Shown here one piece after another: positions 1 through 64,000 of a DNA stretch of 64,000 bases (its first letter is position 1; every line of letters starts with the position of its first letter). A program made the translations under genes and the position numbers. Source of the stretch: Adineta vaga (taxonomy: Eukaryota > Animalia > Rotifera); contig CP075492.1 in assembly GCA_021613535.1 (NCBI GenBank), positions 6,882,001 through 6,946,000 of the forward strand. Direction: 5' to 3'. Under the pieces are notes generated by a model. The model made no database searches and was not told the DNA's origin. It saw only the letters and a list, made by a program, of their open reading frames with translations.

Positions 1-1579
1 TTTGAATGCATGTAATGAAAATTTCAATCCATGTCAAAATAATGGGCGATGTTTACGAACAGCAAATGGTTACAAGTAAGTTATTAACAATTCAACAAAC
101 GAATAGAATAGTTTTGGGATGGAAATTTTGATTTAGATGCGATTGTCCTATGGATTTCGACGGAATTAATTGCACAGAGCGTATCAATAAATGCTCAAAT
201 CATGCCTGTCAATTTGGTGTCTGTATTAATGATGATCATGGATATACATGCAAATGTGATGTTGGTTTTACTGGAAAATATTGTGAAATTGCTCCTCAAC
301 TTAAATCATCAGAATTACTTGTAAATCAAAGTAGCATTTCACCACTGAAATGTACATCAGATATCTGTTCGAATAATGGCAACTGCTATGAAGAATCGAT
401 TGATACTCTTCGTTGTCGTTGCTTCGCAGGTTATACTGGTGATCGATGTAAAATGTTCAAGAGTGTTCATTCAAAAACAAATGATTCTTTCATACAATTG
501 CCCAAACCAAATGTACATCCACGTTTAAATGTAACAATTGTGTTTAGTACAATGGAAAATAGTGGCATATTAGTTTATTTTGGTCATTTGGGACATTTTG
601 TTGCAGAATTGTACATGGGACGTATTCGTATTAGTTACGATATTGAAAATTCACCTGGATCAGTTATATTTAGTTATGATGCTGTCAATGATGGTGAGTA
701 TCACAAAATAAACTTAACTTATAGTGTAGAATAAGAAGAGTTATTTTGTTTTTTTGTAGGAAATATTCATGAACTACAATTGATTAGTATAGGAAGAAAT
801 CTTAGTTTAACAGTCGATCGAGGTTACACAAGACATATTATTAATCGTGGTATTCATACTTATATGAATACTAGCGATATACGTGCTTTATATATCGGTG
901 GTGTACCAAATGAATTGATTGATAGAGCACTTCAACTATGGCATATTCGTGAAGCAACTTCGTTTCAAGGTAATTTGTCTTCACATGTTTATCCTTCAAT
1001 ACAGAAGCATACATCTTTAATCATGTATAGTTTACGTTTATTATCCTTTATTTAAGGTTGTATTCATGCACTTTATGTAAATAATGATCCAATCAACTTT
1101 GCTAATGTTGATTATCGTCATAGAATCTTACCTGGTTGTGAAATAAATGAACAAAATAAATTGCCATGTACAACATCAACTTGTCAACATGGACAATGTC
1201 TTCTCGATGGTTTAACTTATAAATGTCGATGTTACAATGGTTTTAGTGGATCCACATGTAGTGAAGGTAAGTTGTGATATCAATCATCATATTGTATTGA
1301 GTTATTCTCATTAAAGCATCAACTGTACCTCGTTCATGTGGGTTAAATATCGAAACTGGATATTACATCGATCCAACAACGAAATGTTCGAGTGTGAAAC
1401 GATTACGTATGACTAAATGCATTGGGAAATGTTCATCTTCTAATGCTACAATAGCATCATGTTGTACACCAGTTGAATCGAAACGTCGATACTTTCGAAT
1501 GAAATGTGCAAGTGGTTTTACTTATAGACAATCGCTTGACTTTTTTCGACAATGTAAATGTTCCACAACTGTTTGCTAA
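1..1579 (+). CDS. slit: Slit homolog, 3' part (EGF repeats, laminin-G domain, EGF, C-terminal cystine knot); 5' end lies outside the window
   Basis: Spliced exons <1-75, 137-693, 760-969, 1057-1266, 1317-1579 with GT-AG introns. EGF motifs (CKCDVGFTGKYCE, CRCFAGYTGDRC), LamG (FVAELYMGRIRISYD, LYIGGVP..SFQGCI) and a CT knot (CIGKC..CCTP..CKC). This is the domain order of Slit. Confidence 0.88.
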
Positions 1580-2194
1580 TTTTTCAAAAAATATCAGTCA
1601 GGTTGAAGCGTCCGAACAGCGAAAGAAAACACTCAGGGCTTATTAATATTTACTGTGTAACGTTTGTTTTTTTTCGTTTTATTTACTTTTCTTCTACGTA
1701 CTTTTGAATTGTATTGTATTTGCTATTTCTTAGTTGAATATTTTTATAAATGAAATATATTCATTGTCACTTTGTTTTATTGAAATGACAATGAAGAATT
1801 GCAGAGTGTGGATGTGGAAGGATAAATTTCATTTCTACATCTATATGCACATCCATACCTCGTTTACTTGATGCTCTGAATTATTAACAGCATAACTAAC
1901 TTGCGTCACTGATTTCTTTAAAGTTTAATAATAAAACTTGCGCTGAAAAAGATCAGGATAGTAAAAGAGATGAAAAGATTTTTCATCAAACGTCTGTATA
2001 TTCCTATTTGTTCTAGTTAAACTTTGTTTACATGGAAAACGCTCTTTTCACTTTACTTCAAAGAAAACTAACTGTGTTCTGTGAACTATATCGTGTGAAA
2101 ATAATGGTTGGCGCAAACGTCATCGACTGACGTATTATGTTTATATATAATACACGTTCGAAACGTATATTTTCTTGTTTATCATTTACTGATC

Positions 2195-3248
2195 ATGAGT
2201 AGTAATATGAGTTCTGCTGAAGAATATCTTCGACGTACCACTGATTGGATGACAACAATTAGTTTATTTGCATTGCTTTTCATCGGTCCATTTGGTTGTC
2301 TTTGTAATATTCTTATATTCACATCCAAACAATTAACGAAAAGTTCATGTGCCTTTTATTTTCGATGCACAGCTATTTTTGAATTTTGCATCTTATGTTT
2401 TGGTGGAATATCTCGACTTGCCAGCGAACATTTTGGAAAAAATCTTCTCAATGAAAATCAAATCTATTGTAAATTTCGCTCTTATCTCATCACAGCAATG
2501 GGTACAATAGCTACCTATTTTATTCTACTCGCAGCAGTCGATCGTTGTATGATTACATCAGTTCATATTCGATATCGAGCATTTGGTCAGATTAAAATTG
2601 CTTATCGTATGTCTTTAGGAATTATTCTTATCGGAATGATTGTTACTATACATGCTTATGTCTATTTTGATCTTCGACCCTTATGTACACCACAACCAGG
2701 TGTTTATTCAATTTTTTATAGTGTTTACATTACGGTTTTGGCTAGTATATTACCTGATGGATTGATATTGATATTTACTTTGTGGACATTGATAAATGCA
2801 CAACATGTAAGAAAGCGTTTGTCAACAACTCAATTAGCAAACACACGACAACAACGACATGTTCAGAAAACCGAAGCACATCTTCTCATTGTAAGTTTCC
2901 ATGTGACTTTTATCTAAGTTTTTATATTCTGTTATTTTACAGATGATGATATCGCAAGCATTAATCACAGTTCTTCTTGATATACCACGAGTATCGTGTT
3001 ATTCTTATTATTTTTTAACTGCAAATACGCCTAAAAGTTCTTATCAAACTCTTGTTAATATATTCATATTTCAATTTAGTAACATCTTATTATATATGAA
3101 TTATTCAAAATCGTTCTATGTCTATACACTTGCTAGCGGTCTCTTTCGTAAGATAGGTCGTACAAGAATCACACACTTCTATCGTAAAGCATCTGGATTC
3201 ACACGAAACAGTCGTATTCATCCGAATACAGATGTACATCAACATTAA
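2195..3248 (+). CDS. Rhodopsin-like (class A) orphan GPCR
   Basis: ATG at 2195, intron 2891-2942, seven hydrophobic segments, TM1 GCLCN, TM3 AAVDRC, TM7 SKSFYVYTL..LFR. Confidence 0.85.
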
Positions 3249-3466
3249 CACTGTATTTGTGACAATATTATGTATGTGTTGTGATTTCAATAAATTTCTA
3301 GAAACTATTGTAAACATGTTCTTTGTGATGTTCTATGATGATTACCATTGGTACGATTAGCTATTGACCTGTAAAATATAAGTATTAAGTAACATCTCAG
3401 TCAAAGTACTTGGATATATTTATTCATGTCTTCAAACTGTTAGAGGAAAAAAGTGAATAAATGAAA

Positions 3467-4234
3467 TCATTCTATTTTGTTCGGAGAAGATTTCGGTTTG
3501 TTCGAAGATGATATCAAATAATGTTGAAAAAAAAACTTTAAAAAGAACAAACAATAAACAGGAACAAGTGCAAAAGGAATAGAAAATTCTAATGGATGTT
3601 CCCGAGGAAAATGTCGATACTTAGGACATACGTTTGGAACGATATACCAAACATACGTAGCAGTAATAAGTTGTACAATTTGTATTGCTGTTAGAATAGG
3701 CCGAAAAAATTTCGGTAAACGAAATGCAAAATGATAATACATTAATGTGTGAACAAGACCATTAAAAAAGACACTACCTTTTTCTCCACCAGGAAAATTC
3801 ATACAAACTAGAAATAATAAAAACGTTGTTGCATGATGATAAATATGAAGAAAACCAATCTTTTTCAATGAATGCCCTTTCCAGATAAGAATAGCTGTAT
3901 CGAACCATTCCCAAATTTTCGATAAAGTAAATGTTAATGTAACAATTCGAAGCCAAGATGGTATTGGTACACAAAGAAAATCGAATCCATTTGTGACTTC
4001 GCGTGATTGAATCAGATGATACAAAACACACAGAGATGCAAATAATGAATAGAAAAATAGTAGTACATGGTGAAGTTTTGCGAAAAAATGAATGGATTTT
4101 GGTGAGAGTTTGGATGTGAATAATGGAAAAATGATTGAAATAATGAATAGATATAATAAACATGATCCAAAAGATATCACATAAGTCCATGGTGGAGAGA
4201 TATTTATGGTTTGATCCGTATATGGAATTTCCAT
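3467..4234 (-). CDS. ELO/GNS1-SUR4 family fatty acid elongase, intronless
   Basis: KIWEWFDT, FLHIYHH histidine box, NGLVHTLMYYHF and TAIQIVQ motifs, multiple TM segments, C-terminal Lys. Start is 4234 (MEIPY) or 4279. Confidence 0.9.
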   Translation of the reverse strand: MEIPYTDQTINISPPWTYVISFGSCLLYLFIISIIFPLFTSKLSPKSIHFFAKLHHVLLFFYSLFASLCVLYHLIQSREVTNGFDFLCVPIPSWLRIVTLTFTLSKIWEWFDTAILIWKGHSLKKIGFLHIYHHATTFLLFLVCMNFPGGEKGSVFFNGLVHTLMYYHFAFRLPKFFRPILTAIQIVQLITATYVWYIVPNVCPKYRHFPREHPLEFSIPFALVPVYCLFFLKFFFQHYLISSSNKPKSSPNKIE

Positions 4235-4937
4235 TCGGAAATGTTTGAATAGAAATGAATATAATGATACTTTCGACATGTTTTCTAGAAAAATGAAATT
4301 TAATCATTATTATAACTTCGAACAAATGTCTTCACGATCGTTTCCAGTATGCGGAAAAAAAAAGAATGAGAAGAAAAGTCAAGAGTTGAAATATTCTCTT
4401 CTCGGCCTTTTCAAGGTATTTTTCTCCTGCTAAGTTACCAGATATCGCTTATATAACCATGCCTGTAGTGTAGTGTAATAAAATAACTGTCATGTACTGT
4501 CTTGCGAGTAAACCTTAGATAAGAATTATCAAGCACTCTTACGATCATGTTATATAACGCGACTTTTTAGGTCAAAGGCTCGTCTTTTTAACAGACGATT
4601 GTTACGGTTAATGAGTAATAGAATAGCATAAGACGATTTACTTTGAATTAACCAATCAGAATGAATATCATTTCACCAATGAAACGAAACGTGAGGTGTC
4701 TCGACTAGTTTGTTGCTAATTTATCATCGATTGCTAAAATATATATTAAATAAGTTAATCCTATACTATCATTGGTGATCTATTTTTTCTTTATAGACGT
4801 TGACTGTCTTTTAAGGTCTAATACTAGTAATGTATGTGTGCTGATTCCTAGTTTCATACATTCTCTAAAATAGAATTGAGTTTGTCAAAGAATATTTATT
4901 TGAAAATCAAGATTAAATGTTAGAAATTTCAAGGTTC

Positions 4938-6109
4938 TTATTGATGAATTATTGAAGGTATAAGAAATGTTGTCATTTCATAGAGCATCTTTGGAAACCA
5001 ATGAATACCAATTATTTCATTTGACATCTTTGCTTTTCCAAACCAATTATACCACCATCGCATAGGTGCCAATGCTGCATGAGCAATATAATGATTATTA
5101 ATTGTTGCATAACATGAAGCAGCAATATTATTAACAAGAATAGTACCTTCCTGTGTTAATGGAGCCATATATCCTTGTTTAACAATATCAATCACATTAG
5201 AAACAGTTTCACTGAGTAATACACCATTGTTATTCATAACAAAGATAGTCATACCAGCACGAATATTCTTAGCCATGATATAATCATATGTACCAGTAAG
5301 AAGAAGATGAGATGATGTTAAAGATAATTGTTGACCAGAAACTGTCGTTACTTGTTTGAAGAGAGCTATCAAAAAACGAAATATATAAAATGTACTTAAA
5401 GGAAAAAGATTACCGAATTGTGTAGGTTGATAATCCAACATAGTTAATATAGGAGTAGAAACAATCTGTTTTGTTTTATCATTATAAGCTAGAATTACAT
5501 CATTTGATTGTAATTCATTCATTTGTTTTTGTTGTCCATTTACTAATGTAACAAGTGAATCGGCAGCAAAACAACGTTGTCCAGAAAATAAACCATCTAA
5601 ACAGAGTAGAATTCGATTCACATACAAAACTCAACAATATCAAAATATCACAAACTTCGAAGAGAACATTTCGTATTGTTTCTAGCTGGACAACAATTTT
5701 CAGCTAAGGATGACATTTCTTTTAATGCTGCTCTACCAATCTAGATAAACAAATAAATAGTTCTACGAAAATTTCTATAATCTATCTACCTCTGCAGCTA
5801 CACATTCACCTAATTCTTCTTTTGCACATCTAATCACATCAACAGCAACATCACAGATCATTTTTACATCTAAATTAACAATTCCTATTTCATTTCTATT
5901 TACACTATTTGACTAACCATTTATCGCTGCACCATACAATCCCGATGTTAAATAACGTAGACATTCAACAATTTGTTTCGGATTGTCGCTGAGTGGACAA
6001 TTAGCATGTACAACTATTGTCCATACACTAATAAGAATTGTTAATTTGAATATTATCTAAATGTACGTATGAAATGATTGAAATGATCACCTATTCATTT
6101 CGTTACCAT
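4938..6109 (-). CDS. Hedgehog-related secreted protein: signal peptide, Cys-rich N-terminal domain and Hog (Hint plus sterol-recognition-like) domain
   Basis: Spliced model: ATG-only exon 6107-6109, then MIIFKLTILISVWTIVVHA-NCPLSDNP...CCPARNNTKCSLR-NGLFSGQR|CFAADSLV...MLD...LTSSHLL...GYMAPLTQEGTILVNNIAASCYA...HAALAPMRW...GIHWFPKML. One intron (5366-5413) lies inside the Hint domain. Confidence 0.88.
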
Positions 6110-6545
6110 TTTCTGATCAGAAGAACAATGAAATCGAAATGCTACGTATTTGAATATCAATCGATGAAGAAATGATTTCGCTTTTTTGTCAATTAAATCA
6201 CAATTTATCGTCATTAGAACAACGAATCAAATTACAAATCCTTATGTTTTTCAATTAATAATTGAAAAAAGAATGAATAGAGCATATTCTATTGTTTCTA
6301 TTTCAAATCATGACTAAAAATCCAATCTGGTCTTTATCAAAAAAGTATTTCGTTGAAAATTAGATAACAAGAATAAAATTTTTTTTTATTTCATGTGTAC
6401 AAAAGAAAATCAATCTGTGATAACTCTAATAAATGCATTCAATCATCGCATTACATGTATTAATAAAAAGAGAAGAGGATTTTATTATCAGTCATAAACC
6501 TAAAAAAACAAACGAACGAATAATGAGATTTTTATTTTGAAATTT

Positions 6546-8700
6546 TCATTTGTCACATACTTTTTGTACCGTTCTATCGTAAAGTGAAAGTGATTGTTGA
6601 GATGAACGATAATGTAAATAAAGAATACCAATACTAAATAATGCCGACAGTAAAAATATGCAATCAAACCAACGATGATAAAAATTAAATTCTAAATTCC
6701 CAAGAACTTGAGAAATAATTTCTCTAAAGTAAACAATTTTTTATCAAAAAGAAAAAGTCGGAAGAAATCAAATCAATTACCGATATTGTGCTGGCATGTT
6801 CATTCGAATAAGAAGTACAGATGATATAAAATACATTCCCTAATAAAATAATAAACATTTTCAACATCATTTTTCCGATTTAAACATCTTACCATTAATT
6901 GAGCAAGACATAAAAATATCACATTTGCTGAACGACTACTTGAAATAAAATAAAAGAACTAGAATACAAGAACATAAAATGAATGACTCTATTATCAAGA
7001 TTACGATTATCAAACTTTTGTTAATGTGATTAATAAACCACGAATACTTGTAACAACAATAATTCCAATTAAAATAAATGATACATATTGAGACCAGAAT
7101 TGTACATCAAATTCCCAATCAAAATAATGAACTGTTAATTCTATTCCTTTCGTCACCGGATCAACTAAAAGAATTTTTCTTGTTGTTTTTTTACTTTCTA
7201 TTCGATTAGATACAAATGTAACAATACCTTTTCCTACTCGATTAAAAATAATATTTATCGATGAAATCATTATTTTCCATATACAATATAATGAAAAGAA
7301 ATGTCCTAAAACATGATAATATTTTCCTTGGAAAGTTTTCGAATATTCAATTCGTTGTTGTAAGGCTCGTAAATCAACTAAATCACTATATAATTGAGAA
7401 TAGATTTCTTCATATGTTAATATATCTTGTTTAATTAATGATATATCATTCGAATACAAGGAAATTTGATTCGTTAATTTCAATGAAAATCGAGAATTAA
7501 ATGTTCGACGAAGAAAATTCCATGGACTATTCATATTGAGTGTTGATGATATCATTCGTATAGAATTCTCATGTTCAATCAATGCAACACGTTTCTTTCT
7601 TGTTGCAACCATTTCCATGACTTGTTTTAATCGTTTTTGTGCATCTCTTATATCTTTATCAGTTATAGACTAAATACAATCATAGATTTAGAATAATTTT
7701 CGAAGTTCTCATCGGATTTTTCAACAACAAACATTTCCTATCGATTAATTATACACATGGTTTCTTTTTCTATTATATTTTGACTATTTATTAATAACCG
7801 TATCAATGTTTTTTTTTGTCTACGCTTATTAACTATCATTTCTTATTTTAACGAAACACGAAGGTCTCATGTCCGACACTGTCTGAAACTATATGTATTG
7901 AATAATTTTGTTGCTTACTTTAATAAAATAAGTCATGTATGTATACGGACAATTGACAGCTAGAATCATCGAAGAGAAATCTTTAGAATTTTATTTGAAA
8001 AAATGAATTCACTTACCACCAAATCCACTTAGAATAGCCATGGTTGTAACGCCAATAATTCCTACTCGACTTATACAAAATTCCATACTAAAGAATTCTT
8101 CTCGATTAGAAATTGGAAATGGATTGCCTAGTTTCCAAAAAATATATAAATAAAAACACCAGGCAACAATTGTCAAAATCAATACCAGACGAAAATCACG
8201 AACTAAAAGAAATGATTCACATATAAATATGTCCTATATTCATTCGAATGATTATTACCAATTTTAATTGTATTTAATAATAAATAAGCGATATAAAATG
8301 GAATAAGAAAGACTAATAGAAAAAGCATCGAATAAAGTTCCATTTGCCAATAGAGATAACGTGATCTAAAGAGACAAAATTATGTTTTAGAGAAGAAGAA
8401 GAAGAAGAAAAAACTAATAAACATTATACATTGGATTTAAAAGACCAAGAATTTCGAAGATAATTAATTCAAACATCATACAACTTAATGCAAATATTAA
8501 TGCAAATGAAAGAATAACAAATCCATTTCTCACACCATAGGTTTGACCAAGTTGACGAACAAAAAACATCCAACCGCCAATAAAAAAAGCGATCTAAATC
8601 ATCAATTGAATTTTAATAAAAAAAGAAACATCATCTTTTTCAAAACTATCAAACATACTTGAGATATTGTTACGACAACGGTATCTGTAAAAAAAGACAT
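6546..8700 (-). CDS. GPR89: Golgi pH regulator / GPR89
   Basis: Multi-exon: [98 protein letters not shown]. Confidence 0.93.
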
Positions 8701-10664
8701 TTGTAAATCTATTTAAACCATCTGATCAAAATAAATTATAGCACCATTGAAATATTCATATAAATCTGAAAGAATAAATATATTACTACAACTGAATTCT
8801 TATCCGAGTCATCATATCATATGCATCTTGTAACTAGCTGACTACTACATGAAAATATGTAGATGTAGAGTAGCAACAGATTTGTCGTTAGTATATATCG
8901 AATCAAATTATTACTCATGATGGTTTTTGAAGAATATTAATTGACATAATCAGAAATGTACGTTTGTATGTATTTGATCTGAATAAATGCAAAATGAAAT
9001 GTGAAAATTACGCTATAGATGACGCTAAATATAAGTAATGTGTTGATATTTTTGTACAGTATTGGAATGAAACTGTTATTGTCGTAAATTATTCACATTT
9101 AGTTAGATACATAGTTAATCAGTTGGAGAAATAGATAGTTAGTCAACTGGAATTATTTTGATATTATCAAATACACAACATAAAGAAAAACTTGTCGTTT
9201 GTTTTCGTCACATGTACGTTTTTCATTAATAAGCTTAAATATACATGATGAAAAGATCTCAACATATGTTTGACAAAATATTTGTCAATTTCTTTTCAAT
9301 CATTGAATTCTTATCTTTTATATCAATATGTAATTCTATTATCTCAAGTTTTGGTTTCTATACTATTCTATTCGAGTTGTTTTATAATATAATTAGTGTC
9401 AATATCTTTGTTTTTACAAATAAAAAAGTAACATTCAATAAGCAATCAATAGATTCATTTGTACCAAATGTATTTGTTATAGAATTGACCTTCGTAGATC
9501 TTTACAATATTTACTCCAACAAGAAATTTCTTAATTTATCAATAGAAACAAACGAATTTTCTCTCACTCTCTAGTTCATCACTTATCAATCACCCCCGAG
9601 ATAATTTTACTCTTCAATAACAATATTTGATCATCAAGAGCATCTTAATCGTATCTTTGCATTAAGTATGAACATTCATTGATTTTGCATTTCTACACAT
9701 GTATATATTAAATATTTTGTCATTCGATCAATCATAGTATGTGACATTTGTTAATAAAGTGTGTCGAAAATGAGCTGACCTTTTTCAGCTAAATGATCCT
9801 CTATTGTGTGTATGTATGTGATAATGTCGAAGAAAAGAAAAACCCAATGTGTTTTATGTTAACTCATCAAAGATAAATATACTCCTATAGATCATTGTTG
9901 TCATTTATCACTTGAGAAAAGAGACAGAAAAAAGTTGAGCATAAATGCCAATCGATGTTTACGAAATGATGATATTGATCTCTTCCATATACGTTTTCTT
10001 GACTGCCTGTTGTGTAAAACAAATAAGCATCAAATGATGTCTTCTTCTCCTTCTTCTTGTTAGAGCAAGAGAAAGAGAGAGAGAGAAGGACAATGACAAT
10101 GATGATGATAAATTGTCTTACTCTAATGATCTTAACAAACGATATTTAACAGATTTTTTTCATACCTATCAAGTCAAGATCAATGGATTGTAGTTTTTCT
10201 TGTCATTTTGTGGTTTAGTCGTGTGACAATTAATCGTTAGCAATTTAGTTATAGAGAAATATTCTCAAGAGAATTCTAATCAGAATTATGCGCAAAGACA
10301 AAAAAAACATGATTTTTCTTTCTCATATCAATGATGAAACTCGTTTGTAAACGTGTTAAATCCTATTGAAACACTTTGATAGTCAATATCTTTACCTTTT
10401 TTTGTTTCTTTTCCTTCTCGGATATAAACAATGAACTTATTACGTCTTCTCTATATCTCTCTAGAGGCTCATTTCGAAAGAAGAAGAAAAAAATGACATC
10501 GCTTATTATATCATTGAAAGGATTTCCTTGAGTGAATTCTTCATAAAAAGTCATATCCTTTCTTTCTTCCACATTCATCTCTAGTGACGATCAAACCGTC
10601 ATTCACTCATTCATTGTTGTACCCTCGAGCATTGAGACGTCGAACTGATATCAGTTCAGATCAA

Positions 10665-10843
10665 TGTGTGTGTGTGTGTGTATGTGTATCGACACTCAAC
10701 GATGCATTTTAATCGTTCTATCACGTCTTCAAGTCTATCTGACAGGTGAAGTGATGCGATGATCGACTTGACTAACTCAATATGCAAACAAGATACTGTT
10801 TCTTTTCTTCCAATAGACATACGAAAGAGAGAGAGAGAGAGAG
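10665..10843. repeat. Short (TG)n and (GA)n microsatellites
   Basis: tgtgtg run at about 10665-10687 and gagaga run at about 10826-10843. Confidence 0.7.
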
Positions 10844-11440
10844 AAAAACAAACGATTTAAGATACTAACTCGTCGATTTTTGAGTAGGTAAATGAGAAGA
10901 AGAAGAAGATGCATTCCTTGTCTATCTATCACATATAAATGAAGACGTGACTTCCATTTTCTTCTTAGTAAATAGATCTATACATATATATATAAACCCA
11001 TGGATAAAAGAAGCAGTCATATTATCATTCGTCGATGTGACGTAAACGTAGTTGGACATCCGGTGACATCAAATTTGTAAGTGACATACATACCTGTCAG
11101 TAGACGTACAAATTATTTAAATGCTCTTGTCATACACATACATAGTTCAATTTATTCCTGCTGTGACATTTCTTTCATTTGTCTTTTCTCTCCTATTGAG
11201 TTATATCTGAGTAAGTTAACATACTTCTCAAATATGCGCAAGAACGAACGAGATGAAACTTCCTTCGGGAAATTGAATATATATATAAATAATGACTTAA
11301 TTAGTAAAAAGCTTGTTTTTTTTCTTCACTTCTTTTGTCTTTGTATTATGTTGTGTACTCTTTTTTTCTCTCTTCTTTCCAACATGTAAAACATCGATTC
11401 ATACTCTCTTTCTTTTTCTTTCAGATAATTCTCTGAATGA

Positions 11441-12418
11441 ATGAAGCAATCCGTCGCACGTACTCTGATAATTGTATCACTTGTTCTCAGTATGATCTCA
11501 TTTATTTTAAGTTTAATCGCTTTATATTTACCACGTTGGAAATATGTTCAACTTCCACTAACATCATCAGAAATCATTTCAGTTGAAAACAAGCGAATTG
11601 ATCCATTGATACGCGGTGAACTTGAAAAATATACAGATATTCTTTTTCAAAAAGGTTTTTTCTCTTTTTCGAAAATCTAATCATTCAAAACTTTTCTCAT
11701 CCTAGGTCAAATACATTCATTCGGTTTATCATCTCATTGTATAGTTGGTTCACAATGTGGTCAAAATCTTTTACCATCATTTCAAGATACTGATTATACT
11801 TTTTGTCATCATATAAAATACCATCGAGAATGCATTTTTTCTCATTCAATATCTTCTCTGGACAAATGTTATTGTGAAAAACCATCATATATCGGTACAA
11901 TTCATACTCTACTAATTCTAACCATTGTTCTTGAAATTCTATTCTTTATCGTTAATATTCTTCGACTAAATCATTATATTCCTTGTTTAAATGATATACA
12001 ACTTCGTTTAACAGCAACTGTTTCAATTCTATTTTCGTCTTTATTTCTGTTGGTTATTATTATTCAACATAGGAATTATCAATCTTATGAATCATTAATC
12101 TATTTTGAAACTATGCGGGAACATTATTCACGTCGACAAATTTATCCTTTTGCACAAGATTTAGAAGTAATTATTAAGCAAATATTATCAAATTTAGAGA
12201 TACAATCAGGTGCATCATTTCTATTTATTGTATTTGTCTTTATCTTTACAATAATTTCATTTTTTACATCATCAACGGTTGAAATTAAAGAGCAATTGAA
12301 ATTCGATGAAGATGAAAAGAAAACTGAACAAAATCATGTTTTGATTTCAACTCCAGCTACAATGGATCGTTTTATACCGTATGAACAAATACGTTTTCCA
12401 CGACAAACGAAAGTTTAG
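11441..12418 (+). CDS. Claudin/PMP22-like four-TM protein
   Basis: Exons 11441-11654 and 11706-12418 join in frame. TM1 is followed by W...FGLSSHC and a Cys-rich loop, then three more TMs and a C-terminal PDZ-type motif QTKV. Confidence 0.6.
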
Positions 12419-12904
12419 ATTTAATTTGAATAGATCTATATTTTTCTCTTTTCTGTATGTGTTTTGTAGTTTTTAATATTAGATTCGATTTTGTTGGGAA
12501 AGAAAATATATCAAATTTTGCTCAAAATTGAGATGTCATTCGTATCAATTATGAATATTTTCTCGTGTATATCTGCAATTTTCTTCGACGCAATGTTGTG
12601 TCATCGAGATATTCTGAGTTTTCTAAAATTACTTTATCTATCGAGAGAAACATCTTATCGATGAATGGTTACTGATGAAAAACAAAAAAAAAAGATAAAG
12701 TAATATTCATTGGTGATAGAAATGGGTGGATGAATATTTTCCTTTTCTTTTTCTCTTTTCTTAGAATCCATCGTCCATATACGTATATATATATATATAT
12801 ATAGACATCACATATGCCCTGCACGTCTTTATAATCAATGGCAATACATGGAGATAATTTACCATGATCTTTTTTGCGCATTTGTTTTTTAGATTACATA
12901 TAAT

Positions 12905-13246
12905 ATGAAATATTTAACAATTTCGTTTCTTCTCGTTCTCATCGGTTGTTTGTTTGTCTTACAAACAGATGCGTAAGTAGAAGAAAGTCAGTTCTTGTTT
13001 GAAATCTATTTTGTTGTTTATAGATTTTTTAACACTGGAAAAAAGAAAGATGATGCGAAGGGTCAATGTAGTTTATATAAAGGTCGATGTGGTGGAACAA
13101 TTAGTAATAAATGCTGTAAATTACCATTGAAATGTGCTAAGCAAACGAAAGTTTGTGGTAAAGATAAATTATGTTGTGTTAGTGAAGCGGATATTCAACG
13201 TCATAAACAAGAAACTGGAAATTGGATTGCAAATCGTAATGGTTAA
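12905..13246 (+). CDS. Small secreted cationic 8-Cys peptide
   Basis: Exon 12905-12972 encodes the signal peptide MKYLTISFLLVLIGCLFVLQTDA. Intron 12973-13023. Exon 2 encodes the 73-aa mature peptide. AATAAA at about 13324. Confidence 0.8.
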
Positions 13247-13673
13247 TCAATATCGAAAAAAAATGAACATCACATTGAAACTGATTCATTCATACATTGA
13301 ACATTTTATCTTTTTTTGTATTCAATAAATCAGACGAATGTCTACTCTTTAGCGGTACATGTGTATATAGCTTTTACCGTTGCATTGAGTAGGGAAATCG
13401 GTATTTAGTGACATCTTCAGATACAGATGTCGATCTATTCATATTAAATATAGAAAACATATGAAAAACTGGATAATAATAGAGTTTATTGTTATCATAA
13501 ATTCAAAAATTGAATACCTCTGTCATATAAGGTTATAAACACCAACCAATTGATAGGTTTCTAGGATCTTACAATAATATATATACCTGATAAAAAAGAA
13601 TGTTATATTTACTAATAATTCGTGTTATTTACATATCGTCACTCTGTGCAAATAATAATCTGAAATTTAGATC

Positions 13674-15032
13674 ATGTCACAAGATGTAATGCCGATCGCC
13701 CAAACTTTTGAATTTCCATGTGGATTAAAAGTATCCAATAGGATAGTTAAAGCTGCAATGGAAGAGTCTCTTGGCAGCGGTGATAATCAGCCGAATGAAT
13801 ATATTTATCGTCTCTACGAACGTTGGGCCAAAGGTTCATATGGTCTTCTTTTAACTGGCAATGTCCAAATCGATGAACGTTTTCCTGGTCTTCTAACAGA
13901 TTTAATGATACCAAGCAAAGAGAAGATTGATTTAGACAGATGGAAACGTTATGCCAATGCTTGTCAAAGTCATGGCACACCAACGATTGTTCAAATTAAT
14001 CATGCTGGCCGTCAATCACCAATGGGCAAACGATCTTTCCGACAACCTCCTATTGCACCTAGTCCAATAAAAATGTCGATGGGAGATGGACTTTTTGCTC
14101 GAACATTACAACGTTTCGTTTCGCCTATACCAGAAGAAATGACACAAGCACAGATCAATGACGTAGTACAAAAATTTGCTGATACAGCTGAATTAATGGC
14201 AAAAGCGGGTTTTGCTGGTGTTGAAATTCATGGTAGTCATGGTTATTTAGTTAGTAGTTTTCTATCGCCAAAAACCAATCGACGAACAGATAATTATGGT
14301 GCTACACCTAAAGATCGTATGAAGTTTTTATTTCAAATTATCGATGCTATACGAGCAGTTGTTCCAAAAAGTTTTGCTGTCGGTGTTAAATTAAATTCAT
14401 CTGATTTTAGTACAGGTGGATTAACTGAAGATGAAGCTCATGATCAAATTCGATGGATTAATGAACATGGAAAGATTGATTTTATTGAAATATCTGGTGG
14501 AACATATGAAGCACCAGCGATGGCTGGACATGAATTTGCACCTAAATTAGAACGTACTCGAAAAAGAGAAGCTTATTTTCTTGAATTCGCTGCTAAAGTT
14601 CGCAATACAACGACTATTCCATTGATCGTTACAGGTGGATTTCGTACTCGAAAAGGAATGAATGAAGCAATTCATTCGAATGCATGCGATTTTGTTGGTG
14701 TTGGTCGTCCAACTTGTCTTCAATTTAATCTACCAGAAATCTTACTCAATAAAACTATTGCTGATGAACATGCACGAGCTATTGAATATGAAATTCGGGG
14801 AATACGTCTATTTAATTTAATACCAATTGCAACTATTGGATCAGGTATCGCAACAATATGGCACAATTGGCAAATGCATCGTGTAGCAATTGAAAATCGC
14901 GAACCCGATCCGACTCTTACTGTCCATGGCAAACTATTCAGTAGTTTTCTTCAATTTTTAAAGAAATCTATGCCAACAATTCTATTGATATTTGGAATTA
15001 TATTTATTGCGATTTTGATTCAACGAAATTAG
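13674..15032 (+). CDS. NADH:flavin oxidoreductase / Old Yellow Enzyme family, intronless, C-terminal TM tail
   Basis: NRIVKAAMEE, QINHAGRQ, GFAGVEIHGSHGYLVSSFLSPKTNRRTD.YG, VKLNS.DF, IEISGGTYE, TGGFRT. Confidence 0.93.
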   Translation: MSQDVMPIAQTFEFPCGLKVSNRIVKAAMEESLGSGDNQPNEYIYRLYERWAKGSYGLLLTGNVQIDERFPGLLTDLMIPSKEKIDLDRWKRYANACQSHGTPTIVQINHAGRQSPMGKRSFRQPPIAPSPIKMSMGDGLFARTLQRFVSPIPEEMTQAQINDVVQKFADTAELMAKAGFAGVEIHGSHGYLVSSFLSPKTNRRTDNYGATPKDRMKFLFQIIDAIRAVVPKSFAVGVKLNSSDFSTGGLTEDEAHDQIRWINEHGKIDFIEISGGTYEAPAMAGHEFAPKLERTRKREAYFLEFAAKVRNTTTIPLIVTGGFRTRKGMNEAIHSNACDFVGVGRPTCLQFNLPEILLNKTIADEHARAIEYEIRGIRLFNLIPIATIGSGIATIWHNWQMHRVAIENREPDPTLTVHGKLFSSFLQFLKKSMPTILLIFGIIFIAILIQRN

Positions 15033-18000
15033 TTGTAATTTTAAAAAAAATATTTGTTTAGAAAAATAAAACTATATTTTCATTCTGAATGATAGTTTTC
15101 AATGCTCTAATGCAAGGACAAGTGTGATGAAAGAAGGAAATTGAATTATCATTTTACGTATCCACAATAGTATTCTATTCATTTCAAATGTCAAGTGACA
15201 TATCTTCTTCTTTTGCGAACATAATGAGTGATTTGAAACTTTATTTAATCTAATAAATGGTCATCTTGTCGAAGATTCATACATAAGAAAGTCCTGTCTT
15301 TCCATTAGAAAACAGTTTTTATAATTATTTGTATTTTTCTTTAAATATAAAAATAGAAAATCTCTTTTTTCTCATTTTAATAAGACACCTGAGCATAAGA
15401 AGGAAACCCGTTATTTCCTGTGTCTTAGTACTTATTCCGTGCAGAAGAATAGTTTTCTGTCTCCAAACGAGATAAGTTCCTCAATTATAAACAATTATCG
15501 AACTTTATAGAAAAAAATTAATTTTCTAATTTCAGAAACAACAGCAACAACAAGAAAAAGTATAGACATTCATATCATTCATCGTGTATATCTTTCTATT
15601 TTTTCCTCTCCATTTCAAGACTAGTTTGTACTACATTTCGTTAATCAATATGTTGAAATGAACTCATCATTTATGAAAATGACAATAATCTCATTATGAA
15701 ATTTTACATTAGCAATAGTGTTAAAATAACTCGAAATTATTAATTGAATTTTTTCGTTGTGTAAAAGCATTTGACACGATTCGGATTATTACTTAAAATG
15801 TAACAACTGGTGTTTTTATGCATCAGCTGAAATTCAAATGAAAACTAGAGAACAGATGCGACACACTTGGAGTACTATATGAAAAATTTGAATATGATTA
15901 ATTTTTGTTTGATAATATTATCTTTTTATGAAACAATGAAACTTCGATTGATATTGACGTTTTTTACTGACAGTTTTATCTATTTATTGTCTGTTATCTT
16001 TGAGGATATTAGTCAATCTATTCGCCAAAAGATCAATATGACATTACAATTCGAATTCTCTAGATATTTATGGAATGTATCAAAATGAGAGAACTCTAAA
16101 CAACAAAGAAATAGTTTTTGAGCATTCTAAAGACAATAAGACTAGTGTATTTTAGTTGTTCAATGATTAATCTAAAGACATGACTCTTTTTTCTTACATA
16201 TGTATATATATATAACAATCGTTACAAAAATCTTCACTTATTATTTGCTTTAGAAAGAAGAAAATATGCCAATGTTCTTCGTTATTTCCCTCTTTCTGTC
16301 GATTCTCTCTCTCTCTCCCTCTATCCACACTATTATTTATCATTATTGAAGAGACAAGCATCTTTTCCTTATAAAATCTTTTTCTCATTAGATTATTGAC
16401 AGTTAATATTAACGACGGCAAACAACATTCATCAATTTTTTTCACAATCAAGAAAACAAGATATCGACATAATAACTATGCACGTAAGTACTCTTTGGGA
16501 CGCTCTTCTTATTATTTCCTAAGATACTTCGAGATAACTGTGTAATAAAAAAAGGTTAATATTCCACTTCGAGTTTTCCGTTCGCAATTTTTCTTTTATT
16601 ATTTGCACATGTATAATATGATTCTAAGTCAAACCAATCGATTGATTAGTTCGAAGAAGAAGAAGAAAAAAAGAAATCAAGTACTTGAATTTTATTTTCA
16701 CAACTCGATAAGTTTATTGTTCGATCTAATTGAATAGGATCGTGGACAATGGCAAAGACATAAGTTAATAATAAGAGACCGAGAGAGAATGAAAGACAAT
16801 TTTTTGCCTTAGAATTCGTCAATCATTCATTTTTTTCGATGAAGACACTGTGGGTGGAGTGTCCCAGTTTACTCATATAATCGTTACAATGTCTCAAAAA
16901 TCTTCTACATTGAACTATAAAAATAAGCGAGTCTGACTTCCGATGAACACATGACTTCCGATTCTTTCCTGTTGATCAATGATATTATCAATATGAGTAG
17001 AAAAAATAATGAATGACATGTACGATAAGATTAGATTCAATTGAAATACTTCGATCATTCTTTTCCTATGCATGACTATTGAAGTTTGATCATAATAAAT
17101 CATCGTTTTTCTCGAAATCATAAAAAAAATAGTTTAGTTTTATTCTATACAGAATTCAGATCTATTCTTAAAGGTAAGGAAATGTTTTATTTACAGTTGA
17201 CTACATCTACCAGATGATATTTCTCAACAAAAACGTCATTAACGAGGGTTTTTCTTCTAGATAGTTGAAAAAGTTCACAGAATCGAAAGAAATCAAAATG
17301 GTAAGATTCATTTATTATTTTGTATTCCTGTAAAGATTTAATAGTCATCAGTTATTGATATCATGATCAAATAAGGAAATTACGACTCGATCTATAGAAG
17401 GAAAGATCTTATAAGTTTTTGAAAAAAATGAAGAATTCACTTAATACAAGAGTCATAGACTTCTTGTTTACGTTCTCAATGCTTGTGAAGAAGAAAAAAA
17501 ATCATAATCTTAACTTACTTTTTGATGACATGATTCCAATGAAATTTGAAATTTTTTTCTATTAATATCTACTTCAAAAAAAGAAGAAGAAGTTTTCATC
17601 TTCCAGATGAATAGTTCCGGTTGATTTCAAATCTCAACCTATTCATTTACTATCAATAAAAGAAAAGAAAATTTCTTTCTATATTTTGAAAGGAGAAACG
17701 ATTAACATTGTTCGAGAAAACGAGAATGTAAGTGCGCTATTTCAAACGACTCTAAATAAATATATATATAAAACTTTTATTCACATTCATTTTTAATTAA
17801 TCTTAAAATAACTCTCTACTTCGAAGAAAAGAAATATCTTTTAACGAGCAATCATTTCACACACTCAGCGTATTTCCTTCTATCAAATTCTACTATGAGT
17901 TTTGTTTTAAACACGCATACATCTTTCTCTTCTCCAAAACCTCCCACAAAAAAAAAACAAACATACTAAACATTTCCGTCCAAATCCAATCACATAGTTA

Positions 18001-18771
18001 ATATTCTTTTCGGTAAGATTTTTTATTTCCTGAGCATGATCTATTCAATACAGAGAAGTATAAGGTGGAAATTAAATTATCAAATCTTCCTAACATGCAA
18101 TGATATGAATAAGAAAAAGTAATGTTTTCTGTAAGTAAACTATCAATAAATCTTCATCGTTTATATCTGTCCATAAAAAAAATCCGATTAGTCTGTTTTT
18201 ATTGAAGATTATTAATTAACTTGTCATCAGTTATTGAAAAAAAAACAGAAAAAAAACAACACATCATTCCCCAAGTAATTAAATCAATCAGATTTATTTA
18301 TCGACATCTTTATCTATTTCTTCAATTTTCTTTTATCACCCTATGGACAGTGACATCGTGTTAATTTAATCTATTAGATGAGAAACAGAAAGAGAGAGAA
18401 AAAAACACACAAGAAAAAGAAAGAAAGAAAGAGAAATAAGCAAAGTTAGTTTTTACTGCAATAGTTTTAAAGACAGAACGCGTCATTTGTGTATCGAAAA
18501 TTGATATTATAATGGAATCTAACAAGAAGGTTTTGTATGTCAAAGAAGACATTATTTTCCTCTCCCTGAAAAATTGAACGAATAAATATTGATTTTAAAT
18601 AGTATTTATTGACAAACTATATTCTTCTTAGGTTACAAAACAAGAAACAAAGTCATCTATGACTTTTTGTTTCTTTAAATATACTTGTTCAATTCTTATT
18701 GATGTCTATAAATGTCAATAATTAACAACGATGTTTTATGATTCGAACTAATTTATATTCAGAAAAATACA

Positions 18772-20230
18772 ATGATGACAAAAACGACATTTAGTTATCG
18801 ACTTTCATCATTAACACCCTCATCTAATTTTTCTTTGACTTCCTTATCATCATCAACATCATCATCTATGGCTACCGTGTTTTTCAATCCAAATCAAATC
18901 TTTTTACTAAAATGGTCCGTTCGTATCATCGGTGGTTTATTAATAACTATCGGTGGTATTGGAAATACACTTTCAGCTTTGACGCTCAGTCGAAAAAAAT
19001 TACGAGCACAAGTTACATCTATTTATCTTATTGCTTTAGCATTATCTGATCTCGGTAAGAACAAATTTTTGCTTAATGAAACTATATTCGTCCTATATAT
19101 ATATATATATATATATATATTGAATACGTGTATATTTAGGTAATGTGTTTTTCAGTGTTTTAAATTTCTATCTTATTCGACTTGATCCAAATCAAAATAT
19201 GCGATTGTATAGCAATCTTGTCTGTAAATTTCATATTTTTTTCACTTATTATTTCATTAATCTATCTCCCACATTACTTGTTGCCGTTAGTGTACAACGT
19301 TATCTAGCTATAGCTAAACATCAATATTCGAGAAAACATTGTACGGTTAAAAATGCTTATTCAGTTATTGGATTGATTTGTTTAATTTCATTCTTTATAC
19401 AATTACATTGGGGAATCTTTTATGAATTACAAACTATTCCAATAAAATCAACACCATCGTCATTATTAAATCATACGATATTATATCGACCTGTTTGTAA
19501 TATTTCGTTAAATTATCCTTCGTATCTATGGTTTCGTTCACGTATGTTAGGTTATATTCAATGGTTTCTCTTTACATTATGTCCATTTATCATTATGTTA
19601 ATATTGAATTCTTTAATATTGAAAGTTATTGCATCTGCACGTCGAATTCAACAACGTATGAATCAAAAAAATCAACGTAAACGAACTAAACAACGAAATA
19701 TGACAATTATGCTTCTATCTGTTTCTTGTGTATTTATTCTATTAACAGCTCCAGCCTCGACATTTATGGCATTTGGACATTTATTTCGAAATCTTCATGG
19801 ACAAAAATCTCAATCATTATGGACGATGTTTTCATTGATTTACTATGCGAATACTGCAGCGAATTTTCTTCTCTATTTTCTTACAGCAAATGTTTTTCGA
19901 CAAGAACTTCGTGTGATGATTTTATCTTTACCAGGATGTTCTAAAATATGTCCTGAACAATGTGAATTAATGCGAAGAAATACAGTTCAAGGTGGTGGTG
20001 GTGGTGGTCATGATTCAAAATTTCCTACCATACGTAAAACACAATTTACAACTGTACCATTAGTAACATCAATTGTCATGCCATGTGATGAAGATAAGTG
20101 TAATGGTGTGAAGAAAAAATCGAATTCAACGAATCTTTTAAAAGTGAATTCAAGTACTCGTTTGTTAAATGTAACTAATACCTATCCGACATGTAGTGGA
20201 GTATCCTATGAAGGCGATTCAAAATTGTAA
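18772..20230 (+). CDS. Class A peptide-type GPCR (FMRFamide-receptor-like)
   Basis: GGIGNTLS, YLIALALSD, VSVQRYLAI, LCPF, NFLLYFL..FR. One intron at about 19054-19139. Confidence 0.88.
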
Positions 20231-20514
20231 GAACGTATTTTTGTTTTGTTTTGTGAACAAAGAATTCTTAAAAGGAAAAACAAAATTGCTTCGGCGACCC
20301 TCTCTTCTCATTAAATGAATACTTTCGCATCCTTAGGGAAAGAACAGAAAGTTATATTTAAAGCAGATGAAAAAGCTCGTTTTCTTTGCCAAAAGATATA
20401 TCAATGAATAAATAATTATATGAAAGTTCAGGATATATTCTTTCCTGTTTTATTTATTTATAGTATAATCATGATAAGTGGTTATTTCATCAGTATGTAT
20501 AAGAGAACGAAGAA

Positions 20515-23386
20515 TTAGATTTTTTGCCGTATAGATGATGAATAGAATTTACTGGTATTAGTTGACGATTGTTCTTTAATGTAAGTTGATGGTGGTGCAA
20601 TTCGTAATCGTTCAATATTATTGGAAAGAACTCGAAAATATCGAATACTTGATCCTCGTGATCTATAGAAACAAAATCAAATAGAAATTTATTGCTTTAA
20701 ATTATAAAATATTTACCGTAATTTCGGTAGTTTTAATGTATCATATCGTTCCCAGTCTTCAATTAACGATGCTGACAGACGTGGTGGAATACCCGGTAAA
20801 CAATTGTATATTTTTAAAAAATTCATTATATCTGGTTCACTTCGGCATCTATGATATTTTTATTAAGAAGACAAATAATGAGCAATAAAACATTATTCTA
20901 TTTGTATACCTGTTCAGTAATTTCCTTCGACCTTCGGGAACGTAAGATAAAAATCCTAATGCAATTGATGCATTTCCAATAGTAATATCATTTGAAGAGG
21001 AGAAAAGATTGCATAGATAATCGATTGCATCAACAGCAATTAATGATTGAGGAACACCTTTGAATAATAACAGGATATTCTTTCAAATAAGTAGCAATTT
21101 ACAACATTACCTGTATGTTTATGTATTTCCGAACCTAGGAAAAACCAAGAAGAATATTTCGTTCACTAAACAAATTCATAACAATGTAACATACCTGATT
21201 TCATATGTGCAAGTCGAGCAATACATTCAGCCGCTAAAGATTTAACTTTATCTACTTCGGATAATCGAAGTATATCAATGAGAATTCCACATCCAATCGC
21301 AGTTGTTACTGATCGTTTTTGTTCGGAAATTAAACTCGAAAGGACAACAATCTAGAAGTAATGAATTTTATATTCAATTACTAATTCTATTTTTCAAAAC
21401 AAACTTGAAATGCAGCTGTACATCTTATAAATTCATCATTTGTTTGAAGAAATTTATCAAAATAATCAAATGAAAGTTGATAATATTTACTTAAATGTGT
21501 TCGTATATGTGAATTATTGTAAATAAATGTTGCTAATGTATTTGATGCTTTCAATTGTACATCAGATTTTGTTGTTTGTGTTAAATAAATAATATGTAAA
21601 TAAGAAAAATCTAATGTATTTTCAATAATTGTTGAACATTCCATATTTCCTAATGCAATACAAGCTAAACATTGCGCTGCTTCAACTTGTACAATGTCAC
21701 TCTTGGCATGCATAGCTAAAGCAACAATTAATTTAATTCCATCATTATTATGAATAATTTCTTGATTATTTCGATTCGATACAAAACCTGGTGCACAACA
21801 AATCAATTGTAATGTTCGTAGAACAGTTAAAACTAATGTTTGATCATTTAATTTCAATAAACGTATTAAATATGGTATACCTTGTGCTTGATTGATTTCT
21901 TCTTGAATATTTAATTTAATTGTTGCTGCACCTTTTGTTAATTCATGCAATGCTTCCGTAACGGCTAATAGATGTTCATCCGATTTTAACATATAGAAAC
22001 TAATTAATTTTTTTACTCCAATTTTTGTTGCAACATCACGTTTTCTTGTGGAACTTGTCTCACATAATGTCCATAATGTACAAACAATGACTATTTGTAA
22101 AGTTGACATATTTGTTTTATCTAAAAGATTTAATAATTGTTCAATTGCATGTTCACGTAAGAGTATATCTTGAACACGTGCATTTTTATAACTTAATGCT
22201 TGTATAGCTTCAATTGAAACTTGTTGTAATTCTTTTGATGATGCAGTTAATGCACTAAGTAAATGATCACATATACCATAATGTGCAAGAATATTTTGAA
22301 TTGTTTCATTATTTTTAACTAATTGACGAATAAAACGAATAACAGAAAGTGATAAATTTAAATCGAAATCTTCGAGATAAACTTCAATAAGTAGGAGAAG
22401 AAAATCTTTTGAATTGGCAATTTTTTGTTGATAAGAAAATGAATTTGAAATAACATTTGATAGACAATCAAAATAGGAACAAATTATTTGTGATGAATGT
22501 TCTTTCGTAATCAATTTCATTAATAATTCAATTAAATCTTGTTCAACCATGGATTCAATTAATGATTTATCTGTACTTAAATATAACAAAACACGACCTA
22601 AGATAATCAATATTTCTGGATTAGTCGAACGTGTATGTTTTAACATTGAACTAAATGCATTTTTTATTGTTTTTAATTCGTTTTTTATCGTTGGAATTTC
22701 AGTTGTTACATTATAGAAAAGAATGAATGTTGTTAGAAGTACATCATCATTTTTTGAAAGAGTGAACAATTGAAATAATGTAGATAGAAGATCATTTTGA
22801 AGCAAAGGAATCCAATAAGAACTTATAGGTGAATTATTTGCCGGACGACGAGTTAATGATTCAATCATACGACCACAAATAAGACTTTCTTCATCTTTAA
22901 TTGAAAGAAATAACTTTAATAAAGATTTCCAAACATTGTACTGTTCGGTAATAATTGAAAGATCAAGAATATAACGAACTGTACGTTCATTCTGAGAAAG
23001 AATTGCAATGGAAATGATATCTAAATAGAAAATAGAATATTTCGCAAAAAAACAAAACAATCTTTTTCAAAAGATTTACCGTTGCCATTCGCATCAATGA
23101 CATTTAAATTCACGGGATATTCTAATAAACAATTGATAATTTCTAATCTTCCAGATGTTGTAGCTAAGAGTAATGGAGTAAATTCATCTTCATCATGTGT
23201 TATAGCTTCTAATTGTGATTTAAGATCATTTCGTTTCTCTGCATCTTCTAAAATATTCTTAACAATTCCATCTAAACCATTCAATGTTGCTCGATGAATA
23301 GGAAGATATCCATTATCATCATAAACATTAACTTTTGTCAATTCATCATTCATTTCTGTATTATAAATTGTCGTAGATGGATGCAT
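20515..23386 (-). CDS. ANKAR: Ankyrin and armadillo repeat-containing protein (ANKAR-like)
   Basis: N-terminal ankyrin repeats (GYLPIHRAT, FTPLLLAT..GR) followed by ARM repeats (GIPYLIRLL, VQVEAAQCLACIALG). At least seven exons, including a 24-nt exon at 21111-21134. Confidence 0.75.
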
Positions 23387-23830
23387 CTTTTTGATAATCA
23401 ATAGAATGTACAGTTGTCAAAACGACCGAAGTCTTATTAAAAGAAGAAGAAGAAGAAGAAGAAAAAAGTGTTTTGTTGTTAACTCAATTTCTCGTTACTT
23501 TTATCGACGGAAAAAAATACGAGCCCGTCAAATGTCTTAATAAGCAAAAGATAGAAAACATGAGTTTTCTAAATTTCTTTTTCTTTTTCTTTTTCTACTT
23601 CTTTTTGTCGTTAAACGTTAATACGGAAAATGAATAGAAAAACAATATTTGCTTATTCATGACATTAAAAGCAATCAAGTTGACATTGACATAAAAAATC
23701 AATATGAAATATGAACCAGACGACGAAATGAATCAGTTCATACATATCAGACGAGATAAAATCAGGGTTTTTTTTCGTGTTCTATAACATGTGATGATGA
23801 TACTATGATTGTTTGTTTCACACAGTTACA

Positions 23831-25054
23831 ATGAATGGTTCAAGAACGAGGATGTCGATAGAAGAAACACATGATAATATTTCTAAAGATCATAAGAATA
23901 TTTATTGGCGATTACTTTTTCTTAATCTAGTTATCTTATGGTCATATCATTCATTACTATCTGCACAGAATTATTATATGAAATATTTTCCGATGAATCA
24001 TTTAGAATTTTGGGGAACAGTCTTAGCTGGAAGTATGTTATTTTTTTGTCATATAATTCAATTATTTGATTTCTATAAATTTGGTTTTACAAAACGAATG
24101 ATACCTGGTTTTATTGGATATATTATCGTTGGATTATTAGTTATGTCTTGGAAGAATCCAATTATTTTATTAATTGCTTTTGCTACTGTTGGCGGTTTGA
24201 ATACTTTAACTGAATCTCCAGTCTATGCAATTGGTGGATTATTTCAAACTGGATCATTTTCACAAGCTATTCAAGTAGGCAATGCTATTGCTGGTTTTTT
24301 AAATATTTGTGTAAATACAATTATACGTTTGATTGTCTTACTTGTTCATAGCCATATTGATCATGATCAATTATCATTCTATTTATTTATGAGTGTTGGA
24401 ATTCTGTTAAGTTTTCTTGCTATTTATGTTTATTATCAATTAATACACATACCATCAATACAAATTCGAATTCAACAACAAATGATGGCATTTAAACAAG
24501 CAAAATATGGCAATGTAACGGAATTACATTTGATTGAAAATGAAATTTCCTATTGGGAATTAATTAAAATTTTAAAATCTCATTTATTCGTACAATTTTA
24601 TACTTTATTTATTACTTTATTATTATGGCCAGGTATTCCATGTAATGTATTAACAAATGGTTGGTTTAAATATGACGGACATCTTTGGTGGTGCTCACCA
24701 TTTGTTATTGGAACATTTAATTTCGGTGATTTACTTGGTCGAATAAGTGCAATTAAGATTCATCAATATTTTTCGGAAAAAATCTGTTTCTGTGCTTCAA
24801 TTCTACGAACATCTTTTATTCTTATCATCTTCTTTCGTCATAGTATTAATAATATTCTTCTTCTGATCTTAATCACTTTATTAGGAATGACAAATGGTCT
24901 TCTAGCAACTGTTTCATTTATGTATCGTCCATCGGCTATTATTGGAGTGAATAATCGTGAAAAAGCAGCATATTTAATGACTGCAGCATTATATTTAGGA
25001 ATTGCTAGTGGATCAATTGTTGCTGCTAGCTTAGCATTAACACATTTACTTTAA
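23831..25054 (+). CDS. Equilibrative nucleoside transporter (SLC29/ENT), intronless
   Basis: About 11 TMs, QAIQVGNAIAG, TLLLWPG, FNFGDLLGR, LGMTNGLLAT, REKAAYLM...LGIASGS. Confidence 0.9.
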   Translation: MNGSRTRMSIEETHDNISKDHKNIYWRLLFLNLVILWSYHSLLSAQNYYMKYFPMNHLEFWGTVLAGSMLFFCHIIQLFDFYKFGFTKRMIPGFIGYIIVGLLVMSWKNPIILLIAFATVGGLNTLTESPVYAIGGLFQTGSFSQAIQVGNAIAGFLNICVNTIIRLIVLLVHSHIDHDQLSFYLFMSVGILLSFLAIYVYYQLIHIPSIQIRIQQQMMAFKQAKYGNVTELHLIENEISYWELIKILKSHLFVQFYTLFITLLLWPGIPCNVLTNGWFKYDGHLWWCSPFVIGTFNFGDLLGRISAIKIHQYFSEKICFCASILRTSFILIIFFRHSINNILLLILITLLGMTNGLLATVSFMYRPSAIIGVNNREKAAYLMTAALYLGIASGSIVAASLALTHLL

Positions 25055-26059
25055 TAAATTTATTTTTGTCTCGATTATTCTATAGAGATTTTACGATGTA
25101 AGCTCAAAGGACAAACAGTAAAATACGTTTTTTGTTTCATTTTTTATTATTGAGCATTAGTCATTTTTAAACGTAAAGAGAACTAAAATAAGCATTCATC
25201 CATTCGAAGTAATAGAAAAGAAAAAGAACGCACTCATCACATCTTGTGTGGCGCCAATTTTTGGTCTCCTTGAGGGAAGAAAACAGAATAAAAACGTTTT
25301 TTTTCTCTTTCGAGTAACATATAAAAAAAGAAAGAAAAAAAATCTCTTTTATACTAATGGAATACTTTAAATTACCAGCTTCGATTTGATAAGGTAAGGA
25401 TATAAGATAGGATAGTTATCAATCATTTTCTTCATATTGAAACTGTTTGGAAGCATTGATGTTTGTGTCAAAGGACATAATAAAATGTATAGTACGATAT
25501 TCGAGTGAATCTTTGACTCATTTTGAAATGATGTGATTAATCAAAGCAGATTAAACTTTATCTATACGATTGTTTAGTCTTCAGACGAATAAGTCAGCAC
25601 TTAAACATACGATTCTGAAACGAAAATAACACGCATGCGTAACTTTGAATGGTTGACTGTAGAAAAAACAAAGAGGACGTGTTTATTGTTGATGTCAAAT
25701 TAAATGCAGAGCTTGTCATATAAATCATGTTATATTGCAAAAATATTCGTTTGTGTAGTTAGAATTATCCTTTTCTTATTATATGATCAAATTCAAATAT
25801 TTTTGGTATTTATTCTCTACATACCTGTCAGTTTCAATCACTCGTCACATGAGAAAGAGAAAAAGCGTTTACGTATACTGTTGAAATTAAGATTAAGTAA
25901 TCGATTTTCGCTATTATCGATTGTGATATTTATTTAACCTTTAACAATCGCGAATACAGTGAGCATACAAAAGTATCCATGTATTATTGTACCTTTTACT
26001 ATTACTAAAATAATATATCATCATTGTATGTTATAGTTGACTTTTAATTTCCGAACAAA

Positions 26060-27865
26060 ATGGCAACTTCGAATGTTAACAATTTAAAATATGATATTGA
26101 ACATGAACAAACATCCACCGAGGATGAATATTTGGATCAGCAAAGGAAACTTCGTGAAGATATTGAATGCATATTACAAACTCAAGATTTATTATGTCAA
26201 AAAGTGAAATCATTAATTTCACAAACATCTGCCGATATTCTATTCGATTTAATCCAAGAACTTTATGAATTCAAAATCAAATCTGAAGAAATCGAAAAAG
26301 CTGCAATTACAATTCAACAACAATTACAACATCTGATTAATGATGATACACAAGATTTAAAACAACAATTAATGGCAATATCAAATGGATACAATACCAA
26401 ATTAAATGATCGTTCAGAAAACGATATTGAACATTTAAAAAAAGACATTGAACAATTAAAATCATTCTTCGAAGAAATTAAACAACACAGTCGAAGAAAA
26501 CAATCACAAGAACAAAATCATCATCATCAACATCGAACAGTTACAACTGCTACATCACACTTGATTGGTATATCATCAGATAAACGTAGTCATCTATTAT
26601 CTCCTACGAGTTCTTCGAAAGAAGATGTTAAACCATCAGTGGATAATTTTACATCATTATCTCGTTTACTTGTTAGACAAGTCAGCCCATCGGTGATCGA
26701 TTTAAATGAAAAAGACTTTGATTTCGATACAGAACGTGTAGAAGAAAAAGAAAAAGTAATAGAAATCAACAGTTCTGATCCGACACCAAAAATCAATCAT
26801 AAAATTCGTCTTTCTAATAATATTGTCAAATGGTTACGTGGTCCATTGAAATTCGCTGTCGATGGTACATTCTATGTGGTTGATTTATTTGCACGAGGTA
26901 CACATATAAGTGATACTGTTATTAACGCTGTCAAACGAGGAGCTGCTAAACAAAAACAATTTTCATCAATAGAACAATCGACAGATGAATTATTTCGATC
27001 ACCATTTATTGAAATTACATCAGATTGGAAATATATTGGTGCGAATGAAGATCAAGGTTATAGTAGTGATTCATTTTGGATACGAGATCCTCAAAATCGA
27101 CGACTTCTCGTTAAAATACAAGATCATGCTCTATGTGCTGTCAACGAATGGTTAGCTTATGTATTAGGAAAACTACTCGGTTTACCTATCAATGAAGTAC
27201 AAATTGCAATTTATGAAACGAATCTTGTCACTTTACATAAAGATGTTGCTGAAGAAAATGAACAAACACTTACATTTATGGATTTACCAAAACAAATCCA
27301 AGAAACTGTTATTACTGATCCCTTATTAGAAGGAATGGATTTATTTGATCATATTATACAAAATGTTGATCGAAATCCACGAAATATTTTAATTACTTTA
27401 CCAAAAACAGCTTCGATTGAAGATGAAAATGCGAAATTAAAAATACATCTCATCGATCATTCGCCTTGCTTTGGCATGGGTAAACTCAATGGTCTCAGTG
27501 TTTTCGCAAATAAATTTCATAGTCAACATCTTGCAGTCGTCAAATTTGATCCAATAGGTCAAGCGAAAAAATTTGAACAATATCTTTGCAAACTACCAGT
27601 AGAAGATCGTGTATTGATAAGAAAAACATTGAATCGTTTTGCAGCTGTTACGGATGAACAAATTGATTGGTTAATAACTGAAGTACAAGATTTATTATCA
27701 GCTAGTCAATACAATCGTATACATAGTGTCTTATATCGACAACGTGATATTGCAAGACGCTATTCAATACAATGGGGTCTTCAAATTCGATCTCCAAGTG
27801 AAAAATCACATGGAAATGATCAGTTGAATAGCAATGAAAAAGATCTTGAGGATACGCATCTCTAA
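26060..27865 (+). CDS. Coiled-coil N-terminus plus atypical kinase of the HipA/CtkA (PI3K/PI4K-like fold) type, intronless
   Basis: LLVK (K at 27113), VNEWLAYVLGKLLGLP, FDHIIQNVDRNPRNILI (D at 27368), HLIDHSPCF (D at 27455). The first ~150 aa are heptad-rich in E/Q/L/K. Confidence 0.75.
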   Translation: MATSNVNNLKYDIEHEQTSTEDEYLDQQRKLREDIECILQTQDLLCQKVKSLISQTSADILFDLIQELYEFKIKSEEIEKAAITIQQQLQHLINDDTQDLKQQLMAISNGYNTKLNDRSENDIEHLKKDIEQLKSFFEEIKQHSRRKQSQEQNHHHQHRTVTTATSHLIGISSDKRSHLLSPTSSSKEDVKPSVDNFTSLSRLLVRQVSPSVIDLNEKDFDFDTERVEEKEKVIEINSSDPTPKINHKIRLSNNIVKWLRGPLKFAVDGTFYVVDLFARGTHISDTVINAVKRGAAKQKQFSSIEQSTDELFRSPFIEITSDWKYIGANEDQGYSSDSFWIRDPQNRRLLVKIQDHALCAVNEWLAYVLGKLLGLPINEVQIAIYETNLVTLHKDVAEENEQTLTFMDLPKQIQETVITDPLLEGMDLFDHIIQNVDRNPRNILITLPKTASIEDENAKLKIHLIDHSPCFGMGKLNGLSVFANKFHSQHLAVVKFDPIGQAKKFEQYLCKLPVEDRVLIRKTLNRFAAVTDEQIDWLITEVQDLLSASQYNRIHSVLYRQRDIARRYSIQWGLQIRSPSEKSHGNDQLNSNEKDLEDTHL

Positions 27866-28804
27866 GTAAAGAAAGAACATGTATATATAGTTTACCGATT
27901 TTTGTTAATCTAATCAAGCGTTATGTACATAAAAGTTTTTAATATTTGTTATTTCCATTATTTAAGGAGATGGTCTTGTACTAGGCCTTGAATTTTCAAA
28001 CAAATAAATTCTTTTTTTCTATCATTTGACCCTTCAACAATAATCTAAAGGACAGTACAAAACAGACGATTGCGAAGATATAATATATACATTTGTCGAG
28101 GGTAAGTACAATGATGAATTAGAGTAAACAAGAGCTTTGATTGATACATCGTTGACGTTTCTGGTAAAAACTCATAACATCATATTTTTAAAATCTAACA
28201 ATTCTATTCAAGCATTGATTTTGATCGGCAATATATTCATTAGTAACGATTACAAAGCTTCACTCGTTTGCAACTAGTTTTCAGTATGCTAAACAATGAT
28301 AAGTATGTATGTGACTCAAGTACTGATACATAACTGTGAGTCTAGTTGTTTCAGTTAAGTGTTTTCTTGTGTGAAGACAATTTCTCTTTTAGCACATTCG
28401 TACGCTTTAATCTTTTATTTAAAAGAAAGATTGTTGCTTAGGCAGACAAATGTTGCCCCTCATCCGCACAATTTCGTCATCGCAACATGTTTACGATCGC
28501 AAACGATCTCATACCTCTTGCAGTAAATGTAATAAGTAATCTGTCTTCATACAATGTAAAACGACATATTTCCTTTGCCCTCACTTATAACATAAAATAA
28601 AGATAAAGGAACAAAAGTATTGTTCATATACCACAACAACAACAACAACAAATTTATGAAGAACTGACCAATATTCTTGTGACTTAGAGAAAACAATGAT
28701 GCAAAATGGAAATGAAACTGAAATGAAAAGTGTAAAGATAATGTAGACGTCGTGTTTCACAAGATACTGAAGTGTTATTATTTATTACAACTTACCAAGA
28801 TATC

Positions 28805-30715
28805 ATGGCTACATCAAATATTACGGACGATATTAATTTACAAAATTTAAAAGTTGAAGAGTCAACAACAATAAAGTTCGAGGAAGCAACTGCAGAAAAA
28901 TCTCAAGCTGTGACTGAGCTACCATCGGTAGAAGAAGTCGAAAAAGCTCTGAAAGAATGGACAAAACAACCATTGAAAGCTAATCAACGTAAACCTGATG
29001 AAAAGATATTACCTAAACTTGATACAAGAAATGTATTGATTACTAGTGCCTTACCTTATGTGAACAATGTACCACATTTAGGTAATCTGATCGGATCATT
29101 ATTAAGTGCTGATGTCTTTGCACGTTATTGTCGGTTGAGAAATTATAATACTTTGTACATTTGTGGTACAGATGAATATGGTACAGCAACCGAAATGAAG
29201 GCATTTAAAGAAGATCGTACACCGCAACAAATTTGCGATGAATATTATGAAAAACATACAAAGATTTACGAATGGTTTCAATTAGATTTCGATTTCTTCG
29301 GACGTACATCAACATCAAAACAAACTGAAATTTCTCAAGATATTTTCTGGAAATTATATAAACGAAATCTCGTCACGAAAGATAAAGTTAAACAATTATA
29401 TTGTGAAACTTGTCAACGCTTTCTTGCTGATCGTTTCGTAGCTGGCACTTGTCCAGATCCTATTTGCAAGTATGATGATGCTCGTGGTGATCAATGTGAT
29501 AATTGCCAAAAATTAATCAATGCTGTCGAATTGATTTCACCGAAATGCCAAGTTTGTCGTAGTACGCCACTAGTCAAAACATCGGATCATTTATTTCTCG
29601 ACTTGCCTAAGTTAGCACCTGAGGTTCAAAAATGGTTTGACAAATCAATTAATGATGGACATTGGACAAATACAGCTAGTCATATTACGGACGCTTGGCT
29701 TAATGGTGGTCTTAAATCACGATGTATCACACGAGATCTGAAATGGGGCACACCAGTACCTTTAGAAGGTTATACTGATAAAGTTTTTTACGTATGGTTT
29801 GATGCACCAATTGGTTATCTTTCAATAACAGCAAATTACACGGATGAATGGGAAAAATGGTGGAAACAACCGGATAAAGTCGAATTATTTCAATTTATGG
29901 CTAAGGATAATGTTCCATTTCATTCCATTATCTTTCCTGCTTGTCTGCTCGGTTCACAAGACAATTATACTATTGTGAATCATCTTTCAGGCATTGATTA
30001 TCTTAATTATGAAGGTGCAAAATTCTCGAAAAGTCGAGATATTGGTGTGTTTGGTGATGATGCTCAAAATACAGGAATTGCAGCAGATATTTGGAGATTT
30101 TATTTGTTATACAATCGACCAGAAAGTCAAGATAGTAATTTCTTATGGAATAATTTAATGGCTAACAATAACTCACAATTAATAAACAATCTTGGCAATT
30201 TTATTCATCGAGTTATTCTTTTTTGTGAACAGTATTTCAATGGTAGAATCGGTGATGCATCAAAATTAGAAACACAACTTGATCAATTATTTGTTGCACA
30301 AATAACCTATGAATTAAATGCTTATGTAAAAGCTATGGAACGAACGAAATTACGTGATGGTCTTAATTGTGTCTTACGCATGTCTAGTTATGGCAATCAA
30401 TATTGGCAGACGAAAGAACCATGGGCAAAACGCAAAGGTTCTGAGACTGATCGTATCGATGCTGAAATAACTATTACTTTGGCACTAAATCTTGTTTATT
30501 TATTGTCACTGGTTCTTCAACCATACATGCCATCTACATCGAATGAAATTCGACAACAATTGAATATTGAGCAAACTATTTATGCTTTGGAAAATTCTTT
30601 TCGTTGTTATTTACCAATTGGTCATACAATTGGACAAGCTCGACCATTGTTTAAACCTGTGGAAAAAGCCCAGGCTGATGCTTTGCGTGAACGTTTTGCC
30701 GGTCAAAAGACATAG
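28805..30715 (+). CDS. MARS1: Methionyl-tRNA synthetase, cytosolic eukaryotic type, intronless, lacking N-terminal GST-like and C-terminal WHEP appendages
   Basis: ITSALPYVNNVPHLGN, CGTDEYG, four Zn-knuckle Cys pairs, RDLKWG.PVP, FYVWFDAPIGY, KFSKS, NNLGNF, PYMP. Confidence 0.95.
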   Translation: MATSNITDDINLQNLKVEESTTIKFEEATAEKSQAVTELPSVEEVEKALKEWTKQPLKANQRKPDEKILPKLDTRNVLITSALPYVNNVPHLGNLIGSLLSADVFARYCRLRNYNTLYICGTDEYGTATEMKAFKEDRTPQQICDEYYEKHTKIYEWFQLDFDFFGRTSTSKQTEISQDIFWKLYKRNLVTKDKVKQLYCETCQRFLADRFVAGTCPDPICKYDDARGDQCDNCQKLINAVELISPKCQVCRSTPLVKTSDHLFLDLPKLAPEVQKWFDKSINDGHWTNTASHITDAWLNGGLKSRCITRDLKWGTPVPLEGYTDKVFYVWFDAPIGYLSITANYTDEWEKWWKQPDKVELFQFMAKDNVPFHSIIFPACLLGSQDNYTIVNHLSGIDYLNYEGAKFSKSRDIGVFGDDAQNTGIAADIWRFYLLYNRPESQDSNFLWNNLMANNNSQLINNLGNFIHRVILFCEQYFNGRIGDASKLETQLDQLFVAQITYELNAYVKAMERTKLRDGLNCVLRMSSYGNQYWQTKEPWAKRKGSETDRIDAEITITLALNLVYLLSLVLQPYMPSTSNEIRQQLNIEQTIYALENSFRCYLPIGHTIGQARPLFKPVEKAQADALRERFAGQKT

Positions 30716-31317
30716 AGAATTAAATAAAGTCTTTGCTGCGATGACGAAAATAAGTGGATAGGTAGCAATGCCAGTCTACCAGAGCAACAATTTCTCTTAA
30801 AACAAAAGGAAATAAATAATCATAACTCATTTCTATATTAATGAAAAGATTTCTCTCTGCAAGAAAAAAGGAGATTAGGATACTTTTTTTTAAGAAGAAA
30901 GAATGACATAGAAAAGACGTATCTTTATCTATTTGTGCAAACTATTGCCGTAAGTCAAGATTTTTTTATAAGTTAATTATCTTTGTTCGTCTATTTGTCT
31001 GCTTCGCATTTCTTCGTCGTATACAACTGAAATCGAACGTTTGTCATCATCGTCATCAACAAACTCGATGTAGAGAGAAAACGATCTTATTATCAAGTCG
31101 ATTGTTTCTTTAAGTGTTCTAACTATGACGATCGATAGATCGATCGATTGACTGAATAGTCTAAAAGGATAACACGTATTGAAACAGATTGATTTCATTT
31201 TCACGCTTGCCAACATCGAACAATGACAGTAAATATGAAGAAAAGAGTGTCTCTAAATTGTATGTTATTAATAAAGAAGAAAACTGTCACATCTTTACGG
31301 ATACATTTATCTTACCC

Positions 31318-34300
31318 ATGGAGCATAGAACGTTTCGACGATCGATCGATGTTTCTGAATCAAAAATGATACGACGACCTGGCAATATGAATAAACGATC
31401 ATCATTTCACGATACCGTATATGAATAATAAATCTTGACTTTCTTGCAAATAAACTTTCTTTTTATTTAGGTTCTTCGTACTCAACAATTAGTACGTGTG
31501 TTGAAGACGATGAATACTGTTGGTGAAATTCGACGAGAAGATGTTTTTGGTTTGAATCTAGATAATAAACAACGTCATCGACGTTCAGGGACAATGGTAA
31601 AATAAAAAACAAAAGATTTCTTTTTAGTAATCATCAAATTAATAGGGATTTAGTACTCTAATGTGATAGAAATAATCAAATAAAGACTTGAAATATTCTT
31701 CTTTTCTACTATACATTCCTCTTGATGAGAAATCACGCTGTTATAGAAGTATGTGTTGCCAATTTATCAGTTCTTTGAATTGTCAAAAAGATGATTGTGA
31801 TTTGTTCTTGGATGAAAGAATAAGATGATTATAAGAGATAAGCAAAAGAGAAAGCGATTCATAATAAAATGCGTCGACCATCACGATTGTCTTCATTTGC
31901 TTCAGCTGAAACTCGAATTCATTTTCGCATTGATCGAGAACGTCTTTCCGTAATTAACCATCTTGACTTGAATGAAAAAGGAAAAATTCTTCATTTAGGC
32001 TGCATCTGAAGAAAGTAGTGAAACATCTAGTGTTTCACCTGTCTTAGATTCACAAGGACTTGTACCAGGAACAACAGCTAGTTCACGACGTATTGGTCAA
32101 CGATTTATTATTCTTCACTATTCACCTTTCAAAGCAGTGTAAGTTCATTAGCTGATCATTCATACAACATATTTTGATTTTGATTATCTCAGATGGGATT
32201 GGGTTGTTATTTTACTCGTCTTATATACTGGTATTATAACACCATATACAATTTCATTCCTATCTGAAGAAGATCAAAAACGAGCAAATTTAAATGCACA
32301 AGCAGTTACAAGAGAATTCAATCGAGAACGAACAAGTAATCATGTATTAGTTTTAATCGATGTCTTGGTAGATACAGTCTTTATTCTCGATATATTAATC
32401 AGTTTTCGGTCAGTTATTTTGTTTATGATTCTGTACGATCAATTCATCTTTCTATTTTTGTATTTTATTTAAGAACAACATTTGTTTTAAAAGAAACTAA
32501 TGAAGTTATAACAAATCCAATTTTAATTGCGAGACATTTTGTTATTGATTCATGGAGACGTTTCGGTGCCGATATACTCGGTGCTTTACCATGGGATATT
32601 CTTTTCTATGGTAATGGAAGCCATTTGGTAGGAAAAAAAACAAGTAGAAAAACTAATTTAAATAGTGTTTATTTTCTTATTGTAGACAATGCGACTAGCT
32701 AATTGTTTTAAATTAGCACGTCTTTTACGATTGATTGAATTTATTCGAAATTTTCAGAATACAGAATATCGATCAGCTGTTTTAATCTTTCTCATGCTTC
32801 TATTTGCTATAGCTGCACATTGGCTTGCTTGTATTTTTCATTTTATTGCGATTCTTGAAAGACCAAATCTACCGGTAAAATATTCTTGGTTAGATCATCT
32901 TGCACAAAAATATCAAATGCCCTATCGTGCAAATGATACATTGAGTGGACCAGATGTGAAATCGAAATATTTAACTGCCCTATTCTTTGCAATGACATCA
33001 TTAACATCCGTTGGATTTGGAAATGTTGCAGCAAATACGAATGGTGAAAAGCTTTTCTCGATTCTTTCAATGTTAGCTGGATCATTTCTAAGTGCATCAA
33101 TTCTTGGAAGTGTGACAACAATTATTATAAAATTATATCAAGGTGCAGAAGAATTAAAAGAAATGAAACAAAGTATTGATGATTTTATTAAACATCATCG
33201 TATTAATAAACAATTAGCTAAACGAATGGAAGATTCCTTTGAACATGAATGGAAAAATACAAAAGGAATTGATATGAATAGTATATTGAAAACATTTCCC
33301 GAATGTATTCAAGCAGATATATGTTTACATTTAAATCGTGAGTTATTAAATGATTGTCCAGTTTTTGAAGATGCAAGTGAAGTAACACTACGAGCATTAG
33401 CTTTACTTTTTAAATCAACACATGTTCCACCAAATGATGCACTTATTCATCAAGGTGATATTATTAATTCAATTTATTTTATTCGTGGTGGTCAAGTAGA
33501 AATCTTACAAGACAATGAATTACTTGTTATACTTGGTCGAAATGATACGTTTGGAGAAAATCCTTGTCGTACGATGAGTCCAGAAAAATCAAAATGTGTA
33601 GTACGAGGTTTAACTTATTGTACATTGAATAAAATTCATCGAGATGATTTACTTACTGTTTTACGACTTTATCCAGATTTTGCGAAATCATTTATCGAAC
33701 GATTTCGTCTAACATTTGATCTTCATCATTGTGAATTACATGAATCGAAACCATTCTATAAATTAGATGCAGATATTCAAATGTTAATCAAAGAACGTAA
33801 TCCAAAATTACAGAAAGATCGACGATTGAGTGTTTTAAGTCAACGAGAAGATGAAGCGAATCGTATAGCAAATTTACGTTCTTATCGTGGTCTTTGTAGA
33901 AGTACTGAACTTAGTATTGCACGATCGATTAGTACAACAATTGAATTATCTCCAGAACAAGCACAAATAACCGCCGAACATTTTGATTTTTGTCGAGACG
34001 GAAAACAAACGACACTATCAGTACCATCATCTCATAGTTAGTATCCGTTAAAGAAAAATAATCGTCTATAAATATTGTCGTATGATTTGTTTTTAGCTGT
34101 TTATTCAACACATCTTACAGTACCAAAAATAACAACAGCTGTTTTTCCAGAGAACTCATCGAAGTAAATCTTTTTTCAGTTTAGATGACGACAAAAGATT
34201 TTCTTTCTCTTTTGATAGTTCAATGCAACAATATGGAAATGGTTCGATACGAAATATGGTGGACGTAGATGCAGAATTAGGACTTCTACAGAAGTAATAT

Positions 34301-34534
34301 ACATAATTATGAAACTGTTCATCATAATAATCTCTTTTTTTATCGTGTTTTAGACGTGTTGATAATTTTGAACAAATTCTCCATGATAAGATGAAGATGT
34401 TATTTGACGCTGCTAATAATCTTGCTTTAGCAAATCTTTATCCTCAAACTAATAATCGGAACCAATCCATTGGAATAATAGACACTAAAAACTGTCTTTT
34501 AATCGATAGTTTACAACTTCCGAAAGATGAATGA
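31318..34534 (+). CDS. KCNH2: ERG-subfamily KCNH potassium channel without PAS domain
   Basis: ILHYSPFKAVWDW (ERG signature), TSVGFGN filter, FPECIQADICLHLNR C-linker and CNBHD. Exons start 31318-31416, 31471-31596, 31999-; alternative first exon 31869-31949. Confidence 0.88.
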
Positions 34535-35612
34535 AGGAGAATTATTTTTCGATTACTATTTGAACTGATTGTATGTCTTACTTTATGTAAATTAAGATCG
34601 TTTATGATATTAAATGATTAAATAATTGTTCTAATATTTGAACGGTTAGGAAGCATCCCCATAACAAACTATCTAAAACATATAGAATTTAAATAGAACT
34701 ATTGACACTAAATTAGTCGATAATATTATTCCTTCTTTTTCCTATTTGATACTATCTACATAGCCACGAAGACTATGCATGAAGAAACAAAATTTGCATT
34801 TGTGTGTGTACTTAAGAGAAAAGGAAATCAAACTATATTCACTAATTTACTTTATGATAGCCATGAGTGTAAACTTAAATCTGCTGATTTACATGTTTCT
34901 CTTCGTCTACTAAATTCGACTGTTTTCGTATTTCAAATATATGACGCATAGTTGCATCGTGGATAATGACGCCATCGTTCTGCCGTAATTCAAACAATGC
35001 CATTATCTCACTATTCAATGAATATATATTTGAAAGAAAAGTTGTTTTCTTTTTATCGAACAAAATAACAAATGATGTTCTCAAATAAATATTCGGTAGA
35101 CGTTGAAAATATCAAGATATTCAATTTGATTATATATTACGTTCAACAGCGATTCGTACAAAATAAACAACAGAAATTACGTGTCATAACTAATTGTTTC
35201 AAGTAAACTTTTAGAACAATCTCAAGGTAATTGAAAAGATATGAGTCATGGATTGGTTTTTACACCAGAAACATTACAGGAGATGAATGATTTACATATT
35301 GAATTTTGTCTCCCAAATGATGAATCAAAATGAACAGTTCAAAAACGTGCTATCGCTTTTTCTAAAATCCATCTTGGAATAAACAAAACAATTGAGTATA
35401 GAAGAAAATCGAGAATATACACGATTGATTACTCAAAATAATACAGCGATCAATGAAATCGTATTGAATCAACATGGAATCTCCATGGTGAAAATCAATG
35501 ATGATTACATATTATTTTTTTTAATAGAATTTCGTTATATTATATATTTTGAAAAGAAATTTCAATAAAACAAAGCATGTTTAAATACATATATATGACA
35601 AAAAACAAACTT

Positions 35613-36852
35613 TTAACTCTGAGAGATGATTTTTCGTTCAGTTGATCCAATAACAGACTCCATGATATCTGTATATTGTCGTGCTTTATGTGCTTCAACT
35701 ACTGAATCATTAACAAGAAAAAGACACCTGATTAAATTGGAGAAATATACAATAGCTTCATGAGAACTATGTTTATAAAGAAGATATCGCCATATTAAAT
35801 CTGTATAAACATCTTGAATACGAATGATTTCTTTTGCATTCGTTAAATTGTCAATAGATATATCGGAATAGTTCGTATAATTCGATATCATAAAAGCAAC
35901 AACTGCACATGTCATCTTCATTAATGGAATATCTGGATCAAGTTGATTAACTAAACGTTTAATTAATGCTACTGCAGATGGTTGAAAAATAAGTTCAGTA
36001 GATTCGAAGAATGTTGGCTGATCAAGTAATAGAGTTTGACGTAATACACAAGCGACACCAATACCTGTTGTATATTCTACTGTATGCCGAAGTAATGTAT
36101 TACGATCGTGTATAGATATCGAAAGAAGATCACGATTCTTTTCAAAACTTAATTGCACATTTGTCATCATTAATGTATAAAAATTGTTTACTGATGTATA
36201 TTTAAAACGAAATTTTGGTGGTAGTGCATTTTGTTCATCCATAAAATTCTGAATAAATGGAAGGCCACTGTATTCATCAAAAGAATGTACTATATTAGAG
36301 ATCTGATTCCATTGATCGACACTTAATGTGGATAGATCTGCTCGTAAGAGATTTAATGTAGGAATCTAAGGAAACAAAAGAAAATATGATTTAAAAGTTT
36401 CGAAACTTATAGTATATAAATCTTACTAATGGTGGTTCGTTTATTCTAACTAGAGCTGTTGATGTTGAAGTTTTGTTTTCATCTTTATTATGTTTAGCAG
36501 TTTGAGGAGCTCGAATCATGTCAATCGACATTCCATTTGCGAAACATTTTACTAATCGACAATACGAACATGTTCGACGACTATTAAAATCAATTTCACA
36601 ATTTCCATTATAATTACATTTTAATGATGTCTGTAAAAGAAAAAGATTAATAGAAGCGAAACAATTTAGGTTTATCCAACAACTAACCGATGGTTTTTCA
36701 GCATTTCGTCGAAAAAATGTTTTACATGAACGACAAGCAATTGCACCGTAGTATGAATATTGAGCAGATGCACCACAAGTTTTACAAACACGTAAACCTT
36801 CTGCCGTTGTTGTTGGTGGTACTTTTGATGTATCTTTAGTAGTCTCATCCAT
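35613..36852 (-). CDS. Nuclear hormone receptor (divergent NR1-like)
   Basis: DBD: CKTC..YYGAIACRSCKTFFRR and C.YNGNC..RRTCSYCRLVKCFANGM. The LBD is in exon 3 (36365-35613). Two introns. Confidence 0.9.
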
Positions 36853-37036
36853 TATCTGCACTGATAAAATAAATTCAATTTCAGGTTAGTGAAGAAGAAT
36901 TGACAAGGTGAATGAAGTTGGAAAAGACAGTGCCGACATATATAAAGAGAAAATACGAACGTGTCGAACTGTATACGATGTATGTAGTTCAAAGGAACAT
37001 TTTTGTGTTCGAGGTGCACAAATAAAATGTCGAATA

Positions 37037-37051
37037 TGACCTCGATGATCT
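37037..37051 (-). promoter_or_regulatory. Putative DR3 nuclear-receptor response element (AGATCA-tcg-AGGTCA); second copy at 37362-37376
   Basis: TGACCT cga TGATCT on the + strand, inside the invariant block of the duplicated promoter, about 190 bp upstream of the receptor ATG. Confidence 0.5.
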
Positions 37052-37115
37052 CTTTTGTATGGGTGACTTAATATCTATTTCCACATTCTTTTTAAACATA
37101 ATCATTTTCGTTATT

Positions 37116-37175
37116 TCAACATGCATTACAAATACGTGTAGCTGTTGTTGATGTATCTTTCGTAGTCTCTTCCAT
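37116..37175 (-). pseudogene. Truncated nuclear receptor paralog remnant (MEETTKDTSTTATRICNAC*)
   Basis: Matches the N-terminus of the intact gene (MDETTKDTS...RVCKTC) and stops right after the first CxxC, at the duplication junction. Confidence 0.75.
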
Positions 37176-37875
37176 TATCTGCGCTGATACAATTAATTCA
37201 ATTTCAAATTACAGAAAAAGAATCGACAAGGTGAATAATGTTGAGAAAAGACAGCGTCAACATATATAAAGAAAAACTACGAACGTATCGAACCGTATGC
37301 GATTTATGTGGTGTAAAAAAGACATTTTTGTGTTCAAGTTGCACAAATAAAATGTCGAATATGACCTCGATGATCTCTTTAGTACGTCTGACTCACATCA
37401 ATTTCCACATTCTTGTTAAACATAATCATTTCTGTTACTTCGACGTACATACGAATAAAGATCTTTTTTTATAACACACTGATAGTGTACGCCTTCATAT
37501 CTCGATTTAACTTATATTTAATAATAAGAATCATTAAGGTGCAATTATAGGTGTGAAGATGAGATGACTTCATTGAAAGTACATTATATCGTATTCATGT
37601 GTCTAGCATAATATGACCTGTAATCAAACATGTTTTGTTCTTGAAGAGAAAAGTTAAACGTATGTTCATTCTTGATTAACAAACTTTTATTATTTAATTT
37701 ATTTCAAATGATACTAAAAATATTTCTTATCATATTTTCTGATAAATTGGTCCATTTTAAACTACACATGTGATATTTCTCATAGAGTATATCGGAATAT
37801 TTTTGATATAAGATAGTTCGTCTCAATAAGACAACAAGAGAAGATTTTCAGAGACGGTTACGTGTTGTACTCAAT

Positions 37876-38523
37876 ATGACTCTATCAAACATATTTTCGA
37901 GTCTTTTCATTGGTTCAATATTGATTTTAGCAAAAGCTAATGAAGAAATTTTTCATCAACGAGTTGATTGTCCTGACACAAGTTCATGTATGTCTCAATG
38001 GGGCTATTGTGGCACTGGAGAAGCCTATTGTGGAACTGGTTGTCAGAGTGGTCCATGTTATGGAGGATCAGGATCAGGTGGCGGTGATTCGAATACATAT
38101 CACGGAGAAGGAACACATTATGATGGTAAATATTCTATCGTAGAAAATATCTGATTTGGATCCTTACTATTACGTAGTTGCTGTTGGTTATACTGCTTGT
38201 GGTACACTTCATTCTCGTTTTGATATGGTTGCAGCATTGAATGCTCCTCAATTTGATCCTCATACACCAAATGGTAATCCAAATAAAAATACTCTTTGTA
38301 ACAAACGAATACGTGTTCAAGGACCGTCTGGGACTGTTGATGTTGCTGTTGTTGATCGATGTCCCATATGCAAAACTGTATGCGATGAGAGAAATTATTA
38401 TTGTTGTACAAAAACTTACATTTATCTATTTGTTAGGGTGATGTTGATCTCAATGAAGCAGCATTTGCTAAAATAGGCAGTACTTCAGCTGGAAGAATTC
38501 GTATTAGTTGGCATTGGCTTTAG
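37876..38523 (+). CDS. Secreted hevein/CBM18 chitin-binding domain plus Gly/Ser linker plus RlpA-like DPBB (barwin/expansin-like) domain
   Basis: Signal peptide; CMSQWGYCGTGEAYCGTGCQSGPC; GEGTHYD..ACG..VAALN..GNPNKNTLCNKRIRV..VVDRCPIC..GDVDL..AF..GRIRISW. Introns 38126-38177 and 38378-38436. Confidence 0.9.
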
Positions 38524-39257
38524 ATATTTTCCATTAATTTTCCAATCGATTAATGTTTATTTTAAATAAACTTAATCATGTCTTTGCACGATCACCTTAA
38601 ATGAATGAGTAAAATACGTCAGTACACAACAGTAAGACTTCGAATTTTTGTTAACTACAGTTTGCCATTGTTAAATCGATATTGAATACAAATATATTAT
38701 TTAATGCATAGATAGTTGCATATCAAAAGCGCAAAGGATATTTCATTATAATTTGTAATAAAGAAGACACGAGATTCTTCGATAAGGGTATTGTCGAATA
38801 GAATGACATCATGTAGAATGAATCAAACATTGACAAGTCTTATTCATGCTATGTTTGTCTGTTTGCTCATGTATTCGCTCTAGAGAAAGAACACATCCGA
38901 TCAATGATATAATAGAGCAAAACAGAATCGGAAGAAAAAAACCCAATAACAACGTACCACGAGTTTACCAGTTTGCTTTTTTCTTCCTTTGAATGATTCA
39001 TGCACAAGATGTAGAAGAAAGAATATTTATTCGTTACATGTTTTTTTTGCCTAACACTCCCATTTTTTATGTTGTTTTCGTTTCATCTATAACCCCTTTT
39101 TCATCGCTGTCATGTACTTGCTCAAGCAATCAGCAAGAGATATATGTATAAAAACTTCGTTTTTTTTTCTATAACATAGTTAATCTGAATATTGTTCAAA
39201 AGCAGATGAATATATATGTTCTATTGATTTCTTTAGAATACCGTTTTAAAAATCAAT

Positions 39258-42200
39258 ATGTCGACAACTCTCCAACAACAAATGTCAGTAGATACTCCTG
39301 ATATTGATGAAAGTCTCTATTCTCGTCAACTGTAAGTTGTTGTTGTTTTTTTCCCATTGTATTAAAAACAAATTCTTATTAACATTTTCGATGGTAGTTA
39401 TGTGATGGGAAAAGAAGCAATGCATCAATTAGCTCATGCACATGTTCTCATCTCAGGCATGACTGGTCTTGGTGTCGAAATTGCCAAGAATATTATTTTA
39501 GGTGGTGCAAAATCTGTGATTGTTCATGATTGTGAAAAGATTGATTATGCAGATCTTTCTTCACAAGTATGTCTAAGAAAAATATCGTCATGTAGCAATT
39601 GAAATTCCAAAGCATTCTTTTAGTATTACTTCAAAGAATCTGATGTTGGTCAAAATCGTGCTCAGATTGCTTTAGAAAAATTAGCAGAATTGAATAGTTA
39701 TGTCGTAGTAACATGCTCAACGGAGAAAATTGATGAAGCATTTTTAACAAAGAATAGAATTAATGTAAGTTATAACAGAGAATTGAATAGTTAATTTGAA
39801 ATGAATCAATAGGTATTTGTTTTAACAAATTCAAATCTTGATGAACAAATTAAAGTTGGTGATTATTGTCATAAATCTGGAATTAAATTTATTAATGCCA
39901 ATACTAAAGGTTTATTTGGGTAAGAAAAGTCTTTGTCTAGATTTTAGGAATACATGTTCCTGTTTTTTTCTAGACAAATCTTTTGTGATTTCGGTAAAGA
40001 ATTTCAAGTAGTTGATACCAATGGAGAAAATCCTGCAACACATGTTGTCACAGAAATTACTCATGTTTGTATTAGTTAATATCCAATGATATTATTGACT
40101 AGATTTCGTATTGTATAGGATGAATATGGTATCATTTTTCTGGGAACTGAACAACGACATGGTTTTGAAGAGGGCACATATGTTACTTTTCAAGGTGTAA
40201 AAGGAATGGTTGAAGTTAATAATAAAGAATTTCAAATTACTGTTCCAAGTAATGTTCTTTTCGAGATTATTCAGTTGCAAATAGAGATAATATTTTTCAA
40301 GGTCCATATACATTTGGTATTGGAGATACGAGAAATTTCGGGATCTATGAAGTTGGTGGAACAGTCACTGAAGTAAAAAAACCAGAAATAGTTAAATTTG
40401 TAAGTTTGTCAACGATGAATTCTGAAGAAGAGAAGAACATTTTTTTTTATAGAAATCATTTTCTGAATCATTAATTGAACCAGAAATGTTGATAAGTGAT
40501 TTTGCAAAAATGTCTATGCCTTCAAATCTTCATTTGGCATTTCAAGCTCTTTCTCAATTTCGACAACAATACAATGCAACTCCAATTCCATGGGATGAAG
40601 TATATCATAATTAAATTCATTTTTGCATTGTTTACCTTCAAAATTTAGGCTGACGCTGATAAATTCTATCAAATAGTCGAAAAACTTAATATAGAAAATC
40701 GTGAAAAACCATTTACAGATGAATTAAATAAACATTGGATTAAATTATTTTCAAAAACATGTACTGGTGATTTATGTCCTATGCAAGCAGTCATTGGTGG
40801 TATTGCTGCACAAGAAGCAATGAAAGTAAAGATAAATAACTTACATATGAAGAATACTTCACGAAGTTTTCTTTTTTCCACAGGCTGTCACAGGAAAATT
40901 CATGCCAATTCGACAATTTTTATATTTTGATGCAATTGAATGTTTACCAGAGAATGTTTATCAGGCATCTGATGAAGTTTTTGAACCAAAACTACCTCAG
41001 ACAAAAAATTCACGTTATTACTCTCAAGAGATTGTATTTGGTCAAGATTTTCAACAGAAAATTTGTCAATCAAAATATTTTGTGGTAAGATTCTTAATGG
41101 AAAATTAGAAAATATCTAGCATTTACTTTTAGGTCGGTTCAGGAGCAATTGGATGTGAAATGTTAAAAAATTTTGCAATGATGGGTATGGGATGTTCTCC
41201 AGAAGGTGCTATCTATGTCACTGATATGGATTCAATTGAAAAATCTAATCTTAATCGACAATTTCTTTTTCGTGCATGGAATATTGGTGTAAGTCTTTTT
41301 CTTTGATGAACAATTATTCTGATTTTTGTTTTTCTTAGCAAATGAAATCAAAAGTAGCTGCTGAAGCAGTCAAACAAATGAATCCATCAATGAATATTAC
41401 CGCATTTGTCGAAGGTGTTCTACCAGAAACTGAACATATTTATGATGATACATTCTTCGAAGGACTTACCGGTGTCGTCAATGCTCTTGATAATATCAAA
41501 GCTCGTATGTTTCTATTGAAATGAAATATTGTACCGAATATTTTGTCTTAGGTGAATATATCGATCAACGTTGTGTTTATTACAAAAAGCCATTAGTTGA
41601 TAGTGGTACATTAGGTACAAAAGCAAGTGTACAAGTTGTTGTGCCACTAATCACAGAATCTTATTCATCTACACGTGATCCACCTGATCCATCAATTCCT
41701 ATGTGTTTATTACATAATTTTCCAAATCTCATTGAACATACTATTCAATGGGCACGAGATAATTTTGCTGGTTTATTTACCAATCCAGCACAACAAACAG
41801 AAGAATTCTTGAAAAATCCGAAAGAATTTTCTGAACGTACAGCAAAGAGTCTTTCGGACTATGATCGAAATGAAATTATTGATAATGTTAAACGTACACT
41901 TGGTGAAGAACGACCTAAAAACTTTGATGATTGTATTAAATGGGTAAGAATCTTTGATTTCTTCTCGTAATAAAAGTTGAATATATATATATTTCTTTTC
42001 GTAGTCGCGAAATCTTTTTCAAGAGCAATTTCATAATACCATTGCTCAATTACTCTACAATTTCCCTAGCGATCAAATCACTGCCAATGGTGACCGTTTC
42101 TGGAGTGGAAATAAACGATGTCCACATGTTTTACAATTTGATGTTAATAATCCAACTCATTTAGATTTCATTGTTGCAGCATCAAATCTTCTCGCTCACA

Positions 42201-43233
42201 TTCATCACATTCCACAAACACGAGATCGTGAATATATTGCTCGAGAAGTGTCTCAAATTCGTAACTGTATTTCAACCAAAATCTGGCATTACTATACATG
42301 ATGATGATGAACAAATAAAAGCTGATATGGAACGAAATCAACGACGAAATTCCATTACACATACTTCTAATGCCACAGATATACTCAATCGTTTACCAAA
42401 CTTTGATGCTGTTCGAGATATCAAAGTTCGAGCACATGAATTTGAAAAAGATGATGATTCAAATTTTCATATGGATTATATAACTGCAACAGCTAATTTA
42501 CGAGCAGAAAACTATGAAATTCAATCTGCTGATCGTAGTAAAGTCAAACGTATTGCAGGAAATATTATTCCAGCTATTGCAACAACTACAGCAATGGTTA
42601 CGGGTCTTGTTTGTCTTGAAGTTTATAAATTTTTACAAAATCATCGAAAGATTGAATCATTTAAAAATGCTTTCGTCAATTTGGCTTTGCCATTCTTCGG
42701 TTTTACTGAACCCGTACCACCTATAGAGAAAAAAGTATGACGAAAAATAAGTATTATTCTATCAGTGTTTCAATTCTTTTCAATTTTAGTATCTTAATAC
42801 ATCCTTCACTTTATGGGATCGATTCGATGTTCAAGGTGACATTACATTAGAAGAATTTATCGAATATTTTAAGGTATAAAAGTATAGAAAACATTTTTAG
42901 TCGTTCCGTTGACATCGAACTTGTATTTTAGACCACATATAAACTAGTACCAACTATGCTTTCATCTGGATTAAGTCTTATCTATGCTCCAACTTTGATG
43001 CGACAACCTGGAAAAGCAGACGATATGAAACGAAAGTAAGATTTTTCTCAAATATCATCTTGAATTTTGTAAAAATCTTGAATTTTTCTTTAAGAATTTC
43101 TGAAATCTATGAAACGGTAACAAAACGCAAAATACCACCTCATGTTCGTTCATTGGTATTCGATTTTTCATGTGAAGATTTCGAAGGAAATTATATAGAA
43201 GATGTTCCTTACATCAAATACAAGCTACAATAA
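39258..43233 (+). CDS. UBA1: Ubiquitin-activating enzyme E1 (UBA1-like) with an apparent frameshift at about 42260
   Basis: [42 protein letters not shown], catalytic region [38 protein letters not shown]. Many short introns. Confidence 0.9.
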
Positions 43234-43564
43234 ACATCAACTAGAAAACAAATGTGACCTTATTGTGTGATTTTTTCTTTTTCAAAACTTTTTAATTATT
43301 CCAGAAACACTAGATCAAATAAATCGAACTATTCAAAGTACCATTTATCTGCTTACTTATGATTCGTAAACCGATATCTAAATAGCTTATTCTTTTTTCC
43401 GTAGACAACGAGATAAAATACGGATAAAAAGCAACTCATAACTTTCTTCTTGTATGATAAGATGTGCAATGCTATAACCATGACATTTATCTTATCGTTG
43501 AAAAAGATTCATCAATCATATTGAAAATAATAATTATTATAACACTGAATTGAGTTTTTGTAAG

Positions 43565-44627
43565 ATGTCTTCATCAATAAAATCATCGTTGACACTTCCA
43601 TTGGAATCTAAAATATCAGATGTTTATCCCTTAATTGTTTTACTTCGTCCTGATTGGTCTCTAATCAATATTCATCTATGTCGACTAACAGGTGGTATTA
43701 GTAATGTTGCCTTCGTTGTATCCAACGATTTTGATCAATCAGATACATTTGTTATTAAAATTTATGGATTAAAAACAGAAGAATTTATCGATCATAATGC
43801 TGGATAATCACTTTATCAATTCTTTCAAATTATGGATTTGCTCAACCAATTCTACTTCAATTTACGAATGGGATTATCTACAAATTTATTCCTGGTACCG
43901 TTTGCACAGAGAATACTATGAGAGATATTCATATTGCTCCATTGATCGCACAACATCTGGCGAAATTTCATTCTATTCCACTTCAAGATCACAATCAAAA
44001 ACCTTCTCTCATTCCATTAACTCGAAAATTCGTTGAATTGATTATGAATAGTCCACATCACCCAGAAGGTAACTCAGATCAACGCATATATATATATATA
44101 TATGATAAATCATTTCTTCGCTTTTAGATTTCATTTCTCTATGTTCCGACATCGATTGGATTGAAAATGAAATTTTACCTAATATGATTCCAAATCCACA
44201 ATATGGTAGTGATTTAGTGCTATGTCATAATGATCTTGTCTGTACAAATATTTTGTATAATTCATCATCTCAAGCAATTTCATTCATTGATTTTGAATAT
44301 TGTGCTGTAAATTATGCTCTCTTTGATATAGCGAATCATTTTGTTGAATATGCAGGTGTTCATCAAATTCATTTTGAACGATATCCAACTAGAGATGAAC
44401 AAATTCGTTGGTTAAATATTTATTTTGAAGCACGAAATTTAAAATTCGATAATCCAGAAAAAACATGTCAAACAATTGATCAATTTTCTGTTTTGACACA
44501 TCTTTACATTGGTCTTTGGGCATTTACACAGCTTGCCTTTGCTAAAGTCGATTCGGATTATGAATCTTACGGTCGACGTCGACTTAATCGATACAAAGAA
44601 TTGAAATTCATTCTATTCAATCGATAA
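43565..44627 (+). CDS. ETNK: Ethanolamine/choline kinase with an apparent 1-nt deletion at about 43802 (possible pseudogene or assembly error)
   Basis: LTGGISN, VIKIYG..TE.FID, LCHNDL...NIL (Brenner motif), FIDFEY, FDIANHF.EYAG. Intron 44069-44127. Confidence 0.85.
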
Positions 44628-44879
44628 ACAATCACCCTTTTCATTTCTTCCTATGTACTTCTGTACAAATACTTATGAATAAAAAAATTTCAAATAGAAT
44701 ATTAATAATAGATGGCACTAGTTTGCAACTCCATCTCTTCCTTATGAATTCGATTTGTGAACAAAGAATCTGTATTGATCAATGAGAAATGTCGTTACTA
44801 TACACACACAGTTCTATTCTATTGTTTCTGTAATTGTAATTGTGATTTCATTTACTTTTAATTAGTAGATACTTTATTG

Positions 44880-45532
44880 ATGGCATTCAAATTTGCTTTG
44901 GTTGGATCGACAATGGCAGTTGTCGGTTATACAACATATAAATATATGATAAAACCAAATCCAAGTATATTTTAATGATGAATTTTTCAATCGAACTGAA
45001 TTTGAATTCTAGGTATTTTCACCGAGAAAACTTTCTACGAAGAAGCACTTACATTAACACGAGGATATAAACCAATTGCTGAAAAATTAACCGAACCTCT
45101 TCAACCATTAAAAATAAATACATCAAATGAATTTAATAATTTGACACTTCTCGGAGCACAAGTCAGTTTAATCAATGCCTTACTATCTTCACTATACAAT
45201 CATGGTTTGTTTTCTTCCAGGTTGAAATACCAATTCGAGGTTCTAAAAGAGCGGGCTCAGTTTATTGTTATGCCACACGTGATTCATTAGATGATGAGTA
45301 AGAATCAAACTGTAATCCTTATTCTTCTACAATGGACTTTGATTTTAGATGGCATGTCGACAAATTAGAATTTAAAGCCAACAATCAACCAAATCGTTTT
45401 CTTTTCTATGATCGGACATTACGACGTGTTCCCACGCCAACTGAACAAGCATTGATTGATTATAAAAGAGAACTTGAAGAAAAACGAGCAAAAGATTCAG
45501 TAGTACTTCCTCCAACACCAGTACCTGTGTGA
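44880..45532 (+). CDS. COA1-like mitochondrial complex IV assembly factor
   Basis: Four exons: N-terminal TM, then FYEEAL..., AQVEIPIRGSKRAGSVYCYA..., WHVDKLEF. The start codon is uncertain. Confidence 0.65.
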
Positions 45533-45631
45533 AAAACGTTGATGTGTTCATTGTTATTTTCTTTTACGAAATAAATTTGTATGAGAAACATAAAATCTTC
45601 ATACAAATTTCTTTTCTAGATCTAATAGAGC

Positions 45632-47076
<1,445 letters not shown>

Positions 47077-47368
47077 AGAAGAAAAAGATTTCGAAGTCAT
47101 ACGTTGTATATACGATGGATGTTCACAGAGAAAAACAAGAGCTGAAAAAAAATATATTTTTTTGTTTTGTGCATTTATGTATATAGATATAAAGTAGATT
47201 GTATAACACAAATATCGATGAGAATAAAAGTTAATCAGCAATATTAGATTAAAAATGTATGATCTTCTTCATTTATCATTCAATTTCAAGAATTCAAATT
47301 TAAGAATGATTACAATTCAATTAGAATAACTATTTTTATTTCAACTAATAAAAAACTAATAACGAATT

Positions 47369-49129
47369 TTATGGCCGAACTAATATACGGCTTGACATTG
47401 AATCGTAGTCTGCCACTTCGCAGACACTGATTTTGCCTTCTCGATATCGTTGTCGAGATCGATGAATGTACATGAATATGGCATCACATATAATGCCTGC
47501 AATTACCATGAAACCAATACCTGAACCTGAATTACCGAAAGAGAAAGAGACAGAGAAAATTGCATACAAATTTCAATGAATATTTGTTTTACCGATAGCA
47601 ACAAATAAGTTAACAATATTGAATTGTCCACCTTTGCCTGTAATAGTCACAACAAAACGTAAACCGTAGATTTTAGTCAATGTTCGATAATCTTTTCCAT
47701 CCTGATAGTATTTTTGAGCAAATCGATAATTAATTCCTGGTGATTGTTTTACATCTCCACTTTGTAAAAGAGAGAATTCATATTTTGGATTACATGTGTT
47801 TGGATGAAGATCAAAATTACATGTCCAATCTTGACGAATTTCAATCAAACCACCCTGGGTGAAAGAATATACATATGTTTATTCTACCATATTTCTTTCG
47901 AAAGACTGTTTACTTCGAGTAGAAGTGCTGTTTTATTCGTATCAAATTGATCGAGAATATAACCAAGTAGAAATATTGGACAATCGGCATTTGCTGCACT
48001 GCCATTGTATCGACATTTAAAATCAATATCGCTTTGAATATTTCGTCTAAATAAAATAAAAAACGTTTCATTCTTTGAAAAAAAGCAAAATTAAATAATA
48101 AACAAACAAATTCTTTTTGAATAATGTAAATGAAATCATTGTTTTAAGAAAAACCGTGAATTCTCGAAGATCATTTTCATTAATAACATAATCTCTAGAA
48201 GAATAAAAACAATTATTTTTTTATTTCGAAGAGAAACATAACTCACATTGAGTCGGATGATTCTTCCGGACACCATCCTTCCATTTGACAAACAGTTGTA
48301 TTTACATCTTCTCGACTTGGTACACATTCGCCAGTAAAAAAACCTATAGAGTAAAAATCATGTCGAGAAATTTTCCTTAAGATCACAATATCTTACCGAA
48401 AGTATCTGGTGTTGGTTTATCAGTTTTACATAATGTTTTGGTCTCATTTGTGCAAAATAATTTTTCATCTAAAGCCTAGTTTTGAAACAAAGAAATAATC
48501 GATTGAACAAATAGAAAAAGAAGAAAAGTTTTTAAATATTACTGTTGGACAAAGTCCTTGTGTTTGATTTCGACTGACAGTTTGATGGGTCGCAACAAAA
48601 AAGGCATTATTTTCCTAGCATAGATCGATGAATGATTGAATGAAATAATTGAACTTTCACAACATACCATTGGTGGAATTTCATATTCAGGTGTATCCCA
48701 TATGTACTTCGTGGCATCATCTTAACAAATTCTATCAATCGAAAATCTGCTCAAGAAAAGAAAAGACAATGTATTACCATTTCCGGCAACTCTAGCAATT
48801 CCCTTCACTTTAATTATACTTGTTCCATGAGGTTCTTGAAATTGTTGATATCCTTTTTTCCATACAACAATATAACTATGAAAGATGTAAACATGAATTT
48901 TTTAAATTTTCATTGAAAATCTCTCACCCGACAATATACACAAAGATTATTAATTGAAGAAGACGATGGACTATTCCAATATATGTATTAGGTACTTTAA
49001 CTATTTTAACTGTAGAATAAGTGAAAAATACGCTGTGAAACAACGAAGAACAAGTTTCTTTTACTAGAACAATAGAAGTCTTTTTTTCAACTATGTAATA
49101 ACAAATGGTCTCCTACCTGATATAGCCAT
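47369..49129 (-). CDS. P2X: P2X purinoceptor
   Basis: FTYSTVK, KKGYQ, IIKVKG, WDT.EY, TGEC, GWCP.E, CPIF.LG, GINYRFA, RTLTKIYGLRF, GSGIG...CD. About 11 exons. Confidence 0.93.
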
Positions 49130-49700
49130 TGTTGGAGAACTCGAGAAATGTAGATAAAAATGATAGAATAACAAACTCAACAACACTTTTTGTAGCGTCC
49201 CATAATCTTATCAGTAAGAAACAAAAAAGAAAGTCCAATAAGTTGCTCTTTGTACAACAGTGATTCATGTTTGAGATTAGATTTTAGAATAGATACAACA
49301 TTCTCTTTGAATTTTATTATTTAAACACGTATTAATCTGTCAACAAGAATTAATTATAAATAGAATAGATTTCAACAATCATAACTTCCAGAATGAAGTG
49401 CATGTATGTCATCGTTCAAGTCATAATGACATTATTCACAGTTCATGAATAGCCTCAAGGTCTAGATTTCATTAAATATGATGTCAAGTATTGTTCACAA
49501 AATTTGAAAATAAACCATGAGCAAGATATTCTAAAGATGAACTATTTTAGTCACCGTACATTGTTATTTTGTTTTTTTGAATATAAAGAAGTTATTTCGT
49601 AAGTATTGGAGAGACAAAATAAAAAGAAAGACATTGCAAAATTGACACAGACACGCACATTGACAAAAGAAGAAGAAGAAAAAAAAGAAGAAAAAAGAGT

Positions 49701-51040
<1,340 letters not shown>

Positions 51041-52803
51041 TGGTGCATGCGTAAGGAGAACTAAAATAACACGTGTAACAAGGTTTATTTTAGTCGATGA
51101 TAATAATGAGTGAAAAAGTCCAAAAAATGATGTCTCTATTCTTATCTTTCTTCGTTTTTTTCTCTCTCTATATGTGGAAAAAAAGAATACAAATTTTTTT
51201 TCTTATAGTTTTTCGAATAGAATAAAAATAACTTGTAATTTTCATTTTTTCTCTGATTTCTTCAGATCACGATGAGATTTCTTTCTCGACATCACATCAG
51301 TCATGAGTTCTACTTAATTGAATTCCGTACGTAAAGAACATAAAAAATCGATCAGATATGCATAACTTTTTCTTTTCATTCTCACTCGTACTAAATCGTA
51401 TTATCATAACACTTAATTAATGACCTTCTGACATTGGAATTAGAAACTAAAGGTAACATGAAAAGAAACAAGAAAATATCATGCTTAATTCTCCAAAGAT
51501 ACAATGCTATTAGACTATCTCATCAATCATTCTCGTTTTCTTTCTGTTTTTGTCATACATTTATTTAAAGATCATTTCATTTTTCTATTACTGACAAGAT
51601 AAGAAATGAACATCATCGTCACGACATATTCAAATATAAATGTAGCAAGAAAATAAAAAGTCGAATATGATGGATGTCATCGTCATCGACGTTATTGTTA
51701 CAAAAAAAAATGGAGAAAAAGAAAAATCTGTCTATTCAAATCTTCATTCGAATAATTAATTAAAAACAAAAAATAAAAAATAAATATGCACTTTCGTGAA
51801 TGATAATTTCAAAAATTAATCTATTTCATTATTGCCTCTTGAGATGATATAATAGAAGAATCTAATGAAGAGGATGGGAAGCAGAAACTTTGCATGACTA
51901 TCATCTTTGACATGCATCACATTGAGAAACAATGCTGTATGCCTTTCTCATCAAAGACTTACTACGCTTATTCTAATATGATCAGTAAGAGTAAAAAGCA
52001 TAGTTCGTGTTTTTCCTACATCATCATTTTTCTCTCAAATTACACGCTAAAGTAATCGTACTATTACTACTACAACAACAACAACAACAAGAACAAGACG
52101 TCATTCAATTTCTTAAAGAAAAGGATTAATACACGCATTTACTTTTTCTTCTAATTCTATTGAACCAGTAACATCAAGACAAAATGTGAGTTTGTCTAAA
52201 ACAGATCTTCTTCGTCTATCACATCTAAACGATTACTTATCGATGAAAAAAAAGACGATAGAAAACGAGACATCGAACTACAATTAATATAAGAATAAGT
52301 ATTACTTTTCTTTCTCTCTCTTCGACAATAAAAAGAAAAGAAAGATAATGAATGAAAATTACATAGGTTAATAAAGAGCGAGAACAACAGACAAGGTAGA
52401 GAAAGAAAAAAAGATATTACCTCAGTAATAATGTATCAATTCTTCTTGTATGTTAAACAATAGATTATATGAGAAACAAAAAAGAAAGAAAAGATGATAT
52501 TTTTTTCTCTTTCTTTTTTCTTCTTCAATGGCTTTCTTTTAATTAACTCGCGTCCATCAAAATTAATTCAATGGCTTCTTCAAATTCTATTGTTGTATAC
52601 ACTCTTTAATATAAACAAAAGCACAAGAAGAAGTAGAAGAAGGAACAAAAGTCTTTCTGACCTGAATGTATTCTTCAAACGTTCGGCTTTTTTTCTCTTT
52701 CATATGCTAATATGTAATTTTCACAATCGCAAACCAACATGCCTTGTCATGTGATTTTAGTTTTACTAATAATACACACGCAACAACAGCAATACCAAAG
52801 AAA

Positions 52804-53633
52804 TCAATGATACTTGACACATACTGAGTGGTTAACTTCCTGTTCAACATCGAAGGCTTTTTTTTTCATTTTTTTTTCTGTAATATAAATATAGACAGAT
52901 AGAAATTCGATCACTTACGATGAGTACGAGTCGTAGGGTATAAGTGTCTATAATATGAATCTGGTTGCCGATGAATGGTAATATAAGTACGAAAACGGGA
53001 ATTATTCGACATCGAATTAAAGAATGTAAACGAAAGTTATGTTATCAATGTAGATATATTTTTCCCTTTTCTTTATTCTACTTTGCAAGTCAGAAATGGA
53101 ATTTATGTTTATTATGAATATTTTCTTGTCTATTATGTTGTCAAACTTTACAAGTGGGAGACATTACGATCACAAGCATGTGATGATATACGAAGAAATG
53201 CATGCATATCAAATGACATGCATCTTCACAATTGAAACATCACATAAAAAAGGACCGATATGCACATCAAGACATAGAAAAAACTAAAAGATTCTTTCAT
53301 TTTTTTCTCCAAAATAACATGTCTTTGTCAAGAGAGAAGAAATAATTTATCGAGTACTTTACCTTTAAACGGCGAATCTCTTAAATCATTGATGATAACA
53401 TGAAGTGGTGGTACACCTTCCGGATGTTGTGGATGTTCAGATTTAATTGTATGTCCAAGATGAAGTTTCATTCGTTGTAAAATAGATTCTTGTTGTATTT
53501 CACCATTCGTAACAGGATTCTCTTGAGAATAATGATAATCAGTTGGATCACTAACATGTTGTTTGACATCTTTATGTTTATTTGATAATTTAGAAACAAT
53601 TTTATCGATTTTTTTAGCTAAACTATGACTCAT
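52804..53633 (-). CDS. Small hypothetical protein (MSHSLAKKIDKIVSK...)
   Basis: Protein-like ORF 53633-53362 ending at a GTAAAG donor. Plausible in-phase small exons at about 52918-52946 and 52804-52839. No family recognised. Confidence 0.45.
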
Positions 53634-54611
53634 AATTATTTGTCCTTGAAATCAATCGAATGTTGCTCTAGGTTAGTTCGAAGAAGATAAAGAATGAAAA
53701 TGATCACTAGCTTTTCTATTTTCATTAGAATAATACATCGACATCGACGTATTTATCGTCCATCTGTCACAACGAAAGAATAAACAACAATATATGTAAA
53801 TAAAAGAACGACTATGTAGAAGATACGTTCTATCTAGACAAAGAAATCATGGTAAGAAAAGAAAATTTTTAAGGTTTTTTTTTTCCATATTTCTATGAAG
53901 TATCTTTTGTTTTCTTGTTGATCTATATTGCTAGTAGGTCGACATAATGTCCCTTAGGATCATTCATTCATCATCATTTTCAACGACAAGAATGATACAT
54001 CTGAATTTTAATAATAACATGTGTTTTCTTTTTGAAAAAACAAATCCATTATGAATCATTGCAAGAAAAAAAGACTTGTTAAATCTTTTTGTGACTTGAG
54101 TGTGATAAATTAGAAATCTAATAGTAGAAGATAAACTCTTGGGATTTATTTGATTTTGTCTCAGTTCTATTCTATGTTCAACATTAGATTTAAAGTAGAT
54201 AATTGATAAATAAACACTAAAGAACAATTCTATTTACTATATTTCATGTTATTTGATGAGCAAATAGAAAGCTAGTCTTTGCAATGATTGTCTATTGTTA
54301 TTCTCAGTATTTTTTTTAATATATTTTTTTTTGACTTGTAAATGAAATTCCATGAAAGACTAAAAAGAATTGACAAAAAAGGATGCCGACTTCCGCATTC
54401 TTCTATCGTTCTATTGTAATTATTTCTTTTTTTCAATCATTAATAATAAACGTTTGTTACGGACACATCTTATTCATTTTTTTGTGTATAAAAAAATAAA
54501 CTAGAGAAGTAGAATAAATCATAAATTTGTTCGGAGTTTAGAACATATATGCGAATAAATAAGTTTATTATTTAAATCTTTTAAGGTTATATTTTTCTTC
54601 ACGAACAGTAG

Positions 54612-56689
54612 TTAAGAACGTTTTATATGCGGTGCTTGAATTGTATAAGGTTGATACCGAGCTGAGACAGTAGCACCTGTGGATGTTGTTGTATGTCGTG
54701 AAGAATTGTTGACTGTTGATCTGGAAGGTATACCTGTGTAATAAAGAAGATAATCAAACAAAGCAATGAGATTAATTTATGATTATTAATTCTTTTTATC
54801 TCAAAAGATTTTATTGCTTCCTACATATATTTATGAAAATCTATTTGAATACCTGTCGGTGGTAGTGATGTTGTAAATACAGGGTATGCTTTAAATAACG
54901 AACAGAAAACGGAATTATGAATTGTTAATATACTATTGTTTACTCGATTGATTTGGATATTCAAGGAGATGAGTTCCATTGGTAAGAAAATTTCCTGTTA
55001 GAGTATCAAATGTTGGTAATGATGTTAATATTTGAAAACAATTTGAATCAGCATTTGAAATGAAAGATGCTTGTGGTACACCAGCTAATGTCGGTTGCGT
55101 TGGAGTTGATGTATAGAAATTGGGTGCTATCGTCGGAGGTAATTGTTCAGAAAAATAGTTGTCTGACATCTGTGGTGCGATAATTAAAGAGGGACCAATT
55201 GCTATTTGATTGTTGGAATACGGCGTTCGTTTTGCTAGAGAACTTGGATCACGATATGTTCCATTAATGATTGCTAATTCCGCTAATTGTTTCTTTTTAA
55301 TATAATCTTCACCATCAGTCTAATAAAAACGAGAAATGATGTATTATTTTTCGATAGGAAAAGATATGTTTCTTACTGATGGTATTAATAATTTATTGAT
55401 TTCTTCTTTTGCTCGGTCGATTTTCATTTTTGCACGATTTTCATAATCTTCACATTGAATTAATACATGAAGATCCTCATCTAAATGTTCCCAATTCGGT
55501 TTTCCACGATGAAGTTCTTCCTATTGTTAAACAATTATTCTTCTTTATAGAAGAAAACAACGAATAGAATTATTAATTCACTCCTACTTTTTGTTTATCT
55601 CTCATTGATCCTCGACCACGAATCATTATTTTACAATCTGTTTGAGCTTCCAATTGCTTCGATGTCATTCCTCGTGGACCCAAAAGTCGACCAACAAAAT
55701 TAAACTATAAAAGAATAAATACACCATGAACTTCCGTTCATCTTCGAAATCATAATCATGCAGATTATCACATAAATTTATCAAAAAACTAGAAAACAAA
55801 TATGGTTTGGTTATATTATATCAATATTTAAAACAAATTGAATAACAAAAAAAAGAGAATTAGTTTCGTTATATTTGTGATTGAGTTTTACTGTGCATAA
55901 GCATATATCAGAATGAATAAGAAAGGATATGTATATATAATCATAAAGGAAGTGAAAGGGTTTTGCTTTATTGCTTTTGAAGTTGAAAAAGAGAGAGCAG
56001 AAAGAACTGTTTCGACTAGATTTGTTAGAAATTACCGTATATATATAGATAGATAGATAGATCGACGTACTAGTAAATCTAGAGTACAAATATGTTCACA
56101 CTCCATCAGAAAGAAGTACGTCAAAATCGAGATATTGGAAGAGATTATAACTGATATCGCATATCTTAGACTAAGACATAATCATTCGTTTTCTATACTA
56201 ACGGAAAATATACTTTCTCTCAACTTACTTCAGGATGTTGATGAACAGGAATATAGATTTTGTCTTGAACAACTTTTCTTTCAGCATTAACTTCAGGTAC
56301 GGTACGTTGTATTTGACTGTGAGGATCATATAAATTCACACGAACTTTGTTGATTTCTACAATCATATATTTAAATAATAGAATAATGTGTTTATGCATA
56401 CATACCTTGATCAAGTAAACGTTCGATATGAATAAATAAACTGGGTAGAACAGATAGTTGTCTTCTATCTTTAAGTAATTGTGATAAATATTCTGGTTTA
56501 TCAATTAAACTTGGATCAGTTTCAGTTGATAATGGTGATGATCTAAATCGAACAGAATAAATGATTATTTCGATTCTTTTGTTTAATTTACTAACGATGT
56601 TACTGCAGATAATTCTGTATGTCTGACGTTGATTCCGTTTGTTTAGGTAGATGAGCATTCAACATTTGTACAGATGTTGGCGATAACAT
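54612..56689 (-). CDS. QKI: STAR-family KH RNA-binding protein (Quaking/How/GLD-1)
   Basis: QUA1 [57 protein letters not shown]2 [18 protein letters not shown]-terminal RYQPY. Confidence 0.93.
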
Positions 56690-58290
56690 TATCAATGTAA
56701 TACTGTTCGATTTGATTTATGAATGAATGAATGTACATTTACATGTAATAAAATGTATTGTTCGTTGCACGGATGATTGGGCGAAGAAAGAGTAAGACAG
56801 GTAATATAAGTAGCAAAAAAGAAAAAAAAAAGAATCTTGTCTAATAACGTGCTCGTTTTTTCGTTTCTTGTTATTGTTTATAGACCATGAAATTAAAATA
56901 TCAAGTTAATAAAACAAGTGAATTACTCTACGATAATATTAATACATTCGTTTTTGAGAACTTTATTCCATTGATTTCTTTTTAAATATAAATACAACTG
57001 ACAACTAAATGTTTTTCTTTCATATTTCTTTGACTCATAATTTGTTCTTCTTACGTCCAAGGAATATGTACAGTCAGTCAAAAGGCAATCATGCTGAGAA
57101 ATACCTTCAATTTTCATTTTTTTCTCTTCTTTTTTCCGTTTCTGCACATAAAAATATATTTTTCTTTTCAGTACATTTGTTTAGTCTGAAGTGAAAAAGA
57201 AAAAAGAATCATATATGTATAAATAATACAATTAAATTTGTTGTCGTCTCGATTGTTCTGTTCGGTATGTTGTGTCGTTTGATACATATGTATAAAATAA
57301 TAGATCTCATGTTTGATTCGATTGTAAAATCTGTTGAGGAAATATATTTGTAGTTGTGGTTTAAATCAGATCGATAATGAACTAAACTATTTCATTTTCA
57401 ATGACAATTGTCTTCTTCTAAATGATTTTCATCTTGATACAGTTTAAAATTTAGGAACGTATAAACACTAAAACGAACGATATGATAATCAATTTGAAAA
57501 ATTTCATATTTATTGCATCGTAGGCAACTATCTATATCGACCCACATGCGATTGAAATCGTCTTGTCTGCTATTTTTATTGCTAGATCTGTAGTATGGAA
57601 AAATTGAAGGTTTGAGGTGAGAATCAGAGGAATGTATGTTAAAATATATAAAGTGAAGCATGTGTTTATATGAAATTGGTGTTCAGTCGCAAAATAATGT
57701 CAATATTTTTATAAGTATCATGTCAACCAAAAGCCGCGCCGCCAAAACTGACAAATTTTGATTATAGATTAGAACTTCGTTTATAGAAACTCGGAATTTT
57801 ATACTATGTGTCTTTATATAAATGTGTCTTGATGTAGAATATATCGAGAGAGCAGTACAATACTTCACTTTTTGAAAAAAAACCTTTTTAATTCTCCAAA
57901 AGCGTTACGAATGCTTTCTGAAACTCCCTATGATTTTTCAAAATTGCTTGAGATTTCCCACCATATTTTGAAGTATTCTTAAACATATGTCGAAGGTTTT
58001 AAGAAATTCGCATCTCATTGTGGAAAAGGCACAAATTATGTGATTAATTAACAAAGTCACCCATGTCCCAGGATAGTCATCTGTCATCGTTCTACTAATA
58101 CTGATTTCGGAATTCCTATTATTCGATAGATTTTATTTAGGTGAGAAGTGTTACATTTCGAATGGATAAAATTACGCGCTTTTAATTAATATATTCTCAT
58201 AAGTAACTTTTTATACGAATAATAGCGAATGAACTGCAAATAACATTAACAAATCTTAGTTTTTACTAAGCGAATTTTTCAAACGTATGT

Positions 58291-58413
58291 GATTCGGTTA
58301 CCGGTTCGGTTCAGCGTTTTAAATTTTTTCAGTCTCTCGATCCGGTTTATTTTTCAAGATCTCGGTTTCGGTTAGGTTTAAATTTTGAAAAATACGAATC
58401 GTACCCATCTCTA
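58291..58413. mobile_element. Short hAT-like non-autonomous element remnant
   Basis: One end reads TAGAGATGGGTACGATTCG on the minus strand, with several subterminal (A)ACCG repeats. The opposite terminal repeat is reduced to GATTCG. Confidence 0.45.
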
Positions 58414-59488
58414 GTAGACAATTCGATACTTTAAATCAGTCTACGATCGTATAAATTCTGATGTGTTATCTGAGAACTCATTTACTTTATAAGAAAAGAT
58501 TTAATTAACAGTATTCTATTGTAAAGTTTTCTTATGAATTGTTTTCATTTTACGTTAATGTAGGCGTAACTAGTTGATAAATCAGGAGATCAAGACTAAT
58601 AAATGTTGTATACTACTAATCTTGTAAAATTCAACTTGAAATTTTTTAGTTTTATAGTCGTTTGCTGAATAGTAACAAAGTAATCATTTTATATTTTGTT
58701 TAACTGACTCAATAAAACTTCAGAGCAATGTCATAATGATATATGAATTATAACTGTGTGAACATTACTTTCAACTATATCAGGTATTATGGTACTTTTT
58801 TAAATTGTTCAGAAATTTAATTTTCAATTATAAAAATTTTCAAGATCGTTTACACTTTGTGCGTTGCATTTTATGAAATTAATGACAAATGAAAATCGCA
58901 TATACTGTTTAGAGTTCATAATTTAAACATTGTGAGATTAATACACGAAAATATAAGTTACAGGAAATTAGTAACCCGTTTCGAAAATAACTGAATTCGT
59001 GTCTCGTTATTTTCGCAGTTTTCTTTTAAAAAAGCGTGCCAGGCAGGGAAAAAATCAATACTTTGTTTACATTTCACCTTGTTCCTCTGTTTCATCTGAA
59101 AATTCCTACATAAATCTTTTCAACTAAATCAAGTGTTCCATAATACTGTACATCTCTGCTTCTGAACTACGTAATAGCGTTAGTTGGTAAAGAATCATGC
59201 TTGTTTAATTTCCAACAAAACAGTATCCAAAAATCCTTGCATTCGAGCAAAACATTTTCTCGGCTCTTACGGTTTCCATAAAGACCCTCTCACAGCAATA
59301 ATATATGAAAACCAACCGAATTCTGTTTCGATTTATTTCTCGGTTGACATTCTTAACAATATTTCTGAAAAGATATTGTTGCTGTGTGAAATCCATAGTG
59401 AGGTAAGTTATAAAAAAGGATATTGTTTTATGTAATATTTGATTCATAGAAAAATATCATTTAAATTTTTGTAATACAAATAACAATC

Positions 59489-59935
59489 ATGGATCTATTA
59501 CAAATGGGTGGTGAAGCTATGTCCGACAGTCCCGATCATTACATTGGAATAGTAAATGGTAATCCTCAAATAACTTTTGTCGAATTAGCCCTTCGAACAA
59601 TAAGTTGGATGGCACTAGGTGCTAATCACTGGGCTGTTATCGTTGTTCTTTCGACCAACAATTGCGTCTGTATTCAATTTCATACCAATGGTGCTGTTAC
59701 TGCTCACGTCTTTAATTCTGAACCTGACGCTGCTCTGCGTACAAGTACTGGAGATTGTACAACTCAAGTACGTATATCGCACTATGGTCATACTCATCGT
59801 ACAATCTATTGTTTAGAATTAGTTCAATGGTTACGAAATCGACAGGGCAAATATTATGTTCTAGGTGTCAAAGACTGTCAGAACTTTTGCCGAGATTTGA
59901 TCGAATGGTTCATGGATAAATGGGTAGACTGGTAG
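59489..59935 (+). CDS. Permuted papain-like (PPPDE/LRAT-type NlpC/P60) protein, intronless
   Basis: His motif NHWAVIV precedes Cys motif Y..LGVKDCQNFC, the permuted His-before-Cys order. 148 aa. Confidence 0.65.
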   Translation: MDLLQMGGEAMSDSPDHYIGIVNGNPQITFVELALRTISWMALGANHWAVIVVLSTNNCVCIQFHTNGAVTAHVFNSEPDAALRTSTGDCTTQVRISHYGHTHRTIYCLELVQWLRNRQGKYYVLGVKDCQNFCRDLIEWFMDKWVDW

Positions 59936-60536
59936 CCTAACGAAGACGGTCCTATGTATGAACCTTGATTCTACATTTCGTTTTCTTTTAATTCAGAAAC
60001 TCTTATATCACTCTGTAATCTTTTCTTATCATTCAACATTATGTAAATAGTTTGTATCGTGTGATTATTGCGAGATGATTGATGTAAACATGATACTTCT
60101 TCTGAACGGTAACATCCAAGGTAAACTTCTCTCTTAACCATACTACAATCGTATACGTACGAGTTCTTTATTCCATTGTAGTCATGTTCGATTATCACAA
60201 GCTATTGTAATTGATTTCATTCTCAACTATATCGATGGTAGAATACATTGAATAGTTTTCTCTAAAAAAAGTTTGAATCGTGTAAAATTTGTCCAGCATA
60301 TTTAGCATATAAAAAACACTATGAGTCATAAGAAATAAAGCATTAGTGTAGAGGACTAGGCTTTGCATATTTCAATCAAAAATTGTATCCTGTACTACAT
60401 AGTGGATAATTTCTGTTCTTCAAAAGACTCTATCTTCATATCAGATATACGGCAAAACCTTTCATATGTAGTCAATTTATATATAATACAAAAGAAAAAT
60501 CAAAATAAGACTAGAGAAAAACAAAAAAACAATGTT

Positions 60537-60764
60537 TTAATTAAACGATGGTAACATTGGACCGGATTGTTGATGATGTATCGTTGAATTTTCTGGATTA
60601 AAATAATAATTATCGTACGCTGTTGAATTATACGTTGTTTTCTGATGATTTCCATTGGTGTAATAATTCGAATGTTTCATTAAATAATTCGTCGACATAT
60701 CATATGAATCTATTGTTGCAGATGATGAACCATAACCAACTTGAGAATGAAATGGTACAGCCAT

Positions 60765-60798
<34 letters not shown>

Positions 60799-62078
60799 GG
60801 ATGAATTGATGGCTGATAATAACTATGATGAGGATGATGAGGATGGTAAGAACGAAGAGTTAGGTCATCTTTTTCAGTCGTTGATGTTGCTAATGGCGAA
60901 TTATTTAGATTCATTCCACATCCATTCGTATATGATGTACGATTTTTTCCATCTTTTTTATCTTTCATACGACGATTTTGAAACCAAATCTAAATTTAAA
61001 AATGAAATTTAGCTTAACGTTTACAATAAGATGAATTCTCTTACCTTAATCTATAAGTTACCAATGAAAAGAATAAAATAAAATTGAAATAAAAAAGTAA
61101 TTTAATAATTTTTCCACATTTTCTTACCTGTCGTTCAGTCAAACAAAGTGTTTGTGCAAGTTCAATGCGTCGTGGTCGATTTAAATATTTATTATATAAA
61201 AATTCTTTTTCAAGTTCAACTAATTGAGCACTTGTATAAGCTGTTCGAGCTCGTTTTGATGGTGTTGAATTGCTTTTATCTATAGAGAAAAGAAACAAAC
61301 TATACAATCGATGATAAGCTTCAACATTCTATGTTCTTTAAGAAAGAGACAGCATGACATTCGATGACTAATGATACACTCATTTATCATTGTCTTTCAA
61401 ACTTCTACATACGTCTCTTCTAGCAAATATACAAATGCAAAACATACATATCAACAAGAATATACAATGGAAACTTCTTCTTCTTCTTCTGTATTTTTCA
61501 AATAAACGAACTTTTAGGTATACTTGCAAAGATTCATATATTTTCTCTTTTCTATTGTATTGTAAATAACAAAATCATTGATCCTTGAAGTTTCCTATTT
61601 TTTACTACGAACCAATGAGTTTCGACTACTCTTTCGTCTGACGATAAAGAAAGAGCATAGAACTTGTGTTTTTTGAGAGAATCTAATATATGTTCTACTT
61701 TATTCATGCGAGTTCTCGTATCTGCTAACGAAAGATCTTATTACCAGAAGTAGATGATGTCGAAGAAGTTGACGTTGTATTGAGATTTTTCGCATTGCTT
61801 TTCAGTTTTTTACTTCCATGTTTTTTTTCACTCATCCATGGGTAGATTTCTTTATGATTGGACAAATTTGTTGAATTAAATTCATTTGATGGTGATGACG
61901 AATTCTTTTCTGTTGTTGTTGTTGTTGTTGTTGACGATGATGATATTGAATTTGTATTATTCATAATTAGATTCATATTTGTATAAGAATTTGATGGCAT
62001 ATTCATATAATAATCTGTTTGTGATTGATGAGTAGTCGGATCCCAAGATATTGAATGATTATGTTCAGTTTTAACCAT
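60537..62078 (-). CDS. Hox3: Hox3 (paralogy group 3) homeobox protein
   Basis: Hexapeptide EIYPWM and homeodomain [20 protein letters not shown]...TERQ|IK|[13 protein letters not shown]. The homeobox is split by introns 61127-61051 and 61044-60990. An acceptor near 62112 suggests a further upstream exon. Confidence 0.88.
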
Positions 62079-64000
62079 ATCAGTTTCGATATCGAATGGA
62101 ATGTATCGTGTCTATAAAAGTCGAAATGATTTTCTCTCTATTCTGTCAAAAAGAAATATATATATTGTAATATGGATGAGTTATTTCTGTTTTTTTCTTC
62201 TCTTTCTCGTTTCTTATTCGATAAAAAAACAATATTTCTCTCCGCCAATAAAATCATAGAGAACAGGAAGAGAAAGAAAAGTGTCATATCATTGAAATAT
62301 GTGTTAACAAATCAAACATCAAACAGATTTTTAGACAAAACCCTGAAGCAACCTCTAAGAAAGAGAAAGAGAAGAAACTTTTTCTTTTTTTTCCTTCATT
62401 CATGATTGACGATGAGGGTGTTTCTAACTTGCCAATTTTGATTTATAGTATAGGAGAGCAGGTACTTTTTCTACTCTATGTAGGTATAATTACCTTATTT
62501 CGTTTTTCTCTCTCGTCCAACCATACGCTACGCATGATCAAAATGCATTTATTATCGATGACAGAAGTTGTTATTACCTACTGCGTGTATATGCAAGAGA
62601 GAGAAAGCAAACGAAAAATGTATACGCCTCTGTTTTAAAACATGTAAAAGTATGTTTAGTCATTGGTAATGAATTTCGTTTAATGAAGAATGACGAGAGA
62701 GGGAAAAAAAGTGGAAGTGATGCGACGAATGAAAAGAACAAGGTAAAAGACATTATTCATTTGTCAGAAAGAAGATGGATAAATGAGACGAAACGACTGT
62801 CACAATCATATCATTTTCAGTGAAGTATAAGTGTTGAAGAATTATATTAGATGATAAGAAGTATTCGGCCTCTTTAAGAAGGTCGTTAAACTGTTAAAAG
62901 GTCGATGGTTTTCTACTGACATAGGTCTTGTAAGTAATTTCAAGTTTCATTTGCTTGAATCTTTTACTAATATGAGTGTCTCAATTAAAAAGAGACATCA
63001 GATTCATCTGTGTTCAATGAACCGTTCAATGTTGTGAAATCATTTTCTTCTTTCGGATCACATCTCTTTGACTCCTATTCTTTCTTCTGACAATCTCAAG
63101 CGGTGTGATATTGATGTAACACAATTAAAGAAGGAATTCGCCGCTCAATCGATCACTACTCTCATCCCGAAAAAGAATACAAAGAGAAAAATAGCTACTA
63201 GGCAATTTTCTTGATGATCGCAACGCAGTCAACATCAGATAATTTTCTTCTAAATAAGTTCTAGTGAAGCAAACAAGAAAATGAAAAATGATCTTTTAAT
63301 GAGGCAAACATATCATGATTTCGAATGACAACAAAAGTGATTATCATTGACAATTGAAATAATTCAGTAGCAGCATGTATCATCCATCTTATTGAACATA
63401 AGAACAATTAAAAGAACATTTTGAGCAAAAGCAAATCATCAGAAAAGATAAAAGTCTTAAAAGGTGATCTCAAGAGAAGCACCATCAATCAAATTGACTT
63501 CTATACAATATTAACAAACTTCAAAAAGATAAATGAATATTTATATAGTAACATTCCTATGTATCAGGAAACTAAATCTTCGAAATACTCATTCATGAAT
63601 GTCCTCATAAAAAAAAACACAACTTCAAAAAAGACAAAATACAAATATATTCTACACTTCGACATCAGAGACAATACACGTGTGGTTATCTTGATTAAAA
63701 TATACATTATAATCAGTCTATTGATTTTTATTATGTATGATATTCAACACCTTTGCCGAGTGTGTTTTTCACCTGACTATTTATACGATCAATCGTTAAT
63801 GTTGAAATCAATTCATTCAGAATGTCATCCACGATATTTCATCGGAAAACATTCTGTTCGTCAAAATGCAACATAAGCTGAAAAGTTTGGAAAAAAGATC
63901 ATTAATAATTGTCTGATGTCAAAAGACTGATTGGATTTTCGATGTTCCTATAGAAAGAAAGAAACTAGCTGTCAGGAAAAGGAAATTATCATGTATATTA

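What the first reader, a model, noticed from the sequence alone, without database searches (positions are those of the whole stretch)
26060..30715. HipA-like kinase next to a stripped-down intronless MetRS: candidate kinase / resistant-target module in an animal genome
Seen: two co-oriented intronless CDSs about 940 bp apart in an intron-rich neighbourhood. One is an atypical kinase (VK, NEWLAY.LG..LGLP, FD.IIQN.DRN.RN, IDH) and the other is a MetRS lacking its usual metazoan appendages. Established: bacterial HipA-family toxins phosphorylate aminoacyl-tRNA synthetases (HipA targets GltX, HipT targets TrpS) to arrest translation and induce dormancy. Inference: the kinase could inhibit a housekeeping synthetase during stress, dormancy or infection, with the neighbouring MetRS serving as substrate, decoy or resistant copy, or the pair could be a selfish toxin-antidote element. 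This is speculative, since adjacency alone could be chance.
Basis: partly seen in the sequence, partly recalled or inferred. Interest (0 to 1): 0.8.

Follow-up and report, generated by a model that had tools for sequence, protein, structure and literature searches.

The report
Rotifer HipA-like kinase beside MetRS retrocopy
In a bdelloid rotifer, a widespread kinase of likely microbial origin sits next to a young, fast-changing second copy of the methionine-tRNA ligase gene, likely copied back from its messenger RNA, and the two are most likely neighbours by chance rather than a toxin-antidote pair.

Summary
Both genes are real; the window is an Adineta vaga chromosome. The kinase (26060-27865) belongs to an apparently undescribed bdelloid family: 95 hits, with 23 of 23 organism-named ones Adineta or Rotaria. 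Its catalytic residues are conserved. Its predicted fold is closest to Helicobacter CtkA (Z 18.0), ahead of PI4K-II (13.4) and HipA (12.3). It is transcribed and has a 5'-UTR intron.

The MetRS (28805-30715) is a second copy of A. vaga I4U23_013831. It carries 19 of the 23 bases of the rotifer spliced leader just before its ATG, lacks the parent's inferred introns, and lies between diverged inverted repeats: a processed retrocopy. It arose after the split from A. ricciae, whereas the kinase orthologue predates that split. None of 5 other kinase sites with long flanks has a MetRS. Missing GST/WHEP domains are normal for Adineta and Rotaria, and the KMSKS serines are kept.

The kinase/resistant-target module is therefore not supported. 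The retrocopy is still odd: 45 versus 11 amino-acid changes, clustered around the anticodon-binding helices, with the methionine/ATP site intact and likely low expression.

The parts
25350..25393 (+). 5'-UTR exon of the kinase gene (start not determined; at least 44 nt)
   Evidence: RNA contig joint 25391->26035, GT..AG with cut +2, side 44, run X9 only
25394..26036 (+). 643-nt spliceosomal intron in the kinase 5' UTR
   Evidence: GT and AG ends read
26060..27865 (+). CDS of a 601-aa CtkA/HipA_2-like atypical kinase of a bdelloid-wide family
   Evidence: RNA-type contigs over 26234-28018
26141..26510 (+). Predicted coiled-coil N-terminal region (about aa 28-150); the B-box-like Cys/His motif of relatives is lost in this gene and its A. 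ricciae orthologue
   Evidence: alignment; motif in 33 of 62 full-length members, absent in P0001 and P0002; B-box Pfam in 8 of 90; coiled coil inferred from sequence, not folded
27002..27775 (+). Kinase domain (about aa 315-572): Gly/Ser-rich loop G333-S338, K352 (27113), E363 (27146), D437 (27368), N442 (27383), D466 (27455)
   Evidence: model pLDDT 84.9, pTM 0.84; CtkA Z 18.0, rmsd 3.5, 229 aligned
28018..28024 (+). Likely poly(A) site of the kinase mRNA
   Evidence: X12 and X17 contigs stop at 28018; the X12 loose end runs into As; weak, one loose end
28406..28487 (+). Left arm of a diverged inverted repeat; multi-copy in the genome; family not identified
   Evidence: 76 nt at 71%, E 0.001; local score 62, reached by 1 of 246 random pairs; DNA contig depth 217 and 294 against about 30
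28782..28800 (+). Genomic relic of the rotifer spliced leader: positions 4-22 of the 23-nt leader, 4 nt before the ATG, no GT donor behind it
   Evidence: leader sequence from PMC3795323 Table 1; multi-copy depth over 28698-28811
28805..30715 (+). CDS of a 636-aa processed retrocopy of cytosolic MetRS (parent I4U23_013831 / UJR09596.1, same chromosome)
29195..29272 (+). Cluster of derived changes, aa 131-156 (9 of 45)
30113..30235 (+). Cluster of derived changes, aa 437-477 (12 of 45), in the helix leading into the anticodon-binding N/R residues (aligns to E. coli 363-403)
30734..30816 (-). Right arm of the inverted repeat, starting 18 nt after the stop codon

Best explanation
Two genes of different ages are neighbours, most likely by chance: an old kinase shared across bdelloid rotifers, and a younger second MetRS gene that likely arose when a trans-spliced, intron-free MetRS mRNA was reverse-transcribed and inserted about 0.9 kb downstream of it. 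The kinase is likely a microbe-derived CtkA/HipA_2-type Ser/Thr protein kinase that bdelloids domesticated by adding a B-box-like/coiled-coil N-terminus and a UTR intron. It probably self-associates through the coiled coil and acts in stress or defence signalling; its substrate is not shown. The MetRS copy likely still makes Met-AMP, since its HIGH, KMSKS, zinc and methionine-pocket motifs are intact. It likely binds tRNA more weakly than the parent, having lost the Lys-rich extension and changed conserved residues around the anticodon helices. It would persist as a low-level accessory enzyme under relaxed but not absent purifying selection. The flanking inverted repeats likely mark the mobile element that carried or received the cDNA.
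For: Shown. Parent on the same 20,354,754-nt contig. Copy is sister to the parent, support 99/99, branch 0.12 against 0.022, with the first 24 residues identical. 19 consecutive bases match the published rotifer leader just before the ATG. Parent-type DNA contigs show insertion-type joints at 29007, 29328 and 30348, an acceptor-like loose end at 29882 and pieces ending at 29610, whereas the parent-type RNA contig is gap-free over 28931-30664. The kinase has an A. ricciae orthologue (SH-aLRT 100) on an 801-kb contig; the ricciae MetRS records lie on contigs of other lengths. 0 of 5 paralogous kinase sites with 8-10 kb downstream hold a MetRS. Derived changes avoid conserved sites (10 of 45 in the 252 of 578 sites at least 95% conserved, p about 0.002), pair pN/pS is about 0.38, and a neutral ORF would stay open with P 0.011-0.0007. 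Kinase: closest folds and weak sequence relatives are CtkA/HipA_2-type; no non-bdelloid animal is named among the hits.
Against: The metagenome sites are paralogues (54-62% identical), not orthologues. The parent's inserted letters were not shown, so its introns are inferred. pN/pS comes from subtracting minimal amino-acid-changing steps from total contig differences, not from a codon alignment. One DNA run (X1) shows single-base deletions at 30308 and 30427 that would break the frame; X6 and X9 contigs across both places have no gap, and two other X1 deletions fall on X6 SNP sites, so an artefact is likely but not proven. Several derived residues (275, 412, 447, 458 and perhaps 196, 548, 592) read as ancestral in some copy-type contigs. 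PI3_PI4 Pfam matches 45 of 90 members, so lipid substrate is not excluded. No donor tree was built, so horizontal origin rests on distribution.
Confidence: 0.7

Rival explanations
1. First reader's module: the kinase phosphorylates and inhibits housekeeping MetRS, and the adjacent copy is a resistant enzyme, a decoy or the antidote of a selfish pair.
For: Broadly HipA-like kinase. HipA and HipT phosphorylate GltX and TrpS (bioRxiv 10.1101/2021.04.14.439929, passages). A second, fast-evolving MetRS does exist and both genes appear in the same RNA-type runs. Human MetRS is regulated by kinases (PMC4179492, abstract and passages).
Against: The kinase is older than the copy and is carried without it at 5 of 5 assessable other sites. 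A. vaga has two more paralogues, I4U23_004333 and I4U23_015357, neither numbered next to the parent I4U23_013831. KFSKS serines 408 and 410 are kept; that HipA's target serine lies in this loop is recalled. The fold is nearer CtkA than HipA (Z 18.0 against 12.3) or HipT (11.0). The copy's contigs have a few percent of the parent's depth, a weak hint against an antidote role.
Confidence: 0.05
2. The retrocopy is being neofunctionalised, independently of the kinase, into a MetRS with relaxed tRNA discrimination. It would load methionine onto non-cognate tRNAs, as stress-phosphorylated human MetRS does, and so add oxidant-scavenging Met to proteins.
For: 18 of 45 derived changes fall in aa 437-545 (8.5 expected) against 2 in the methionine-pocket region 301-403 (8.0 expected). 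The best 41-codon window holds 12 (p 0.0014), or 10 after dropping 7 possibly polymorphic sites (p 0.012). D450N, K454N, E458Q, L460I and N468H hit sites 99-100% conserved, yet the base-reading triad N465/R469/W540 (E. coli N391/R395/W461) is kept. Precedent: PMC4179492.
Against: Overall pN/pS is below 1 and no branch-site test could be run. Clustering also fits selective loss of constraint on tRNA binding. Expression looks low. No induction data were available.
Confidence: 0.1
3. The retrocopy is a transcribed pseudogene in slow decay; the open frame and the spared active site reflect an early period of selection or luck.
For: About 5-fold faster protein change, loss of 44 N-terminal residues, 10 changes at near-invariant sites, low contig depth, possible frameshifts in run X1, many amino-acid-changing differences among copy-type contigs.
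Against: ORF intact over 636 codons, with neutral survival P at most 0.011 before counting indels. Both deletions are in frame. Changes avoid conserved sites (p about 0.002).
Confidence: 0.15
4. On substrate only: the kinase is a lipid (phosphoinositide) kinase like PI4K-II or Legionella MavQ, not a protein kinase.
For: PI4KIIa Z 13.4 and MavQ Z 12.2; PI3_PI4 Pfam in 45 of 90 members; 5 of 22 weak relatives pass the PI3_PI4 cut-off.
Against: CtkA stands 4.6 Z units above PI4KIIa. HipA_2 matches more members (63 of 90) and more weak relatives (10 of 22 above cut-off). A conserved Ser-rich Gly loop (S336 84 of 90; S/T338 90 of 90) resembles Hip autophosphorylation sites.
Confidence: 0.15

Closest known systems
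Helicobacter pylori CtkA (PDB 3AKJ) and the HipA_2 (PF20613) HipA-like kinases
   Same: Predicted fold (Z 18.0, rmsd 3.5 A, 229 aligned, 16% identity), K/E/D-x4-N/D motifs, weak profile matches.
   Different: Below the Pfam cut-off for this protein (21.8 against 27 bits); animal, multi-copy, with a B-box-like/coiled-coil N-terminus and a UTR intron; substrate unknown.
E. coli HipA / HipT toxins of hipBA and hipBST modules
   Same: Same superfamily fold (Z 12.3 and 11.0); Ser beside the Gly-rich loop.
   Different: No adjacent HTH antitoxin or HipS-like gene; no HipA N-subdomain match seen; HipA_C matches only 8 of 90 members weakly. Gerdes et al. found no significant eukaryotic homologues.
Spliced-leader-tagged retrogenes of dinoflagellates (PMC5585692, abstract seen)
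   Same: A genomic, 5'-truncated leader in front of an intron-free copy of a housekeeping gene.
   Different: Here in an animal, as a single young copy framed by inverted repeats. I found no report for bdelloids in two searches, and Adineta + retrogene gave nothing relevant.
Penelope pLTR-framed host genes of A. vaga (PMC3846280, parts 1-3 of 5 read)
   Same: A host gene framed by terminal repeats that can be inverted, moved in trans.
   Different: The published NRPS case kept its introns and has a target-site duplication. This cargo is spliced and trans-spliced, no convincing duplication was found, and the arms are not shown to be pLTRs.
Metazoan cytosolic MetRS (MARS1; PDB 5GL7)
   Same: HIGH, KFSKS, zinc knuckles, methionine pocket and the N/R/W anticodon triad are intact.
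   Different: No GST or WHEP (as in the parent); Lys-rich extension lost; 45 derived changes.

Membership tests
HipA-family toxin-antitoxin kinases (Gerdes et al. criteria) | [quoted passage not shown] | tested here: met
   G333, K352, E363, D437, N442, D466 conserved in 89-90 of 90; criteria read
HipA-family toxin-antitoxin kinases (Gerdes et al. criteria) | Adjacent antitoxin gene, generally DNA-binding | tested here: not met
   Neighbours are a membrane protein ORF and MetRS; neighbours at other sites vary
HipA-family toxin-antitoxin kinases (Gerdes et al. criteria) | Phosphorylates an aminoacyl-tRNA synthetase and arrests growth | not testable with these tools
   Needs an assay
HipA_2 (PF20613) | Score at or above the curated cut-off of 27 bits | tested here: inconclusive
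   This protein 21.8 bits; relative P0016 30.3 bits; 63 of 90 match at E<=0.01
CtkA-like kinases | Structural nearest neighbour | tested here: met
   Top of Foldseek (E 5.9e-8) and VIA-align (Z 18.0, next 13.7); no sequence-level match
Type II PI4-kinases | Closest fold and Pfam cut-off | tested here: not met
   Z 13.4, below CtkA; 19.9 bits against cut-off 27.1; lipid activity itself untested
Processed retrocopy | Intron-containing parent, intron-free copy | tested here: met
   Insertion-type joints in parent-type DNA contigs; inserted letters not shown, so introns are inferred
Processed retrocopy | mRNA-only 5' tag (spliced leader) in the genome | tested here: met
   19 consecutive bases; no GT donor behind it
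Processed retrocopy | Poly(A) remnant and target-site duplication | tested here: inconclusive
   No A tract after the stop; only short AT-rich 7-8-nt candidates, not in register with the arms
Penelope pLTR-mobilised cargo | Terminal repeats framing the cargo | tested here: met
   Inverted arms
Penelope pLTR-mobilised cargo | Hammerhead ribozyme in the repeats (core box, helix II, then GAAA) | tested here: not met
   By inspection against PMC4209133 (part 1 of 4 and supplement passages) the hairpin lies after, not between, the boxes; no Rfam match at gathering score; decay cannot be excluded
Penelope pLTR-mobilised cargo | Identity with a known A. vaga pLTR | not testable with these tools
   No genome or repeat library; the one supplement held gave no match to four short motifs; the alignment file was not seen
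Cytosolic MetRS | HIGH, KMSKS, zinc cysteines, anticodon N/R/W | tested here: met
Self-resistance synthetase paired with a toxin gene | Conserved linkage with the toxin gene | tested here: not met
   0 of 5 assessable paralogous sites; no second divergent bdelloid MetRS among the best 120 of 7984; orthologous ricciae site seen only through accessions

The most novel reading that the evidence does not exclude
A. vaga has recently built, by retroposing a trans-spliced mRNA, a second MetRS whose anticodon-domain helices are being rewired while the methionine/ATP site is kept. It would be a hard-wired mis-methionylating enzyme that raises the methionine content of proteins as an antioxidant shield in a desiccation- and radiation-resistant animal, possibly co-regulated with a domesticated bacterial-type HipA/CtkA kinase next door.
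Probability: 0.1. Interest if true: 0.85.

Novelty: new variant of a known kind. Interest (0 to 1): 0.45.

Why it matters
First, HipA/CtkA-type kinases are known from bacteria; here is an expressed, expanded, motif-intact family in an animal class, with no paper linking bdelloids and HipA in the library searched. Its substrate is an open and testable question. Second, a genomic spliced-leader relic gives a simple tag for counting true mRNA-derived retrocopies in bdelloids. That is useful because Penelope elements there can also move intron-containing genes, which confounds retrocopy counts. Third, a young paralogue of an essential synthetase with clustered changes in its tRNA-reading domain is a natural experiment in tRNA specificity. 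The striking claim that started the finding, an animal toxin/resistant-target module, is not supported.

Tried and rejected
No whole genome is held, so synteny, parent exon structure and a codon-level dN/dS could not be computed. Sequence searches of the PDB with the kinase, single and profile, found nothing significant. Word-based scans of prokaryote genomes (5 loci) and viral contigs (4 loci) gave only marginal catalytic-loop matches; my own HMM scored them at 13.7-27.2 bits. The viral structure library gave uncharacterised phage kinase domains (best E 3.9e-7), no donor. The Atlas search with the ricciae orthologue gave bacterial clusters, all under 0.9, lead only. Rfam over 27800-31600: 11 weak matches, none at gathering score. 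Hammerhead and SECIS readings of the arms were rejected by inspection; single-strand folding of the arms was not better than shuffles (z -1.24 to 0.36). The leader and arm motifs had no match in 24 fetched loci. No run holding the stretch is on record as RNA; I treated X9, X12, X14 and X17 as RNA because their contigs skip GT..AG introns of neighbouring genes. Contig depth cannot rank genes, so the parent-to-copy depth contrast (107-398 against 3.5-13) is only a hint. Complex prediction was not run: enzyme-substrate pairs are a poor use of it. Literature searches with no relevant hit: bdelloid + HipA (0); bdelloid + tRNA synthetase + horizontal (12, none on this); MetRS residue numbers (0). 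Three papers were not held, so roles of E. coli D376, R380, D384, D449 and D456 are recalled only. Rows dropped: 5 partial kinases from alignment A1 and one more (P0094) from the tree; 3 near-duplicate bdelloid MetRS from the conservation count.


Full report
Source and observation. The window is 30% GC and intron-rich. Both ORFs are as described: 26060-27865 (601 aa) and 28805-30715 (636 aa), co-oriented, 939 bp apart.

The kinase family. A search with residues 280-585 found 95 proteins at E<=0.001 among 1064 candidates. All 23 that carry an organism name are Adineta or Rotaria; the rest are environmental. In 90 aligned members K352, E363, D437, N442 and D466 are present in 89, 90, 89, 89 and 90, the miss being a gap. 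A. vaga has two further paralogues, I4U23_004333 and I4U23_015357. The window gene has a clear A. ricciae orthologue (SH-aLRT 100 in a quick tree of 89 rows).

What the kinase resembles. Pfam gives HipA_2 (21.8 bits, cut-off 27) and PI3_PI4 (19.9, cut-off 27.1). Across the family HipA_2 matches 63 of 90, PI3_PI4 45, a B-box 8 and HipA_C 8 at E<=0.01. The domain model is good (pLDDT 84.9). Its best match is H. pylori CtkA by Foldseek and by VIA-align: Z 18.0, then actin-fragmin kinase 13.7, PI4KIIa 13.4, CotH 12.6, HipA 12.3, HipT 11.0. A profile search of 1.84 billion representatives gave 57 hits, 34 at E<=1e-10, then a drop to weak ones. Of 22 outlying hits scanned, 10 pass the HipA_2 cut-off and 5 the PI3_PI4 cut-off. 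Of 10 looked up, one is named, a Desulfuribacillus HipA-family kinase. Two unnamed proteins, P0270 (E 1e-72) and P0278 (E 2e-24), look non-bdelloid by their Ala/Gly/Pro/Arg-rich make-up (inference) and may point to the donor. Horizontal origin is inferred from distribution; no donor tree was made.

Domestication of the kinase. A B-box-like Cys/His motif heads 33 of 62 full-length members but is lost in this gene and its orthologue. Contigs from four runs in three studies that skip GT..AG introns of neighbouring genes cover the kinase. One of them joins across a 643-nt intron in the 5' UTR, and one ends near 28018 with an A-rich loose end. The gene is thus transcribed on its own and is not intronless.

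The MetRS is a second copy. It is of metazoan cytosolic type. Adineta and Rotaria MetRS all lack GST and WHEP, and Didymodactylos keeps a GST-like part, so that feature is not special here. Cluster look-up revealed A. vaga I4U23_013831 (680 aa) on the same contig. The window copy shares its first 24 residues, lacks 44 residues including a Lys-rich repeat and is its sister in a 16-row tree (99/99; branch 0.12 against 0.022). It therefore arose after the split from A. ricciae. It is not the homoeologue, which would lie on another chromosome (PMC8494291, passages).

It is a processed retrocopy. Bases 28782-28800 equal positions 4-22 of the 23-nt rotifer spliced leader (PMC3795323 Table 1, passage), four bases before the ATG, with no splice donor behind. 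Parent-type DNA contigs show insertion-type joints at 29007, 29328 and 30348, an acceptor-like loose end at 29882 and pieces that stop at 29610, while the parent-type RNA contig runs gap-free over 28931-30664. The inserted letters were not shown, so the introns are inferred.

The flanks. Arms at 28406-28487 and 30734-30816 are inverted, 71% alike over 76 nt. They share a 13-mer found nowhere else in the window (the pattern was picked from the arms), and 1 of 246 random pairs scored as well. The left arm is multi-copy in DNA runs. By eye, both arms and a third copy seen as a loose end keep a GCAA-capped hairpin. Penelope terminal repeats frame host genes in A. vaga (PMC3846280, parts 1-3 of 5), but I found no hammerhead order, no Rfam family and no clear target-site duplication.

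How the copy is evolving. Over codons 43-620 it differs from the parent at 67 residues: 45 derived in the copy, 11 in the parent, 11 unresolved. Total differences in RNA contigs give a rough pair pN/pS of 0.38, range 0.20-0.55 over seven pieces. Only 10 of the 45 hit the 252 sites that are at least 95% conserved (p about 0.002), and a neutral frame would have stayed open with P 0.011-0.0007. HIGH, KFSKS, the zinc cysteines and the methionine pocket are intact, as are N465, R469 and W540, the equivalents of E. coli N391, R395 and W461 (PMC10535265, passages). Changes pile up at aa 131-156 (9) and 437-477 (12; p 0.0014), or 10 and p 0.012 after dropping 7 sites that may be polymorphic. Copy-type RNA contigs have depth 3.5-13 against 107-398 for the parent, a weak hint of low expression. 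Against function: run X1 shows two single-base deletions in the frame, absent from X6 and X9 contigs and probably artefacts.

Testing the module. Sixteen bdelloid-like metagenome loci collapse to six sites, five with 8-10 kb downstream; none holds a MetRS. They are paralogues, so this tests the family and not the orthologue. The ricciae orthologue's record lies on an 801-kb contig and the ricciae MetRS records on others. No second divergent bdelloid MetRS appears among the best 120 of 7984 scored. HipA targets Ser239 of GltX; that it lies in the KMSKS-type loop is recalled, and both serines of that loop are kept here. There is no antitoxin-like neighbour, a criterion of the Hip families. The kinase existed before the copy arrived and exists elsewhere without it.

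Verdict. Most likely (0.70) a chance pair: a domesticated CtkA/HipA_2-like protein kinase and a young MetRS retrocopy under relaxed selection. Separately, a lipid substrate for the kinase 0.15. Leader-tagged retrogenes are known in dinoflagellates (PMC5585692, abstract). I found no report for bdelloids and none on HipA-like kinases in bdelloids. Supplements of the A. vaga genome and HGT papers, which I did not see, may list these genes. Interest 0.45.

Noticed in passing
run X20 on window 28951-30600: A run labelled as another organism holds four short low-depth pieces 98-100% like the retrocopy, but no piece of the parent type is listed; probably cross-contamination, yet the missing parent is odd.
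   Followed up: no
window 60537-62111 (-): Hox-type gene: an exon with a YPWM motif and a later exon ending the homeodomain; class named from memory.
   Followed up: no
window 37807-38476 (+): Cys-rich hevein-like chitin-binding stretch followed by an expansin/DPBB-like stretch; looks like a fungal-type foreign gene; names recalled.
   Followed up: no
window 13674-15032 (+): Single-ORF NADH:flavin oxidoreductase (PF00724, E 4e-45); candidate foreign gene.
   Followed up: partly
window 23831-25054 (+): Single-ORF 407-aa membrane protein with no Pfam match at E<=0.5; resembles an equilibrative nucleoside transporter from memory; covered by RNA-type contigs.
   Followed up: partly
window 4938-5630 (-) and 132-1055 (+): Hedgehog-type Hint domain, and an EGF plus laminin-G stretch like the end of Slit; names recalled.
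   Followed up: no
L008 7295-10786 (also L007, L009): Two kinase paralogues in tandem, each followed by a similar membrane-protein ORF on the opposite strand.
   Followed up: no
P0100 (Rotaria sordida): 1048-aa record joining a RhoGEF-like part to MetRS; likely a gene-prediction fusion.
   Followed up: no
window 33479 / 26308: All four RNA-type runs list a joint between the channel gene and the kinase N-terminus with 4 letters between; probably a short-repeat artefact.
   Followed up: no
L019 7840-9374: Bacterial HipA-like kinase followed by a gene resembling DUF3037 (family name recalled), the usual context of the weak bacterial relatives.
   Followed up: no
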